Of a stretch of DNA of 64,000 bases, positions 1-64,000 are shown piece after piece. The stretch spans positions 2,400,001 through 2,464,000 of the forward strand of contig CAVUDW010000002.1 in the NCBI GenBank assembly GCA_963740355.1, written 5' to 3'. Source of the DNA: an uncultured Gemmatimonadaceae bacterium. Lineage in GTDB: Bacteria; Gemmatimonadota; Gemmatimonadetes; Gemmatimonadales; Gemmatimonadaceae. The position numbers were made by a program, and so were the translations under genes. Under the pieces are notes generated by a model that was not told where the DNA came from, ran no database searches, and was given only the letters and a program-made list of their open reading frames with translations. Numbering within the stretch: position 1 is the stretch's first letter; every line of letters starts with the position of its first letter.

Positions 1-795
1 GGTGGCGCGTGCATCCGCCTGCGCCAGCACACGCTGCACGATGCGATTCCTGGTGTACAGTTCGACCTGCTTCCCGCGCAGGGTGTAGCCACGTTCGCCC
101 TTGCCGATGATGACCGGCGAGATCATGAGACGCGCCAGTTCGTTGCCGCTGTCGAGGAATGCCGAGTCGCTGCGGGCGTCGAGATCGGATCGCGTGATCT
201 CGACTTTCCCACCGGCGTACACCAGGGAGTCGTTGTCGGTGGTGATCTGGTTGGCCGTGATCTGCACGGGCTCCGACTGCTTGCCGCTGGAGTCGCGCTG
301 CGACAGCCACAGTCGCGGACGCTGCACTGCCTCGAGCTTGGCTGCCGGCCGGAAGCCACGCACGGCCCGGTAATACGTGGCCTGTGGTCCGCGCATGATC
401 GATCCGCTCGGCAGCGTCGCTTCCACATTGCCGGTTGCAAGCAAGCGTTCGTCGGCCTGGAAATAGTTCATCTGGTCGCTACTGACTCGCACCCGCGGTT
501 CGGTGTAGCGCACGTGACCAAGCAGGTAGAGCACCTGTGCCTGCTGATACCACTCGGCACTGTCAGCCAGCAGTCGCACATCCTGATTCTGGCAGCGCGC
601 AGCTACGCGACCACCGATGAACACGTTCCGGGGGCCGTTCGGCGTCGACGTCGTGGTCGCGAGTCGGAGCGGCGAAGAATCGGGCACTGCGGCGCGAAGT
701 TCGATGTCACACCGCCCACCAGGCGCCTGCGCGCGGACGATCGACGCCACAGCAGTGGCGAGACCGAACAGCAGCAGCAGGCGGCGTGCGATCAC
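1..795 (-). CDS. OstA/LptA-LptD N-terminal-like beta-jellyroll protein (3' end truncated by window; absent from the ORF track)
   Basis: Read manually: GTG at 795 overlaps the lptC stop (GTGA). Signal-peptide-like start MIARRLLLLFGLATAVASIVRAQA, then OstA-like segments (VRLLADSAEWYQQAQVLYLLGHVRY; SDQMNYFQADERLLATGNVEA). Frame appears open to base 1. Occupies the usual lptA position after lptC. Confidence 0.75.
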   Translation of the reverse strand, partial: MIARRLLLLFGLATAVASIVRAQAPGGRCDIELRAAVPDSSPLRLATTTSTPNGPRNVFIGGRVAARCQNQDVRLLADSAEWYQQAQVLYLLGHVRYTEPRVRVSSDQMNYFQADERLLATGNVEATLPSGSIMRGPQATYYRAVRGFRPAAKLEAVQRPRLWLSQRDSSGKQSEPVQITANQITTDNDSLVYAGGKVEITRSDLDARSDSAFLDSGNELARLMISPVIIGKGERGYTLRGKQVELYTRNRIVQRVLAQADARAT

Positions 796-1469
796 TGCTT
801 GATCCTCTTCGCTGCCGCGCCAACTGGTACTTGCGGTCGCTGTGGCACTTTCACGGCGGGCACACCGGTCGACGGTGCAACGTCCGGCACGGCGTCCGTA
901 CGGAACACTGGCGCGGAGCCCTTCGCCGACGGCAGCACGATGCTGGCACCGGTTGCACGCGAGAGCTGGCGTACCTTCACGCTCAGCATCTGCGGATCAC
1001 TCTCGAAGCCAATGCCTTCGAGACGACGCTCTCCTTCCACCAACACGAACGGGCTGTCGGAGACGATCAGGTTGCGGAACTGCTCGAAGCGAACCATCGG
1101 CGACGTGAGTCGCTTGCCATCGGTGCTGACGATGACGACGTTCTGCCGAGCTTCCATCACGTTGGCGCGTGTGTTGTAGGTGCCACGCTTGGCGGTCAGC
1201 ACGCCATCGCGCGCCCCTTCCTTGTTGAAGAACGTCGTCGACACCACGCGCAGCTCGGCGCGGGTGTTCTCGTCGAAGAAGTACCCCGTGTCAGCGAGCA
1301 GTTCGGCGCGCTGCACGCCCCGATCGGTGATGATCGTGCGAAGCTTGAACATGACCTGGTCCGCCGAGTCGGCGGTGGTCGCCGTCCGTGCGACCTTGGT
1401 CTTGTCGTCGCGCTTGCATCCCGCAACCGCTGCGGCAAGCGTGACGGCGATCAGCAGGAAGCGGCGCAT
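792..1469 (-). CDS. lptC: LPS export ABC transporter periplasmic protein LptC
   Basis: Lipoprotein-like signal (VAGC), GVLTAKRGTY...MEARQNVVIVSTDGKRL, GIGFESDP; follows kdsD. Confidence 0.85.
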   Translation of the reverse strand: MRRFLLIAVTLAAAVAGCKRDDKTKVARTATTADSADQVMFKLRTIITDRGVQRAELLADTGYFFDENTRAELRVVSTTFFNKEGARDGVLTAKRGTYNTRANVMEARQNVVIVSTDGKRLTSPMVRFEQFRNLIVSDSPFVLVEGERRLEGIGFESDPQMLSVKVRQLSRATGASIVLPSAKGSAPVFRTDAVPDVAPSTGVPAVKVPQRPQVPVGAAAKRIKQ

Positions 1470-2434
1470 CAGACGACCCCCGCACGCAGCAGGTCGTGCA
1501 GGTGCACGATGCCGACAAGGCGATCATCACTGTTCAGCACTGGCATGGCCATGATGCCGAAGCGCTCCATACGGAAGACCACACCGCTGGCCAGTTCGTC
1601 GGCACGCGCCAGCCGCGGGGTCCGTGTCATCACGTCGGCCACAGGCACTGAGAATGGGTCACCACTGCGTTCGAGGAGCCGCGCCAGGTCGCCCGCCGAC
1701 ACGACACCGCTCACGGCACCGTCGCCGGTGCTCAGCACTACCAGTCCTCGCCGCTCAGCCAGCGGCACGATTGCTTCGCGCATGGTGGCTGTTACCGGCA
1801 GCACGGGCAGATGTTCGTCTTCCATGACCTCTGCGACCGTCGTGAGCAGCTTCTTGCCAAGCGCACCGCCGGGATGCAGGCGCGCAAAGTCCTCGCGTCG
1901 GAACCCTTTGTGCTCGAGCAATGCCACCGCCAGCGCATCCCCGAGGGCCAGCGCCGCGGTGGTGCTGGTGGTCGGCGCGAGATCGTGCGGACAGGCTTCC
2001 TCGGTCACTGCCGCGTCGAGTGTCGCGTCAGCGGCACGGCCGAGGGTCGACTTGACCTCGCCCGTAATTGCAATCACTCCGACACCAAGTCGCTTCAACT
2101 CCTGCAGTAGCGGGAGCAGCTCGGCGGTCTCGCCACTCTTCGACAGCAGGATTGCAATGTCATCCGGCCCGACGATACCGAGATCACCATGCACACTCTC
2201 GACAGGGTGCAGGAAGGTGGCCGGCGTGCCGGTGGATGTCAGCGTGGCGGCGATCTTTCGGCCAATCAGGCCGGACTTGCCCACGCCGGCCACGATGACG
2301 CGGCCTCGCGAGCGAGCGATCAGCAGCACGGCCCGCGCGAAATTGTCGTCGAGTCGCCCTTCCACCGCCGCAATGGCCTCGCGCTCGAGACGCAGCACCC
2401 GCACGCCACTGGTCAACAATTCTGCGTCGGTCAT
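1469..2434 (-). CDS. kdsD: Arabinose-5-phosphate isomerase (SIS + 2 CBS)
   Basis: GVGKSG, HGDLG, APTTST, HPGGALG motifs; C-terminal CBS pair; start at MTDAELL overlapping the upstream stop (ATGA). Confidence 0.95.
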   Translation of the reverse strand: MTDAELLTSGVRVLRLEREAIAAVEGRLDDNFARAVLLIARSRGRVIVAGVGKSGLIGRKIAATLTSTGTPATFLHPVESVHGDLGIVGPDDIAILLSKSGETAELLPLLQELKRLGVGVIAITGEVKSTLGRAADATLDAAVTEEACPHDLAPTTSTTAALALGDALAVALLEHKGFRREDFARLHPGGALGKKLLTTVAEVMEDEHLPVLPVTATMREAIVPLAERRGLVVLSTGDGAVSGVVSAGDLARLLERSGDPFSVPVADVMTRTPRLARADELASGVVFRMERFGIMAMPVLNSDDRLVGIVHLHDLLRAGVV

Positions 2435-3002
2435 GAGGCGTGCGCCTCGACGCCGGCGCTGTCGCTGACATAGGCGGCCACCAAGCCATCCCATTCGCCG
2501 CGCGCCTGGAGCAGCATTTCGATGAACTCTCGCGCTGCGCCACGCCCACCCTCGCGCGTCAACTGCACGGTCGCGACAGCCTTCACTTCCGCGACCGCGT
2601 TCGACGGCGCGGCGGCGAGCGCAACCTGCTGCATGACTGCGATATCGGCGAGGTCATCGCCCATGAAGGCAATCGCGTCGAAAGGAATGCCCAGCTCATC
2701 GCTCAGTGCGCGCAGGGTCGGGACCTTCTTCAGCCCCCTGCCTTGCTTCAGGTGCGTGATGCCGAGTTCGTGTGCGCGAAGAGTCGTGGCACCGGAATGC
2801 CTCGCGGAAATGAACGCGATCGCAATCCCGGCGCGACGGAGCATCACGATGCCCAGCCCGTCCTGCACATCGAAGCGCTTCATCTCGATCCGCTCATCTA
2901 CCACATCGTTGTTCGAATCACCGATGTAGACGCCATTGTCCGTCAGCGTCCCATCGACATCGAACGCCACGAGGGCGATGCGCCGGGCGAGCGTGGGATC
3001 GA

Positions 3003-3006
<4 letters not shown>
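2431..3006 (-). CDS. kdsC: KDO-8-phosphate phosphatase (HAD IIIA)
   Basis: DVDGTLTD, FDVQDG, GDDLAD, GGRGAARE motifs. Confidence 0.92.
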
Positions 3007-6270
<3,264 letters not shown>

Positions 6271-6297
6271 GCGAGATCCCTCGTCGGATCGATTGCG

Positions 6298-6342
6298 GCA
6301 AGAATCATTCCAGTAACGTAGACCCTTGGAGCGCAATGGCAA
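6298..6342 (-). promoter_or_regulatory. Candidate promoters for the kdsB operon: sigma54-like TGGAATG-N4-TTGC (6298-6312) and sigma70-like TTGCCA-N16-TACGTT (6315-6342)
   Basis: Motifs read on the minus strand in the 163-nt trpG-kdsB intergenic region; GG-N10-GC spacing is exact. Confidence 0.4.
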
Positions 6343-6433
6343 TGGCGTACGGGTCCGCTCAGCTGTTGCGTCCGGTCCTCACGCGTCTAAGCAAGCAAAC
6401 TGGGCAGGAATTGTGCCCTGCGGCAGGCCGAGT

Positions 6434-7030
6434 TTACCGAGTCGTGGCAGCGTGCGACCGCGCCAGTGACAGGAAGTTCTGGAGCAGCTGTTTGCCCCCC
6501 TCGGTGAGCACGGACTCGGGATGGAATTGCACGCCCCAGACGGGGTGCTCCCGGTGCCGCAAGGCGTGGATTTCCGTCGCCGAATCAGTCGCCCGAGCCG
6601 TCACTTCCAGCACCGACGGCAGCGACGCCGGCTCGACCACCAGCGAGTGGTATCGCATCACGCGCAGTGGTGACGGCAGGCCCGCGAAGAGCTCGGTGCC
6701 ATCGTGCACGAGGTCGGACGTCTTGCCGTGCATCACCCGGTCGGCGCGCACCACGCACCCACCGTACGCTTCGCCAATCGCCTGGTGCCCGAGGCAGACA
6801 CCAAGGATCGGAATCGTGGAGCCCCACTGCTGAATCACGGGCACCGTGATGCCGGCCTCGCCTGGCGTGCACGGGCCCGGCGACAGGACGATCGCCTCCG
6901 GGGCCATTGCCCCGACGGCGTCCACGGTCAACTCGTCGTTGCGATGCACGGCCAGTGTCTCGCCCATCTCGCCCAGGTACTGCACCAGGTTCCAGGTGAA
7001 CGAGTCGTAGTTGTCGAGGATCAGGATCAT
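6434..7030 (-). CDS. trpG: Anthranilate/aminodeoxychorismate synthase component II (glutamine amidotransferase)
   Basis: DNYDSFTWNLVQY, SPGP, GVCLGHQ, RYHSL, QFHPES. Confidence 0.93.
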   Translation of the reverse strand: MILILDNYDSFTWNLVQYLGEMGETLAVHRNDELTVDAVGAMAPEAIVLSPGPCTPGEAGITVPVIQQWGSTIPILGVCLGHQAIGEAYGGCVVRADRVMHGKTSDLVHDGTELFAGLPSPLRVMRYHSLVVEPASLPSVLEVTARATDSATEIHALRHREHPVWGVQFHPESVLTEGGKQLLQNFLSLARSHAATTR

Positions 7031-7941
7031 GCGCCGCGGGGATGGAACTGTCGGTGAATCTGCTGCAGGTAGCTGCGATCGACGTGGGTGTACAACTGCG
7101 TGGTCGCGATGTCGGCGTGGCCGAGCATGTCCTGCACGGCACGCAGGTCCGCGCCACCTTCCAACAGATGCGTGGCGAACGAGTGGCGCAAGGTGTGCGG
7201 CGTGACGTGTGTGGTGATTCCAGCGGCATCGACATACTTCCGCAACAGCTTCCAGGCGCCCATGCGTGACAACTGTCCGCCGCGCGCATTCACGAACAAC
7301 GTGGCGGTCGGTGCACCGTGCACCAGCGTCGGACGCAGTTCGCGGGTGTAAATCGCCACGGCAGCCAGCGCGCGTCGGCCAATCGGAACCAGCCGCTCCT
7401 TGTTCCCCTTCCCGACGACACGCACAATGCGCTCATCCATGTACACGTCGCCGATCCCAAGCGTGATCCACTCACTCACGCGCAGGCCTGCGCCGTACGC
7501 CACCTCGAACAAGGCGCGGTCGCGAAATGCGAGCCGCTCGTCGAGCGAGATCGCGCCGATGATGCGGTCGACTTCGTCCGGTGACAAGACGTCCGGCAGC
7601 GTCCGCCATTTCTTCGGCGTCTCGAGTTGCTCGCTGGGATCGTGCTTGATGTACGACTCACCGACCAGGAAGCGATAGAAACCACGCACCGCACTGACCA
7701 TCCGGCTGACCGACGCCGGCGCAAGGCCGAGGTCCACGAGGTGGTGGATGAAGCCGCGCAGCATTCGTGCATCGATGGCGGTGGGCGACGGGCTCCCGTG
7801 CAACGCGAGGTACTCGTGCAGGCGCAGCAGGTCGCGGCCGTACGCCTCGATGGTGCGTGGTGACGATCCCTGCTCGAGCGACATCGTGTCGAGCCACGCG
7901 TCGGCGTGCTCGAGGGGATGTGACGCGCCGATCGGCGTCAT
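7027..7941 (-). CDS. xerD: Site-specific tyrosine recombinase XerD
   Basis: N-terminal SAM-like domain, GLRVSE, GKGNKERLVP, TPHTLRHSFATHLLEGGADLR, LGHADIATTQLY, FHPRG C-terminus. Confidence 0.92.
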   Translation of the reverse strand: MTPIGASHPLEHADAWLDTMSLEQGSSPRTIEAYGRDLLRLHEYLALHGSPSPTAIDARMLRGFIHHLVDLGLAPASVSRMVSAVRGFYRFLVGESYIKHDPSEQLETPKKWRTLPDVLSPDEVDRIIGAISLDERLAFRDRALFEVAYGAGLRVSEWITLGIGDVYMDERIVRVVGKGNKERLVPIGRRALAAVAIYTRELRPTLVHGAPTATLFVNARGGQLSRMGAWKLLRKYVDAAGITTHVTPHTLRHSFATHLLEGGADLRAVQDMLGHADIATTQLYTHVDRSYLQQIHRQFHPRGA

Positions 7942-8540
7942 TCGCCTGTGGCGCGTCGCCGACGCCACCAGATGACGGCACCCACGACGACCACGATCGC
8001 GACGGCCACCAATCCCGAGACACGCGTCGCGGAACCAATCAGGCGTTGCAACTCATCGAGGTTCTGCCCGAAGCGAAAGCCGAGCCAGGCGATCGCACCG
8101 TACCAGATGGCCGATGCGATCGCCATCGCCGGCACGACTTGTCGCAAGGGAATCCTGAGCGCGCCTGCGAATGGCGGTACGATCGCGCGAACGCCAGGCA
8201 GGAAGCGACTCACGAACAATGCCCACCCGCCATACGACGAATACATCTTCGCGACGCGCGCTTCCGCATCGGCACCGCCGAAACGCTTCATCAGTGCGGC
8301 GCTACCGTATTTTCGGCCGACGAAATACATGCCGATCGCACCGCACAGGTTGCCAGCCCAGATCGAGGTGGCCGCCACGATCAACGAGCCCTGGCCGCGT
8401 GCCGCGAGAAAACTGCCCACACCGACCACGGTGTCCGCTGGGATGGGCGGAAAGATGTTTTCGGCTGCCGCGATCAGCGCCAGCGACGAATACAGCGCCC
8501 ACGTTGGGAGCGACGAAAGCCACTCCAGTACGGCATTCAC
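7938..8540 (-). CDS. DedA family membrane protein
   Basis: ENIFPPIPAD, YFVGRKYG, SRFLPGVR motifs; hydrophobic segments. Confidence 0.9.
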   Translation of the reverse strand: MNAVLEWLSSLPTWALYSSLALIAAAENIFPPIPADTVVGVGSFLAARGQGSLIVAATSIWAGNLCGAIGMYFVGRKYGSAALMKRFGGADAEARVAKMYSSYGGWALFVSRFLPGVRAIVPPFAGALRIPLRQVVPAMAIASAIWYGAIAWLGFRFGQNLDELQRLIGSATRVSGLVAVAIVVVVGAVIWWRRRRATGE

Positions 8541-8543
8541 TGG

Positions 8544-9545
8544 CTAGTTCGCAGTGCGGACCGGGATGAGCGTTGCGACGGCCATACATGCGAGTCCTTC
8601 GCCGCGGCCAACCCAGCCCATCCCCTCGTTGGTCTTGGCTTTCACGCTCACGCCATCCGTCGGCAAGCCAAGCGCATTCGCGAGCGCCCCGCGCATTGCA
8701 TCGCGATATGGCAGCAGCTTCGGCCGCTCGACGATCACCGTCACGTCGACCTGCGCCACACGCCAACCGCGCTTTTCCGCTGCCTGGCACGCGAGGCGCA
8801 GCATCTCGATCGAGCTGCGGCCCTTGTTCGCTGGATCCGTGTCGGGGAACAGTTCCCCTATGTCACCAGCCCCCGCGCCACCGAGGATCGCATCGGTGAG
8901 CGCATGACAGACCGCGTCGGCATCGGAATGTCCCACGAGCTTGATGTCGCCGGGAATCTCGATGCCGCCGAGAATCATCGGACCGCCGACCCCGAAGCGA
9001 TGCGAGTCGTAGCCGATGCCGGTACGGACCGGCAGCGATGGCGCAAAGGTCGGCGGGAAGGTGACATCGAGAATCTCGATGCCAGCCAGCGGGTCTGGCG
9101 CGCCCGGCTGACGCAGCACGCCGCGCGCTTCCGGGAACACGCCCCACAACAGCGGCGGCGTGACACCTGATGCGGCCAGCAACTTTCCCGCCCATGTGGT
9201 TTGGTCCTGCGCTGCGGCCATCAGGATGTCAGCATCCGAGATCTCGGATGCGCCGCACTGTTCAGAGATTCGCCCTGCCCGCTCCAGCACATGTTCCGGT
9301 GCGTCGTCGATCTCGGCCAGCAGTGCTCCAGTGCGTGCGAGATGAATGTCCCGGCGCGCATCCAGCTGCAGTGCGGCGGGGTTCACTCCCAGCAGGCGGA
9401 GCGCTGTTTGTGACCCCTCAGCGCCTGGCTCGAGAAGGCCGAGCAGCAGGTGCAGCGACGACAGCGTGGGATCGCCGATGCGCTCCATCTCGACCATTGC
9501 GAAGTCGATGGCCTTGCGAGCAGAAGCCTGAAACCGAACGGGCAT
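8544..9545 (-). CDS. ispF: Fusion: N-terminal tandem Clp repeat (ClpA/B/C N-domain-like) + 2-C-methyl-D-erythritol 2,4-cyclodiphosphate synthase
   Basis: C-terminal ~160 aa carries GIGYDSH, HSDADAVCHALTDA, DIGELFPDTD, KAKTNE. N-terminal ~135 aa resembles Clp_N repeats (RFQASARKAIDFA...HLLLGLL...ALRLLGVN; HVLERA...DILMAA...AGKLLAASGVT). Confidence 0.88.
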   Translation of the reverse strand: MPVRFQASARKAIDFAMVEMERIGDPTLSSLHLLLGLLEPGAEGSQTALRLLGVNPAALQLDARRDIHLARTGALLAEIDDAPEHVLERAGRISEQCGASEISDADILMAAAQDQTTWAGKLLAASGVTPPLLWGVFPEARGVLRQPGAPDPLAGIEILDVTFPPTFAPSLPVRTGIGYDSHRFGVGGPMILGGIEIPGDIKLVGHSDADAVCHALTDAILGGAGAGDIGELFPDTDPANKGRSSIEMLRLACQAAEKRGWRVAQVDVTVIVERPKLLPYRDAMRGALANALGLPTDGVSVKAKTNEGMGWVGRGEGLACMAVATLIPVRTAN

Positions 9546-9596
9546 GAGCGGGAGAGTCGGGGACGGGAGCGAGCAGCGAGCGCGAACAGCGAACGA

Positions 9597-10634
9597 TCAG
9601 GCGGCGACGGCTTCGGCTTCGATCGGGAGAATTGAATAGTCCTGCCGGCGACGGGCCGCCGTGAATCCCGCGTCGTGAATCAGGCGCTCGAGTTCCTTGG
9701 TGGTGGTGCGATAGGTCGTGTTCGCCGCCGACACCACGTTCTCCTCGATCATCAGCGAGCCGAAGTCGTTGCAGCCGTAGCGCAACGCCATCTGTCCAAC
9801 CTTCATGCCCATTGTGACCCAGCTGCTCTGCAGGTTCGGCACGTTGTCGAGCACGAGGCGGCTGATCGCAACCGTGCGCAGGTACTCCGTCGCGTCGGTC
9901 TTCTGGTAGTGCGAGAACTCCGGCGTATTCTCGGGCTGCAACGGCCAGGTGATGAAGGCGGTGAAGCCACCGGTGCGCGCCTGCAGTGCTCGCACGCGAT
10001 CGAGATGCTCGATGCGCTCCGCCAGCGTTTCGCCGAGTCCGTACATCATCGTCACCGACGTCTTCATCCCTTCCTGGTGCGCAATCTCCATCATCTCGAG
10101 CCAGCGATCGGCGCCGGCCTTCTTCGGTGCGGCGTAGTCGCGGACACGCTGCACCAGAATCTCGCCGCCGCCGCCCGGAATGGAATCGAGGCCGGCCGAC
10201 TTCAACTCGCGGATGACCTCGCGCGGGTCCATGCGGAACAGCGTCGCAAAGAAATCGACTTCGCTCGGGCTGAATCCGTGAATGTGGATCGGATGGTTGC
10301 GCTTGATGTAGCGCAGCAGGTCGAGATACCACTCGAACGGGATGTACGGATTGTGCCCGCCCTGGATCAGGATCTGCACGCCGCCAAGCGCCTTCGTTTC
10401 ATCGATCTTCTGCCCGATCTGCTCGAACGAGAGCGTGTAGCCCTCGTTGTGCTTGGGCCGCCGCGCGAACGCACAGAAGCCGCAATCCGCCACACAGACG
10501 TTCGTGTAGTTGATGTTGCGATCGACGATGTAGGTCACCACGCCTTCGGGGTGCAGTCGTTCGCGCACCTTGTCGGCTTCGAACCCAAGTTCGAGGAGCG
10601 GGGCGTTGGTGTAGAAGTCGAGAATATCGCGCAT
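9597..10634 (-). CDS. mqnC: Cyclic dehypoxanthine futalosine synthase (radical SAM)
   Basis: DRNINYTNVCVADCGFCAF, PGGGGEIL, QSSWVT, GCNDFGSLMIEENVV. Confidence 0.93.
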   Translation of the reverse strand: MRDILDFYTNAPLLELGFEADKVRERLHPEGVVTYIVDRNINYTNVCVADCGFCAFARRPKHNEGYTLSFEQIGQKIDETKALGGVQILIQGGHNPYIPFEWYLDLLRYIKRNHPIHIHGFSPSEVDFFATLFRMDPREVIRELKSAGLDSIPGGGGEILVQRVRDYAAPKKAGADRWLEMMEIAHQEGMKTSVTMMYGLGETLAERIEHLDRVRALQARTGGFTAFITWPLQPENTPEFSHYQKTDATEYLRTVAISRLVLDNVPNLQSSWVTMGMKVGQMALRYGCNDFGSLMIEENVVSAANTTYRTTTKELERLIHDAGFTAARRRQDYSILPIEAEAVAA

Positions 10635-10640
10635 GTGGCC

Positions 10641-11480
10641 TCAGGCCGCGGAAAGGAAGACGAGTGGACGTGCCTGCACCCGGCCCGCGGCATCGAGCCG
10701 GCGGTAGAACTCGGTCAGTCCCTGGAGGTGCGGCAACGACAGGCGGTAGTCGAGCCCACTGAAGTACAACGCACAGATGTCACGAGGCACGCCGGTGGTG
10801 GCGGCTGCCTGTTCCGCCAGGATCGGCAGGTTGGCCACGCCCCAGTCACGAGACGCGATCAGGCCGGCGTGCACACGAAGCGCCTCGGCCACAGGCGTGG
10901 AACGCTGGGCAACCCAGACGGCAAACACGAACGGCAACCCGGTCCACTCCTTCCACTCCTGCCCGAGGTCGACGTGGTGCGGATACACCTTGCTGACCGC
11001 GTTCGTGCCGGACGACAGCAGCAGCGCTGCATCGCCGATCACCAGGCGTGCATCATGTGGTTCGCTGCCAAAATGTGCGATATCGGCACTTTCGGCGTCG
11101 GCGGGCACGAGCCGAGGAGACACACCCCAGCGTTCACGGAACATCAGGGCCAGCAACTCGACGGATGTCATGCTGCTGCGTGACACGAGCACCGTGGCGC
11201 CATCGAGATCGGCCACCGGACGCTTGCTGAAAAGCATGACGCTGCGGACCGGACCATCGGAGGTTATCGCCAGATCAGGCAACAGCAAGTATCGCTCGGC
11301 ATGCAGCGCGTACTCGACGGCACTGACGACGCTGACGTCGAGCGTCCCAGCGGCCATCTCTGCATTCAATGCACTCGGCACACCATCCACCATCGCAGCA
11401 TCGATCGACACGATTCCACGGTCCACCGCGCCGTACACCGGGTAGGTGTTGATGTACCAGATCCGCCCGACGCGCAGCAT
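10641..11480 (-). CDS. mqnA: Chorismate dehydratase (futalosine pathway)
   Basis: RVGRIWYINTYP, GVPSALN, GPVRSV, SMTSV, IGDAAL, TGLPFVFAVW; start at MLRVG. Confidence 0.92.
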   Translation of the reverse strand: MLRVGRIWYINTYPVYGAVDRGIVSIDAAMVDGVPSALNAEMAAGTLDVSVVSAVEYALHAERYLLLPDLAITSDGPVRSVMLFSKRPVADLDGATVLVSRSSMTSVELLALMFRERWGVSPRLVPADAESADIAHFGSEPHDARLVIGDAALLLSSGTNAVSKVYPHHVDLGQEWKEWTGLPFVFAVWVAQRSTPVAEALRVHAGLIASRDWGVANLPILAEQAAATTGVPRDICALYFSGLDYRLSLPHLQGLTEFYRRLDAAGRVQARPLVFLSAA

Positions 11481-11481
11481 C

Positions 11482-12654
11482 TCAGGCCGCCGCGCCGACG
11501 GCTTCGGCGGGGGCATCCTCGAAGGTGCGGATGACCTCGTAGAACGAGTTGCGTTCTGCGGGCTGCTTGCCGGCGCCACGAATCAGTCGAAGCAATTCGT
11601 CCAGCGTCATGCCCTGCTTGGTCTGTGCACCGACGGCGTGGTAGATCTTCTCGCGCACCACGGTGCCTTCGATGTCGTTGACGCCGAACGCCAGCGAAAT
11701 CTGCGTCAATGACGGCGAGACCATGATCCAGTGCGACTTGATGTGCTCGAAGTTGTCGAGATACAGTCGGCCGACTGCGAGGTTGCGCAGGTCGTCGAAA
11801 CCGGTGGTGCTGGTCCCCTCGCGTCCCAGTTCCTTCCCGAGTTCGTTGTCATCCGGGTGGTACGCGAGCGGAATGAAGGCCAGGAATCCGCCAGTGTCAT
11901 CCTGCAGGTCGCGGAGCATCGTCAGGTGCTCGACGCGATCCTCGATGGTCTCGACATGCCCGTAGAGCATCGTGCAGTTGCTGCGAATTCCCAGCGCGTG
12001 CGCGGCGCGGTGCACGTTGATGTAGTCCGCACCACCGAGCTTCTTGTCGGCGATGAGGTCACGCACGGCGGCACTGAACGTCTCCGCGCCACCGCCCGGC
12101 AGCGTGTCGAGGCCGGCTTCACGCAAGGCGATCAGCACGTCGGTCCACGACATCTTCTCGATGCGCGCGATGTGCGCGATCTCGACCGCCGTCAACGCCT
12201 TGATGTGGACCTGCGGGTGCGCCGCCTTGAGGGCGCGAAACAAGGTGGTGTAGTACTCCAGCCCGGCCTGCATGTCGAGGCCACCCACGATGTGGAATTC
12301 GCGCGTCATGCTGTCGGCGGCCTGTGCTGCCTCCGCAAGTACCTGCTCGATCGAGTAGCGGTACGCGCCCTCTTCCTTCGGCAGGCGTGCGTAGCCGCAG
12401 AAGACACAGGTCTTCCGCAGCACGCAGATGTTGGTCGGGTTGATGTGCTGGTTCGACGCAAACGTCACGACGTCGCCATGCCGAGCACGATTCACGGCGT
12501 CCGCCAGGTGGCCCACGCCCAGCAAGTCCGGCGATCGGTAGAGCGTGATCGCATCGGCCGCCGTCAGCCGCTCGCCGCGGCGCACCTTCTCACCGATCGG
12601 GTGGAGCGCAGCATCGCGCAGGCGGTCGACATTGACGAGCGGTACGGCGGACAT
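11482..12654 (-). CDS. mqnE: Aminodeoxyfutalosine synthase (radical SAM)
   Basis: NQHINPTNIC...CVFC, EFHIVGG, HIKALTAVEI, PGGGAETF, DIEGTVVREKIYH; between fabF and mqnA. Confidence 0.9.
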   Translation of the reverse strand: MSAVPLVNVDRLRDAALHPIGEKVRRGERLTAADAITLYRSPDLLGVGHLADAVNRARHGDVVTFASNQHINPTNICVLRKTCVFCGYARLPKEEGAYRYSIEQVLAEAAQAADSMTREFHIVGGLDMQAGLEYYTTLFRALKAAHPQVHIKALTAVEIAHIARIEKMSWTDVLIALREAGLDTLPGGGAETFSAAVRDLIADKKLGGADYINVHRAAHALGIRSNCTMLYGHVETIEDRVEHLTMLRDLQDDTGGFLAFIPLAYHPDDNELGKELGREGTSTTGFDDLRNLAVGRLYLDNFEHIKSHWIMVSPSLTQISLAFGVNDIEGTVVREKIYHAVGAQTKQGMTLDELLRLIRGAGKQPAERNSFYEVIRTFEDAPAEAVGAAA

Positions 12655-12661
12655 ACGGCAG

Positions 12662-13906
12662 TTACTCCTGATATCGTCGGACGACGATGGACACGTTGTG
12701 ACCACCGAATCCTGAACTGTTGCTGAGGGCCACGTTGACGGTGCGTTCCTTCGCCGTGTTTGGCGTCACATCCAGGTCGCAGGCGGGGTCAGGCGTGGTG
12801 TAGTTGATCGTCGGGGGAACGATTCCGTCGCGCATCGCCAACGTGCAGGCGATGAACTCCACGGAACCTGCGGCGCCGAGCATGTGCCCGGTGGCCGACT
12901 TGGTCGAACTCACGCTCAGCCGGTCGGCGTGCTCACCGAACACCGCACGGATGCCTCGACACTCATTCGAATCGTTGAGCGGCGTGGACGTTCCATGCGC
13001 GTTGATGTAGTCCACGTCGCTGGTGGCGAGCCCGGCGTCCTTGAGGGCCAGCTTCATCGACCGCTGCAGGCCTTCGTGGGCATCGGGTTGCCCGGTGAGG
13101 CTGTGTGCATCGCCGGTCGAACCATACCCCGCCACTTCTCCATAGATATGAGCGCCACGGCGGCGTGCATGTTCCAATTCCTCGAGGACCACGATCCCGG
13201 CGCCCTCGCCCAGCACGAAGCCATCGCGCGTGAGGTCGAACGGGCGCGACGCATGCTCGGCATCGTCATTCCGGCTCGAGAGCGCACCCATGCTGGCGAA
13301 ACCACCGATCGACATCGGCGTCACGGCCGCTTCCGACCCGCCAGCGATCATGATGTCCGCATCACCGTACATGATCGAGCGCATCGACATGCCGATCGCA
13401 TGCGCACTGGTGGCGCAGGCAGAGACGGTGGCGAAATTCGGTCCACGACAATTGAAGTGCATCGAAACCACGCCGGCCGCGATATCGACGATGTACATCG
13501 GCACGAAGAACGGCGAGATACGCTTCGGCCCGCCCGTCATGTAGTTCGTGTGCTGGTCTTCCATCGTCTTCAACCCGCCGATACCGCTGCCGATGATCAC
13601 CCCGCAGCGATCCGGATCGAACCCGCCATCGGCGAGTCCGGCATCACGCATGGCCTGCACAGAGGCCGCCACGGCGTACTGCGTATACAGGTCGGCGCGC
13701 TTGCCTTCCTTGCGCTCCATGTACAACGACACGTCGAAGTCCTTCACTTCGCACGCAAAGCGCGTCGCGAACTTCTCCGCATCGAACTTCGTGATCGGAC
13801 CTGCCCCGCTGACACCCGCGCGGAGTGCGGCCCAGGTCGTCGCCACATCGTTACCGACGGCCGTGAGGCACCCGAGCCCGGTGACGACGACCCGACGTTC
13901 CCTCAT
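12662..13906 (-). CDS. fabF: 3-oxoacyl-ACP synthase II
   Basis: SACATS, NAHGTST, KSATGHMLGAAG, SGFGGHN. Confidence 0.97.
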   Translation of the reverse strand: MRERRVVVTGLGCLTAVGNDVATTWAALRAGVSGAGPITKFDAEKFATRFACEVKDFDVSLYMERKEGKRADLYTQYAVAASVQAMRDAGLADGGFDPDRCGVIIGSGIGGLKTMEDQHTNYMTGGPKRISPFFVPMYIVDIAAGVVSMHFNCRGPNFATVSACATSAHAIGMSMRSIMYGDADIMIAGGSEAAVTPMSIGGFASMGALSSRNDDAEHASRPFDLTRDGFVLGEGAGIVVLEELEHARRRGAHIYGEVAGYGSTGDAHSLTGQPDAHEGLQRSMKLALKDAGLATSDVDYINAHGTSTPLNDSNECRGIRAVFGEHADRLSVSSTKSATGHMLGAAGSVEFIACTLAMRDGIVPPTINYTTPDPACDLDVTPNTAKERTVNVALSNSSGFGGHNVSIVVRRYQE

Positions 13907-14145
13907 CAGCCCTGCACCTTGGAATTCAGGTAGCCGAGGGCGTCACCGACGGTGCGCAGCTTCTCCGCGTCTTCGTCCGGGATGTCGATGTCGAATTCCT
14001 TCTCGAACTCCATCACGAGTTCCACGATGTCGAGGCTGTCGGCACCGAGGTCCTCGATGAAGCTCGCTTCGTTCGTCAGCTTATCGCGCTCGACACCGAG
14101 TTCGCGCTCGATGATCGTCTTAACCTTCTCCGTATGATCTGCCAT
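13906..14145 (-). CDS. acpP: Acyl carrier protein
   Basis: [14 protein letters not shown] phosphopantetheine site; 79 aa, acidic. Confidence 0.98.
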
Positions 14146-14215
14146 TTCCGCTCCGTGCGCTGGTTGAGGCGTGGGTGGGTCAGTCGAGGCCGGTGACCGG
14201 CCTTTGGGGCGAACG

Positions 14216-14956
14216 TTACATCACCATGCCGCCATCCACCACAAGGACCTGCCCTGTGATGTAGGCGGCGTGGTCGGACGCGAGGAACGCCACGGCCGAC
14301 GCGATGTCGGAAGGACTTCCAAGCCGTTCGAGTGGAATCTGGCCTTCAAGCGCCTTCCGCTGCTCGTCGCCAAGGGCGGCAGTCATGTCAGTCGCGATGA
14401 AACCAGGTGCCACGGCATTGCAAAGGATGTTGCGTGAGGCGAGTTCCTTCGCCACAGATTTGGTCAGGCCAATGAGGCCTGCCTTGCTCGCCGCGTAATT
14501 GGCTTGACCGCGATTGCCGATTACGCCGACGACACTGCTGATGTTGATGATACGGCCGCTGCGACGCTTCATCATGCCGCGCGACGCCGCACGGATGCTG
14601 GCGAAGGCACCGCGCAGGTTGGCATCGATGACCGCATCCCAATCCTCGTCCTTCAAGCGCACGATCACGTTGTCTTTCGTGAGCCCGGCGTTGTTGACGA
14701 GGATGTCGAGCGTCCCGAAGGCAGCCTCGACGTCGGCCACCAGCGCGCTGACCTGTGCGGTGTCGCTGACGTCGCACGCGAAGCCCTTGGCGCCGTGCCC
14801 GATCTCGGCTGCCGCGGCCTCAGCGCGTGGCAAATCGCGGCCCACGACGGCCACCCTCGCGCCAGCGCCCGCCAGCGTTTCCGCGATCGCACGACCGATC
14901 CCCCGGGTGCTCCCGGTGACCAGCGCCACTTTCCCACTCAGATCGATCTGCATCAT
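14216..14956 (-). CDS. fabG: 3-oxoacyl-ACP reductase
   Basis: [20 protein letters not shown]; start at MMQIDL (14956 or 14953) overlapping the fabD stop. Confidence 0.96.
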
Positions 14957-15897
14957 GCCGCCTGAAGAGCGAGAATCGCGTCGAGGTTCGCGGCGGTGCC
15001 AGCCGGCAGCACATGCGCATCGGGGACGATTTTGCGGATGAGTCCGCCAAGCACGTGACCGGGGCCCAGTTCGAGGAACGTGATACCGGGGTAATCCGCC
15101 GCGATATGGCGAATCGTCTCGGTCCAGCGCACCGGCGCCACAATCTGGTTGCCGAGCAGTTCGCGAGCCGCCTCGGCGCCCGTGACCGCCATCCCGGTGA
15201 TGTTGGCATACACCGGAATGCGCGAGTCGTGCATCGTGACGTCCGCCAGCGCCGCTTCCCATCCCGTCCGGGCAGATTCCATCAGCGGCGAATGGAACGC
15301 GCCGCTCACCTGCAGCTTCATGCACTTGCGTGCGCCATGCTCCTTGGCGAGCTCGATCAACCGGTCCACGCCCGCCGGATCGCCAGAGACCACGACCTGT
15401 CCCGGCGAATTGAAATTCGCTGGCACGACCACGCCCGCTTCCTTCGTGGCTCGATCGCAAAGCTCTCGCACGCGAACGGTCAAATCGCCGAGGATGGCGG
15501 CCATTGCCCCTGGACGTGCCTGACCGGCGGCCTGCATCAACTCGCCGCGCTTGCGCACGAGTTTGACCGCGGTCTCGAAATCGAAGGTCCCGGCGGCGAC
15601 GTGCGCCGTGAACTCACCGAGCGAGTGGCCTGCCGCGCAGCGGACCCGCGCGCCGAACTGCTCGCGCAGGATGCGCCAGACGGCGACACCATGCGTCAGC
15701 AATGCCGGCTGCGCGTTGTGGGTCTCCATCAGCGTTTCCGCCGGCCCTTCGAAACAGAGTTTCGAGAGCGGAAAGCCAAGTGCCGCGTCCGCCTCACGGA
15801 ATGTCTCCGCCGCAATCGGATGCGCCTCGACGAGGTCATGCGCCATGCCGGGCTTCTGCGAGCCCTGGCCCGGGAAGACGAGTGCGATGTCCATCAT
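14953..15897 (-). CDS. fabD: Malonyl-CoA:ACP transacylase
   Basis: FPGQGSQ, AGHSLGE, VSGAFHS, ELGPG. Confidence 0.96.
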   Translation of the reverse strand: MMDIALVFPGQGSQKPGMAHDLVEAHPIAAETFREADAALGFPLSKLCFEGPAETLMETHNAQPALLTHGVAVWRILREQFGARVRCAAGHSLGEFTAHVAAGTFDFETAVKLVRKRGELMQAAGQARPGAMAAILGDLTVRVRELCDRATKEAGVVVPANFNSPGQVVVSGDPAGVDRLIELAKEHGARKCMKLQVSGAFHSPLMESARTGWEAALADVTMHDSRIPVYANITGMAVTGAEAARELLGNQIVAPVRWTETIRHIAADYPGITFLELGPGHVLGGLIRKIVPDAHVLPAGTAANLDAILALQAA

Positions 15898-16883
15898 AGC
15901 CGCACCACCATCGAGCCCCACGTGAAGCCGGCGCCGAAGGCGCAGAGGAGCACGGTGTCTCCTGACCGCACACGACCCGAGCTGATCGCTTCATCGAGCG
16001 CAATGCCGATGGAAGCCGACGAGGTATTTCCGAAGCGATTCACGTTCACGTACACCTTGTCCATGGGGACATTGGCATGCTTGGCGGTCGCCTCGATGAT
16101 CCGGACGTTGGCCTGATGCGGAATGAGGAGATCGATGTCTGCTCCTGTCAGGCGCGCGCCATCGAGCGCGCGGTCGCAGGACTCAGCCATCATGCGGACG
16201 GCATGCTTGAACACCTCGCGGCCGGCCATCCTGACGTAGGTCGACCGATCCTCGAGTACCGGCAGCGAGAACGGCTGTCGCGCGCCGCCAGAGGGGCGCC
16301 AGAGGAGTTCGGCCAGCTGGCCGTCGGTGCGCATGAAGGCGGACAGGATGCCGCGCTTGCCATCGCTGCGACGTACGATCGCGGCGCCGGCGCCGTCGCC
16401 GAACAAGACTGCCGTGCTGCGATCCTGCCAGTCGACGATCGCGCTCATCTTTTCGGAGCCGATCACCAGTGCGGTTTCGATGGTGCCGGCGGCGATCAGC
16501 CCTTCAGCGATCGTCAGTCCATACAGCCAGCCGCTGCACGCGGCCGAGATGTCGAAGGCCGAGGCGCGTGACGCACCGAGTGCGGCCTGGATGTCGACGG
16601 CGGTGGCCGGCAGGAGGCGATCCTGCGTGGCGGTCGAGAGGATGATGGTGTCGATTTCCGCCGCGGTGATGCCGGCTTTTTGCATCGCCTTGCGTGAGGC
16701 GTCGGCGCCCATGCTGCAGGTCGACTCGCCGTCGCGCGAGATGTGACGCTGCACGATCCCGGACCGTTCGAAGATCCATTCGTGGGACGTGTCGATGCCG
16801 ATCGCTGCGAAGTCGTGATTCGTCATCACGTGCTTCGGAACGCTGTACCCGGTGCCGGTCAGTGCCGCGATAGGACGCTTCAT
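15894..16883 (-). CDS. fabH: 3-oxoacyl-ACP synthase III
   Basis: AACSG, FGDGAGA, PHQAN, GNTSSAS, FGAGFTWG. Confidence 0.97.
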   Translation of the reverse strand: MKRPIAALTGTGYSVPKHVMTNHDFAAIGIDTSHEWIFERSGIVQRHISRDGESTCSMGADASRKAMQKAGITAAEIDTIILSTATQDRLLPATAVDIQAALGASRASAFDISAACSGWLYGLTIAEGLIAAGTIETALVIGSEKMSAIVDWQDRSTAVLFGDGAGAAIVRRSDGKRGILSAFMRTDGQLAELLWRPSGGARQPFSLPVLEDRSTYVRMAGREVFKHAVRMMAESCDRALDGARLTGADIDLLIPHQANVRIIEATAKHANVPMDKVYVNVNRFGNTSSASIGIALDEAISSGRVRSGDTVLLCAFGAGFTWGSMVVRL

Positions 16884-16943
16884 GGCCTCATTCCCGCAGC
16901 CGTCGACTCACCGCCCAGCCAGGTGCATCGACGCCGCATGGTG

Positions 16944-17960
16944 TCAGGCCGCGGAAGCCGCCGCGGCGAGTCGTCGTCCGATATGCTCGGACATGTGCGA
17001 CTCAGCCGCCCGAACGGCGACATTCACGGCGTTCTTGATGGCGCGCGGCGATGAACTGCCGTGCGCAATGATGCTCACGCCCTGGACGCCCAGCAGCGGC
17101 GCGCCGCCGTAGCTGGAATGATCCAGGTGCGCGAGGCCCTTCAGCAACTCGTGCGGATCGCGGTCGATCGATTTCGCGATCATCCGAATCAGCGTAGGCG
17201 CGAGGCCCTCATAAAACTTCAGGATGACGTTGCCAGTGAAGCCATCACACACGACGACGTCGAACGGGCCGCGATCGCAGGCCCCGGCGGCAACATCGCG
17301 GCCTTCGACGTTGCCGATGAAATGGAGCTCGGTCTGCGCGAGGAGTTTGTGCGCTTCCTTGACGGCAGCGTTGCCCTTCTCCGGCTCTTCGCCGATGCTG
17401 AGCAAGCCCACCGACGGATTCGTTCGGCCAAGGATGTCCTCGGCGTAGACCAGTCCAAGCCGGGCGAAATGCACCAGCTCTTCCGGACTGCAATCGACGT
17501 TGGCGCCGCTGTCGAGCACGACCACCGTTTGCAGTGCCGTCGGGAAAATGGTGCCGATGGCTGGCCGCTTTAGCCCTGCGTGCAAGCCGAGCAGTTGCAC
17601 CGAGGCGGCCATCTGCGCGCCGGTGTTGCCGGCGCTGACGAACGCATCGGCATCGCCCTCAGCGTGCCGCCGAATGCCGACGGCCATCGACGATTGCGGG
17701 CGACGCATGACGGCCGTTGGCTTGTCGGCCATCCCGATGATGTCCGGGGCATCGATGACATCGATGCGAGCACGGTGTGCTGCGTGCGCGGCGTATTCGC
17801 CCGCGACGGCGCCATCGAGCGCGGCCTCTACCTCAGCCTCGCGTCCGATCAGCTGGATGCGGTGCTCAGGCCCCAGTTCTGCGAGGGCGAGCAACGCACC
17901 ACCCACCGGTGCGGTGGGGGCGAAATCGCCACCCATCGCATCCAGGGCGATCCGGGCCAA
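16944..17960 (-). CDS. plsX: Phosphate acyltransferase
   Basis: IALDAMGGDFAP, SAGNTGA, DSGANVD, CDGFTGN, IAHGSS; TTG start. Confidence 0.96.
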   Translation of the reverse strand: MARIALDAMGGDFAPTAPVGGALLALAELGPEHRIQLIGREAEVEAALDGAVAGEYAAHAAHRARIDVIDAPDIIGMADKPTAVMRRPQSSMAVGIRRHAEGDADAFVSAGNTGAQMAASVQLLGLHAGLKRPAIGTIFPTALQTVVVLDSGANVDCSPEELVHFARLGLVYAEDILGRTNPSVGLLSIGEEPEKGNAAVKEAHKLLAQTELHFIGNVEGRDVAAGACDRGPFDVVVCDGFTGNVILKFYEGLAPTLIRMIAKSIDRDPHELLKGLAHLDHSSYGGAPLLGVQGVSIIAHGSSSPRAIKNAVNVAVRAAESHMSEHIGRRLAAAASAA

Positions 17961-17963
17961 GGC

Positions 17964-18146
17964 TCAGCCTTCCCGGGCCGCGATCCGCTGCTCACCGCCG
18001 TAGTATCCGCACTCGTCGCAGACACGATGGGGACGCTTCATGCTCGAGCACTGGGGGCACTTCTGGATCACGATCCGCGGCGCAACCTTGTGCGTGTTGC
18101 GGAGACGCTTGCGCTGCTTGGATGTCCTGCGCTTCGGTACGGCCAT
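17964..18146 (-). CDS. rpmF: 50S ribosomal protein L32
   Basis: MAVPKRRTSK, CxxC...PHRVCxxCGYY. Confidence 0.97.
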   Translation of the reverse strand: MAVPKRRTSKQRKRLRNTHKVAPRIVIQKCPQCSSMKRPHRVCDECGYYGGEQRIAAREG

Positions 18147-18171
18147 GGGTCAATTCCCGGTATAAGACGAG

Positions 18172-18681
18172 TTACGATTCGGTCGTGCGCTCGCGGAGCG
18201 CTGCCCACCGCGCATCACCTGCCGATGCACAGTCACAGGCCGTCGTGTTGCGATCAACGCCGCACGTCGGACACAGACCTTTGCAATCTTCACGGCACAA
18301 CACAAAAGGTGGGACTGCAAGGATCCACCCTTCGCGAACCGCCGGACGGACGTCGATCGTGCGTGACTTCGCGTCCAGCAGGAACACATCAGGGTCATCG
18401 TCCAAGCCGTCCTCGTCCGAACTGACGAACAGACACTGGATCGAATCGCCTGCCCTCACCGGCACCTCTTTCAGGCACCGGGTGCATTCACCAACCGCCG
18501 ACCCTTCGAACTCGCCGGTGAAATAGTACCGCCCTTCACCGGCGCTCGAGAGCCGACCGTGCACCGTTACCGGCGAACTGGGTCGAACATCTCCTTCCAG
18601 CCAGACCGAGTCGTTGGGATCGATGGATCCTTCCAACTGGACGGCCGTACCGTCGAGACTCCGGAGATCAACTGACAGCAT
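18172..18681 (-). CDS. yceD: DUF177/YceD family protein
   Basis: CTRCL, LCREDCKGLCPTCG...CDC, DARWAAL; upstream of rpmF; start set at MLSVDL. Confidence 0.9.
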   Translation of the reverse strand: MLSVDLRSLDGTAVQLEGSIDPNDSVWLEGDVRPSSPVTVHGRLSSAGEGRYYFTGEFEGSAVGECTRCLKEVPVRAGDSIQCLFVSSDEDGLDDDPDVFLLDAKSRTIDVRPAVREGWILAVPPFVLCREDCKGLCPTCGVDRNTTACDCASAGDARWAALRERTTES

Positions 18682-18689
18682 AGCCGTTG

Positions 18690-18730
18690 AAAATAGACGT
18701 GCCGTGGGCACCGAGCAAGTGCCCACGGCA
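18690..18730 (-). promoter_or_regulatory. Candidate sigma70 promoter TTGCTC-N17-TATTTT overlapped by a perfect 12-bp inverted repeat (terminator of ndk and/or operator)
   Basis: IR arms 18700-18711 / 18719-18730 (tgccgtgggcac / gtgcccacggca); -35 at 18713-18718 lies in the loop; -10 at 18690-18695, 8 nt before the yceD ATG. Confidence 0.5.
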
Positions 18731-18788
18731 TCATCACTTAGCCCACTCACCGCACTCATCGGCCGACCCGGGAGTCGGCCAGACGGGC

Positions 18789-19202
18789 TCAGGCGAGCTC
18801 AGGGAAGAAAAAGGCGGCCTCGATGGCAGCGTTCTCATCCGAGTCAGAGGCGTGAATGGCGTTCCGGCCCTTGGACTCCGCATACAGCTTGCGCACGGTG
18901 CCTTCAGCGGCCTCAGCGGGGTCGGTCGAACCGATGGCGACGCGCAGCGCGGCCACGGCGTCAGCCTTCTCGAGCACCATCGGCATGCACGGGCCCGACG
19001 TCATGAATTCGACCAGTTCACCGAAGAAGCCGCGACCGCTGTGGACTTCGTAGAACTTGCCTGCCTGCTCCGTGGTGAGATGCATGACCCGGGCGGCCTT
19101 CAACACGAAGCCCTGCGCTTCGAGGTGGGCCAGGATGAGGCCGGCCTTCTGGGCGCCAAATGCGTCTGGCTTGACGATCGTGAGTGTACGGTTTCCGGCC
19201 AT
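18789..19202 (-). CDS. ndk: Nucleoside diphosphate kinase
   Basis: [25 protein letters not shown]. Confidence 0.97.
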
Positions 19203-19249
19203 GGTACCAAGCTCCAGTGTGGTGCAGACGCGATCGCGTCGTAGGTGTC

Positions 19250-19286
19250 AGAAAATCGCGCCCGGTCACGGAGGTGGCCGGGCGCG
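19250..19286 (-). terminator. Probable intrinsic terminator after sucD
   Basis: 13-bp GC-rich stem with one mismatch (19257-19269 / 19274-19286) followed by ATTTTCT on the minus strand. Confidence 0.55.
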
Positions 19287-19313
19287 CCCAAAGTTACCGC
19301 ATTCCGCCAAAAG

Positions 19314-20183
19314 CTACAGGCGGGCCTTCACCAGTTCGACGAAATCCATCGGCCGCTTGGCGATTCCCATGCCGGCCTTCTCGAACGCCTCGAGCTTCTC
19401 GGCCGCCGTCCCGGCCGACCCGGAGATGATCGCACCGGCGTGCCCCATGCGACGGCCTGGCGGCGCCGTCTGACCGGCGATGAAGCCGACGACCGGCTTC
19501 GTCATCTTGGTCCGAACGAATTCAGCGGCTTCCTGTTCATCCGTGCCACCGATCTCGCCCATCATCGCCACGACCTTCGTCTGCGGATCGGCCTCGAATG
19601 CCGCCAATGCGTCGATGAAGTTCGTGCCGTTGATCGGGTCGCCACCGATGCCGACGCAGGTGCTCTGACCGATGCCTGCCTTCGTCAGCAGGTTCACGAT
19701 CTCATACGTGAGCGTGCCCGAGCGACTGACGACGCCGACCGGACCGGCCATGCAGATGCGGCCCGGGATGATGCCGACCTTCGACTGGCCCGGCGTGATC
19801 AAGCCAGGGCAGTTCGGGCCGAGCAGACGTGCGCCCATCTCCTTCACGTACGGATACACCTTGGTCATGTCCAGGACGGGCACACCCTCGGTGATGCAGA
19901 CGATCAGCTTGATGCCGGCCGCAGCCGCTTCCATCATCGCATCGGCCGCGAACGGCGGCGGCACATAGATGACCGAAGTGTTCGCGCCAGTCGCCTTCAC
20001 GGCCTGGGCGACGGTGTTGAAGATCGGCACCGTCTCCTCGAACTTCTGGCCTCCCTTCCCCGGCGTCACGCCGCCCACGACCTTCGTGCCGTACTCCATC
20101 ATCTGCTTCGCGTGGAACGAACCGTCGCGGCCCGTGATGCCCTGCACCAGCAGTGTGGTGTTGTTGTCGATGAAGATGCTCAC
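19314..20183 (-). CDS. sucD: Succinyl-CoA synthetase alpha subunit
   Basis: [39 protein letters not shown] start overlapping the sucC stop. Confidence 0.97.
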
Positions 20184-21322
20184 TTGGCGGCTCCCGTCGC
20201 GAGGGCCACGGCCTTCTGCACCGCCTCGTCCATGTCGGACGATGCGCTGAAGCCATTCTCGGTGAGGATCTTCATGGCGAGTTCTTCGTTGGTGCCCGTC
20301 AGTCGAATCACGATCGGCACGGTGAGCGGGTTGGCCTTGGTCGCGGTCACGATGCCGTTGGCGACGTCGTCGGTGCGTGTGATGCCGCCGAAGATGTTGA
20401 ACAGGATCGCCTTCACGTTCTTGTCCGCGGTGATGATGCGGAGCGCATTGACGACCTTCTCCGGATTCGACGAGCCGCCGATGTCGAGGAAGTTCGCCGG
20501 GTCGCCGCCGTAGTACTTGACGAGGTCCATGGTGGCCATCGCGAGACCGGCACCATTGACCACGCATCCGACGTTGCCATCGAGCTTGATGAACGTGAGG
20601 TTCGCCTTGCGGGCGTCGACTTCTGCCGGGTCCTCGCTGCTTTCGTCGCGCAATGCCTCGATCGCCGGGAGGCGCTCGAGCTCGTTGTCGTCGATCACCA
20701 TCTTGCCGTCGACTGCCACGACCTTGCCGGTCGGCGTGACGACGAGCGGATTGATCTCGGCCAGTGAGCAACCGCTCTCGATGAATGCGGCGTAGAGCTG
20801 CTGCATGATCTTCGCTGCGGCGCGCGCCTGCTTCACGTCCTCATAGAGGAAGAAGCCCATCTCCATCGCCTCGAAGGTGCGCAAGCCGTAGCGCGGATCG
20901 ACGGGATGATAGAGGATCTTCTCCGGCGTAGTGGCTGCGACTTCCTCGATGTCGATGCCACCAGCGGCGCTGACCATGAACACCGGCTTCTTGGTCGCAC
21001 GATCGACGATGATGCCGACGTACGCCTCGCTGCCGATATCCTCGGCGACGGTCACGAGCACCTTGAGGACCGTCAGGCCCTTGATGTCCATGCCGAGAAT
21101 CGCCGTTGCCTTCTCGCGCGCTGCAGCAGGCGTGGCGCAGTACTTCACGCCGCCGGCCTTGCCGCGACCACCAACGTGGACCTGTGCCTTGACCATCACC
21201 GGCACGCCGTACTTCACGGCCAGCGCTTCTGCAGCGTCCGGCGTGGTTGCAATGTCACCCTCGGGGATCGGCACGCCGTGGCGTCGCAGAATCTCCTTGG
21301 CCTGATACTCATGTAGGTTCAC
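20180..21322 (-). CDS. sucC: Succinyl-CoA synthetase beta subunit
   Basis: [44 protein letters not shown]. Confidence 0.98.
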
Positions 21323-21470
21323 ACACGCTCCATCTGCGATCGGTTGATTGCAGCGACTGTGACGTTGAACTGAAAGCCTCGCCGGTGCAGGACAGACCGG
21401 TCGGGGGTGGACACAGCGCTCCTACCGAGCGCCGAGGGGCCGGCGGCAAGATAACCGTCGGAGTGGGAAG

Positions 21471-23918
21471 TCATCGTGGCACGGAGTCCCGTGGGACGCC
21501 GAGTGCCCGGCCAAGCGCCTCGAACGAGGCGCCAAATTCGCTCCAGGCGCCACGCTGCAGCGCCTCGCGCATCTGTCGATACATCGCCGCCGCCGCGGTG
21601 GCGGGCACCGCGCCACGGCCACCGTCGCGCCAGGCCAGACTGGCTTCGGGGACCGTCGCCGCCACGCCGCGCCGAAGGCCGTCCGTCAGCAACACGGCGC
21701 TCAACTGCGTGGGGCGCCCCTCGCGCACGGCGAAATACGGGGTCAGGAACCGAGGCGCACCCGCGGCAGGCAGCACACGTGTCGAGCTGCGGCGGGCGCC
21801 CGTGAGGCTGCCCGGCTGCCGCAGCGAGTCGGATGTTTCCTGCGCGCTGCGCATCACGCCGTCGTACGGCGCTCCGTCCGTACTCGGGCGCCACCGCGTG
21901 CGTCGATCCTCACCGCCTGGTGCCAGCAGGACGCCGCGCACCACACCGCGGGAATCGATGGCGGCGGCGGACAGCGCGTAGCTCCGTCTGGCTGGGAGCC
22001 AAACGGGGACGTAATCGTCCGGCGTGAAGGTGCTGTCGGCCGGGACACCGTGGACGAGCGACAACTCCGAGAGCGCGCCACCACCACGGATCGCCGCCGA
22101 CGTGTCCTCCTGCACCGCACGCGAGCCGTATCGCGCCGCAATCGCCGCCTCGAGCTCGAGCGCATCGCCACGTGGCGGCAGCGCGCGACGCAGTGCCTCC
22201 GGCAGCGCACTCAGTGGCACCAGATGCCGCGCCAGCCGTTCCAGCGGGCGGCGTGCCAACAGCGGCGGGTTCGGTTCGGACACGAGGATCACCCGACCCG
22301 TATGCGCATTCACCAACGCCGTGCCGGCAAACTGCGCCGCCGCGACCTCCGCACCGTGCAGCACGACGTGTTCACTGAGCGGATACGTGGCGCTGGCGGC
22401 ATAGAGGTCGAGCGACCAGAGGAGCGAGTCGCCGAAGACCAGCGGCACGACCTGCGCGCCGGTGTAGAGCGAGGGGGCCAGTCGCTCGACGCGCTCACGC
22501 ACATCGCGCACGGTCACGAGGACTGGCGCGGGTCGCGGTACGTCGCCAAAGATCAGGCGCGGGTTCTGCTGGTTCCATGCATGAGCCAGGCGTGCCGTCA
22601 CGCTGGCGATGGATGGGGCCGCGATGTGGTGCGCGGGATCGCTCACGATGGCGTACCCACGCCCCGAGTCGCTGACGACTATCGGTGGCAGCGTCTGACC
22701 TGCGCGCGCACCAACATTTCGGAATGGGTTGTCAGCGGTGATATCCACTGAAATCGCGCGCCACGTCGGCAGCAGTCCCGGTGCCTTCACGGCGTCGAAC
22801 ACCGTTGCGCCAGGCACGCCGCCGGCTTGATCCCACGCCAGCAACGCACCGAGCCGACCGGGCGCCGTGTGCGGCACACTCGACCGATCCCAGAGTGGAG
22901 TGGATGGCAGCGACGCGGTGTCACCGGCGGTGGCGGCGAGTACGCGATCGGACTCATACGCGCGCCGAGTGAAGCTGGCGCCGGCGTCGACGTATCGTCG
23001 TTCCCGGGCGACGACGTCGCCGCCACCATCGATGCTATCGGCCAGCAGCGGCATACCCTGACGAAGCAGCAGCGCCATCAGCAGCACCGTGGTGACCGCA
23101 GCGATGCCGGCGCGCGGCTGTCGTGACCAGGCGCTCCAGATCACCACTCCCGCGGCACCGAGCGAGATGACCTGCATGACGATGCCGCCAGGGAGCCCCA
23201 CGCGATGCGCCGCGAATCCAAACGCCCCTTCCGGCCCTGTGCCATGCACGAGGCGATCAAACCCGTCGATCCGGTAACTCCACGCGATCAGGGCCAGCAA
23301 CATCGCGCCGAGCACCGTGATGTGACGGCGTGCATGACGCGACACACGCAGTGCACGGCTGTCCGTGCCGATTCCGCGCGTCAGCACGTACCCGACGACG
23401 GTCATCATCGACATCACTGCATGCGACAGCAGCGCCCACGTATAGGCCTGCACCTCGAACGGAAGCCAGGTCGTCCAGAAGGCAAGATCGTACTGGAAGT
23501 ACGGATCCGATTCACCGAACGGACGCGCGTCGAGGACGTTCGCGAGGGGCACCCAGTCGTCGACGGGTACAGTCAGCAGGATGCCGATCGCGACCGCGAA
23601 CAGCCAGAGCACCAGCGAGATCGTGCGATCCGGGACAGCCCCGTTGAACTCGAGGTTGCCTACGCTGCCTGGCACGACGACGCTCACGAAGGAGCGGCGT
23701 ATCGCTTCGAGGTGAGCCCGCATCACGAGCGTCGCGAGCGTGCCGGCGCCAACCTTCAGGAACAACGAGACCGACGTCTTCCACCACCAGACGTCGCCGA
23801 ATCCGAGCGCCTCGAACCAGGCATGGTCTCCGATCAGCGCGCCCCATGCCCGCCCGACGGCGAGCACGAGCGCGACAACGACGACGAGCGTCAGCAGCCC
23901 GCGACGACGGATGATCAC
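21471..23918 (-). CDS. UPF0182 family membrane protein
   Basis: WFEALGFGDVW, FGESDPYFQYDLAFW, RDVRERVERLAP, LYAASATYPLS, ALQRGAWSEFG; multi-TM N-terminal half. Start uncertain (GTG 23918 chosen to avoid overlapping the upstream gene). Confidence 0.78.
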   Translation of the reverse strand: MIIRRRGLLTLVVVVALVLAVGRAWGALIGDHAWFEALGFGDVWWWKTSVSLFLKVGAGTLATLVMRAHLEAIRRSFVSVVVPGSVGNLEFNGAVPDRTISLVLWLFAVAIGILLTVPVDDWVPLANVLDARPFGESDPYFQYDLAFWTTWLPFEVQAYTWALLSHAVMSMMTVVGYVLTRGIGTDSRALRVSRHARRHITVLGAMLLALIAWSYRIDGFDRLVHGTGPEGAFGFAAHRVGLPGGIVMQVISLGAAGVVIWSAWSRQPRAGIAAVTTVLLMALLLRQGMPLLADSIDGGGDVVARERRYVDAGASFTRRAYESDRVLAATAGDTASLPSTPLWDRSSVPHTAPGRLGALLAWDQAGGVPGATVFDAVKAPGLLPTWRAISVDITADNPFRNVGARAGQTLPPIVVSDSGRGYAIVSDPAHHIAAPSIASVTARLAHAWNQQNPRLIFGDVPRPAPVLVTVRDVRERVERLAPSLYTGAQVVPLVFGDSLLWSLDLYAASATYPLSEHVVLHGAEVAAAQFAGTALVNAHTGRVILVSEPNPPLLARRPLERLARHLVPLSALPEALRRALPPRGDALELEAAIAARYGSRAVQEDTSAAIRGGGALSELSLVHGVPADSTFTPDDYVPVWLPARRSYALSAAAIDSRGVVRGVLLAPGGEDRRTRWRPSTDGAPYDGVMRSAQETSDSLRQPGSLTGARRSSTRVLPAAGAPRFLTPYFAVREGRPTQLSAVLLTDGLRRGVAATVPEASLAWRDGGRGAVPATAAAAMYRQMREALQRGAWSEFGASFEALGRALGVPRDSVPR

Positions 23919-23937
23919 GGGCGTTGACGGCGCAGCG

Positions 23938-25302
23938 TCAGACTGCGACGCCCTGCGACCGCATCCATGCGTAGAACTCGGCACGGATCGCGTCACGCCG
24001 CTCGGCGGTCAGCGCCTCGAAGCGACAGACGACGATCGGTTGGGTATTGGACGCGCGGATCAGGCCCCAGCCATCGCCGAAGAGCACACGCGCCCCATCC
24101 ACCGCGATAACCTCGTGCGTCTTGCTGAAGTGTTCCGATGCCGCAGCGACCAGCGTGAACTTCTTCTCGTCGCCACACTCGATGCGCAGTTCCGGCGTGC
24201 TGAAGTACGTCGGCACGTCGGCGAGCAGGTCGGCAACGCTGCCGGTGCTGGATGACACGATGCGGAGGATGCGGGCCGCGGCGTACAGCGCGTCGTCGTG
24301 GCCGTAGAAGCCCTCGGTGAAGAACATGTGCCCCGACATCTCGCCGGCGATGGGAGCGTGCAGCTCCTTCATCTTGTCCTTGATCAGCGAATGGCCGGTC
24401 TTCCACATCACCGGCGTCCCGCCGGCCTTGGTGATCGCATCGGGCAACGCCTGCGAACACTTCACGTCGAAGATGATCGCCTGGCCGGCGCCCGTGCGGG
24501 CGAAGACATCGCGCGCGTACAGGAGCAGGAGATAATCGCCCCAGATGATCGTACCGTTCGCATCGACGATCCCGATGCGATCGGCATCGCCGTCGAAGGC
24601 GATACCGATGTCCGCCTTGTGTTCCTTCACCGCCGCGATCAGGTCGACGAGATTCTCCTCGACCGTCGGATCTGGATGGTGGTTGGGAAAGGTGCCATCG
24701 CTCTCGCAGAAGAGATACGTGGCATCGATGTTCATCCGCGAGAAGATTGTCTCGGTCAGCGGCCCACCGGCACCGTTGCCGGCGTCGAGCACCACCGTGA
24801 GACGACGTGGCAGAGGTCCGGTGCGAGCGACGATGTCGTCCGCGTACGCCGCATTCAGGTCTTCGGTGCGGATGCTGCCCACGCGCGCCGTTGCGGGTGC
24901 GTCGAGCAGCTGGTGCAAGCGCTGGATACCGCTGCCGTGCAGCGACCCGGTGCCGACGCAGAGCTTGAACCCGTTGAACTCGGGCGGATTGTGTGAGCCG
25001 GTGATCTGGATGCCGCCTGCCACTGGCAGGTGATGCAGCGACCAGTACAGGAGCGGCGTCGGACCGACACCGATGTCGATGACATCGCGGCCGCGGGTGG
25101 TCAGGCCACGCACCAGCGCCTCACGCAGCGCCGTCCCGCTCGGCCGATTGTCGCGACCCACGGCCACGGGGCCGGCGATTCCACGTTCGTCGAGAAGGGC
25201 CGCGTACGCGCGCCCGATGCCTTCGGCAGCTTCCACGGTCAGATCGTCACCGACCACGCCGCGAATGTCATACTGGCGGAAAATACCTGCAGCGATCGTC
25301 AT
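23938..25302 (-). CDS. Phosphomannomutase/phosphoglucomutase (AlgC-like)
   Basis: IFRQYDIRG, ITGSHNP, FDGDADR, GEMSGH, RASNTQP; ATG overlaps the nuoN stop. Confidence 0.95.
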   Translation of the reverse strand: MTIAAGIFRQYDIRGVVGDDLTVEAAEGIGRAYAALLDERGIAGPVAVGRDNRPSGTALREALVRGLTTRGRDVIDIGVGPTPLLYWSLHHLPVAGGIQITGSHNPPEFNGFKLCVGTGSLHGSGIQRLHQLLDAPATARVGSIRTEDLNAAYADDIVARTGPLPRRLTVVLDAGNGAGGPLTETIFSRMNIDATYLFCESDGTFPNHHPDPTVEENLVDLIAAVKEHKADIGIAFDGDADRIGIVDANGTIIWGDYLLLLYARDVFARTGAGQAIIFDVKCSQALPDAITKAGGTPVMWKTGHSLIKDKMKELHAPIAGEMSGHMFFTEGFYGHDDALYAAARILRIVSSSTGSVADLLADVPTYFSTPELRIECGDEKKFTLVAAASEHFSKTHEVIAVDGARVLFGDGWGLIRASNTQPIVVCRFEALTAERRDAIRAEFYAWMRSQGVAV

Positions 25303-26861
25303 GGCAGAGCGGGCTGGGAATCGGTCGGGACCATGGCTTGCACCGGCGTCGCGCCGGCGGCGGCCCGCGCCGGAGACATGGGGAGTGTGCTTGCCTTGGC
25401 CCAGTGCACCGCCGGAGTGGGGAACACGCCAAGGACGAGCAGGAGCACAGCGGAAACGGCCACGAGCCCGCCAGTGAGGCGCGCTGGCACGCCTCGTGAC
25501 GGCAACGCTTCCTCGGCCGGGGGCTTGGTGAACATCGCCGCCACCACCGCGAGGTAATACCCGACCGACACGAGGCTCGCGAGCACCAGGATGACGGCAA
25601 GCTTCAATTGTGGTGCAGGCGAGCTCAGTGCAGCCCGCAATATGTACCATTTTGCGAAGAAGCCCATGCCACCCGCGATCGGGAACCCCATCAGCGACAG
25701 CATGAACACCGCCATCGCCGTCGCCAGTGCCGGTCGAGTGCGTGACAGGCCGGCGAGATCCGAGAGCCGCGTGTTCTTCTCGATCCCGCCGGACACGATG
25801 CACAGCACGCTGTAGGCACCCACCGTCGCCAGCGTGTACGCGAGCGCGTAGAACACGATCGCCGCCACACCATCGGCGGAGTGACTGGTGATCGCCACCA
25901 GCAGGTACCCTGCGTGAGCGATACTCGAGTAGGCCAGCATTCGCTTGACGTTCTGTTGCGCCAGCGCCAGCACATTGCCCACGATCATCGTGGCGGCGGC
26001 CAGCACCCAGGCGGCGTAGTGCCAGGAGGCGTAGGCCGGCCCGAGACCATCCAGTACGAGGCGCGCAAATGCCGCGAAGGCCGCCGTCTTCACGCCGGCT
26101 GCCATGAACGACGTGTACGGTGTGGGTGCGCCCTCGTAGACGTCGGGCGTCCACATGTGGAACGGGACCGCCGCGACCTTGAACGAGAAGCCGACGAAAA
26201 GCAGCGCCAATCCGCCGATGAGCAGCGGATCGTCGACGAGATTGCGGGTGGTGATCGCGGCCGCCATCTCGGTCAGGTTGGTCGTACCCGTCGAGCCATA
26301 GATCAGCGCCATGCCATACAGCAGGAAGCCGGTCGAGAAGGAGCCAAGGAGGAAGTACTTGAGCGCCGCCTCGGCTGATCGTGCACGACTGCGATCCAGG
26401 CCGGTGAGGATGTAGATCGACAGCGACATGACCTCGATGCCGAGGAAGATCAACATCAGGTCGCGTGCACCGACGAGCAGCAGCATGCCGGCAGCGGCGA
26501 AGAGCACCAGCGCTGGCGGCTCGGGTGCGGTCAATGCCGCACCCTCGTTGTACTCCATCGCCATCACCAGCGTGCCGAGCACACCGAGCAGGATCACGGC
26601 AACCGACGCCCACCGAAATCCGTCGAAGGCCAGCGGACCGGTCGCGGCACCGAGTGGTGGTGCCTGGTTCGCGAGCATGGCTGCCGATGCTGCGGCAAGC
26701 AGCGTCACGGCGATGGCGAGCCAGTGTGCGCGCCGCGTGCTGGCAGCGCCTTCCTCGACAAAGACGCCATACAGCAGCACGCACATGCCGCCGATGGACA
26801 CGATCAATTCCGGCAACAGCAGCGTGCCGAGATCGAGACTGCCGAACGAGAACGTGCTCAC
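25299..26861 (-). CDS. nuoN: NADH-quinone oxidoreductase subunit N
   Basis: EAALKYF, FKVAAVPFHMWTPDVYEGAP, KRMLAYSSIAHAGY. Confidence 0.96.
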   Translation of the reverse strand: MSTFSFGSLDLGTLLLPELIVSIGGMCVLLYGVFVEEGAASTRRAHWLAIAVTLLAAASAAMLANQAPPLGAATGPLAFDGFRWASVAVILLGVLGTLVMAMEYNEGAALTAPEPPALVLFAAAGMLLLVGARDLMLIFLGIEVMSLSIYILTGLDRSRARSAEAALKYFLLGSFSTGFLLYGMALIYGSTGTTNLTEMAAAITTRNLVDDPLLIGGLALLFVGFSFKVAAVPFHMWTPDVYEGAPTPYTSFMAAGVKTAAFAAFARLVLDGLGPAYASWHYAAWVLAAATMIVGNVLALAQQNVKRMLAYSSIAHAGYLLVAITSHSADGVAAIVFYALAYTLATVGAYSVLCIVSGGIEKNTRLSDLAGLSRTRPALATAMAVFMLSLMGFPIAGGMGFFAKWYILRAALSSPAPQLKLAVILVLASLVSVGYYLAVVAAMFTKPPAEEALPSRGVPARLTGGLVAVSAVLLLVLGVFPTPAVHWAKASTLPMSPARAAAGATPVQAMVPTDSQPALP

Positions 26862-28408
26862 GGCTTCACCTCGCCCGGGACACTGGTGATCGGTGTCAGC
26901 ATCGACGTGAGCTGGACACGGTTCACGAGCGACGTCACGCTGCTCTCCATCCGATGGAGCATCGGCGACGGCGCCAGTCCAAGTCCGATGATCGCGATCA
27001 CGAACACGCTCATGATCCCGACTTCCGCGCGGGTGAGGTCGCGCACGACCGGCGCGTCAGCGCGTGGTGGGCCGAAGAGCACGCGTTGCACCGCCCACAG
27101 CAGATAAGCGGCCGCGAGGATCACGCCGACGGTCGCAAGCAGGACCAGCAGCGGGAACCGTGGGAAGGAGCCAAGCAGCACCAGGAATTCGCCGACGAAT
27201 CCATTCGTGCCTGGCAGGCCCGCATTGGCGAGGGCGAAGAGCACGATGACGGCGCCAAACATCGGCATCTGCTTCGCCAGCCCACCGAGCGACTCGAAGC
27301 GATCGTCACCGAGCCGCTGCCGAAGCATGCCAAGCAGCAGGAACATGCCGCCCGTCGTGATGCCGGCATTCACCATCACCATCATCGCACCCTGCAACGA
27401 CTCGATGGTGAAGGCGCTGATCCCGAGCACCACGAACCCAAGATGCGCGATCGATGCGTATGAAATCACGCGACGGAAATCTGGCTGCACGAGCGCCACA
27501 AGTGAGCCATAGAGCACGGCGACGACGCCAAGGCACGCGAACAGGATGCGAACGGCCGGATACATCGCGGCCGCCGGAAAAAGCGGATAGGCCACGGCCA
27601 GCAACCCATAGGTGCCGACCTTGATGCCGAGCGCCACGGCGGCAATCGGCGGTCCTTCGCTTTGTGCGTCGGGCAACCAGGTGTGAAACGGGATCAGTGC
27701 ACTCTTCACCAGGAAGGCACTCGCAAACGCACCGAAGCAGAGCAGCTGCGCGTCCAGGCGCATCGGACGGCTGGATGCGAACTCGCGCAGTGTCTCATAC
27801 GTCGTGCCGCCGGCCGCGGACGCAACCGAAATGATCGCGACCAGCATCAGCAGCGAGCCGAGCATGGTATAGATGAAGAAGGTCATGCCGGCGGCAGGGC
27901 CGCGACCTGATCCCCAGACGCCGATCAGGAAATACAGCGGGACCAGCATCAACTCCCAGCAGAGATAGAAGAGGAGCAAGTCCGCCGCGAGGAAAATGCC
28001 AAGGATTCCGCCAGTCAGCAGCAGGATCAAGGCGTAATACGATGCGGCACGATGCGTAACGCTTGCGCGCGGGGTCGCCAGCACGCTGAGCAGCATCAGT
28101 AATGCGGTGAGCATCACCATCGGCATCGACAACCCGGTCGCCGCCAGGCGCAGGCGCGATCCGAAGTCATCGATCCACGGGTAGTCGACCGTGGCCGTGT
28201 TTTCCGGCACGACGAACCAGAGCGCCACGGATAGCAGTGCCGTGACGGCGAGGATCGCGACCGTCACCGTTCGTGCCACGCGCGCCTCGGTGTCGGCCTC
28301 ACTTCGCGGCAGCACCCAGACGACGATGGAACCGACGACGGGCAGCAGCAGCAACGCCGGCAACACCCACGCTGCGGAAAAGCCGAGAGCCGTGAAGAGA
28401 CCGGTCAT
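26858..28408 (-). CDS. nuoM: NADH-quinone oxidoreductase subunit M
   Basis: WELMLVPLY, PFHTWLPDA, YASIAHLGF, LPGTNGFVGEF; start at MTGLF. Confidence 0.95.
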   Translation of the reverse strand: MTGLFTALGFSAAWVLPALLLLPVVGSIVVWVLPRSEADTEARVARTVTVAILAVTALLSVALWFVVPENTATVDYPWIDDFGSRLRLAATGLSMPMVMLTALLMLLSVLATPRASVTHRAASYYALILLLTGGILGIFLAADLLLFYLCWELMLVPLYFLIGVWGSGRGPAAGMTFFIYTMLGSLLMLVAIISVASAAGGTTYETLREFASSRPMRLDAQLLCFGAFASAFLVKSALIPFHTWLPDAQSEGPPIAAVALGIKVGTYGLLAVAYPLFPAAAMYPAVRILFACLGVVAVLYGSLVALVQPDFRRVISYASIAHLGFVVLGISAFTIESLQGAMMVMVNAGITTGGMFLLLGMLRQRLGDDRFESLGGLAKQMPMFGAVIVLFALANAGLPGTNGFVGEFLVLLGSFPRFPLLVLLATVGVILAAAYLLWAVQRVLFGPPRADAPVVRDLTRAEVGIMSVFVIAIIGLGLAPSPMLHRMESSVTSLVNRVQLTSMLTPITSVPGEVKP

Positions 28409-30468
28409 TGGCCTGCCCGCATCGCGAAGATACCGATCAGCGTGATGGCGCCGAGCGCAATGGCCCACACGTAGCTGCCGGCGAAGCCGACCTGCGCACG
28501 TGATGCGATCGATGAGACGACGCGAAAGACCTGTGCGCTCCCCTGCACCAGCACGCCGTTGATCAGGCCCAGATCCAGGCCGCGCCAGAGCACCTTGCGC
28601 GACACGGCGACGGTTGGGCCCACGATGCCGCGCGCGATCGCCGTGTCGACGTAGTAGTCGTTGGCGAGCACGAGGCCGATGCCATGTTCCGCAGGCGCGG
28701 CATCCTTCGTCGTCAGGCCGTCGGGCTTCAGCAGGATGAACGCCGTGGCGATGCCAGCCACCGCCACCGCAATCGCGATGGCGATCAGGATGTACTCCGT
28801 GTTGTGCGACAGATGGCCGTTGCCGGCCAGCAGCGTCGTCGATGGGCCAGCGATCGGAGCAAGCCAGGCATCGAGCACACCGGTGCGACCGATCGGCAGC
28901 ACCTCTGGCAGTTGCAGCCAGCCACCCACCAGTGTCAGTGCGCCAAGGATGAGCAGTGGCGTGCGAAGCACCCACGGCGCGTCGTGCACTTCGGCTTCGA
29001 CATCGTCACCGGAACGGAATCGCCCGTGGAAGGTGTAGCGCATGAGCCGCGTCATGTAGATCGCCGTCATGAACGCCGTGATCAGGCCGAGGCCATACGC
29101 CAACCAGAGAATCGCGCGACCTGGAATCCCACCCAGTGATGATTCCGCCAGCGGCGATTCCATGGCTCGCTCAGCGATGGCGCTGAGGATGGCGTCCTTC
29201 GAGAAGAATCCGGCCAGCGGCGGAATGCCGGCGATGGCCAGTGTCGCAATCCACATCAACGTGGCGGTCGACGGCATGCGGCGCATCAGGCCACCCATGT
29301 TGCGCATGTCCTGCGCATCGTCGTGCCGATGCGTGGCATGCAGGGCGTGATGCATGCTGTGAATGACCGCGCCTGCGCCGAGAAAGAGCAGCGCCTTGAA
29401 GAACGCATGCGTCACGAGGTGAAACATGCCGGCGGTGTATGCACCAGCACCCACTGCGACGAACATGTAGCCCAGCTGGGAGACGGTCGAGTACGCGAGC
29501 ACCTTCTTGATGTCCCACTGCTTGAGGCCGACGCTGGCGGCCCAGATTGCCGTCAGTGCGCCAACCAGCACGATCACGAGGCACGCGGCAGGTGCCGCCG
29601 CGAACAGGCTGGCATTCCGCACGATCAGGTAGATGCCAGCCGTGACCATGGTGGCTGCGTGGATCAGTGCGGACACCGGCGTCGGGCCGGCCATGGCATC
29701 GGGCAGCCAGACGTAGAGTGGCAACTGCGCGCTCTTGCCAGCGCAGCCAAGGAACATGAACAGGCAGATCGCGGTCATCAGCGGCGTGGCGATCATGCCC
29801 TGCCCCCGCACGATGGTGGCGAAGTCGAGCGTGCCGAGATTGGCGAAAAGCAGGAACATCGCGATCAGCAAGCCGAGATCGCCGATGCGGTTCACCACAA
29901 AGGCCTTCTTGCCTGCCACGGCATTCGCCGTATCGCCGAACCAGAATCCGATCAGGAGGTACGATGCCAGGCCCACCCCTTCCCAGCCGATGAACAACAC
30001 CGGCAGGTTCGCCCCCATCACCAGCATCAGCATGAAGCCGACGAACAGGTTGAGGTACGCGAAATAGCGTGCGAAACCCGCATCGTCGGCCATGTAGCCG
30101 ACACTGTAGATGTGGATCAGCGACCCCACGCCCGTGATCACCAGCATCATCAGGATGCTCAGATGATCGACGTGTAGTGTCCAGTCCACTGCAAACGAAC
30201 CGGCGGCCATCCACTGGCCTAGCGACGAGGTGATCGCGGTGTCGGTGCCGTTGACTGCCGTGAAGAGGACCACCGTCAGCATCAGCGCGAGCACCATGAC
30301 GCCGACACCGACGGCGCCGACCAGCGTTCGCCGTCCGGATGGTGCCACCTCGACGCGTTCCCCCCGCCAGGCTGGGACAAGCGACAGCAACCCATTGACC
30401 ACGAAGCCGGTGAACGGCAGCGCGGGCACGAGCCACACGAGTTGTGATGCGGTATTGGAAATGGACAT
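28405..30468 (-). CDS. nuoL: NADH-quinone oxidoreductase subunit L
   Basis: GWEGVG, NRIGD, GKSAQLPL, PTPVSALIHAATMV, HAFFKALLFL. Confidence 0.97.
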   Translation of the reverse strand: MSISNTASQLVWLVPALPFTGFVVNGLLSLVPAWRGERVEVAPSGRRTLVGAVGVGVMVLALMLTVVLFTAVNGTDTAITSSLGQWMAAGSFAVDWTLHVDHLSILMMLVITGVGSLIHIYSVGYMADDAGFARYFAYLNLFVGFMLMLVMGANLPVLFIGWEGVGLASYLLIGFWFGDTANAVAGKKAFVVNRIGDLGLLIAMFLLFANLGTLDFATIVRGQGMIATPLMTAICLFMFLGCAGKSAQLPLYVWLPDAMAGPTPVSALIHAATMVTAGIYLIVRNASLFAAAPAACLVIVLVGALTAIWAASVGLKQWDIKKVLAYSTVSQLGYMFVAVGAGAYTAGMFHLVTHAFFKALLFLGAGAVIHSMHHALHATHRHDDAQDMRNMGGLMRRMPSTATLMWIATLAIAGIPPLAGFFSKDAILSAIAERAMESPLAESSLGGIPGRAILWLAYGLGLITAFMTAIYMTRLMRYTFHGRFRSGDDVEAEVHDAPWVLRTPLLILGALTLVGGWLQLPEVLPIGRTGVLDAWLAPIAGPSTTLLAGNGHLSHNTEYILIAIAIAVAVAGIATAFILLKPDGLTTKDAAPAEHGIGLVLANDYYVDTAIARGIVGPTVAVSRKVLWRGLDLGLINGVLVQGSAQVFRVVSSIASRAQVGFAGSYVWAIALGAITLIGIFAMRAGQ

Positions 30469-30480
30469 GCGTGGGAGTCG

Positions 30481-30774
30481 CTATCCTCTGAGCAGCCGGA
30501 TTCGGCCGAGATCAACCGTGCGGTAGTGCCGGAAGACGCTGATCACGATCGCCAGCCCGACTGCAGCCTCCGCGGCCGCAACCGTCATTACGAACAGCAC
30601 GAACACCTGACCCGAGATACCGTGCAGTCGGGACAGGGCAATGAATGACAGGTTCACGGCGTTCAGCATCAGCTCGACGCACATGAACAGGATCAGCGCA
30701 TTGCGGCGCGTCAGCACGCCAAGGACGCCGATGCTGAAGAGGATGGCGGAAACGAAGAGGGCCTCGCGGATCAT
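30481..30774 (-). CDS. nuoK: NADH-quinone oxidoreductase subunit K
   Basis: [27 protein letters not shown]. Confidence 0.97.
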
Positions 30775-31298
30775 GTCCGTGCCTCCCCGGCAACCTTCCC
30801 GCGCTTCGCCAGGACGACCGCTCCCACCACAGCCACCAACAGCAACAGGGACGTCACTTCGAACGCCACCAGGTTGTCCGTGAAGAGCGAGTTCGCGATC
30901 GGCGCCAGTGCGTCCGAGTCCACCGGCTTTAGGTTGTCGAGCGACAATGGCTGCGATCGAATGACATAGAGCAGCTCACCGGCGAGAATACCACCGATGG
31001 CGGCCGCTGCCACCGCCGCGATGCGGCTGCGCCGCTCCTTGACGTCGTTCTCTCCGAGATTCAGCAGCATCACCACGAACACGAACACCACCATGATGGC
31101 GCCGGCATAGACCAGCACCTGTGCGGCCCCGATGAAGTGGGCACCCAGCATGACATACAATGCCGCCAGCGCGAACATGACGTTCACGAGCCAAAGCGCC
31201 GCCGTCACGGGACTCTTGCGCGTCACCATCGCCAACGCCGCCCCGATCGCCATCACGGAGAAAATCCAGAAGTGGACCGTGTAGAACGTTCCCATCAT
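30771..31298 (-). CDS. nuoJ: NADH-quinone oxidoreductase subunit J
   Basis: [29 protein letters not shown]. Confidence 0.95.
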
Positions 31299-31792
31299 TC
31301 GCCTGCCGGATCGGCTGGATCCCAGAGTTCGCTCACCGGGTGCGTCTGCGACGTCAAGCGCTCGAGGTCATACACGAAACCATCACGCGAGTACTCCGCG
31401 TTCTCATAGTGTCGCCCGAGGTGGATTGCTTCTTCCGGACAGACCTCCTGGCAATACCCGCAGAAGATGCATCGGAACTCGTCAATCTCGAACACCAGTG
31501 GAAACCGGTTGCCCTGCTCGTCTTCGCCCGGCACCAGCTTGATGCAGTTCGCGGGACAGACCGTCGGGCAGAGCCCGCAGCCAACGCACTTCGCCTTGCC
31601 CTCTTCGTTCGTGAGCATGCGATGTGTGCCGCGCCAGCGCTTTGACAGCGCCTCGGTCTCTTCGGGATACTGTGTCGTGACCTTGTGTGGATCGACGAGG
31701 TGCTTGAACGTGTGCGCCAGGCCAGACAGCGTGGCGCGCACGTAGCTCACCTGCTCCACCGGTCGGTCCATGACCTTCACCTTGATCGCCAT
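31295..31792 (-). CDS. nuoI: NADH-quinone oxidoreductase subunit I
   Basis: Two 4Fe-4S motifs: CVGCGLCPTVCP and CIFCGYCQEVCP; YPEE. Confidence 0.96.
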   Translation of the reverse strand: MAIKVKVMDRPVEQVSYVRATLSGLAHTFKHLVDPHKVTTQYPEETEALSKRWRGTHRMLTNEEGKAKCVGCGLCPTVCPANCIKLVPGEDEQGNRFPLVFEIDEFRCIFCGYCQEVCPEEAIHLGRHYENAEYSRDGFVYDLERLTSQTHPVSELWDPADPAGE

Positions 31793-33078
31793 CAGTCCCC
31801 CATCTCGGGTTCCGGTCGGACTTTCGCCGAGAGCACCGAGCCGGCGCTGTCCTGCGAACGGAGCCGGCGCATCTCTGCCACCGACATCTTCGACGTTGTC
31901 GGGCTCACCAGGCGGCCGCGGTCAAAGACCACGAACACTGCCACCAGCAGCGCCACGTTGAGCACCATCAGGATCCCGGTCTGGAGCGGTCCAGCCTGGA
32001 TGCCAAGCGCCTGCAGTACCAGCAGCACGACCGCAATCAGCACGATGTATCCGAGCGAAAGCGGGAGCAGGAAGCGCCAGCCGAGCGACATCAGCTGGTC
32101 GTAGCGGAACCTCGGCAGCGTCCAGCGAATCCACATGTACAGGAAGATGAAGAAGCCCGCCTTCAACGCGAACGAAAACAGCGTCAGCACCGTCTTCAGC
32201 ACTGTCGGGTCGCCGCTGTTGTCCCATGATGTGAACGGGATGTCCCACCCACCGAGGAACAGCGTCGCCATCATGCCACTGGCGGTGAGCATATTCGCAA
32301 ACTCGGCGATGAAGAACATCGAGAACTTCATCGAGCTGTATTCGGTGTGATAACCAGCCACCAGCTCGCTTTCGGCCTCGGGCAAGTCGAATGGCAACCG
32401 GTTCGTCTCGGCGAAGGCCGAGATGAGGAAGGTCAGGAATGCCACCGACAGGTTGACCACATTCCAGCTGAACCCTGCCACCTGCTGCTGCTCGATGATC
32501 GCGCTCATCCGCACATTGCCGGCCAGCAGCAGGATCGGGATGATCGACAGGCCCATCGAGATTTCGTACGAGATCATCTGCGCGCTCGAGCGCAGCCCGC
32601 CGAGCAACGAATACTTGTTGTTCGATGACCAGCCGGCGAGCGTGATGCCGAAGACGCCGAGCGACGAGATGGCGAGCGTGAAGATGAAGCCGACCGGCAG
32701 GTCGGCGATTGCGAGGTCGACGACGCCCCACGGTGTCGGCAGCGGTGCCGCGAACGGAATCACCGCCCAGCTTACCAGCGCCGTGCAGAACGCAATTGCC
32801 GGTGCCAGGGTGAACAGGATGCCGTTGCCAGCGCCCGGCGACAATTCTTCCTTCATGAAATTCTTCAGGCCATCGGCCACCGGTTGCAGCAGCCCACCCG
32901 GCCCCGTGCGGTTCGGACCATGACGGTCCTGAATCCACGCGCTGATCTTGCGCTCCAACAAGGTCAGCATCGCCACGGTGACGAGGTAGACGCCGAAGAA
33001 CACCAGCACCTTGATCACCGACGCGATCACAAACGCTGTGTTGTTGTCCGAGATGGGAGTCAGAAGCATCGGTCCCAT
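31792..33078 (-). CDS. nuoH: NADH-quinone oxidoreductase subunit H
   Basis: ERKISAWIQDRHGPNR, QMISYE, ETNRLPFDLPEAESEL, RFRYDQLM. Confidence 0.97.
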   Translation of the reverse strand: MGPMLLTPISDNNTAFVIASVIKVLVFFGVYLVTVAMLTLLERKISAWIQDRHGPNRTGPGGLLQPVADGLKNFMKEELSPGAGNGILFTLAPAIAFCTALVSWAVIPFAAPLPTPWGVVDLAIADLPVGFIFTLAISSLGVFGITLAGWSSNNKYSLLGGLRSSAQMISYEISMGLSIIPILLLAGNVRMSAIIEQQQVAGFSWNVVNLSVAFLTFLISAFAETNRLPFDLPEAESELVAGYHTEYSSMKFSMFFIAEFANMLTASGMMATLFLGGWDIPFTSWDNSGDPTVLKTVLTLFSFALKAGFFIFLYMWIRWTLPRFRYDQLMSLGWRFLLPLSLGYIVLIAVVLLVLQALGIQAGPLQTGILMVLNVALLVAVFVVFDRGRLVSPTTSKMSVAEMRRLRSQDSAGSVLSAKVRPEPEMGD

Positions 33079-34655
33079 CAGGCGCTGACCTCGGCTGGCA
33101 TCGAAGCGTCGGCACCCTGCAAGCCAATGCTCCGGTAACTCATCCCCGCAAAGGCTGGCACGGCGGTGGCGAGCGACGCGAAGATCTCGCTTGCCAGCGC
33201 TGGAAACGTTCCCGCACCCACGGCCATCGCCAGCTCACTCAGCACGCGGTAACTCGGACGCACCTGCGCGGGCGGTGCCTTGGCCTGCAGGAAACGCTGC
33301 ACACGGCCGCGAAGGTTGGTGTACGTGCCGTCTTCCTCGGCAAAGTTGCAGATCGGCAGCGCGACGATAGCCGCATTGCGCAGGGCGTCGTCGAGCACCG
33401 TGCCAATCACGATCACACGGACGCCATCCGGCACCGTGGGCGCTGCGGTTGCGGCGTCAGCGACGATCAGCAGGTCGTTGGCACCCAGTCCCGCCGTCGG
33501 TGAGATCACATCGGTGAAGCCGAACATGGACGCACCGGTCGCGTTCGGCGCGCGCTCGGCGCGCAGCGACAGATCCTTCACGCCTGGCAGCGGTGCTTCA
33601 TGCCCTCGAGGCACCGTCATCACTGCGGTCGCGCTGACGTGACTGGCCAGCTTGCCAAGCAGGAACAGCGCCTCGTTGGACAACGCGGGTGACGCCAGCA
33701 CCGTGACGCGTGACGCACCTGAAATGGCCGTCGCCGCCGCAGTGATGGCCTCACTCCACGACACGCTGGCGAGGCCCGCCGCTGTGCGCATGTGCGGATA
33801 CTCGAGGCGATCACGACGATTGATCCAGCGGTAGTTCATGCGCCCGACGTCACACGCAAAATGCTGGTTGACTGCCATGTTCGGCCGTGGCCGGATCCGC
33901 ACGACGATGTTGTCACGCGTCTCGAGCATCACGTTGCAGCCCTGCGAGCAACTCGGGCAGATCGAGGCGGCGCGATCGAGCTCCCAGGCGCGCGCCTTGT
34001 TCAGGAAATCCTTCGACAGCAGCGCGCCAACCGGGCAGAGATCGACGACGTTCGAAGCCCATGCGTGCGTGAGGTCGCTGCCCTCGAACTTGCCGATGTA
34101 GGCGCGGTCGCCCCGCTCGCTGACGTTCAGCACCGGGTCCTTGGCCACGACATCCATGAACCGCACACATCGCGTGCAGAGGATGCAGCGGTTCGGCACG
34201 TAGAGCACGTCGCCGCCGAAGTCTTCCATCGGATTGAAGCGCTTCGGCTCCATGTACCGCGAATCCTTGCGGCCTTCGGCAAACGTGTAGTCCTGCAGCT
34301 CGCACTCACCGGCCTGGTCGCAGATCGGGCAATCGAGCGGATGGTTGATGAGAAGGAACTCCAGTACGCCCTTGCGCGCTTCGCGGGCCTTCTCCGAATG
34401 CACATGGACGATCTGGCCTTCACCCACCGCCGTGGCGCAGGCCGGCGTCAGCTTGGGGAACTTCTCGACTTCCACCAGGCACATGCGACACACACCCGCG
34501 ACCGGTAGCGACGGGTGGTAGCAGTAGTGCGGAATGAGGATGCCAGCCGTCTTGGCGGCCTCGATCAGGTTCGTCCCGGGGGGCACGATGACTTCACGTC
34601 CTTCGATCGTGAGCGTCACCATGCCCGGATTGGCGGGCGCTGCTGGAGCCGTCAT
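33078..34655 (-). CDS. nuoG: NADH-quinone oxidoreductase subunit G (compact, 525 aa)
   Basis: HYCYH...CRMC...C (N1b), HPLDCPICDQAGEC (N5), CILCTRC...CPVG (N4), CPSCSQGC...C (N7). Confidence 0.9.
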   Translation of the reverse strand: MTAPAAPANPGMVTLTIEGREVIVPPGTNLIEAAKTAGILIPHYCYHPSLPVAGVCRMCLVEVEKFPKLTPACATAVGEGQIVHVHSEKAREARKGVLEFLLINHPLDCPICDQAGECELQDYTFAEGRKDSRYMEPKRFNPMEDFGGDVLYVPNRCILCTRCVRFMDVVAKDPVLNVSERGDRAYIGKFEGSDLTHAWASNVVDLCPVGALLSKDFLNKARAWELDRAASICPSCSQGCNVMLETRDNIVVRIRPRPNMAVNQHFACDVGRMNYRWINRRDRLEYPHMRTAAGLASVSWSEAITAAATAISGASRVTVLASPALSNEALFLLGKLASHVSATAVMTVPRGHEAPLPGVKDLSLRAERAPNATGASMFGFTDVISPTAGLGANDLLIVADAATAAPTVPDGVRVIVIGTVLDDALRNAAIVALPICNFAEEDGTYTNLRGRVQRFLQAKAPPAQVRPSYRVLSELAMAVGAGTFPALASEIFASLATAVPAFAGMSYRSIGLQGADASMPAEVSA

Positions 34656-34656
34656 C

Positions 34657-35982
34657 TCAGGCCGCTGCGGGTGAGAAGCTTGGAATCATCACGGACGACC
34701 GATTCTTCGGAATCTTCGCCTCGAACTCGTGGCGGAACTTCTTCAGGCCACTCACCACTGGTGTCGCGCACGAGTCACTCAGCACACAGATCGTCTTGCC
34801 GGTCATGTTGTCGGCGATTTCGAGCAGCGTGTCGAGGTCCTTCATGGTGCCCTGCCCATCGCGAATCCGCTCGAGGATCTTCGTCGTCCAGGCCGTGCCC
34901 TCGCGGCACTGGGTGCACTGTGCGCAGCTCTCGTGCGCGTAGAATCGCGCGAGACGTGCAATCTGGCGCACCATGTCCTGCGAGTCGTCGAAGCAGATGA
35001 CGCCGCCCGATCCGAGCAGCGACCCGGCTGCCTGGATCCCTTCGTAGTCCATGACTGCGCCTTCACACTCTTCCGGTGTGAGGATCGGCACCGATGAACC
35101 GCCCGGAATGATCGCCTTGAACTTTCGGCCGGCCGGCGGACCGCCGCAGAGATCCCAGAGGAACTCCTTCATCGAGAAGCCCATGCCGACTTCGTAGTTG
35201 CCGGGACGCGCCACGTTGCCGCATACCGAGAAGAGCTTGGTGCCCGTGCTCTTCGGATTTGTCGGGCTCGAGAGCGACTTGTACCAGTCGGCACCATTCT
35301 TCAGCACGTGCGTCGCCGCGCAGACCGTCTCGACGTTGTTAATCGTCGTCGGCTGCGCGAACAATCCCGCCACGGCGGGAAAGGGCGGCTTGATGCGTGG
35401 ATTGCCGCGGCGACCCTCGAGCGAGTTCATGAGCGCGGTTTCTTCACCGCAGATGTAGGCGCCGGCACCCTTGTGCACGTGCACATCCACCCGCTTGCCG
35501 CTGCCCATTGCGTTCGCGCCGAGAATGCCATCGGCGTACGCTTCGCGCACGGCTTCCCGCACCCGCGCGATCGGTTCGGTGTATTCGCCGCGGATGTAGA
35601 TGTAGGCCGTCTCGGCGTAGATCGCATGGGCTGCGATCGCCGCCCCTTCCACCAGCTGGTGAGGGGTCCAGCGCATGATCTCGCGATCCTTGAACGTGCC
35701 CGGTTCGGACTCGTCGCCATTGATCGTGAGATAGTGCGTCTTGCCGTCCGGCTTCATGAAGCTCCACTTCACGCCGGTCGGGAAGCCGGCGCCGCCGCGG
35801 CCACGCAGCCCTGAATCCTTGACGACGTTCTGCACCTCGACCGGATCGGTGGAGAGCGCCTGTCGCAGCGTCTCGTATCCACCGCGCTTCTTCCAGCCGT
35901 CGAGCGTGCGAGCTTCGGCATCACCGAAGTACTTCGAGATCACCGGCGTCTCGCGCGGGTGTGAAGGATGCGGATAACCCAT
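34657..35982 (-). CDS. nuoF: NADH-quinone oxidoreductase subunit F
   Basis: GRGGAGF, DESEPG, YICGEETAL, ESCAQCTQCREG...IC. Confidence 0.97.
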   Translation of the reverse strand: MGYPHPSHPRETPVISKYFGDAEARTLDGWKKRGGYETLRQALSTDPVEVQNVVKDSGLRGRGGAGFPTGVKWSFMKPDGKTHYLTINGDESEPGTFKDREIMRWTPHQLVEGAAIAAHAIYAETAYIYIRGEYTEPIARVREAVREAYADGILGANAMGSGKRVDVHVHKGAGAYICGEETALMNSLEGRRGNPRIKPPFPAVAGLFAQPTTINNVETVCAATHVLKNGADWYKSLSSPTNPKSTGTKLFSVCGNVARPGNYEVGMGFSMKEFLWDLCGGPPAGRKFKAIIPGGSSVPILTPEECEGAVMDYEGIQAAGSLLGSGGVICFDDSQDMVRQIARLARFYAHESCAQCTQCREGTAWTTKILERIRDGQGTMKDLDTLLEIADNMTGKTICVLSDSCATPVVSGLKKFRHEFEAKIPKNRSSVMIPSFSPAAA

Positions 35983-36506
35983 CAGTCGAGCCCTGCGAGA
36001 AGGTCCGGCACACTATCCACCGACACGCACTCGACGAGTGCGCCATTGATCATCACCGGCGTTGCAAAGCCGCACGCGCCGAGGCACTCGACTTCGATCA
36101 CCGTATAGCGTCCGTCGGCCGACGTGACACCGAGCTCGCCGCACTTCGTTTCCTTGAGGAAGGCGTTCACGACATCTTCAGCGCCGCAGACGTTGCACGG
36201 CGTGGTCGTGCAGACCTGCACGAAGTGCTTTCCGACCGGGTGCTGGTGATACATGGTGTAGAACGTGACCACACCCTTCACGTAGGCCGGCGTGAGATCG
36301 AGCACCGACGCCACTTCTGCCATGCCCTCCGGGCTCACCCAGCCACGCTCTTCCTGCAGCATCCAGAGCGCAGGCAACAGCGCGGCCATCTTCGTCGGAT
36401 AACGCGTCAGCAGTTCGTCCAGCTCTGCGCGTCGCGCGCCGGTGAACACCGGGACGTATTCCGCGTGGGCATCATGGCCGTCAGGTGCCATCGAGTGGAG
36501 ACTCAT
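35982..36506 (-). CDS. nuoE: NADH-quinone oxidoreductase subunit E
   Basis: VTFYTMY, CTTTPC, ECLGAC; start at MSLHSM overlapping the nuoD stop. Confidence 0.94.
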   Translation of the reverse strand: MSLHSMAPDGHDAHAEYVPVFTGARRAELDELLTRYPTKMAALLPALWMLQEERGWVSPEGMAEVASVLDLTPAYVKGVVTFYTMYHQHPVGKHFVQVCTTTPCNVCGAEDVVNAFLKETKCGELGVTSADGRYTVIEVECLGACGFATPVMINGALVECVSVDSVPDLLAGLD

Positions 36507-37816
36507 CGATCGATCTCTCCCATCACGATGTCGATGCTGGCGTTGATCGCAATCACGTCGGAGAGCAGGTGCCCTTCCGCCATCTTCGAGATCGCGGACA
36601 GGTTGACGAATGCCGGTGGCCGGATGCGCCACCGTACGGGCTTCGACGTACCATCACTCACGAGGTAATATCCCTTCTCGCCCTTCGGGCTTTCAGTCGC
36701 GACGTAGCACTCGCCGATCGGCGGGCGCGGGCCTTCCATGACCAGCTTGAAGTGATGGATCATCGATTCCATCTCGCTGGTGGCCTTGCTCTTCGGTGGC
36801 AGGATCACACGCGGGTCATCTACGTTGATCGGGCCGTCGGGCAGCCGCTCGATGGCCTGCTCGATGATGCGAATGCTCTGTCGCATCTCTTCCAGCCGCA
36901 CCAGGTAGCGGTCGTACACGTCGCCCTTGCTGCCGACGACGATGTCCCAGTCGTACGTCTCGTAGTCGAGATACGGCGCGTCCTTGCGCACATCGTACGC
37001 CACCCCCGACGCACGCAGCATCGGGCCGGAGAGGCCGTAGTTGATCGCTTCCGACGCGCTCATTACGCCAAGCCCAACGGTACGGCCGACCCAGATGCCG
37101 TTGCGCGTCAACATGCGGTCGGTTTCGTCGAGCGTCTTCGGCAGCGATCGCAGGAATCCCTTCAGCCCGTCAACCCAGCCCGGAGGGAGATCGGCCGCCA
37201 TGCCACCAATGCGTGACGCGCTGGTGGTGAGGCGCGCGCCAACCCAGCTCTCGAACAGGTTGTAGACCGTCTCGCGTTCCTGGAACGTCCAGAGGAACGG
37301 CGTGAAGGCCCCCATGTCGACGGCGGTCGTACCAAGCCACACGAGGTGCGAGATGATGCGCGACAACTCCATCGCAATCACGCGCAGCACGGTGCAGCGC
37401 GGTGTGATCTCAATGCCGAACAATCGCTCCGCGCCGAGCGCGTAGGCGATGTTGTTCCCCATCGAGTTCAGGTAGTCCTCGCGATCCGTCCACGGGATGA
37501 TCTGGTTGTACTGGCGATACTCGCCGATCTTCTCGAAACCGCAATGCAGGTAGCCGATGTGCGGCACACAACGGATCACCGTCTCGCCATCGAGCTCGAG
37601 GACCAGGCGCAACACGCCGTGCGTGGCTGGGTGCTGGGGGCCGATGTTGATCAGCATCCGCTCGCTGCCCATGTCGGGCTCCGATCCGGGCTCGAGATCG
37701 ATCGGCATCACCACGCCGGCCGAATTCGCGGTCAGCGGCACGCGCTGCAGCTGGCCGTTCGGCCCAAGCGTCTGCGTTGCGAGTTCGACTTCCACCGTGC
37801 GCGTCGTCGTCGACAT
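36503..37816 (-). CDS. nuoD: NADH-quinone oxidoreductase subunit D
   Basis: NIGPQHPATHGVLR, GPMLRASG, ESPKGE, DIVMGEIDR. Confidence 0.97.
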   Translation of the reverse strand: MSTTTRTVEVELATQTLGPNGQLQRVPLTANSAGVVMPIDLEPGSEPDMGSERMLINIGPQHPATHGVLRLVLELDGETVIRCVPHIGYLHCGFEKIGEYRQYNQIIPWTDREDYLNSMGNNIAYALGAERLFGIEITPRCTVLRVIAMELSRIISHLVWLGTTAVDMGAFTPFLWTFQERETVYNLFESWVGARLTTSASRIGGMAADLPPGWVDGLKGFLRSLPKTLDETDRMLTRNGIWVGRTVGLGVMSASEAINYGLSGPMLRASGVAYDVRKDAPYLDYETYDWDIVVGSKGDVYDRYLVRLEEMRQSIRIIEQAIERLPDGPINVDDPRVILPPKSKATSEMESMIHHFKLVMEGPRPPIGECYVATESPKGEKGYYLVSDGTSKPVRWRIRPPAFVNLSAISKMAEGHLLSDVIAINASIDIVMGEIDR

Positions 37817-37819
37817 CGA

Positions 37820-38509
37820 TCAGCTCTCTCCCTTCGCACGGAGCAGTCGCTCGCGCATGTCCGCCGGCAGTTCGTGGAATGCATCAGCAACGCTCAACTC
37901 TTCCATCGAGTAGCGCGCCTCGGGGTTGGCGGCGAGCGCCTGCGAGAGTTGCTCGGAGCGACTGAAGCGACCGCGGAGCGGGAAGTCCTTTCGCAGCGGA
38001 AATCCTTCCGCGTACGTGTCCCACAGCAGGATGCGACGCAGGTCGGAGTGGCCGCCGAAGCGGATGCCGAACATGTCGAACACCTCGCGCTCCAGCCAAT
38101 TCGCCGACTTGTACACTGGCTCGATGCTAGGCACCTCGAGCTCTGCATCTGCCGCGAGACTCGCCTTGATGCGCAAGAACCGCCGGTACGGCAGCGAGCG
38201 TACATGCCAGACCATCTCGATCGGCATGTCCGGGTCGCGATGCTCGACCGCCGTCACATCCACGAGGTAGTCGTACTGCTGCGCAGGGTCATCACGGAGC
38301 CAGAGCATGATCTCGCGAATCTTCGCGCTGTCGACCCAGACGGTCGTCTCACCCCACATCACGTCGTGCCGACCAATCACGCCGCCAAACTGCGCGCGCA
38401 GCGCCTCGACACTCGGATTGGCCTCGCCGCCGTGATGCGGGACGTTGCGCGGGGTCACTGGGTCGGGAGTGGCCGCCGGGAGCGCGGCGCCTGGGATCAC
38501 GACGCTCAC
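37820..38509 (-). CDS. nuoC: NADH-quinone oxidoreductase subunit C
   Basis: [31 protein letters not shown] at 38509 overlapping the nuoB stop. Confidence 0.93.
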
Positions 38510-39138
38510 GGCGCCGACCGCGTCTGGTGCACCGAGTTGCCGAAGGGTTCGGACAATTCGTCGATGCGCGAGGCCGGGATGTAATGGCGCGACGTCGGAT
38601 CGATCGTGATTTCGGCGTACTGTGCCTGATCCGAAATCGAGCGTTGCTGCATCACCTTCTCCTGCAGCATCATCACGCCGTACATCAGCGCCTCGGGGCG
38701 CGGTGGGCAGCCCGGCACGAAGACATCCACAGGAATGATGGTGTCGATCCCCTGCACCACGGCGTAGTTGTCGAACATGCCGCCGCTCGAGGCGCACGCA
38801 CCCATTGCGATGACCCATTTCGGCTGCGGCATCTGCTCGTAGATGCGCCGAATCACCGGTGCCAGCTTGTAGGGCACGCGACCGGCGCAGATCAGCACGT
38901 CGGCCTGGCGTGGCGAGTAGCTCAATCGCTCCATGCCGAATCGTGCCAGGTCGAATCGACTGGCTGCCGTCGCCATGAATTCGATCGCGCAACACGCCGT
39001 ACCGAACGGCATCGGCCAGAGTGAGTGGGCGCGCGACCAATTGACGAGGAATTCGAGACGCGTCGTGACCCAGCCTTCCTGTGACGGCGGGTCGTACGAG
39101 ACACGCGACGAGGCGCTGGTGGCCGGGGTCAATCCCAT
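38506..39138 (-). CDS. nuoB: NADH-quinone oxidoreductase subunit B
   Basis: [33 protein letters not shown]. Confidence 0.97.
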
Positions 39139-39533
39139 TGCAACGCTCCCTTGCGCCACACGTATGTCAGGCCGACGACGAGAATCGCCATGAAGACGAG
39201 CATCTCGCCAAGTCCGAAGAAGCTGGTCGCACCGCTGCAGACACCATCGATCACCGCATTCGTGCACGACAACCGCTTGAATGCCGTGCCCCAGGGGATC
39301 AGGAACACCGTTTCGATGTCGAACACGATGAACAGCATTGCCACGAGATAAAACTTGACCGAAAAGCGCTCGCGGGCGTCGCCGATGACCGGGATACCCG
39401 ACTCGTACGCTTCCGACTTGACCGTGGTCGGACGGCGACGCATCGCCCACTGTGACAAACCGATGATCACGGCTGCGTTCAGGAGAACGAAACCGATCAA
39501 CATCAGGATAGGCAGGTACGCTTGAAGCCCCAT
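39129..39533 (-). CDS. nuoA: NADH-quinone oxidoreductase subunit A
   Basis: [27 protein letters not shown]. Confidence 0.96.
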
Positions 39534-39546
39534 TCGTGTCAGATGC

Positions 39547-39564
39547 TCGTGAAAAAATTCACTA
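39547..39564. promoter_or_regulatory. Rex-type operator (TCGTGAA-AAAA-TTCACTA)
   Basis: 18-bp pseudo-palindrome matching 12 of 14 defined positions of the Rex consensus TTGTGAA-N4-TTCACAA; between the nuo promoter and the nuoA ATG. Confidence 0.7.
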
Positions 39565-39577
39565 ACCGGTCACGGGC

Positions 39578-39606
39578 AAGGTAGCCGTCCGGCTGGCGTA
39601 CTTCAA
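39578..39606 (-). promoter_or_regulatory. Candidate sigma70 promoter of the nuo operon (TTGAAG-N17-TACCTT)
   Basis: -35 at 39601-39606, -10 at 39578-39583, 17-nt spacer. Confidence 0.6.
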
Positions 39607-39725
39607 CGCTCCAGACCTGTTGTTTGTCCTCCCGTGGAGACGGGTCCGGTGCCCTCGGCACCCGCAGCTGCAATCGACTGCCAGCAGGTAGCACCACGGC
39701 AGCGGGTCCGCTACGTTCCCGCGCC

Positions 39726-40280
39726 ATGCCTATCATGAACGACGCGTGGATTCGCCAGATGGCGCTTGACCACGGGATGATCGAACCCTACGAAGACCGT
39801 CAGGTCCGCGATGGTGTCATCAGCTACGGGGTTTCCTCGTACGGTTATGACATGCGGGTGGCCCGGGAATTCAAGATCTTCACCAACGTCCTCAGCTCGA
39901 TCGTGGACCCCAAGGACTTCGACCCGAAGAGCTTCGTCGAATTCGAGGGAGACGTCTGCATCGTGCCGCCGAACAGCTTCGCCCTCGCGCGCTCGGTGGA
40001 ATATTTCCGGATTCCGCGGGACATCCTGACCATTTGTGTCGGGAAGTCGACATACGCGCGCTGCGGCATCATCACCAACGTGACGCCGTTCGAGCCGGAG
40101 TGGGAAGGTTTCGTGACCCTCGAGATCTCGAACACCACGCCCCTGCCGGCCAAGATCTACGCCAACGAAGGCATCGCCCAGGTGCTCTTCCTGCAGGGCA
40201 ATGCGCCACCAGACGTCAGCTATCGGGACAAGCGCGGCAAGTACCAGGCGCAAACGGGCATCACGCTCCCCAAGATCTGA
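39726..40280 (+). CDS. dcd: dCTP deaminase
   Basis: [45 protein letters not shown]; the only plus-strand gene. Confidence 0.96.
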
Positions 40281-40361
40281 GGGGGCGGCACCGGTAAGGC
40301 AGCGCTCGCGGTCGCACCAGGTCGCGGCGGCCGCCGCCCTCCGGCTCCAGCTGCTGAAACT

Positions 40362-40403
40362 GACGCGGGGCCCGATGCTCAGGTTGGCATCGGGCCCCGC
40401 GTC
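40362..40403. terminator. Probable bidirectional terminator between convergent dcd and sdhB
   Basis: Perfect 17-bp inverted repeat gacgcggggcccgatgc / gcatcgggccccgcgtc with an 8-nt loop; U-tract weak. Confidence 0.65.
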
Positions 40404-40437
40404 GTCAGCGACCTGCGCATCCTACCGCAGATCGGAC

Positions 40438-41214
40438 TTAGCCGTTGCCGCTGGCCCCGGCCATTTCCGGCTTCTTGGTGGCCATCGCCACGATGTAGTC
40501 GCGGTTCATGAGCGCAATCACATCGATCGAGATGTGCTTCGGACACGCCTCCTGGCACTCACCGTAGAGCGTGCAGTGTCCAAAATGCTCCTCGTCCATC
40601 TTGGCGACCATCGCCTCGACACGCTTGTACCGCTCGGGCTGACCCTGCGGCAGGCGCGCCAGATGCGAGATCTTGGCGCCAGTGAACAGCGAGGCTGAGC
40701 CATTCGGGCACGCGGCCACACACGCGCCGCAGCCGATACAGGCCGCCGCATCCATCGCCGAGTCGGAATCGGTCTTGGCGACCAGAATCTCATTGGCATC
40801 ACGCGCGCCGCCCGTCGGTGCGCTGATGTACCCGCCTGCCTGGATGATCCGATCGAAGGCGCTGCGGTCGGTGATGAGATCCTTCAGCACCGGAAATGCC
40901 ACCGAACGCCACGGCTCGATCGTGATCTCCTGCCCGTCCTGGAAGGTGCGCATGTGCACCTGGCAGGTCGCGGCGCCCTTCACCGGACCGTGCGCAACAC
41001 CGTCGATCATCATGCTGCAGCTGCCGCAGATCCCCTCGCGGCAGTCATGTGCAAATGCGATCGGCTCCTTGCCTTCCTCTTCGAGATGATCGTTCACCAT
41101 GTCGATCATCTCGAGGAACGACGCATCCGACGGGATGTTCTTCGCCGGGTACGTCTCGAGGCGGCCCGCACTCTTTGCGTTGGCCTGACGCCACACCTTC
41201 AACGTGAAATTCAT
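40438..41214 (-). CDS. sdhB: Succinate dehydrogenase/fumarate reductase iron-sulfur subunit
   Basis: DCREGICGSC, CIGCGACVAACP, CTLYGECQEACP. Confidence 0.95.
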   Translation of the reverse strand: MNFTLKVWRQANAKSAGRLETYPAKNIPSDASFLEMIDMVNDHLEEEGKEPIAFAHDCREGICGSCSMMIDGVAHGPVKGAATCQVHMRTFQDGQEITIEPWRSVAFPVLKDLITDRSAFDRIIQAGGYISAPTGGARDANEILVAKTDSDSAMDAAACIGCGACVAACPNGSASLFTGAKISHLARLPQGQPERYKRVEAMVAKMDEEHFGHCTLYGECQEACPKHISIDVIALMNRDYIVAMATKKPEMAGASGNG

Positions 41215-43127
41215 TACTTGTAGCTCCGCTGGCTGAGCTGCACGCTTTCGAACGTGAGGGGTTCCACGAGACGTGTCGGAGTCGATGTCTCGCCGTTGTA
41301 TTGCCAGGCAGCGACGTGCGCAAACTTCTCGTCATTGCGCAATGCCTCGCCATCCGGCGTCTGATATTCCGTACGGAAGTGCCCGCCGCAGCTTTCTTCG
41401 CGCTCGAGTGCGTCGCGGCACATCAGTTCACCCAGCTCCATGAAGTCAGCGATGCGATTCGCCTTCTCCAGCGCCTGATTGAGGTCGGCATCGCTGCCGG
41501 GCACGTTGACGTTCTTCCAGAACTCTTCCTTCAGCGCGCCGATATCCTGGATGGCCGATGTGAGGGAGGCGGTGTTTCGTGCCATGCCGCACTTCTCCCA
41601 CATGATCTTGCCAAGGTCGCGATGGAAGCTGTCGGCGGCACGCTTGCCCTTGATGCCGATGAGCTGCTTCATGCGATCGTTGGCACTCGCCTCGGCGGCG
41701 CGCACTTCCGGGTGATCGAGCGTGACCGGCGCGAGCTTGGCCTGCGCGAGATAGTCGCCGATGGTCACTGGAATCACGAAATATCCGTCGGCCAGTCCCT
41801 GCATGAGGGCGCTCGCCCCAAGCCGGTTTGCGCCGTGATCGGAGAAGTTCGCTTCGCCGAGCACATGCAGGCCAGGGATCGTGCTCATCAGGTTGTAGTC
41901 GACCCAGGTGCCGCCCATCGTGTAGTGCACGGCCGGGTAGATGCGCATCGGCTGCTTGTACGGATTTTCGTCCGTGATGCGCTCGTACATCTCAAAGAGG
42001 TTGCCGTAGCGCTCCGCCACGGTCTTCTCACCGAGGCGCTTGATGGAATCCGCGAAGTCGAGGTAGACACCGAGGCCGGTATCGCCCACGCCGCGGCCTT
42101 CGTCGCAGACTTCCTTCGCAGCGCGACTGGCGATGTCGCGTGGCGCAAGGTTGCCGAAGCTGGGATACTTTCGCTCGAGGAAGTAATCGCGCTCCGCTTC
42201 CGGGATATCCCGCGGATTGCGCGTGTCGCCCTTCTTGATCGGCGCCCAGCACCGGCCGTCGTTGCGCAACGACTCGGACATCAGCGTCAACTTCGACTGA
42301 TGGTCGCCGGCCTGTGGAATGCAGGTTGGATGGATCTGCGTGAAGCACGGATTGGCAAAGGCCGCGCCGCGCTTGTAGGCGCGCCAGGTTGCCGTCACGT
42401 TCGACTGCTTCGCGTTGGTGGAGAGGAAGAACACGTTCCCGTATCCGCCCGTCGCCAGCACCACTGCGTCGGCGACATGCGATGTGATCTTGCCGGTCTT
42501 GAGATCACGGGCCACGATCCCTCGCGCGACACCATCGACGAGGATCACGTCGACCATCTCGGTCAGCGTGTGCATCTCGATCGCACCCTTGCCGACCTGC
42601 TTCTCGAGCGCCTGATACGCGCCCAGCAGCAACTGCTGGCCCGTCTGTCCGCGGGCGTAGAACGTGCGGCTCACCTGCGCACCGCCGAACGAGCGGTTGG
42701 TCAGCAGGCCGCCGTACTCGCGCGCGAATGGGACGCCCTGTGCCACACACTGGTCGATGATGTTCACCGAGCACTGGGCGAGGCGGTACACGTTCGCCTC
42801 ACGCGCCCGGAAGTCACCGCCCTTGATCGTGTCGTAGAAGAGGCGCTTGATCGAGTCGCCGTCATTCTGGTAGTTCTTGGCGGCATTGATGCCGCCCTGT
42901 GCCGCGATCGAGTGGGCGCGCCGTGGCGAGTCATGGTACACGAAGCATGACACCTTGTAGCCCAGCTCGGACATCGTGGCCGCCGCCGATGCGCCGGCGA
43001 GGCCGGCACCCACGACGATCACGTGATACTTCCGCTTATTGGCCGGGTTCACGAGCTTCATGTTGAAGCGGTGTGCATCCCACTTCTGCTCGAGTGGACC
43101 CGACGGGATCTTGGACTTCAGTTCCAT
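41214..43127 (-). CDS. sdhA: Succinate dehydrogenase/fumarate reductase flavoprotein
   Basis: [18 protein letters not shown] (FAD His), QIHPT, HYTMGG, HGANRLG. Confidence 0.96.
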
Positions 43128-43143
43128 ATGCTGTTGCGCCCGA

Positions 43144-43803
43144 CTACTTGAGAACGCCGAGAAGGAAGGCCAGCGGGATGACCGCGAACCCGAGAGAGAT
43201 CACGATCGCCAGCACGACGGGCAGGTATCGCTTGAGCGGATGAGCACTCTGCTTGGCGAGGCCAAGGGTGCGCATCGAACTCCAGGCGCCATGGTACAGG
43301 TGCATGCCGAGGGCGACCATGGCGACGAGATAGAACACCGCGACCCACTTCACCGCAAAGCCAGTCACCAGGTTCTGGTAGATCTTGCCCTCGACGAAGT
43401 CGGGATGCACCGAGCCGATGGTGAAGTGCAGGATGTGGAAGACGATGAACACGAGCAGCAAAACGCCGCCCCATCGCAACGTCCGCGACGCCAGCGTGCT
43501 GACCTGCGGCTTCCGCGTCGCGTAATCGACGGGTCGCGCCGCGCGCGACAACATCGTGAGCTGGTAGGCGGCGGTCACGTGCAGGATGACCGCGGCGATC
43601 AGTACCACGCGTGCAAGCAGCACGATTTCGTGCAGCGGTCCGTGCAACAGTGCGCCATATGCATCGATCTTCTCAGCGCCTGAGAAGACCTGCAGGTTCC
43701 CCGCCATGTGGCCGATCACGAACCCCAGGCCGATCAGGCCCGTCACGCCCATCACCACCTTCTTGCCAATGGTGGAGCGCCAGAACGTCAACACCGTGTT
43801 CAT
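43144..43803 (-). CDS. sdhC: Succinate dehydrogenase cytochrome b558 subunit (single-anchor type)
   Basis: [13 protein letters not shown], five TM segments with His candidates (GHMAGN, ILHV, FHILH, MHLYHG). Confidence 0.9.
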
Positions 43804-43884
43804 CGAGCAGAATGCTCCGAAACTGGGTCAGAATGGTCGATCGGCGGATCAGGCTCGATGCCCGACCCGCCGGTCGAAGAATGC

Positions 43885-44814
43885 TCAGATCGTGAGCGCT
43901 GCCATCGGTTCGCGGACCGCCTGTGCACTCTTCTCGAGTGCCGCTCGCTCATCCGCAGAGAGCTCCACCTCGATCACCTTCTCCAGCCCGTTGCGGCCGA
44001 GCTTGCACGGCACGCCAAGGTAGAGTCCGGACATTCCATATTCACCCTCGAGCCACGCGGCACACGGCAGGATGCGCTTCTGGTCGTTGACGATCGCCTC
44101 GACCATCTGCACCGCGCCGGCCGATGGCGCGTAGTACGCGGAGCCGGTCTTGAGGTACTTCACGATTTCGGCACCGCCATCGCGCGTGCGCTGCACGATG
44201 GCATCGAGCGTCGGCTTGTCGAGCAGCTGCGTGACAGGAATGCCGCTGACCGACGTGTAGCTGACCAGCGGCACCATCGTGTCGCCGTGGCCGCCAAGAA
44301 CCATCGCGCGGATGTCCTTCACCGACACATCCATCGCCATCGCCAGGAAGGCGCAATAACGCGCCGTGTCGAGGACGCCGGCCATGCCGATGACGCGCTC
44401 GCGCGGGAACCCTGTCACCTGCTTCGCGACGTAGCACATCACGTCGAGCGGGTTCGAGACAACGATCACGATCGCGTTCGGCGACGTACGCTTCACCTGT
44501 TCGCACACCGCCTTCATGATGCCGGCGTTGGTGTTGACGAGGTCGTCGCGAGACATGCCCGGCTTGCGCGGGATGCCGGCCGTGATGACGACGATGTCGC
44601 TTCCGGCCGATTCGTCGTACCCGTTGCTGCCGATGACGAGAGAGTCGAAGCCCTCGATCGGCGCACTCTGATATTGGTCGAGTCCCTTCCCCTGCGGGAC
44701 TCCCTCGGCGACGTCCACCATCACTACATGGCGCGCCAGTTCCTTCTCGGCAATGCGCTGGGCGGCGGTTGCACCGACATTGCCGGCGCCAACAACCGTG
44801 ATCTTGTTCACCAT
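43885..44814 (-). CDS. mdh: Malate dehydrogenase (LDH-like)
   Basis: [32 protein letters not shown]. Confidence 0.96.
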
Positions 44815-44895
44815 TTCGTCAGTCGATCTGAGAGGTATGCGTCAGTCGCATCACACAGCCGATGCGGGTAACCATCACTATCGAGTATCGACGGA

Positions 44896-44924
44896 AACCT
44901 AGGCGAGCGCACCATTCCCGACAA
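44896..44924 (-). promoter_or_regulatory. Candidate sigma70 promoter of mdh-sdhCAB (TTGTCG-N17-TAGGTT)
   Basis: -35 at 44919-44924, -10 at 44896-44901. Confidence 0.5.
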
Positions 44925-44941
44925 CGACAACCCTTGCGACG

Positions 44942-45928
44942 CTAACCCCCGACCTGGCTCAGCGCTCGGAGCCCACCCACCTGCATCTGGAGCAGCGCAT
45001 GCTCCTTGGGCTTGCCGGCGAGCGCCTCGCGGAAGAGCGGCTCGAGCGGGGTTCCGGCGCGCAACGCATCGCGCAGGTTCACTTCGTGGTCGCCGAACAG
45101 GCAGGTGCGGAGCCGTCCGTCGGCCGTCAAGCGGACGCGGTTGCAGGTGCCACAGTAGGTGTGTGTCATCGGGGTGATCACACCCACCGAGCCCGGCGCG
45201 CCAGGGTAGCGGTAGTAGGTGGCCGGCCCGTTGCCGCGCGTGGGGCCCTCGTCCGCGCTGAGCGCATCGACGGAGGCGATCCGGTCGAGGATTTCGGCGG
45301 TCGGCACGACGTGGTCCCAGGTCAGCGCCTGCATGTCACCGACGGGCATCAGCTCGATGAAGCGGACATGCCACGGATGGTCCAGGGTGAGGCGCGCGAA
45401 GTCCGTCACCTCGTCATCGTTCACGCCGCGCATCACGACCACGTTGATCTTGATGGGTGCGATACCTGCGGCTTCGGCCGCGAGCAACGACGTGACGGGG
45501 TCAAATGACAGGTTCTTCCGTGCGATCGCCACGATGCGATCGGCGCGCAGACTGTCGGCACTCATGTTGAGGCGATCGAGGCCCGCGTCGCGCAGCGGCT
45601 GCGCCAGTTCGGGCATACGTACGCCATTCGTTGAGAGCGCGATATCCTCCACACCAGGCACCGCGCGCAGCTGGCGCACGAGTGACGTCAGTTCCGGACG
45701 AATCGTGGGTTCGCCGCCGGTCAGGCGGATGCGACGAAGCCCGAGTGGCGCGAGCTGCTGCACGACCGCTGTGATCTCCTCATAGGAGAGGATGTCCGCC
45801 TTCGGGAGCCACGGCAGCCCTTCGAGGGGCATGCAGTACGTGCACCGGAAATTGCACCGGTCAGTCACGGAGATGCGGAGATACTCGATGCTGCGTCCGA
45901 ACTGGTCGGTGAGCGTGACGTTGCTCAT
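44942..45928 (-). CDS. moaA: GTP 3',8-cyclase
   Basis: YLRISVTDRCNFRCTYCMP, TGGEP, CGTCNRVR...CL, C-terminal GG. Confidence 0.97.
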   Translation of the reverse strand: MSNVTLTDQFGRSIEYLRISVTDRCNFRCTYCMPLEGLPWLPKADILSYEEITAVVQQLAPLGLRRIRLTGGEPTIRPELTSLVRQLRAVPGVEDIALSTNGVRMPELAQPLRDAGLDRLNMSADSLRADRIVAIARKNLSFDPVTSLLAAEAAGIAPIKINVVVMRGVNDDEVTDFARLTLDHPWHVRFIELMPVGDMQALTWDHVVPTAEILDRIASVDALSADEGPTRGNGPATYYRYPGAPGSVGVITPMTHTYCGTCNRVRLTADGRLRTCLFGDHEVNLRDALRAGTPLEPLFREALAGKPKEHALLQMQVGGLRALSQVGG

Positions 45929-46368
45929 GACGTCGTGACCTCGACGCGCATTGCGGTCGGGTCGACCCAATGCCAGTCGCCCTCCACATAATGCTCGCGC
46001 TTCCAGATCGGGACTCGGCGCTTCAGCTCCTCGATGATGAAGCGGGATGCTTCCATCGCAGGCGCGCGACGCGCATGCGCAACTGCGATCGCCACGCTGA
46101 TCTCCTCGAGCATCAACAACCCCACGCGATGTTCGATCACGAGATTGACATTCTCAAATTTTTCGGCCGCCTCGCTCGCAATCCGGCCAAGTTCCTCCAA
46201 CGCCATCGCCGTGTACGCGGAATATTCGATGCCGGTCACGGCGCGCCCCTCGTTCACGTTGCGCACGGTACCGACGAAGAGCGTCGTTGCGCCGGTGGCT
46301 GGCGTGGTGACTTCAGCGAGGAGCGCGGCGGCGTCGATCGGGCCGTCGAGGATGGCAGTTCTGATCAT
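45925..46368 (-). CDS. moaE: Molybdopterin synthase catalytic subunit
   Basis: GATTLFVGTVR, HRVG, ELKRRVPIWKRE. Confidence 0.95.
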   Translation of the reverse strand: MIRTAILDGPIDAAALLAEVTTPATGATTLFVGTVRNVNEGRAVTGIEYSAYTAMALEELGRIASEAAEKFENVNLVIEHRVGLLMLEEISVAIAVAHARRAPAMEASRFIIEELKRRVPIWKREHYVEGDWHWVDPTAMRVEVTTS

Positions 46369-46610
46369 CCGCCAGCGACCGGCGGAATGAGGGCGATCTC
46401 CTGACCAGCTTGCACGGGCACGGCGCCGCGGGTGTATCGCCGATCGACGGCAACCACCGGCGACGCCGGGAGCACGTCACCACCTGGCAGCGCGCGCAGC
46501 GCTACCACCACGTCCGCAACAGTAGCCGGCTCCGCCACCGTGACGGTCACGGTACTGGCGCCGAAGGCGTCGGCGTACGAAGCGAAGAGGAGGACGTCCA
46601 GTTGGGTCAT
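46365..46610 (-). CDS. moaD: Molybdopterin synthase sulfur carrier subunit
   Basis: 81 aa ending IPPVAGG; upstream of moaE. Confidence 0.93.
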   Translation of the reverse strand: MTQLDVLLFASYADAFGASTVTVTVAEPATVADVVVALRALPGGDVLPASPVVAVDRRYTRGAVPVQAGQEIALIPPVAGG

Positions 46611-46679
46611 GTGAGTTGTCGGTGAGACTCCCCAAGATAGCGGAGGCCGACGGTGAACGTTCCCGAAGCGATGGACGGA

Positions 46680-46711
46680 AACGACTGCGGGGCGCTGTGG
46701 CAGCGCCCCGC
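46680..46711 (-). terminator. Probable terminator after the ihf/hup gene
   Basis: Perfect 11-bp stem gcggggcgctg / cagcgccccgc (46687-46711) followed by AGTCGTTT on the minus strand. Confidence 0.55.
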
Positions 46712-46751
46712 GAAACGCGCGACGGCGCGTATGTGCATGTACGACTTGAAC

Positions 46752-47096
46752 TTACTCGTCGAAATCGTCGTCGTCGTCGGCAAACCCACCCTCGGGCACC
46801 TCTTCGCCGGCCACCATCGCTCGCAGCTCTTTCGACGGCTTGAACACCGGCACCGGCCGGGCAGAGACTTCGACTGGCTCACCCGTCCGCGGGTTGCGCG
46901 CCATGCGCGTCTTCCGCTGACGAATCTTGAAAGTCCCGAAGCCGCGCACCTCGATGTTCTTCTGGTCCTTCATCGCGTCCTTGATGGCGTCGAGAAACGC
47001 ATCCACGACACGGGCACAATCCTTCTTGGAAATCAGCGGGCCAGCCGTGCGAGAAATCTGCTCGGTGACACGCTCAACCAGATCGGCTTTCGTCAT
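46752..47096 (-). CDS. HU/IHF family DNA-binding protein (IHF-beta-like) with acidic tail
   Basis: MTKADLV, IEVRGFGTF, ARNPRTG, PVFKPSKEL. Confidence 0.93.
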   Translation of the reverse strand: MTKADLVERVTEQISRTAGPLISKKDCARVVDAFLDAIKDAMKDQKNIEVRGFGTFKIRQRKTRMARNPRTGEPVEVSARPVPVFKPSKELRAMVAGEEVPEGGFADDDDDFDE

Positions 47097-47144
47097 GGAC
47101 GCCCTCAAGGAGTCAACTCCCGGTTACCACCGGGCTCGGGCGCG

Positions 47145-47174
47145 AAGCTAGCCACGTAGAGTGTTGTCAGTCAA
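47145..47174 (-). promoter_or_regulatory. Candidate sigma70 promoter for the HU/IHF gene (TTGACT-N18-TAGCTT)
   Basis: -35 at 47169-47174, -10 at 47145-47150. Confidence 0.45.
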
Positions 47175-47188
47175 GAGGTTGCCCAACT

Positions 47189-48319
47189 TTACGCGCGCCC
47201 ACGAAGGGTGGCCATGAACTCATGGAACACCGGGCGGGCATCATGCGGACCAGGCGCAGCCTCTGGATGGTACTGCACGGAGAAGACTGGCAGCGTGCGG
47301 TGGCGCAGGCCTTCGATGGTGCCGTCGTTGAGATTGACGTGCGTGACCTGCAGGTCAGTCGACCCCGCCACGCCCTCTGCGCTGCCAGCGACCGAGAACC
47401 CATGGTTCTGCGACGTGATCAGAACCTTGCCGGTCGCGAGCTCCTTCACCGGCTGGTTTCCCCCTCGGTGCCCAAACGGCATCTTCTCCGTGTGGCCGCC
47501 AAAGGTAAGCCCGATCAGCTGGTGCCCCAGGCAAATCCCGAACAGCGGCGTGCCGGACTCAGCCACACCGCGAATCATCGCAGGCGCGTAGCTCACGGCG
47601 GCCGGATCGCCGGGACCGTTCGAGAGGAAGACGCCGTCCGGCTTTTGCGCCAGAATCTCCTCCGAGGTCGTCGTGGCGGGGACGACGGTCACCTTGCAGC
47701 CTTCATCGGAGAACAGGCGGAGCATGTTCTCCTTGATGCCGAAGTCGACGGCAACGATGTGGTGCGCGGTATTCTCGGCGCCGTAGACGTAGCTCGACTG
47801 CGTCGCAGCCGTCGTGGCCAGGTCCGCGCCTTCCATACGTGGAGCCGCCTCCAGCGCGGCTCGCGCCGCCGCCGAAGGCTCCTCACCCACGCAGATCACG
47901 CCGAGCATCACGCCTGCGCTGCGCAGATGGCGCGTCAAGCGACGCGTGTCAACACCCTGGAGGGCTGGCACCCGCGCCGCGGCCAACCACGAGGGCAGGT
48001 CTCCCGTCGCGCGCCAGTTCGAATACGTCCGCGACATCTCGCGCACCACGACACCCGAAACCTGCACCTTGCCGCTTTCGGGGTCTTCGGTATTCACACC
48101 GTAGTTCCCGATCTGCGGGGTGGTCATCACCACGATCTGCCCGTTGTACGAGGGATCCGTGAAGACCTCCTGGTACCCGGTCATGTTGGTCGTGAAGACG
48201 ACCTCGGCGACCGTCGGAACGGTGTCGGCGTTGACCATGCCCCTGAACGTCGAACCGTCCTCGAGGAGCAATACCCCGGGGACGGTGTCGAGCGAGAGCG
48301 GTGCGGCGTCGCTGCTCAC
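47189..48319 (-). CDS. carA: Carbamoyl-phosphate synthase small subunit
   Basis: LLLEDG, MTGYQEVFTDPSY, SNGPGDP, GICLGHQ, QYHPEAAPGP; GTG overlapping the secG stop. Confidence 0.96.
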   Translation of the reverse strand: MSSDAAPLSLDTVPGVLLLEDGSTFRGMVNADTVPTVAEVVFTTNMTGYQEVFTDPSYNGQIVVMTTPQIGNYGVNTEDPESGKVQVSGVVVREMSRTYSNWRATGDLPSWLAAARVPALQGVDTRRLTRHLRSAGVMLGVICVGEEPSAAARAALEAAPRMEGADLATTAATQSSYVYGAENTAHHIVAVDFGIKENMLRLFSDEGCKVTVVPATTTSEEILAQKPDGVFLSNGPGDPAAVSYAPAMIRGVAESGTPLFGICLGHQLIGLTFGGHTEKMPFGHRGGNQPVKELATGKVLITSQNHGFSVAGSAEGVAGSTDLQVTHVNLNDGTIEGLRHRTLPVFSVQYHPEAAPGPHDARPVFHEFMATLRGRA

Positions 48320-48729
48320 TTCTTGGCGGGTGCGGGCGCGGCAGGGGCCTGCGCGGCTGGGGCAGCAGGCGTAAGCGGAAGGGCGGTCCCTGCCGGCTTG
48401 GTGCCGGGGGCCGGCGTTCCGGCGGCCGGTGCCGACGGCGCCGCTGGAGCGGGCGTCGAGAAGGCGTTGTCGAGCACCGACTTCGGCGCCCGCTGCCGCG
48501 TCGTCAGCAGCTGCAGCACGAGCGAGAGGAACAGAAACGCGCCACCGCCCCACCAGCTGATCTTCGTCAGCAGATTGCCTGCCTGCCGCGTGCCGATGAC
48601 GGCGTCAGCAGACGATGTCGCGCCACCGAAGTTGGCGGCCATGCCACCGCCCTTGCCGGACTGCAGCAGGATGGCGGCGATCAGGACGAGGCTGATCAGG
48701 ATCAGGATGACGAGCAGGAACGTGTACAT
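48316..48729 (-). CDS. secG: Preprotein translocase subunit SecG
   Basis: ILLQSGKGGGMAANFGG, NLLTKIS; two TMs; Pro/Ala tail; follows tpiA. Confidence 0.93.
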   Translation of the reverse strand: MYTFLLVILILISLVLIAAILLQSGKGGGMAANFGGATSSADAVIGTRQAGNLLTKISWWGGGAFLFLSLVLQLLTTRQRAPKSVLDNAFSTPAPAAPSAPAAGTPAPGTKPAGTALPLTPAAPAAQAPAAPAPAKK

Positions 48730-48799
48730 CGGATCGGATGGGTCGGAGACGTCTCTTCTCTGAACTAGCCACGAAAGGAAGCGACTCCGACCCCTCGAA

Positions 48800-49549
48800 T
48801 CAAGCGCGGACGATCGCGTTCCAGCCGTCCGCGTCCAGACTCGCCCCACCGACGAGCACGCCGTCGACGTCGGGCGCCGCGAGCAGCGTGGTCGCGTTGC
48901 CACGATTCACGCTGCCCCCATAGAGAATCGGGATCCCCAGGGCTCGTTCGCCGATCGCCGTCTTGAGCGCCGCCACGATCGCGCCGTGAACCGAGCTGGC
49001 GTCGTCCGGGGTGGCCGTGCGACCCGTCCCGATGGCCCAGACGGGCTCGTAGGCGAACATCATCGAGGCGACCTGCCCCTCCTCGACCCCAGCGATTCCT
49101 GCGCGCAACTGGCGAAGGACCGTCGCTTCGGTGTTCCCGGCATCGCGCTCCGCCAGCAGTTCGCCGATGCAGAGCACCGGAGTCAGCCCCGCGCGGAACG
49201 CCGCCTTCACTTTCGCATTGCTTTCGGCATCCGTCTCACCGAACACGTGGCGACGTTCGGAATGGCCGACGAGAACGTGTGTCGCGCCAGCGTCGCGTGC
49301 CATCGGTGCCGAGTTCTCGCCGGTGAACGCGCCCTTGTCCTCGCCATGGATGTTCTGGATGCCGACTTCGAGATCGGGACGTTCGCGCACCATTTCGCTG
49401 ACGGTCGTCACCGACAGCGCGTTCGGAAAGAACAGCACCTTGCGGTCGTGCTGCCGTGGGTAATGCGCGAGGAAGCTCTTGATGAAGGCCCGGGCATCGC
49501 TCGGACCGTGGTGCATTTTCCAGTTGGCAGCAAAGATCGGCAGCTTCAA
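48800..49549 (-). CDS. tpiA: Triosephosphate isomerase
   Basis: [36 protein letters not shown] start. Confidence 0.97.
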
Positions 49550-50755
49550 GCGGTCCCCTTGTCGTCGAGTGCGGCCACGCCAGGGAGTTCCTTGCCTTCG
49601 AGAAATTCGAGGCTGGCTCCGCCACCCGTGGACACGTGGCTCATCATGTCGCCCAGCCCTGCTTCCACGACGGCCGCTGCGGAATCACCGCCGCCGACAA
49701 TCGTGATGGCTCCCTTCCCCGTGGCGGCAGCCATCGCCGTCGCCACGGCACGCGTGCCGGCGTCGAACGGTGGCTTCTCGAACACACCCATCGGACCGTT
49801 CCACAACACCGTCTTCGCCGACAGGATCGCGCGCGCATAACTCTGCGCCGAATCGGGGCCGATGTCGAGCATCGCCTCGCCCGCGGGAATCGCATCACGC
49901 TTGACCGCGTGCGCCGTCTTCGGTTGGTCCATGCCCTTGGCGACCGTCGCATCGTGCGGCAGGATCAACAGGCTGCCAGCGCGCTCGATGAGATCCTTCG
50001 CCATCTCGACGCGATCCGGTTCGACCAGCGACGTGCCGGTCTCGAACCCAAGCGCCTTGTAGAACGTGCACGCCATCGCGCCGCCGATCAACAACGCGTC
50101 CACCTTCGGCAACAGCGCTTCGACGACGTCGATCTTGCCCGAAATCTTCGAGCCGCCAAGAATTGCAACGAAGGGGCGCTTGGGATCGTCGAGCGCACCG
50201 CCGAGGTACGACAGCTCGCTCTCCATCAACAGCCCTGCCACGGCCGGTCGCAGGTACTTCGCGATGCCTGCGGTGGACGCATGCGCGCGATGTGCACTGC
50301 CAAAGGCATCATTCACGTACAGGTCGCCGAGCGTCGCCAGTCGCTGGGCGAGCGCGTCGTCATTCTTTTCCTCGCCGGGCAGGAAGCGCGTGTTCTCCAT
50401 CAGGAGCACGGCACCGTCGGCCAGCGCATTGGTGGCGGCGACCGCCGCTGCGTCATCGGTCGTCGCGCAGAACGAGACGTCGACGCCCGGCAGGACGCCC
50501 TTCAGTGCAGGCACCACAGCCGCCAGCGTGTACTTCGCATCCGGTGCACCTTTCGGTCGGCCAAGATGCGAGAGCAACACGACGCGCGCGCCATGGCTGC
50601 GCAGCAACTGGATCGTCGGCACGGCCGCGCGGAGGCGTGTGTCGTCACTGACGCGCGCCGGTGTCGTCGAACGGCACGTTGAAATCGACGCGCACGACGA
50701 CACGACGCCCGCGCAATTGCGCGGGCGCCAGATCCTTCACGGAACGCTTTTCCAT
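49546..50755 (-). CDS. pgk: Phosphoglycerate kinase, interrupted by a 1-nt frameshift near 50651-50660 (probable sequence error, or pseudogene)
   Basis: ATG at 50755 gives MEKRSVKDL...[12 protein letters not shown], then stops at 50645-50647. The rest ([30 protein letters not shown]) is in another frame. Span 1210 nt = 3n+1. Confidence 0.92.
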
Positions 50756-51768
50756 CAGGCGAGCTTGCTGCCGACGAACTGCAGCAGGTCGACGCAGCGG
50801 CTCGAGTAGCCCCACTCGTTGTCGTACCAGCCCGACAGCTTGACCATCGTCTTGTCGATGACGTTGGTGCTCTTCGAGTCGATCGTGCAGGAGAAGGGAT
50901 TGCCGATGTAGTCGACGCTCACGAGTTCGACCGTGCTGTAGTCGAGGATGCCCTTCAGCGGGCCGTCCTTGGCGGCGGCGATGAAGGCCGCGTTGACTTC
51001 CTCGATCGTGGTGGCGCGCTCGACCTCGACCGTCAGCTCGGTGAGCGAGACGTCCGGCGTCGGGACGCGAATCGAGATGCCGTCGATCAGGCCCTTGACC
51101 TCGGGAATCACCAGGGCCGTCGCCTTCGCAGCACCGGTGGTGGTCGGGATCATCGACAGCCCGGCCGCGCGGGCGCGGCGCTTGTCCTTGTGCGGCAGGT
51201 CGAGGATCTGCTGATCGTTGGTGTAGCTGTGGATCGTGACCATCGCGCCATGCTTGAAGCCGAAATTGTCGCGTACGACCTTCACCATCGGCACCAGGCA
51301 GTTGGTCGTGCAGCTGGCGTTCGAGATGATGTTGTGGGCGGCTGCATCGTACTTCTGGTGGTTGACGCCCATCACGATCGTAATGTCTTCACCGGTGGCC
51401 GGCGCCGAGATGATGACCTTCTTCGCGCCGGCGCCGATGTGCTTCCGCGCCTTCTCGGCGTCGGTGAAGATGCCGGTCGACTCGAGCACGATGTCGGCGC
51501 CGACGGCGGCCCACGGCAGGTTCGCCGGGTCGCGCTCGGCGGTGATCTTGATTTCGTCACCATCGACGATGATTGCGCCTTCCTTTGCGCTCACTTCACC
51601 CTGATAGGTGCCGTGCACGGAGTCGTACTTGAACAGGTGCGCCAGCATGGCCGTATCGGTCAGGTCGTTGATGCCGACGAAATCGATGGCGGCGCCAGAC
51701 TTCTTGGCTGCGCGCAGGACGTTTCGTCCGATACGACCGAACCCATTGATGCCGACCCGAATTGCCAT
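50755..51768 (-). CDS. gap: Glyceraldehyde-3-phosphate dehydrogenase type I
   Basis: [36 protein letters not shown]. Confidence 0.98.
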
Positions 51769-51772
51769 GACG

Positions 51773-52582
51773 CTACTCCAGTGGTGAACGGCGGTCGCCG
51801 ATGGCAGGCGCCCGTCCGAAGGTGACACAGCTTACGATACGTGCGCCGCCGTCCACGAGGGCGGCGGCGCACGCGACAAGTGTGGCTGCGGTGGTGACGA
51901 CATCGTCAACGAGCACGCAGTGTGCACCCTGCACGAGAGGGGCACCATCGGAAGCCACGGTGAAAGCGCGAGTTACGTTCACTACTCTCTCCCCGGGTGT
52001 CAACCGCGTCTGGCTCACGGGCATCCTCGTCCGCCGCAGGGCGTCGAGAATCGGCACCCCCCAATGTGCCGCGAGGGCTTGCGCGAGCGCGGCAGCCTGG
52101 TTGTAACCGCGCTCGCGTTCCCGCCACGGGGCGAGGGGCACCGGTACCAGCCACGCGCGTTCGCGCACCACGTCAGCGGGCCACCGCAGCCGCGACATCT
52201 CTAGGGCCATCCCGTCGGCCACGCGAGGCCAGCCATCGTACTTCAGCGCGTGCACGAGTCGACTGGCGACGCCCCCGTGTGACATCCACGCCACTGAGCG
52301 AACCGATCGCACGAAGGGTGGCAATGCGTCGCACCAGCGACAGGGATCACCAGCCTCCGCGTTGTATGCAGCGGGGTGCCCACAACGTGCGCACTGCGGA
52401 AAGGGCAGTCGTTCGACCTTGCTCCAGCACAGTCGGCAGGCCGGTCCGTGCTCGTGGCCCAATGACGCGCCGCAGAGTGCGCACACGCCCGGCAAGGCGA
52501 GTTCGAGCAGCGCCGCAGAGAATTCGAGACAACCCTGCCACGCCGCAGCCAGTGGAGACCGTGCCGCCATTGGGCGCAACAT
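51773..52582 (-). CDS. comF: ComF family protein (double zinc ribbon + phosphoribosyltransferase)
   Basis: CALC...CRLC, CARC...[26 protein letters not shown]; start 52582 or 52570. Confidence 0.88.
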
Positions 52583-52587
52583 CGGTG

Positions 52588-53406
52588 TCAGCTGGCGCGG
52601 ACTGCCGCCCACATCGCGTCGCGATCGGCCGTGAGACCGAACCAGCGCTCGAAGGCGCGTGCCCCTTGCCCGATGAGCATGCCAAGCCCGTCGTCGGCAC
52701 GCCTCCCCTGCGCACGCGCCAACTGGACGAACGGTGTCGGCCCGGTCTTGCGGTACACGAGATCGAGACACGCGGCACCAGCGCGCAGTACTGCGGGATT
52801 GAACGGAACCTGCTCGTCGCGCATGCCGATCGGTGTCGTGTTCACGACCAGGTCGGTGCCGCGCAGCGCATCGGCCATGAATTCCTCCGGTGCGGTGTGA
52901 CCGACTGGGCCAAGTGGTACGATCGATTCCGATCGAGCGAAGGTGCGTGACCAGATCGCGACGCGACTCCCGGGCCAGGCGCTGACAGCGGCGACCACTG
53001 CTCGCGCGGATCCGCCGGCGCCCAGCACGGCGACCCGTGCGTTCGCAGGAATCTCGCCGAGCAGCGCGACAACCGCGTCATCGAATCCACCCACATCGGT
53101 GTTGTCTCCGTGCAACTCGCCGTCCACCGACCACCAGGTGTTCACCGCACCGAGGCGCGACGCAAGCGGCGTCAGCACGTCGCAGAGCTGCGCTACGCGT
53201 TCCTTGTGTGGGATCGTGACGTTGCCGGCCGCCCCATCACGCACCAGCTCGCGCAGTCGTGATTCGAGCTGCTCCGGAGCGACATCCATCGCTTCGTATG
53301 TCGCCGCGATGCCGGCAGCCTGAAGCGCCGCCGTCTGGAATACCGGTGAAAGCGAATGTGCGACCGGTTGCCCAAGCAGCACCAGCCGCCTGGGTGCGGG
53401 TCTCAA
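52588..53406 (-). CDS. aroE: Shikimate dehydrogenase
   Basis: HSLSP, NVTIPHK, GAVNT, NTD, GAGGSAR, DLVY, GLGMLIGQG. Confidence 0.95.
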   Translation of the reverse strand: MRPAPRRLVLLGQPVAHSLSPVFQTAALQAAGIAATYEAMDVAPEQLESRLRELVRDGAAGNVTIPHKERVAQLCDVLTPLASRLGAVNTWWSVDGELHGDNTDVGGFDDAVVALLGEIPANARVAVLGAGGSARAVVAAVSAWPGSRVAIWSRTFARSESIVPLGPVGHTAPEEFMADALRGTDLVVNTTPIGMRDEQVPFNPAVLRAGAACLDLVYRKTGPTPFVQLARAQGRRADDGLGMLIGQGARAFERWFGLTADRDAMWAAVRAS

Positions 53407-53888
53407 CGCGACGGCGACGCCTTGTCGGCCGCCAGACGGTCGAAGGCGCGGCTGATGAGTGCGTGCAACTCGTCGAAGGTGTCGCGATACACCGTGATGT
53501 CGCCGCCGATCGGATCACTCACCGGACGGGACTGCTCACCGTGCGACGCGAAGCTGCTCAGCAGGTACGACTTGCCCTGTCCGCCCAACCCTTCCACCGC
53601 CAGCAGGTGACTCGGGCTCATCGTGAGAATCACATTCGCGCCAGCGACCATCGCCGCGGTCACCTGCCGTGAGCGGTGCCGCGAGAGATCGAGGCCGTGC
53701 TCCATCGCAATCAGGAGCGATCCCTCGGATGCGCCGCTCACTGCATCGGCAGCGACACCAGCGCTGGCGACGGTAACGTCAACGAGGTGGCGGTCCGCCA
53801 CGATGGCACGAGCAATTACCTCGGCCATCGGACTGCGGCACGTATTCCCAGTGCAGACGAACAGCACGCGAAGCGGAGAATCAGGCAT
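53403..53888 (-). CDS. Low-molecular-weight protein phosphatase, YwlE-like (arginine phosphatase signature)
   Basis: LFVCTGNTCRSPMAE P-loop, SAG, DPIGG. Confidence 0.88.
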   Translation of the reverse strand: MPDSPLRVLFVCTGNTCRSPMAEVIARAIVADRHLVDVTVASAGVAADAVSGASEGSLLIAMEHGLDLSRHRSRQVTAAMVAGANVILTMSPSHLLAVEGLGGQGKSYLLSSFASHGEQSRPVSDPIGGDITVYRDTFDELHALISRAFDRLAADKASPSR

Positions 53889-54552
53889 CGCCAAGCAGGT
53901 CAGGGACAGTCTCGCGCAAGATTGCCGCGCTGATGGCGCCGGGTCGAATCACCCGCAAACGCCGTCCAGTGCAGTCTACCACCGTACTGGGCGGTGAGGG
54001 AGGCAGCGCGCCGCCATCGAGGACCATCAGCAGCCCCCGGTTGATCTCGGCGGTCCATTGCTCGACCACCTCGCCCGCCCGCATTGCCGGTGGCACGCCA
54101 GGCCGATTGGCCGATGTGGACGTGAGCGGCGACCCCAGCGCACTGATCAGCCGCTGCAAGCCGGCGTGCGGAGTCCAACGCACCGCAATACCGCCCTCGG
54201 GGCCTCGCAGACGCGCCGGAAGCTGCCCTTCGCCACCGGGCAGCACCAGCGTCAGCGGCCCGGGCCAGTGCCGCGCCGCCAGATGTGCAGCCTGCGCGGA
54301 GAGCGACAATCCCAGACGGGTGAGCATCTCGCTGTTCGACACCAGCAGCAAGAACGGCTTGGCCGGCGGTCGGCGCTTCAGTGTCACCAGCTTTTCGACC
54401 GACTCAAAGTCGACCATCGTCCCGAAGCCATACACTGTCTCGGTCGGATACGCGAGCACACCGCGATCCTGCAGGTGCATCACGATCCGCGTCAGTGATG
54501 CCTGCACTTCATCAGGCGACCAGAACGGCGTGACGACGCTGCGCCAGCTCAC
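53881..54552 (-). CDS. tsaC: L-threonylcarbamoyladenylate synthase (TsaC/Sua5 YrdC domain)
   Basis: YPTETVYG, KRRP, WPGPLT, STSAN, PSTVVD. Confidence 0.93.
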   Translation of the reverse strand: MSWRSVVTPFWSPDEVQASLTRIVMHLQDRGVLAYPTETVYGFGTMVDFESVEKLVTLKRRPPAKPFLLLVSNSEMLTRLGLSLSAQAAHLAARHWPGPLTLVLPGGEGQLPARLRGPEGGIAVRWTPHAGLQRLISALGSPLTSTSANRPGVPPAMRAGEVVEQWTAEINRGLLMVLDGGALPPSPPSTVVDCTGRRLRVIRPGAISAAILRETVPDLLGDA

Positions 54553-55373
54553 TCGGGCAGCACCGACAGCGTTTCGGCGATCGCGAAATCACCGGCGTCC
54601 GTGACCTTCATGCCTCGTTCGCTGCCGCGCACGACGACGACCGGGAAGCCATAGTGCTCGCAGAGCGCGGCGTCGTCAGTGGCTGCCAGCTTGTCGCGAC
54701 GCGCACGCGTGTGCACTTCGTCGATCATCGCCCGCGGAAAGGCCTGCGGCGTCTGGGCGCGCCAGAGGTTCGTGCGATCGACTGTTCGCACGATCCGTCC
54801 GTCGGCGTCTACTTCCTTCAGCGTATCGACGACCGGGAGCGCGGCGATCGCGCCGTGGCCGTTACGCGCTTCACGAATGACGCGGTCGATCACGGTACCG
54901 CTCGCGAGCGGACGCGCCGCATCGTGAATGACGACCGTCTCGATGTTTTCGGGCATGTCCTCGAGCCCGTTGTACACCGACTGCATGCGATCGCGGCCGC
55001 CCTGGCTGACCAGCATGCGATCGATATCGCACTGGAAGATCCATGGCGGCGGATCGGCCGCGTAGTCGCGTGGGAGCACGACGACCACCAATGCCACGTC
55101 TGGACGCAACTGGAAGGTCTGCAGGCTGTGCAGCACCATCGGCTTCCCCGCGACCCAGCGAAATTGCTTCAGTTCCGTGCCGCCGACACGTGTACCGCTG
55201 CCGCCTGCGACGATCACGACCCCGACGTTTGGAGTCGCGGCCGCGGCGACCTCTCGCAGTTCGGCTGGACGCGCGTCCCGGTCGAGATTGGCTGCGGCTC
55301 GCGCGCCAACTTCGATGCCGTCGTGCATCTCCGTCGGGAGATCCTCGTATTTCGGTGCGTTCGGATCGGTCAT
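54549..55373 (-). CDS. ispD: 2-C-methyl-D-erythritol 4-phosphate cytidylyltransferase
   Basis: AGGSGTR, KQF, IHDAARP, AQTPQAF, TDDA, KVT. Confidence 0.95.
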   Translation of the reverse strand: MTDPNAPKYEDLPTEMHDGIEVGARAAANLDRDARPAELREVAAAATPNVGVVIVAGGSGTRVGGTELKQFRWVAGKPMVLHSLQTFQLRPDVALVVVVLPRDYAADPPPWIFQCDIDRMLVSQGGRDRMQSVYNGLEDMPENIETVVIHDAARPLASGTVIDRVIREARNGHGAIAALPVVDTLKEVDADGRIVRTVDRTNLWRAQTPQAFPRAMIDEVHTRARRDKLAATDDAALCEHYGFPVVVVRGSERGMKVTDAGDFAIAETLSVLPE

Positions 55374-56752
55374 GTGAAGATGGTGTCGAGCAGGTCACGC
55401 ACATTGGCCACGCCAATGACTTTCAGCCCGTTCGGTGCCTTGACTCGCGCCGTCGTCTTCGAGACATAGGCCCTCGTCAGGCCGAGACGCGCCGCTTCGG
55501 CGAGGCGACGTTCGAGCTGGGAAACGGCGCGAATTTCGCCGCCGAGGCCGATCTCGCCAAGGAACAACGCATCACCGGGCAGCGAACGATCGTACACTGA
55601 CGAGGCCAGCGCCGCCGCCACTGCCGCATCACCGGACGGCTCAGTCAGCCGCATCCCGCCGACGACGTTGACGAATGCATCGAGTTGCGCGAAGCCGAGG
55701 CCGGCGCGCTTCTCGAGCACGGCAAGCAGCAGCGCCAGTCGGCGCGGATCGTATCCAGTGGTCACTCGCTGCGGCGTTCCGAAGCCGGCCTTCGCGGCCA
55801 GCCCCTGGATTTCGACGAGGAGCGGACGCGTGCCTTCGAGCGGGGCAGTGAGTGCACTGCCACTGGCGGTCTGCGTACGGTCGCCCATGAAGAGCGCTGA
55901 GGGATTCGCGACCGGCTGCAGTCCTGCTGCATCCATCCGGAATACCCCAATCTCATCGACGCTGCCGAATCGATTCTTGGTCGCTCGCAGCAACCGATAG
56001 TCTGCGCCCGACTCGCCCTCGAAGTACAGCACCGTGTCGACGATGTGTTCGAGCGTCTTCGGGCCAGCGATGCCACCACCCTTCGTCACATGCCCAACGA
56101 CGAAGATCGCGGTGCCAAGCTCCTTTGCGGCACGCATCAGTCGTGCGGCGCACTCACGCACCTGCCCCACGTTGCCGGGTGCACCCTCGAGTTCCTCGGT
56201 GTGCACGGTCTGGATCGAGTCGATGACCGCGATCATCGGGCGCGTGGCCTCGAGATGCGCGAGAATCGTCTCCAGGTGTGTTTCAGGCAGGAACTCGACG
56301 TCCCCTGCGCCGTCGCCGAGTCGGTCGGCGCGCAGCTTCACCTGCAACGGGCTCTCCTCGCCGCTCACGTAGAGCGCAGCATGCCCCATGCCCTGCAGCC
56401 GTGCCACGACCTGCAGCAGGAGCGTCGACTTGCCGATACCGGGCTCACCGCCGACCAGCACCATGCTGCCGGGCACGATGCCACCGCCAAGCACGAAGTC
56501 GAACTCGGCGAGGCCTGTCTTGAGCCGCGTTGACTCGGTGCCGCTGACGGCGCTCAACTTCGCAGCGCGCGTGGACACCATGCCGCGTCGTGTGGTGGTG
56601 GCCGGCCTGCCGATGATCTTCGACGGCGCCTTCTCGACGATCTCCTCGACCAGCGTCGACCACTCGCCGCACGTTTCGCACCGACCACCCCACTTCGGAT
56701 GTTCGGCACCGCAATTCGTGCAGCGGTAGGCAGTCTTCGTCTTGGCGCTCAC
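55370..56752 (-). CDS. radA: DNA repair protein RadA/Sms
   Basis: Zinc finger CTNC...CETC, GEPGIGKST, KNRFG, GEIGLGGE. Confidence 0.97.
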   Translation of the reverse strand: MSAKTKTAYRCTNCGAEHPKWGGRCETCGEWSTLVEEIVEKAPSKIIGRPATTTRRGMVSTRAAKLSAVSGTESTRLKTGLAEFDFVLGGGIVPGSMVLVGGEPGIGKSTLLLQVVARLQGMGHAALYVSGEESPLQVKLRADRLGDGAGDVEFLPETHLETILAHLEATRPMIAVIDSIQTVHTEELEGAPGNVGQVRECAARLMRAAKELGTAIFVVGHVTKGGGIAGPKTLEHIVDTVLYFEGESGADYRLLRATKNRFGSVDEIGVFRMDAAGLQPVANPSALFMGDRTQTASGSALTAPLEGTRPLLVEIQGLAAKAGFGTPQRVTTGYDPRRLALLLAVLEKRAGLGFAQLDAFVNVVGGMRLTEPSGDAAVAAALASSVYDRSLPGDALFLGEIGLGGEIRAVSQLERRLAEAARLGLTRAYVSKTTARVKAPNGLKVIGVANVRDLLDTIFT

Positions 56753-58158
56753 TCGCCCTGCGTGCGCTTGGAGAAGTTCTCGAACCGCGTGTACTGCTTG
56801 TGGAAGTACAGCGGTACCGTCCCGATCGGGCCGTTGCGCTGCTTGCCGATGATGATCTCCGCCTTGCCGTCGAGTTCCGCGTTTTTCAGCCGTCCCGACT
56901 CGTCCCGCTCCGCGTAGATCTCCTGGCGGAAGATGAAGAGAATCAGGTCGGCATCCTGCTCGATGGCGCCCGACTCGCGAAGGTCGCTGAGCTGCGGTCG
57001 TCCCTTCTCGTCGCCGGCACGCTGCTCCGGGGCACGGGAGAGCTGCGACAATGCCACCACGGGCACCTTCAGTTCCTTCGCCAGCGCCTTCAGGCCACGA
57101 CTGATCTGGCTCACCTCCTGCTGCCGATTTTCGGCATTCGGGCCGGTCATCAGCTGCAGGTAGTCGACGATGATCAGGCCGAGCTTCGAGTCTGGATCGG
57201 CTTTCAGGCGACGCGCCTTGGCGCGCATGTCGAGCACCGTCATGCCCGGTGCGTCATCGATGTAGATCGGGGCCTGCGACAGGATCCCGACGGCACGCGC
57301 GAGGCGTGGCCAGTCATCATCACGCAGCCGTCCGGTGCGCATCGCCTGCGCGTCGAGTCGGGCTTCGCTGGTGATCATGCGCTGCACCAGCGATTCCTTG
57401 CTCATTTCGAGCGAGAAAAACGCCACACCGACGCCTTCGGTGATCGCGACATGCTGCGCGATGTTGAGCGTGAGCGCCGTCTTGCCCATCGACGGGCGCG
57501 CGGCCACGATGATCAGGTCCGACGGCTGGAATCCTGACGTCATCTGGTCGAGGTCGGAGAAGCCGCTCGCCACACCCGTGACCGACCGTCCTTCCTTGGC
57601 GATGCTTTCGATGCGTTCCATCGCCGGGTACATCAACGTCTTGATGCGGGTGAATCCTTCACCGCCCTTGTCCTGCCCGACCTGCAGGATGCGCTGCTCG
57701 GCAAAGTCGAGCAGGTCGCGCGCAGGTTGCCGGGCCTCGAAGGCTTCGCCGGCGATCTGCGTCGAGACCTCGATCAGGCGGCGCAGCAGCGCCTTCTCCT
57801 TCACGATGCGCGCGTGATGCTCGATGTTGGCCGCCGTCGGCACCGCATCGGCGAGGAAGCTCAGGTACTCACGCCCGCCGGCAGCGTCCATCTCGCCGCG
57901 CCGCTCGAGCTCATCCGCGAGCGTCACCACGTCGATGCCGCTGCCCTTCTCCATCAACGCGATGATTGCGCGATAGATGCGGCGATGTCCCTCGCGGAAG
58001 AACATCGTGTCATCGACGATTTCGGTCGCACGCGTGATCGCCTCGGCGTCGATCAGCATCGCGGCGAGGACGGACTGCTCCGCATCCTCCGATTGTGGAG
58101 GGCGGCGGTCGCGGTACGGATCAGGCCCGGATGGTCGCGTCGAGAATTCGTCGGGCAA
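56749..58158 (-). CDS. dnaB: Replicative DNA helicase
   Basis: PPQSEDAEQSVL, ARPSMGKT, DYLQL, SQLSR, DLRESGAIEQDAD, KQRNGP; start uncertain (TTG at 58158). Confidence 0.96.
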   Translation of the reverse strand: MPDEFSTRPSGPDPYRDRRPPQSEDAEQSVLAAMLIDAEAITRATEIVDDTMFFREGHRRIYRAIIALMEKGSGIDVVTLADELERRGEMDAAGGREYLSFLADAVPTAANIEHHARIVKEKALLRRLIEVSTQIAGEAFEARQPARDLLDFAEQRILQVGQDKGGEGFTRIKTLMYPAMERIESIAKEGRSVTGVASGFSDLDQMTSGFQPSDLIIVAARPSMGKTALTLNIAQHVAITEGVGVAFFSLEMSKESLVQRMITSEARLDAQAMRTGRLRDDDWPRLARAVGILSQAPIYIDDAPGMTVLDMRAKARRLKADPDSKLGLIIVDYLQLMTGPNAENRQQEVSQISRGLKALAKELKVPVVALSQLSRAPEQRAGDEKGRPQLSDLRESGAIEQDADLILFIFRQEIYAERDESGRLKNAELDGKAEIIIGKQRNGPIGTVPLYFHKQYTRFENFSKRTQGE

Positions 58159-59206
58159 GTTTGATGTCTTCCCACGTAGGACGCTTCCAGGCTTCGTTGC
58201 GCAGGAGAGCGGCCGGGTGATAGGTGGCGACGAGCGGGATGCCCTGGTACCAGTGCAGCTGCTGTCGCAGCTTGCCGATAGCAAGCTTAGTCCCGAGCAA
58301 CGACTGCGCGGCGTACGTCCCGAGTGCAATGATGATCTTGGGCTGCACCAGGTCCACCTGGCGCTGCAGGAACGGTGCGCACGCGCGGACCTCATCCGGC
58401 ATCGGGTTGCGATTCCCCGGCGGACGATGCTTCAGCACATTGCAGATATACACCGATTGACGGTCGAGTTGGATCGCACCGAGAATCTTCGTCAGCAGCT
58501 CACCGGCGGGGCCGACGAATGGCTCGCCGGTGAGATCCTCCTTTTCACCCGGCGCCTCGCCAACGACCATCACGTCGGCGATCGGGTTTCCAACGCCTGG
58601 CACCGGTCGCGTTGCCGTGGCTGCCAGTCCGCATGCCTTGCAGGCCGCGATGGCCGCCGTGACCTGACCGAGCGAGTGCCACTCAGTTCCTGCCGCCGCG
58701 CCGAGCAATGCGGGACGTTCAGCGCGCAGGCCGAGCGGAAACACCACACCTTCGACGCGCAGCGTGCCGACTTTTCGCTCGACGGCAGGTTCGGAAACTG
58801 ACGATTCCTGCGGTGGTGGCGTCGGCGCCGCCGCCGGCCGCCCTGTCGACGCACCAGCAAGAGTCTTCATCATCTCGCGCCAGTCAGCACCGGGCTCCGA
58901 CTCGACGATCGGCACATCCGCTTCCCGCGACCTGTCGATGCGCGCGGGCGCCGGCTGCGAGGCAGACGTATCGCTCTGTGATGAAGCGCGCGGCGACGGC
59001 GCGTCGTGCGGCGTTGGTTGCTGCTGCTGCGGCGGCGGCGACGAGACACCGGTCGCCGGAGGCGTCGACGCAGCGGCGCCGCCGCCCTGCAGGGCACCCA
59101 GCATACGCATGACGTCATCGACATCGAGCGCGTCGAGTACCATCTCCGACTCGCCCAGCTCGCGACGTTGTTCGAGGTACGCGCGGAGGCGCTCCTTCGC
59201 ATTCAT
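58121..59206 (-). CDS. Uracil-DNA glycosylase family 4 with long low-complexity N-terminal region
   Basis: CKACGL, GEAPG, PFVGPAG, NVLKHRPPGNR, TYHPAALLR. Confidence 0.92.
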   Translation of the reverse strand: MNAKERLRAYLEQRRELGESEMVLDALDVDDVMRMLGALQGGGAAASTPPATGVSSPPPQQQQPTPHDAPSPRASSQSDTSASQPAPARIDRSREADVPIVESEPGADWREMMKTLAGASTGRPAAAPTPPPQESSVSEPAVERKVGTLRVEGVVFPLGLRAERPALLGAAAGTEWHSLGQVTAAIAACKACGLAATATRPVPGVGNPIADVMVVGEAPGEKEDLTGEPFVGPAGELLTKILGAIQLDRQSVYICNVLKHRPPGNRNPMPDEVRACAPFLQRQVDLVQPKIIIALGTYAAQSLLGTKLAIGKLRQQLHWYQGIPLVATYHPAALLRNEAWKRPTWEDIKLARRILDATIRA

Positions 59207-60411
59207 CGACGCTGCTCCAATGTCCGCGCGATCCGGTCGAGCAAGACATCAGCCAGGTCGGACTTCTGCATCATCGGCGGCGTCTCGCGGCTGCCATCGG
59301 CACCCAGGATCACCACCCGATTGGTATCGGTGCCAAATCCCGCGCCCGCTTCGGTGGCGTCGTTCGCCACGATGAAGTCGAGACCCTTGCGAAGGAGTTT
59401 TGCCTGGGCGTTGTCCTCGACGTTCGTCGTCTCGAGCGCGAAGCCCATCACGACCACGCCAGCCGCCCGGAACTGGCGTGTGCTGGCAAGGATGTCGTCG
59501 GTATGCTCGAGCGCGATGGTTGGTGCCGCATCTCCCTTCTTGATCTTCTGTCCAGCCACCGTCGCGGCGCGGAAGTCCGCCGGGGCCGCCGCCATGATGA
59601 GGGCGTCGGCACCTGGCAATGCTGCGGCCACCGCGTCGCGCATATCGGCCGTGGAGGTCACCGCGATGTGGTCGCCGCCAGGTGGCAGCGGCACTTCGAG
59701 CGGACCGTGCACCAGTGTGACGTGTGCGCCACGACGCCACGCCGCCGCAGCAATTGCCACACCCATGCGTCCGCTGCTGTGGTTTGTGATGTAGCGAACT
59801 GGATCGAGAGCCTCGTGCGTTGGCCCGGCCGTGACCACGATGCGCTTCCCTGCCAGCCCGTGCGCAGTTTCGAGCAATCGACCGCAGTGCGCGAGGATTG
59901 TCTCGGGCTCCGGCAGTCGCCCAGGTCCCACGCCCTCACCGAACGCGAGGGGTCCGACAGCCGGATCGAGAATGTGGTATCCAATCTCACCAAGTGTCGC
60001 GACGTTCCGGCGCACGAGCTCGTGTGACCACATCCCGTCGTTCATTGCCGGCGCGATGAGGACCGGTGCTCGCGTAGCCAGAAGCACGGCGGTCATCTGA
60101 TCATCGGCACGTCCCTGCGCCGCGCGCGCCAGCAGATCGGCTGTGGCTGGTGCGATCACGACCAGGTCTGCCTGCTTCGCAAGGCGGATGTGCGCGAGCG
60201 CATGTCCCGCGTCGAGGACGTCGGGGGCGACAGGCCGGCCCGTGACCGCCTCGAAGGTGATCGGGCCGATGAACTCGCGGGCAGCGCGCGACATGATCAC
60301 GTCAACGACTGCGCCCGCCTGAGAGAGCAGGCGGGCGAGCGTGACAGCCTTGTAGCAGGCGATTCCGCCCGTCACCCCGAGGATGACACGGCGGCCGTCG
60401 AAGGGGCGCAT
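59203..60411 (-). CDS. coaBC: Bifunctional phosphopantothenoylcysteine decarboxylase / phosphopantothenate-cysteine ligase
   Basis: GVTGGIACYK, APATAD, PAMN, TAGPTHE, NHSSGRMG, GFALET. Confidence 0.95.
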   Translation of the reverse strand: MRPFDGRRVILGVTGGIACYKAVTLARLLSQAGAVVDVIMSRAAREFIGPITFEAVTGRPVAPDVLDAGHALAHIRLAKQADLVVIAPATADLLARAAQGRADDQMTAVLLATRAPVLIAPAMNDGMWSHELVRRNVATLGEIGYHILDPAVGPLAFGEGVGPGRLPEPETILAHCGRLLETAHGLAGKRIVVTAGPTHEALDPVRYITNHSSGRMGVAIAAAAWRRGAHVTLVHGPLEVPLPPGGDHIAVTSTADMRDAVAAALPGADALIMAAAPADFRAATVAGQKIKKGDAAPTIALEHTDDILASTRQFRAAGVVVMGFALETTNVEDNAQAKLLRKGLDFIVANDATEAGAGFGTDTNRVVILGADGSRETPPMMQKSDLADVLLDRIARTLEQRR

Positions 60412-60430
60412 CGGGCTCGCCCCCAATCGG

Positions 60431-60646
60431 TCAGTCGGGGCGACGGCGCGGCATCACGCGATAGTCGAAGTCCTTGCCATGCAGGTCTTCGAGCGCGCGC
60501 GTGGTGAGCTTCTTCTCCTTGCCGGTGCTTCCCATCTTCGGGAATTCGTTCAGCACGCGCGCGTACTTGGCCGCCACGAGGACGCCCAGGTACTTGTTCT
60601 GCGACTGCTGCTGTTCGGTGATATCGCCGGGTGTGAAGACTCGCAT
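60431..60646 (-). CDS. rpoZ: RNA polymerase omega subunit
   Basis: NKYLGVLVAAKYAR, ALED; conserved position between gmk and coaBC. Confidence 0.8.
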   Translation of the reverse strand: MRVFTPGDITEQQQSQNKYLGVLVAAKYARVLNEFPKMGSTGKEKKLTTRALEDLHGKDFDYRVMPRRRPD

Positions 60647-60718
60647 TCGTTTCCATCTCCTCGGCGCATGTGCGCCGTTGGGTGACCAGCCTGCGGAATG
60701 ACGTGGGCCATTCCGGTG

Positions 60719-61354
60719 CTACCGGATCGCGTCGCGCAGCTCGTTGGCGAGTGCCGTCACGCGTTCCTTCAGATCCGTCAACCGCGTGCGACGCAACGCC
60801 TCCGCATCGATGATGCTCAGCACCTGCGCGACCGCGTGTTCCAACTCGTCGTTCACGACCACGTACTCGAACTGATCTATCGTAGCCAGCTCCGTCAGCG
60901 CGCTGTCAACGCGGGTGGTCAGCGTGGCGCGATCCTCCGAACCACGTCCAGACAGACGGGACAGCAACTCCACCGCCGAGGGCGGCAACAAAAAGATCAA
61001 AACGGCCTCGGGAAAGGCCTCGACGAACTGCACAGCACCCTGCACATCGATCGTCATGATCGGATTCCGACCGGCGGTCATCAGCCGGTCGATCTCGCTG
61101 CGCAACGTGCCGTACCGCTTGCCGTGGACCAGTGCGTGCTCGGCAAAATGCCCCTGCGCCACCCTGGCCTCGAACTCATCCCCAGCCAAGAAAAAGTAAT
61201 CGACACCGTCCCGCTCCGCAGGTCGTGGCGGTCGAGTGGTGCAGGTCACACTGAAACCGAGGTCCCTCCGGACCTCCAGCAGCCGCTTCGCAATGGTCGT
61301 CTTCCCCGTTCCCGATGGGGCTGCCAGAATGACCGGGAAGGCCGGTGTCGTCAT
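60719..61354 (-). CDS. gmk: Guanylate kinase
   Basis: APSGTGKTT, TTRPPRPAERDGVDYFF, YGT, DVQGA. Confidence 0.96.
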   Translation of the reverse strand: MTTPAFPVILAAPSGTGKTTIAKRLLEVRRDLGFSVTCTTRPPRPAERDGVDYFFLAGDEFEARVAQGHFAEHALVHGKRYGTLRSEIDRLMTAGRNPIMTIDVQGAVQFVEAFPEAVLIFLLPPSAVELLSRLSGRGSEDRATLTTRVDSALTELATIDQFEYVVVNDELEHAVAQVLSIIDAEALRRTRLTDLKERVTALANELRDAIR

Positions 61355-62256
61355 TCGAGGTTCTCGACTTGCTCGCGCATCCGCTCCAGTTCTTCCTTAA
61401 TGAGAACAACTTCTCGCTGCATGGCGGCATCGTTCGCCTTGCTTCCGGTCGTGTTCGCCTCGCGGACCATCTCCTGCAGGATGAAGCCGAGCCGTTTGCC
61501 CACCGCTTCCGTGCCGGGCGCCGCAATGGCAGCGCGACAAGCGGTGTTGTGCGAGGCGAACCGACTCAGTTCCTCGGCCACATCGACGCGGTCGGCCAGA
61601 ATCGCGATCTCCTGCGCCAGGCGCTGCGGATCCACGGCGACGCCGGCGGCCAGCTCCTGGACGGCCGCAGCGAGCCGATCACGTTGCTCGACGAGGCGCT
61701 GTGGGGCTCGTGCCGCGAGGTTGGCGAGGGCACCTTCGATGATCACCAGCCGATCGAGCAGGTACTGCGCGAGACGGGCGCCTTCGGCCTCACGCATGCG
61801 AACGAAGGCGTCGATCGCAGCACTCGCGAGGGCGAGGATCGCCGCCTGGTCGAGGGACCCGATCGACTCGTCATCATCGATCGAGCTGGTGACGACATCG
61901 GGCAGCCGCAGCAGGGAGGCAACGTCGATGCGCGTGTCGATCCCGGCATCCTCGGGGATCGCACGCAGTTGCTGCGCATACGCGACGAGGCGCGCGACGT
62001 CGATGCGCGGCCCCTCGTTGTTCTCGCGTTCGATGCGCAAGGAAAACGTGACGTGGCCGCGGGTGACACTCTTGCGCAGCAGCTCACGGATTTCCGTTTC
62101 CATCCGGGTCAATGCCGGCGGCAACTTGACGGACGGCGTGAAGAACCGATGATTGACGCTGCGCACCTCCACGGACAGGCGGTGAGAGCCGATCATCGCG
62201 TCGGCATTTCCGTACCCTGTCATGCTTTGGAGTGTGCCGATCATGTGCGACGCCAT
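61351..62256 (-). CDS. yicC: YicC/YloC family endoribonuclease
   Basis: SMTGYG, RSVNHRF, DVAEELSRF, QEMVREANTTGSK, REQVENLE. Confidence 0.94.
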   Translation of the reverse strand: MASHMIGTLQSMTGYGNADAMIGSHRLSVEVRSVNHRFFTPSVKLPPALTRMETEIRELLRKSVTRGHVTFSLRIERENNEGPRIDVARLVAYAQQLRAIPEDAGIDTRIDVASLLRLPDVVTSSIDDDESIGSLDQAAILALASAAIDAFVRMREAEGARLAQYLLDRLVIIEGALANLAARAPQRLVEQRDRLAAAVQELAAGVAVDPQRLAQEIAILADRVDVAEELSRFASHNTACRAAIAAPGTEAVGKRLGFILQEMVREANTTGSKANDAAMQREVVLIKEELERMREQVENLE

Positions 62257-64000
62257 CAGTTCCAGAACGTCCAGCGCACACCATACACCGTGAGCGCGCC
62301 GGGCATCAACAAGCCCGGCACCGTCGTGTAGGGAGCATTCATCAGGTTGCGGAGTTGCACGGAAATAGTGGCATCCTTGAGCGTGAACTCAGCGCGCAGT
62401 CCGAGTGGCGTTCCGGCGAACGTCTGCAGCAGGCCAAGCTCGCCGTCAGTCTTGAGGTAAGGCACATACGACGCCGTGCGATACTCGGACTGACCGGCCA
62501 GCATGAAGTCAAACCCGCCGCCCTTCGTCTTGCCATTCCAATGATAGCGCCACGTGAGCTCGCTGCGCACTTCCGTCTGGGGGCGATACCAGCCGGCGTT
62601 CTGCCACCGCACGCCGCTCATATTGAGCGAGAAGCCGCGAAAGAGTGGCCCGGTGATCGCGAAGGTGGCTCCGGTGGCTCGCCCCTCGACCACCACTGGC
62701 GTGGTGCGATCGAAGAGCGCTGGCGCGCGGAGGACCGCACTATCGCGGATGACGCCACCGCCCTGCAGCCATAGCTTGCCAACGCGAATCGCTACCTCAC
62801 CTCGCGCCGCCTTCGCCAACGGCAGGAACACCAATTCCGTGGCATTGGTCGAATCGATCGGCAGCGTGATCGATCCCGTCGTGCCGTACGACGCGGCACC
62901 GGTGACCGCAAACCACGGCACTGGCTGCAGCTTCACGAAGCCATCACCGCGCGTGACCTTGTCGAACGGATTGCGTTCGCCCCAGGCCGAGACGGTGAGT
63001 CGCCCAAGGTCGAATCCGACGCGAGCCGACGGCTGGTGCAGCGTCTGTCCTCCGACCATGCGCAGCCGCTCGGTAACGGAGAATCGAGCGCGTGACGACG
63101 ACCATCCAGCGCTCGCGACATACTGCGTGCTGTTCGAGGTCGTATCGGCGGAGTCGGCGAGAAAGCCGTTGGCGATATCTGCGGAACTCCGTGCGGTGCT
63201 CTCGACATTCTGGCGTGAGACCGCGAGCAGCTGCAGCCACGAACCACGATTCACTTCCCCGACGCCGAAGCGAAGATAGAGGTCGCGCTGCGTGCGTTCG
63301 TACGCCGGGATTGGTCGTCCCGTGCTGAGGTAGTCGGCGTCGCCGACGAGCGACAGTTCCTGCTGCGTCGTGTGCACACGCAGGAGCGTCGCATCGAGAC
63401 TCCATTTCGGCTTCACGATGCCAACGCGCGTAAAGACAGACGTGGCATCGCCGTCGCCACCGAGCTGGCGGTCGTCCGTGCTTCGCTGTTGGAGCATCAC
63501 CTGCAGTGCGAATCCATTCTTCGCGCGCCGCGCCAGGTAGCCACGGAAGGTGTTGCTGCGATTGTCGCCGGTATAGACGTCGGCGCGTGTCTCGGCCGTC
63601 GTCTTCTGCGGGCCGCGCCAGGAGCGCATGAGCAATCGCAATTCGTTCGCGCCGCGCTCCACCACCAACTCTTCCATGGCAGCGATGGGAAACTGCGACA
63701 GCTCGACGATCCCTCCGCTACGCGCATCGATCGCCTCCAGTTCGATGCCATCGAGGAAGAGTCGAATGCGCGAGACGTCACCGTTGTACGCTCCGACCTG
63801 CGGCGCCATGTAGAAGCGGGCGCGGAGCGTCGCGAGGCCCGGCACACGATCCAGAAAGTCTGCCAGCGTCAGGGCACCGGTGGAAAACAGGCTGTCGCGA
63901 TTCCAGCGGTGTGACATGCCGACTTCCGTCAGGAATGGCAGTTCAGCCTGCGGCAGCGCGCCGGCGACCGAGTCGATACGCGCAATCGAATCGGCCCGCG
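62256..64000 (-). CDS. Outer-membrane beta-barrel protein with TonB-receptor-like plug domain (5' end outside window)
   Basis: Plug-like segment (LADFLDRVPGL...LFLDGI...MEELVVERGA), amphipathic beta-strands, aromatic C-terminus YGVRWTFWN; frame stays open upstream of 63917 to the window edge. Confidence 0.7.
   Translation of the reverse strand, partial: RADSIARIDSVAGALPQAELPFLTEVGMSHRWNRDSLFSTGALTLADFLDRVPGLATLRARFYMAPQVGAYNGDVSRIRLFLDGIELEAIDARSGGIVELSQFPIAAMEELVVERGANELRLLMRSWRGPQKTTAETRADVYTGDNRSNTFRGYLARRAKNGFALQVMLQQRSTDDRQLGGDGDATSVFTRVGIVKPKWSLDATLLRVHTTQQELSLVGDADYLSTGRPIPAYERTQRDLYLRFGVGEVNRGSWLQLLAVSRQNVESTARSSADIANGFLADSADTTSNSTQYVASAGWSSSRARFSVTERLRMVGGQTLHQPSARVGFDLGRLTVSAWGERNPFDKVTRGDGFVKLQPVPWFAVTGAASYGTTGSITLPIDSTNATELVFLPLAKAARGEVAIRVGKLWLQGGGVIRDSAVLRAPALFDRTTPVVVEGRATGATFAITGPLFRGFSLNMSGVRWQNAGWYRPQTEVRSELTWRYHWNGKTKGGGFDFMLAGQSEYRTASYVPYLKTDGELGLLQTFAGTPLGLRAEFTLKDATISVQLRNLMNAPYTTVPGLLMPGALTVYGVRWTFWN

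Follow-up and report, generated by a model that had tools for sequence, protein, structure and literature searches.

A Clp/Hsp100-type N-domain fused to the MEP pathway enzyme IspF in Gemmatimonadaceae

Introduction

IspF is essential and serves as a drug target; to our knowledge, it has so far been described only as a trimer without extra domains or as part of an IspD fusion. Monofunctional IspF (YgbB) is represented by the E. coli (1gx1) and P. aeruginosa (5b8f) structures. The bifunctional IspD–IspF proteins of Campylobacter jejuni (1w55) and Helicobacter pylori (8xkf), with IspF as the C-terminal of two domains, are a precedent for IspF trimers that display three extra N-terminal modules. 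The Clp N-domain, a double four-helix repeat of ~140 residues in ClpC, ClpB, and ClpA (5hbn, 2y1q, 3fes, 1khy, and 1k6k), is otherwise known as the part of AAA+ unfoldases that recognises substrates and adaptors. Stand-alone actinobacterial ClpC2 has a protective role and, together with plant ClpT (4y0b) and multi-repeat Clp_N proteins, exemplifies ATPase-less reuse of the domain as a binding module (mycobacterial ClpC2, 8ad9 and 9p2p). ClpT, a "double Clp-N motif protein," is described in PMC4243950 as attached to the core of the Clp protease.

In this study, a gene was analysed that joins these two modules, located in a 64,000-nucleotide stretch of DNA (the window) from an uncultured Gemmatimonadaceae bacterium. 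The C-terminal 160 residues of its product resemble monofunctional IspF in fold and in the DSH and HSD motifs, but they follow a 172-residue N-terminal extension made up of a Clp N-domain and a linker. As in IspD–IspF, the IspF part is C-terminal in a two-domain protein; unlike IspD–IspF, the protein scores only 210 bits against the NF006899 model (cut-off 417), with alignment confined to the IspF part (model positions 221–380). The extension shares with Hsp100 N-domains the ~140-residue repeat fold, the R-F N terminus, and the HLLLGL motif of repeat 1, whereas no AAA+ module follows it and its repeat 2, unlike that of ClpC, lacks the GTEH–LLLGL signature. Furthermore, ClpC2, ClpT, and the multi-repeat proteins consist solely of N-domains or their repeats and are linked to the Clp system, whereas the present domain is joined to a metabolic enzyme and was never stand-alone in 50 of 50 loci.

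Results

The fusion gene and its locus

The coding sequence occupies positions 8544–9545 of the minus strand and encodes a predicted 36-kDa polypeptide of 333 amino acids from an ATG start, with its stop codon at 8544–8546; translation of the window showed the frame to be uninterrupted. Residues 1–141 (9123–9545, minus strand) form the Clp/Hsp100-type N-domain, residues 142–172 (9030–9122, minus) a Pro-rich linker that is predicted to be disordered, and residues 173–333 (8547–9029, minus) the IspF (MEcPP synthase) domain with its D180/H182/H206 metal-binding motifs. The original prediction, made from the letters of the window, had described just this arrangement, one 333-residue frame in which a Clp N-domain of two repeats and a Pro-rich linker precede a complete IspF, and it was borne out in each particular: its IspF boundary (~8544–9029) agrees with residues 173–333; in this window no start codon sits right before the IspF domain, as there is no in-frame ATG, GTG, or TTG between residue 143 (GTG) and residue 190 (ATG, within the catalytic domain); and ispD is a gene separate from the fusion, at 54570–55223 on the minus strand (PF01128 IspD, E = 2.5e-57).

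The neighbouring genes run in the same direction. Upstream lies a gene for an MqnC-type radical SAM enzyme of the futalosine menaquinone pathway (9597–10634, minus; Radical_SAM and CofH/MqnC C-terminal region), whose stop codon is separated from the ATG of the fusion by 51 bp, and the same co-directional cluster includes an MqnA-like menaquinone biosynthesis gene (10641–11579, minus; PF02621 VitK2_biosynth, E = 2.1e-66). Downstream, a gene for a DedA/VTT-domain membrane protein (7938–8540, minus; PF09335 VTT_dom) begins 3 nt past the fusion stop codon.

Database searching returned full-length relatives of the protein at 45–95% identity and 94–100% coverage. The N-domain was in frame with IspF in 50 of 50 N-domain-bearing loci from independent assemblies, and because of this the protein is confirmed as a real, conserved fusion and not an assembly artefact. 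All 50 loci start with M-x-V/M-R/S-F. Short contig fragments covering parts of 8664–9103 and 9192–9499 were free of indels, with positions 9104–9191 outside this coverage; two RNA runs contributed no coverage.

The IspF domain

Pfam YgbB (PF02542) matched residues 174–326 with E = 1.4e-59 (201.4 bits against a cut-off of 26.7), and the NCBIfam model ispF (TIGR00151) gave 188.5 bits against 116.45. In the AlphaFold2 (AF2) model, pLDDT was above 90 over most of residues 174–328, and superposition on solved monofunctional IspF structures gave target-normalised TM scores of 0.92–0.96 and rmsd values of 1.1–1.9 Å at 39–53% identity. D180, S181, and H182, together with H206, S207, and D208, were invariant in 87 aligned fused proteins, which upholds the earlier reading that the DSH and HSD motifs are retained; the corresponding metal-binding Asp/His/His of E. 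coli IspF we take to be D8, H10, and H42. The IspF core is canonical and, by homology, is expected to form the usual homotrimer, with active sites between subunits.

Only one YgbB match, the fusion gene itself, was found in the genome. IspG is present, and a search of the 94.5% complete genome turned up no HMG-CoA reductase. Judged from gene content, the fusion is the sole housekeeping MEcPP synthase of an MEP-dependent organism. For its putative conversion of CDP-ME 2-phosphate to MEcPP and CMP the support is indirect: the genome has no second IspF, it encodes IspD and IspG, and no HMG-CoA reductase was found in it. Three groups of fused clades were then compared with 30 unfused relatives for IspF residues specific to the fused state. 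None was found, and E231, at the best column, also predominates (53%) among the unfused relatives.

The N-terminal domain

The original prediction that the N-terminal region would match and fold as a Clp N-domain was supported by both sequence and structure. Of the two Pfam models suggested for checking, YgbB was far above its cut-off and Clp_N (PF02861) only just, with a marginal match of 22.2 bits (cut-off 20.7) confined to repeat 1 (residues 24–60). A profile built from the N-domain family was more informative, matching solved N-domains of ClpC (5hbn) at E = 1.3e-21, ClpA at 6e-9, and ClpB at 6e-8 (80.6, 39.5, and 36.2 bits, respectively). Within the genome the same profile matched the N termini of ClpC (E = 1.6e-22), ClpB (3.1e-19), and a ClpV-like ATPase (1.5e-13), and a six-frame scan found no N-domain paralogue besides these and the fusion gene. 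The higher ClpC score arises from repeat 1 aligning to both ClpC repeats; the profile aligned over its full length only with ClpB, ClpA, and one ClpC entry (3fes).

AF2 placed eight helices within residues 7–141, four in repeat 1 (7–23, 30–37, 43–51, and 56–72) and four in repeat 2 (82–96, 104–113, 118–125, and 130–136), and the N-domain modelled alone reached a pLDDT of 93 and a pTM of 0.89. Each Foldseek match listed for it was an Hsp100-type N-domain (query-normalised TM 0.61–0.81 over 133–155 columns), comprising ClpC, ClpB, ClpA, ClpC2, ClpD, Hsp104, and one malarial secretion-system protein. Both methods describe two tandem four-helix repeats forming one pseudo-symmetric domain of ~140 residues. 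Repeat 1 retains the HLLLGL signature and repeat 2 has diverged (SDxDIL). About 20 positions, among them F5, A9, R10, E21, H32–L34, G36, and D106, do not vary even between clades with only 37–44% identity.

No AAA+ module was matched in the protein by Pfam or NCBIfam models (TIGR03346 ClpB, 13.7 bits against a cut-off of 1232). Searching with the N-domain profile at E up to 0.001 gave 24,727 matches, swamped by multi-repeat Clp_N proteins; neither a donor nor a fusion to another enzyme was found among the best 150 of these.

As to ligands, the ClpC N-domain has two phospho-arginine (pArg) pockets involving T7, E32, and E106, according to an excerpt of PMC12583610. In both profile and pairwise alignments these residues fall on Q6, L31, and A105 of the fusion, positions that are variable within the fused family, and the genome's own ClpC retains FTER...GTEH in both repeats. 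The earlier by-eye alignment, which had the pocket residues lost, was therefore right, and as far as alignment can tell the N-domain lacks the residues with which ClpC reads pArg.

The linker

Between the two domains, AF2 block-mean pLDDT over residues 141–170 dropped to 70, 52, and 49, with residues 159–166 below 50. The full-length model had a pTM of 0.55, each domain being above pLDDT 90, with no confident packing between them. The interdomain stretch, counted from position 131 of the N-domain up to the IspF motif, varies from 24 to 72 residues across clades, and over it the sequences of the window's genus share on average 16% identity with those of other fused clades. On these models, the linker is a flexible tether.

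Selection on the fusion

For 17 sequences of the window's genus (133–134 of 136 pairs usable), dN/dS was nearly alike in the N-domain (0.055) and IspF (0.054) and somewhat higher in the linker (0.081), values that are approximate because within-genus dS is ~1.1–1.2 and near saturation; comparisons between distant fused clades are unreliable because dS is saturated and were left out. The N-domain is under strong purifying selection in this genus and is constrained like the catalytic domain. The linker is likewise conserved inside the genus.

Distribution and history of the fusion

The fusion was found only in genomes labelled Gemmatimonadaceae, a family of soil and freshwater, where it occurs in ~22 of 301 sampled species belonging to 8 genera. 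Using one search pattern, a contig search gave 30 fusion loci, all 30 from Gemmatimonadota. The loci retrieved all belong to metagenome-assembled genomes, with no cultured strain bearing the fusion among them. The architecture had been put forward as undescribed. This holds for the literature, in which we found no paper on a Clp_N–IspF fusion, but the protein is neither rare nor unseen: 118 of the best 120 database matches carry both Pfam domains, and the ESM Atlas contains two clusters (130 and 227 members) of Clp_N+YgbB architecture. It is catalogued in databases and, as far as literature searches reach, uncharacterised in print. A suggestion that Acidobacteriota are the commonest holders of the 227-member cluster was unconfirmed; the sole organism name among 10 such proteins was Gemmatimonadaceae.

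An mqnC–ispF–dedA order is common to fused and unfused relatives, with mqnC directly before ispF, and dedA downstream of it, in most of those examined. In 40 of 40 unfused loci no N-domain lies within ~1.5 kb, and three of these loci that have gaps of 440–545 bp yielded no N-domain relic at E up to 10. By eye, these gaps encode PurE-like sequence.

On a tree of the locus (two genes, quick method), the fused state requires at least three changes, and a single fused clade was rejected on the two-gene locus tree (AU p = 0.0005). Identity between fused clades is 37% for the N-domain, 65% for the adjacent IspF, and 78–86% for MqnC; the greater divergence of the N-domains argues against recent lateral spread. 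We infer an old fusion followed by repeated loss, in which the N-domain would have entered the locus a single time, between mqnC and ispF, early in the history of Gemmatimonadaceae, and later been lost in several lineages. The N-domain is dispensable in evolution, most Gemmatimonadaceae relatives being without it. Repeated loss in relatives shows that IspF as such can function without the N-domain, and it also fits a weakly useful appendage.

Discussion

The reading we favour, to which we would give about an even chance, is of a canonical IspF trimer whose tethered, independently folding N-domains serve as docking arms, fused early and repeatedly lost. Each IspF subunit would bear one complete Clp/Hsp100-type N-domain on a flexible tether. 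The N-domain would lie outside catalysis, since most relatives manage without it and no IspF changes are specific to the fused state. Three such arms per trimer could dock a partner protein or an exposed peptide segment, through the helical surface that Clp ATPase N-domains use, and so keep it near IspF. Supposing such an arm, the partner may possibly be another enzyme of the isoprenoid or menaquinone pathways, giving a scaffold by analogy with IspD–IspF; a component of the ClpC system is only slightly less likely, and the rest of our expectation goes to something not yet guessable.

A different reading ties the N-domain directly to Clp proteolysis. By mimicking that of ClpC it would contact ClpC (e.g. 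the M-domain or the AAA1 ring), McsB, or ClpP, and IspF turnover or ClpC activity would follow isoprenoid or MEcPP status. The family profile does score best against ClpC-type N-domains, including the organism's own ClpC, and the genome has a McsB–ClpC pair, with mcsB directly upstream of clpC. Resting-state ClpC has its N-domain touching the M-domains and AAA1, in the excerpted text of PMC12583610, and plant MEP-pathway enzymes are Clp clients according to part of PMC4729485, the enzyme there being DXS and not IspF. The higher ClpC score, however, reflects repeat 1 matching both ClpC repeats, the pArg-pocket residues are not conserved, and McsB occurs in 269 of 301 Gemmatimonadaceae genomes irrespective of IspF fusion state, so that no Clp-system component follows the distribution of the fusion. 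ClpS and MecA, the known N-domain adaptors, were not found in the 94.5% complete genome; with these missing from it and the pArg pockets gone, no textbook N-domain ligand is an obvious candidate. We consider such coupling unlikely. The original prediction had proposed a link from the MEP pathway or MEcPP to proteostasis with the name of the domain as its sole basis, and this link found no backing in McsB, in ClpS or MecA, or in any fused-specific IspF position. Still less likely is its most ambitious form, by analogy with plastids, in which three tethered N-domains would connect IspF physically to McsB–ClpC–ClpP, for example on ClpC M-domains as the N-domains of ClpC itself do at rest, with isoprenoid/oxidative-stress status and regulated proteolysis controlling each other.

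It is also improbable, in our estimate, that the N-domain is a near-neutral or stabilising appendage, that is, a duplicated Clp N-domain that landed upstream of ispF, became fixed, and at most aids folding or solubility. Such an appendage could persist because its removal needs a precise deletion and a new start codon, and it would suit the patchy distribution with at least three state changes on the locus tree, the absence of the N-domain from most of the family, and the lack of co-adaptation in IspF. A neutral domain should decay, however, and no decayed relics were seen in 40 unfused loci; within the window's genus the N-domain has a dN/dS as low as that of IspF, and between clades of 37–44% identity the eight-helix fold and ~20 positions are maintained.

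The activity of IspF responds to ligands (MEP and farnesyl diphosphate), which would accommodate an intramolecular regulator, with the N-domain or linker folding back on the trimer to gate the active site or the central hydrophobic cavity or to control the oligomeric state. That the linker is conserved in the genus, though predicted to be disordered, would fit a binding segment. Against this, the full-length AF2 model lacks confident interdomain packing, the linker differs in length and sequence from one fused clade to another, and no fused-specific IspF residue emerged from the three groups of clades, which makes such regulation distinctly unlikely.

By analogy with actinobacterial ClpC2, the domain might instead be a decoy for N-domain-targeting natural products, soaking up cyclic peptides that attack ClpC. 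Stand-alone ClpC N-domain homologues (ClpC2, 9p2p and 8ad9) do match the profile, and the organisms come from soils and sediments, but there is no reason for fusing a decoy to IspF. Moreover, in a pairwise alignment to the organism's own ClpC, the N-terminal and repeat-2 positions at which cyclic peptides presumably contact ClpC1 (identities taken in part from PDB titles) are not conserved, and we regard a decoy as very unlikely. Finally, high-GC genomes do yield long spurious frames, and unfused relatives have junk open frames upstream of ispF, but an artefactual joining of two genes, whether through a frameshift, misassembly, or open read-through in GC-rich DNA, is scarcely credible given a frame kept in every N-domain-bearing locus, an N terminus conserved from the first residue, purifying selection, a confident N-domain fold, no internal start near the IspF domain, and indel-free contigs wherever these cover the gene.

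In several genera of the widespread, little-studied Gemmatimonadaceae, strong selection has maintained a Clp N-domain on IspF. If the N-domain proves dispensable, the locus would offer a clean natural example of how an accessory domain is gained and repeatedly lost at one fixed site. If a connection to McsB–ClpC–ClpP were true, it would be a bacterial counterpart of plastid Clp control over MEP-pathway enzymes. If, as under the docking-arm reading, the N-domain recruits a partner, either the MEP pathway would turn out to be organised in a new way or isoprenoid metabolism would be tied directly to protein quality control, and the known uses of the Clp N-domain would be widened.

Results

One open reading frame of 333 codons with an ATG start was found at window 8544-9545 on the minus strand. 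Pfam placed YgbB/IspF at residues 174-326 (E 1.4e-59) and Clp_N at residues 24-60, the latter a marginal pass (22.2 bits against a gathering cut-off of 20.7), and the NCBIfam ispF model scored 188.5 bits (cut-off 116.45). The NCBIfam model for bifunctional IspDF aligned over the IspF half alone; the protein is not an IspDF, nor is it a Clp ATPase or a stand-alone ClpC2- or ClpT-type protein. The full-length AlphaFold2 model (input alignment A1 of 87 homologues; pTM 0.55, mean pLDDT 89.8) had eight helices over residues 7-141, a low-confidence stretch over 141-170 and a confident IspF fold over 174-328. The IspF part matched solved monofunctional IspF chains with target-normalised TM values of 0.92-0.96. 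When the N-domain was modelled alone (pTM 0.89, pLDDT 93), the Foldseek matches listed were all Hsp100-type N-domains (ClpC, ClpB, ClpA, ClpC2, ClpD, Hsp104 and one malarial secretion-system protein; query-normalised TM 0.61-0.81 over 133-155 columns). Profile A2, made from 11 N-domains, recovered solved N-domains of ClpC (E 1.3e-21), ClpA (6e-9) and ClpB (6e-8), and a second profile of 118 sequences matched the ATPases of the window's own genome, G000 (ClpC 1.6e-22, ClpB 3.1e-19, ClpV-like 1.5e-13). From these matches, models, Foldseek results and profiles, the original prediction of a two-domain fusion was therefore correct in all parts, domain boundary included.

The N-domain profile search gave 24,727 matches at E up to 0.001; the best-ranked (P0121-P0269), a large group of repeat proteins, were mostly many-stretch Clp_N-like proteins, with as many as 15 such stretches in 1762 aa, rather than Clp ATPases. 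G000 encodes a third Clp_N-bearing ATPase of about 891 aa outside the window (G000:C2:1571526-1574264), which resembles ClpV/TssH (type VI secretion), going by a weak N-domain match to ClpV1 entry 4uqw.

In all 20 N-domain loci from same-family genomes, N-domain and IspF shared one open frame with an N-terminus of M-x-V/M-R/S-F, and the frame was kept in 50 of 50 N-domain-bearing loci once 30 named MAG loci and locus L003 were added. The claim that no start stands just before IspF was borne out, with no in-frame ATG, GTG or TTG between residues 143 and 190 of the window gene; separate initiation at residue 190 is ruled out because that residue lies beyond the catalytic D180 and H182. The fusion is a single uninterrupted gene encoding one protein. 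In four of nine fused relatives inspected (L020, L022, L025 and L061), a GTG Val codon precedes the G of GIGYDSHRF by three codons, at the point where unfused relatives begin IspF; it could be an ancestral-start relic or allow internal initiation of a short isoform. The window gene has no start codon at that position.

The fusion was the sole YgbB match in G000. As anticipated, ispD is a separate gene (window 54570-55223); ispG is present, and HMG-CoA reductase was not found in the assembly (94.5% complete). The DSH and HSD motifs were invariant across 87 fused proteins. Together these observations point, by homology and with activity presumed, to a housekeeping MEcPP synthase of a MEP-dependent organism.

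The gene lies in a co-directional minus-strand cluster comprising fabF, a radical-SAM gene provisionally called mqnE-like (Pfam resolves only the CofH/MqnC family), mqnA, mqnC and the fusion, followed by dedA, an xerD-like tyrosine recombinase, a trpG/pabA-like class-I glutamine amidotransferase and a kdsB-like cytidylyltransferase gene. The order mqnA-mqnC-ispF-dedA-xerD was conserved in most relatives examined, both fused and unfused. The dedA start lies 3 nt past the fusion's stop codon, and the longest ORFs, whose start codons are putative, overlap by 31 nt (xerD-like/dedA) and 4 nt (trpG/pabA-like/xerD); this tight spacing over window 6434-8546 (minus strand) suggests translational coupling.

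Both Pfam domains were present in 118 of the 120 best database relatives, the other two being short (225 and 272 aa), and organism names among the 120, where given, were all Gemmatimonadaceae or Gemmatimonadetes. A non-exhaustive scan with one peptide pattern, over one genome per prokaryote species, yielded 30 confirmed fused loci, all in MAGs titled as Gemmatimonadota lineages. At E up to 1e-22 the N-domain profile matched 9 of 401 phylum genomes, all in the window's family (G000 and 8 of 93 others), and none of 307 genomes from the other eleven families. Strong matches (E up to 5e-13, open frames of 324-592 aa) were seen in 22 of 301 family genomes across eight genus codes: all 9 genomes of the window's genus (G000 counted), 6 of 8 in g15, 2 of 2 in g110 and one each in g116, g120, g123, g130 and g145. 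Weaker family matches (E 5.5e-10 or worse) were mostly N-termini of 696-1078-aa frames, which are Clp ATPases. Family-wide tallies of fusion state and McsB take in genomes flagged unpublished, as are those of fused locus L029 (G222) and unfused locus L009 (G157). The ESM Atlas held two Clp_N+YgbB clusters of 130 and 227 members, the larger tagged 'commonest Acidobacteriota', an unconfirmed label. In coded run X2, from a wood decay metagenome, a 151-nt contig (depth 2, 85% likeness) joined window 9021 to 9637, linking the IspF-domain start to the mqnC end via 62 other letters; unfused relatives have this arrangement, and therefore one was probably in the sample.

An N-domain was absent within about 1.5 kb of unfused ispF in 40 of 40 loci. 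At unfused loci IspF begins a few residues ahead of GIGYDSHRF, with Arg-rich nonsense in the frame upstream. Three of them have gaps of 440-545 bp upstream of ispF, which do not hold a decayed N-domain; the mqnC-ispF inserts (L005:1966-2407, L009:1045-1527 and L080:1057-1600) encode sequence that is PurE-like (N5-CAIR mutase) by eye, at the same spot as the N-domain of fused genomes.

A maximum-likelihood locus tree of MqnC and the IspF domain was built by a quick method from 72 of 91 loci (61 distinct; 19 left out for incomplete coverage). Fused genes fell in at least three clades, with unfused ones interleaved; a single fused clade was rejected by AU test (delta lnL 92.7, p 0.0005). N-domains of different fused clades have their start, locus and about 20 invariant positions in common, and identity between these clades was 37% for the N-domain, 65% for the adjacent IspF and 78-86% for MqnC. 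From this single-locus, quick-method tree the inferred history is a single old insertion with several later losses, rather than recent spread or independent fusions.

Within the window's genus, dN/dS was averaged over 133-134 usable pairs out of 136, drawn from 17 distinct genes; the gene finder had failed on 13 of 49 loci, and 9 sequences were removed as duplicate or short. The N-domain came out at 0.055, IspF at 0.054 and the linker at 0.081, values that are approximate because dS was about 1.1-1.2, near saturation. The N-domain value is close to that of IspF, and thus the N-domain is under constraint as strict as that on the enzyme; the fusion is real and under selection. The linker (window 9030-9122, minus strand; residues 142-172) is predicted to be disordered; it is almost invariant within the genus and unalignable between fused clades, across which the joining stretch is 24 to 72 residues long. 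It holds a stretch, GIEILDVTFPPTF, conserved within the genus, and a short binding motif peculiar to this genus may lie in the linker.

Discussion

The most likely mechanism, to which we would give an even chance, is that a normal IspF trimer would bear three freely tethered Clp-type N-domains, putative arms on which a partner protein or an exposed peptide would dock.

Coupling of the fusion to ClpC/ClpP is doubtful. ClpC N-domains are described in PMC12583610 as reading phospho-arginine (pArg) through two pockets with T7, E32 and E106. In alignments the IspF-linked N-domain has Q6, L31 and A105 at these positions, which vary in the family, making pArg reading unlikely, as had been suspected. 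The ClpC of G000 retains FTER...GTEH in both repeats, and a domain of the arginine kinase McsB type (PF00217, E 9.6e-57) lies immediately upstream of clpC, outside the window (G000:C2:2325337-2328778). McsB was found in 269 of 301 family genomes, fused or unfused alike, and among 14 well-known control genomes matched in Bacillus subtilis only; the pArg-ClpC system seems standard in the family. Searches of G000 for the N-domain adaptors ClpS and MecA found neither. With McsB present irrespective of fusion, no evidence emerged for the proteostasis link first proposed.

A near-neutral or stabilising appendage is equally doubtful, set between repeated loss and the low dN/dS. Intramolecular regulation of IspF by the N-domain is improbable; the monomer model had no confident packing between the two, and no IspF position marked the fused state, the best column, E231, showing the same residue in most unfused genes too. 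An antibiotic decoy is highly improbable, and an artefact, given the conserved frame, practically negligible.

Both parts of the protein belong to known families, IspF and the Clp_N domain. The fusion had been called undescribed, which holds insofar as a full-text literature search found no paper on a Clp_N-IspF fusion, but the architecture is already catalogued: database proteins bear both Pfam domains as precomputed annotation, and one ESM Atlas cluster is auto-named 'Clp repeat (R) N-terminal/YgbB family domain-containing protein'. Source databases annotate the fusion proteins simply as IspF. The fusion had looked exciting through the proposed proteostasis link, which lacks support here; its significance is moderate, being real and selected, but restricted to few genera and evolutionarily dispensable.
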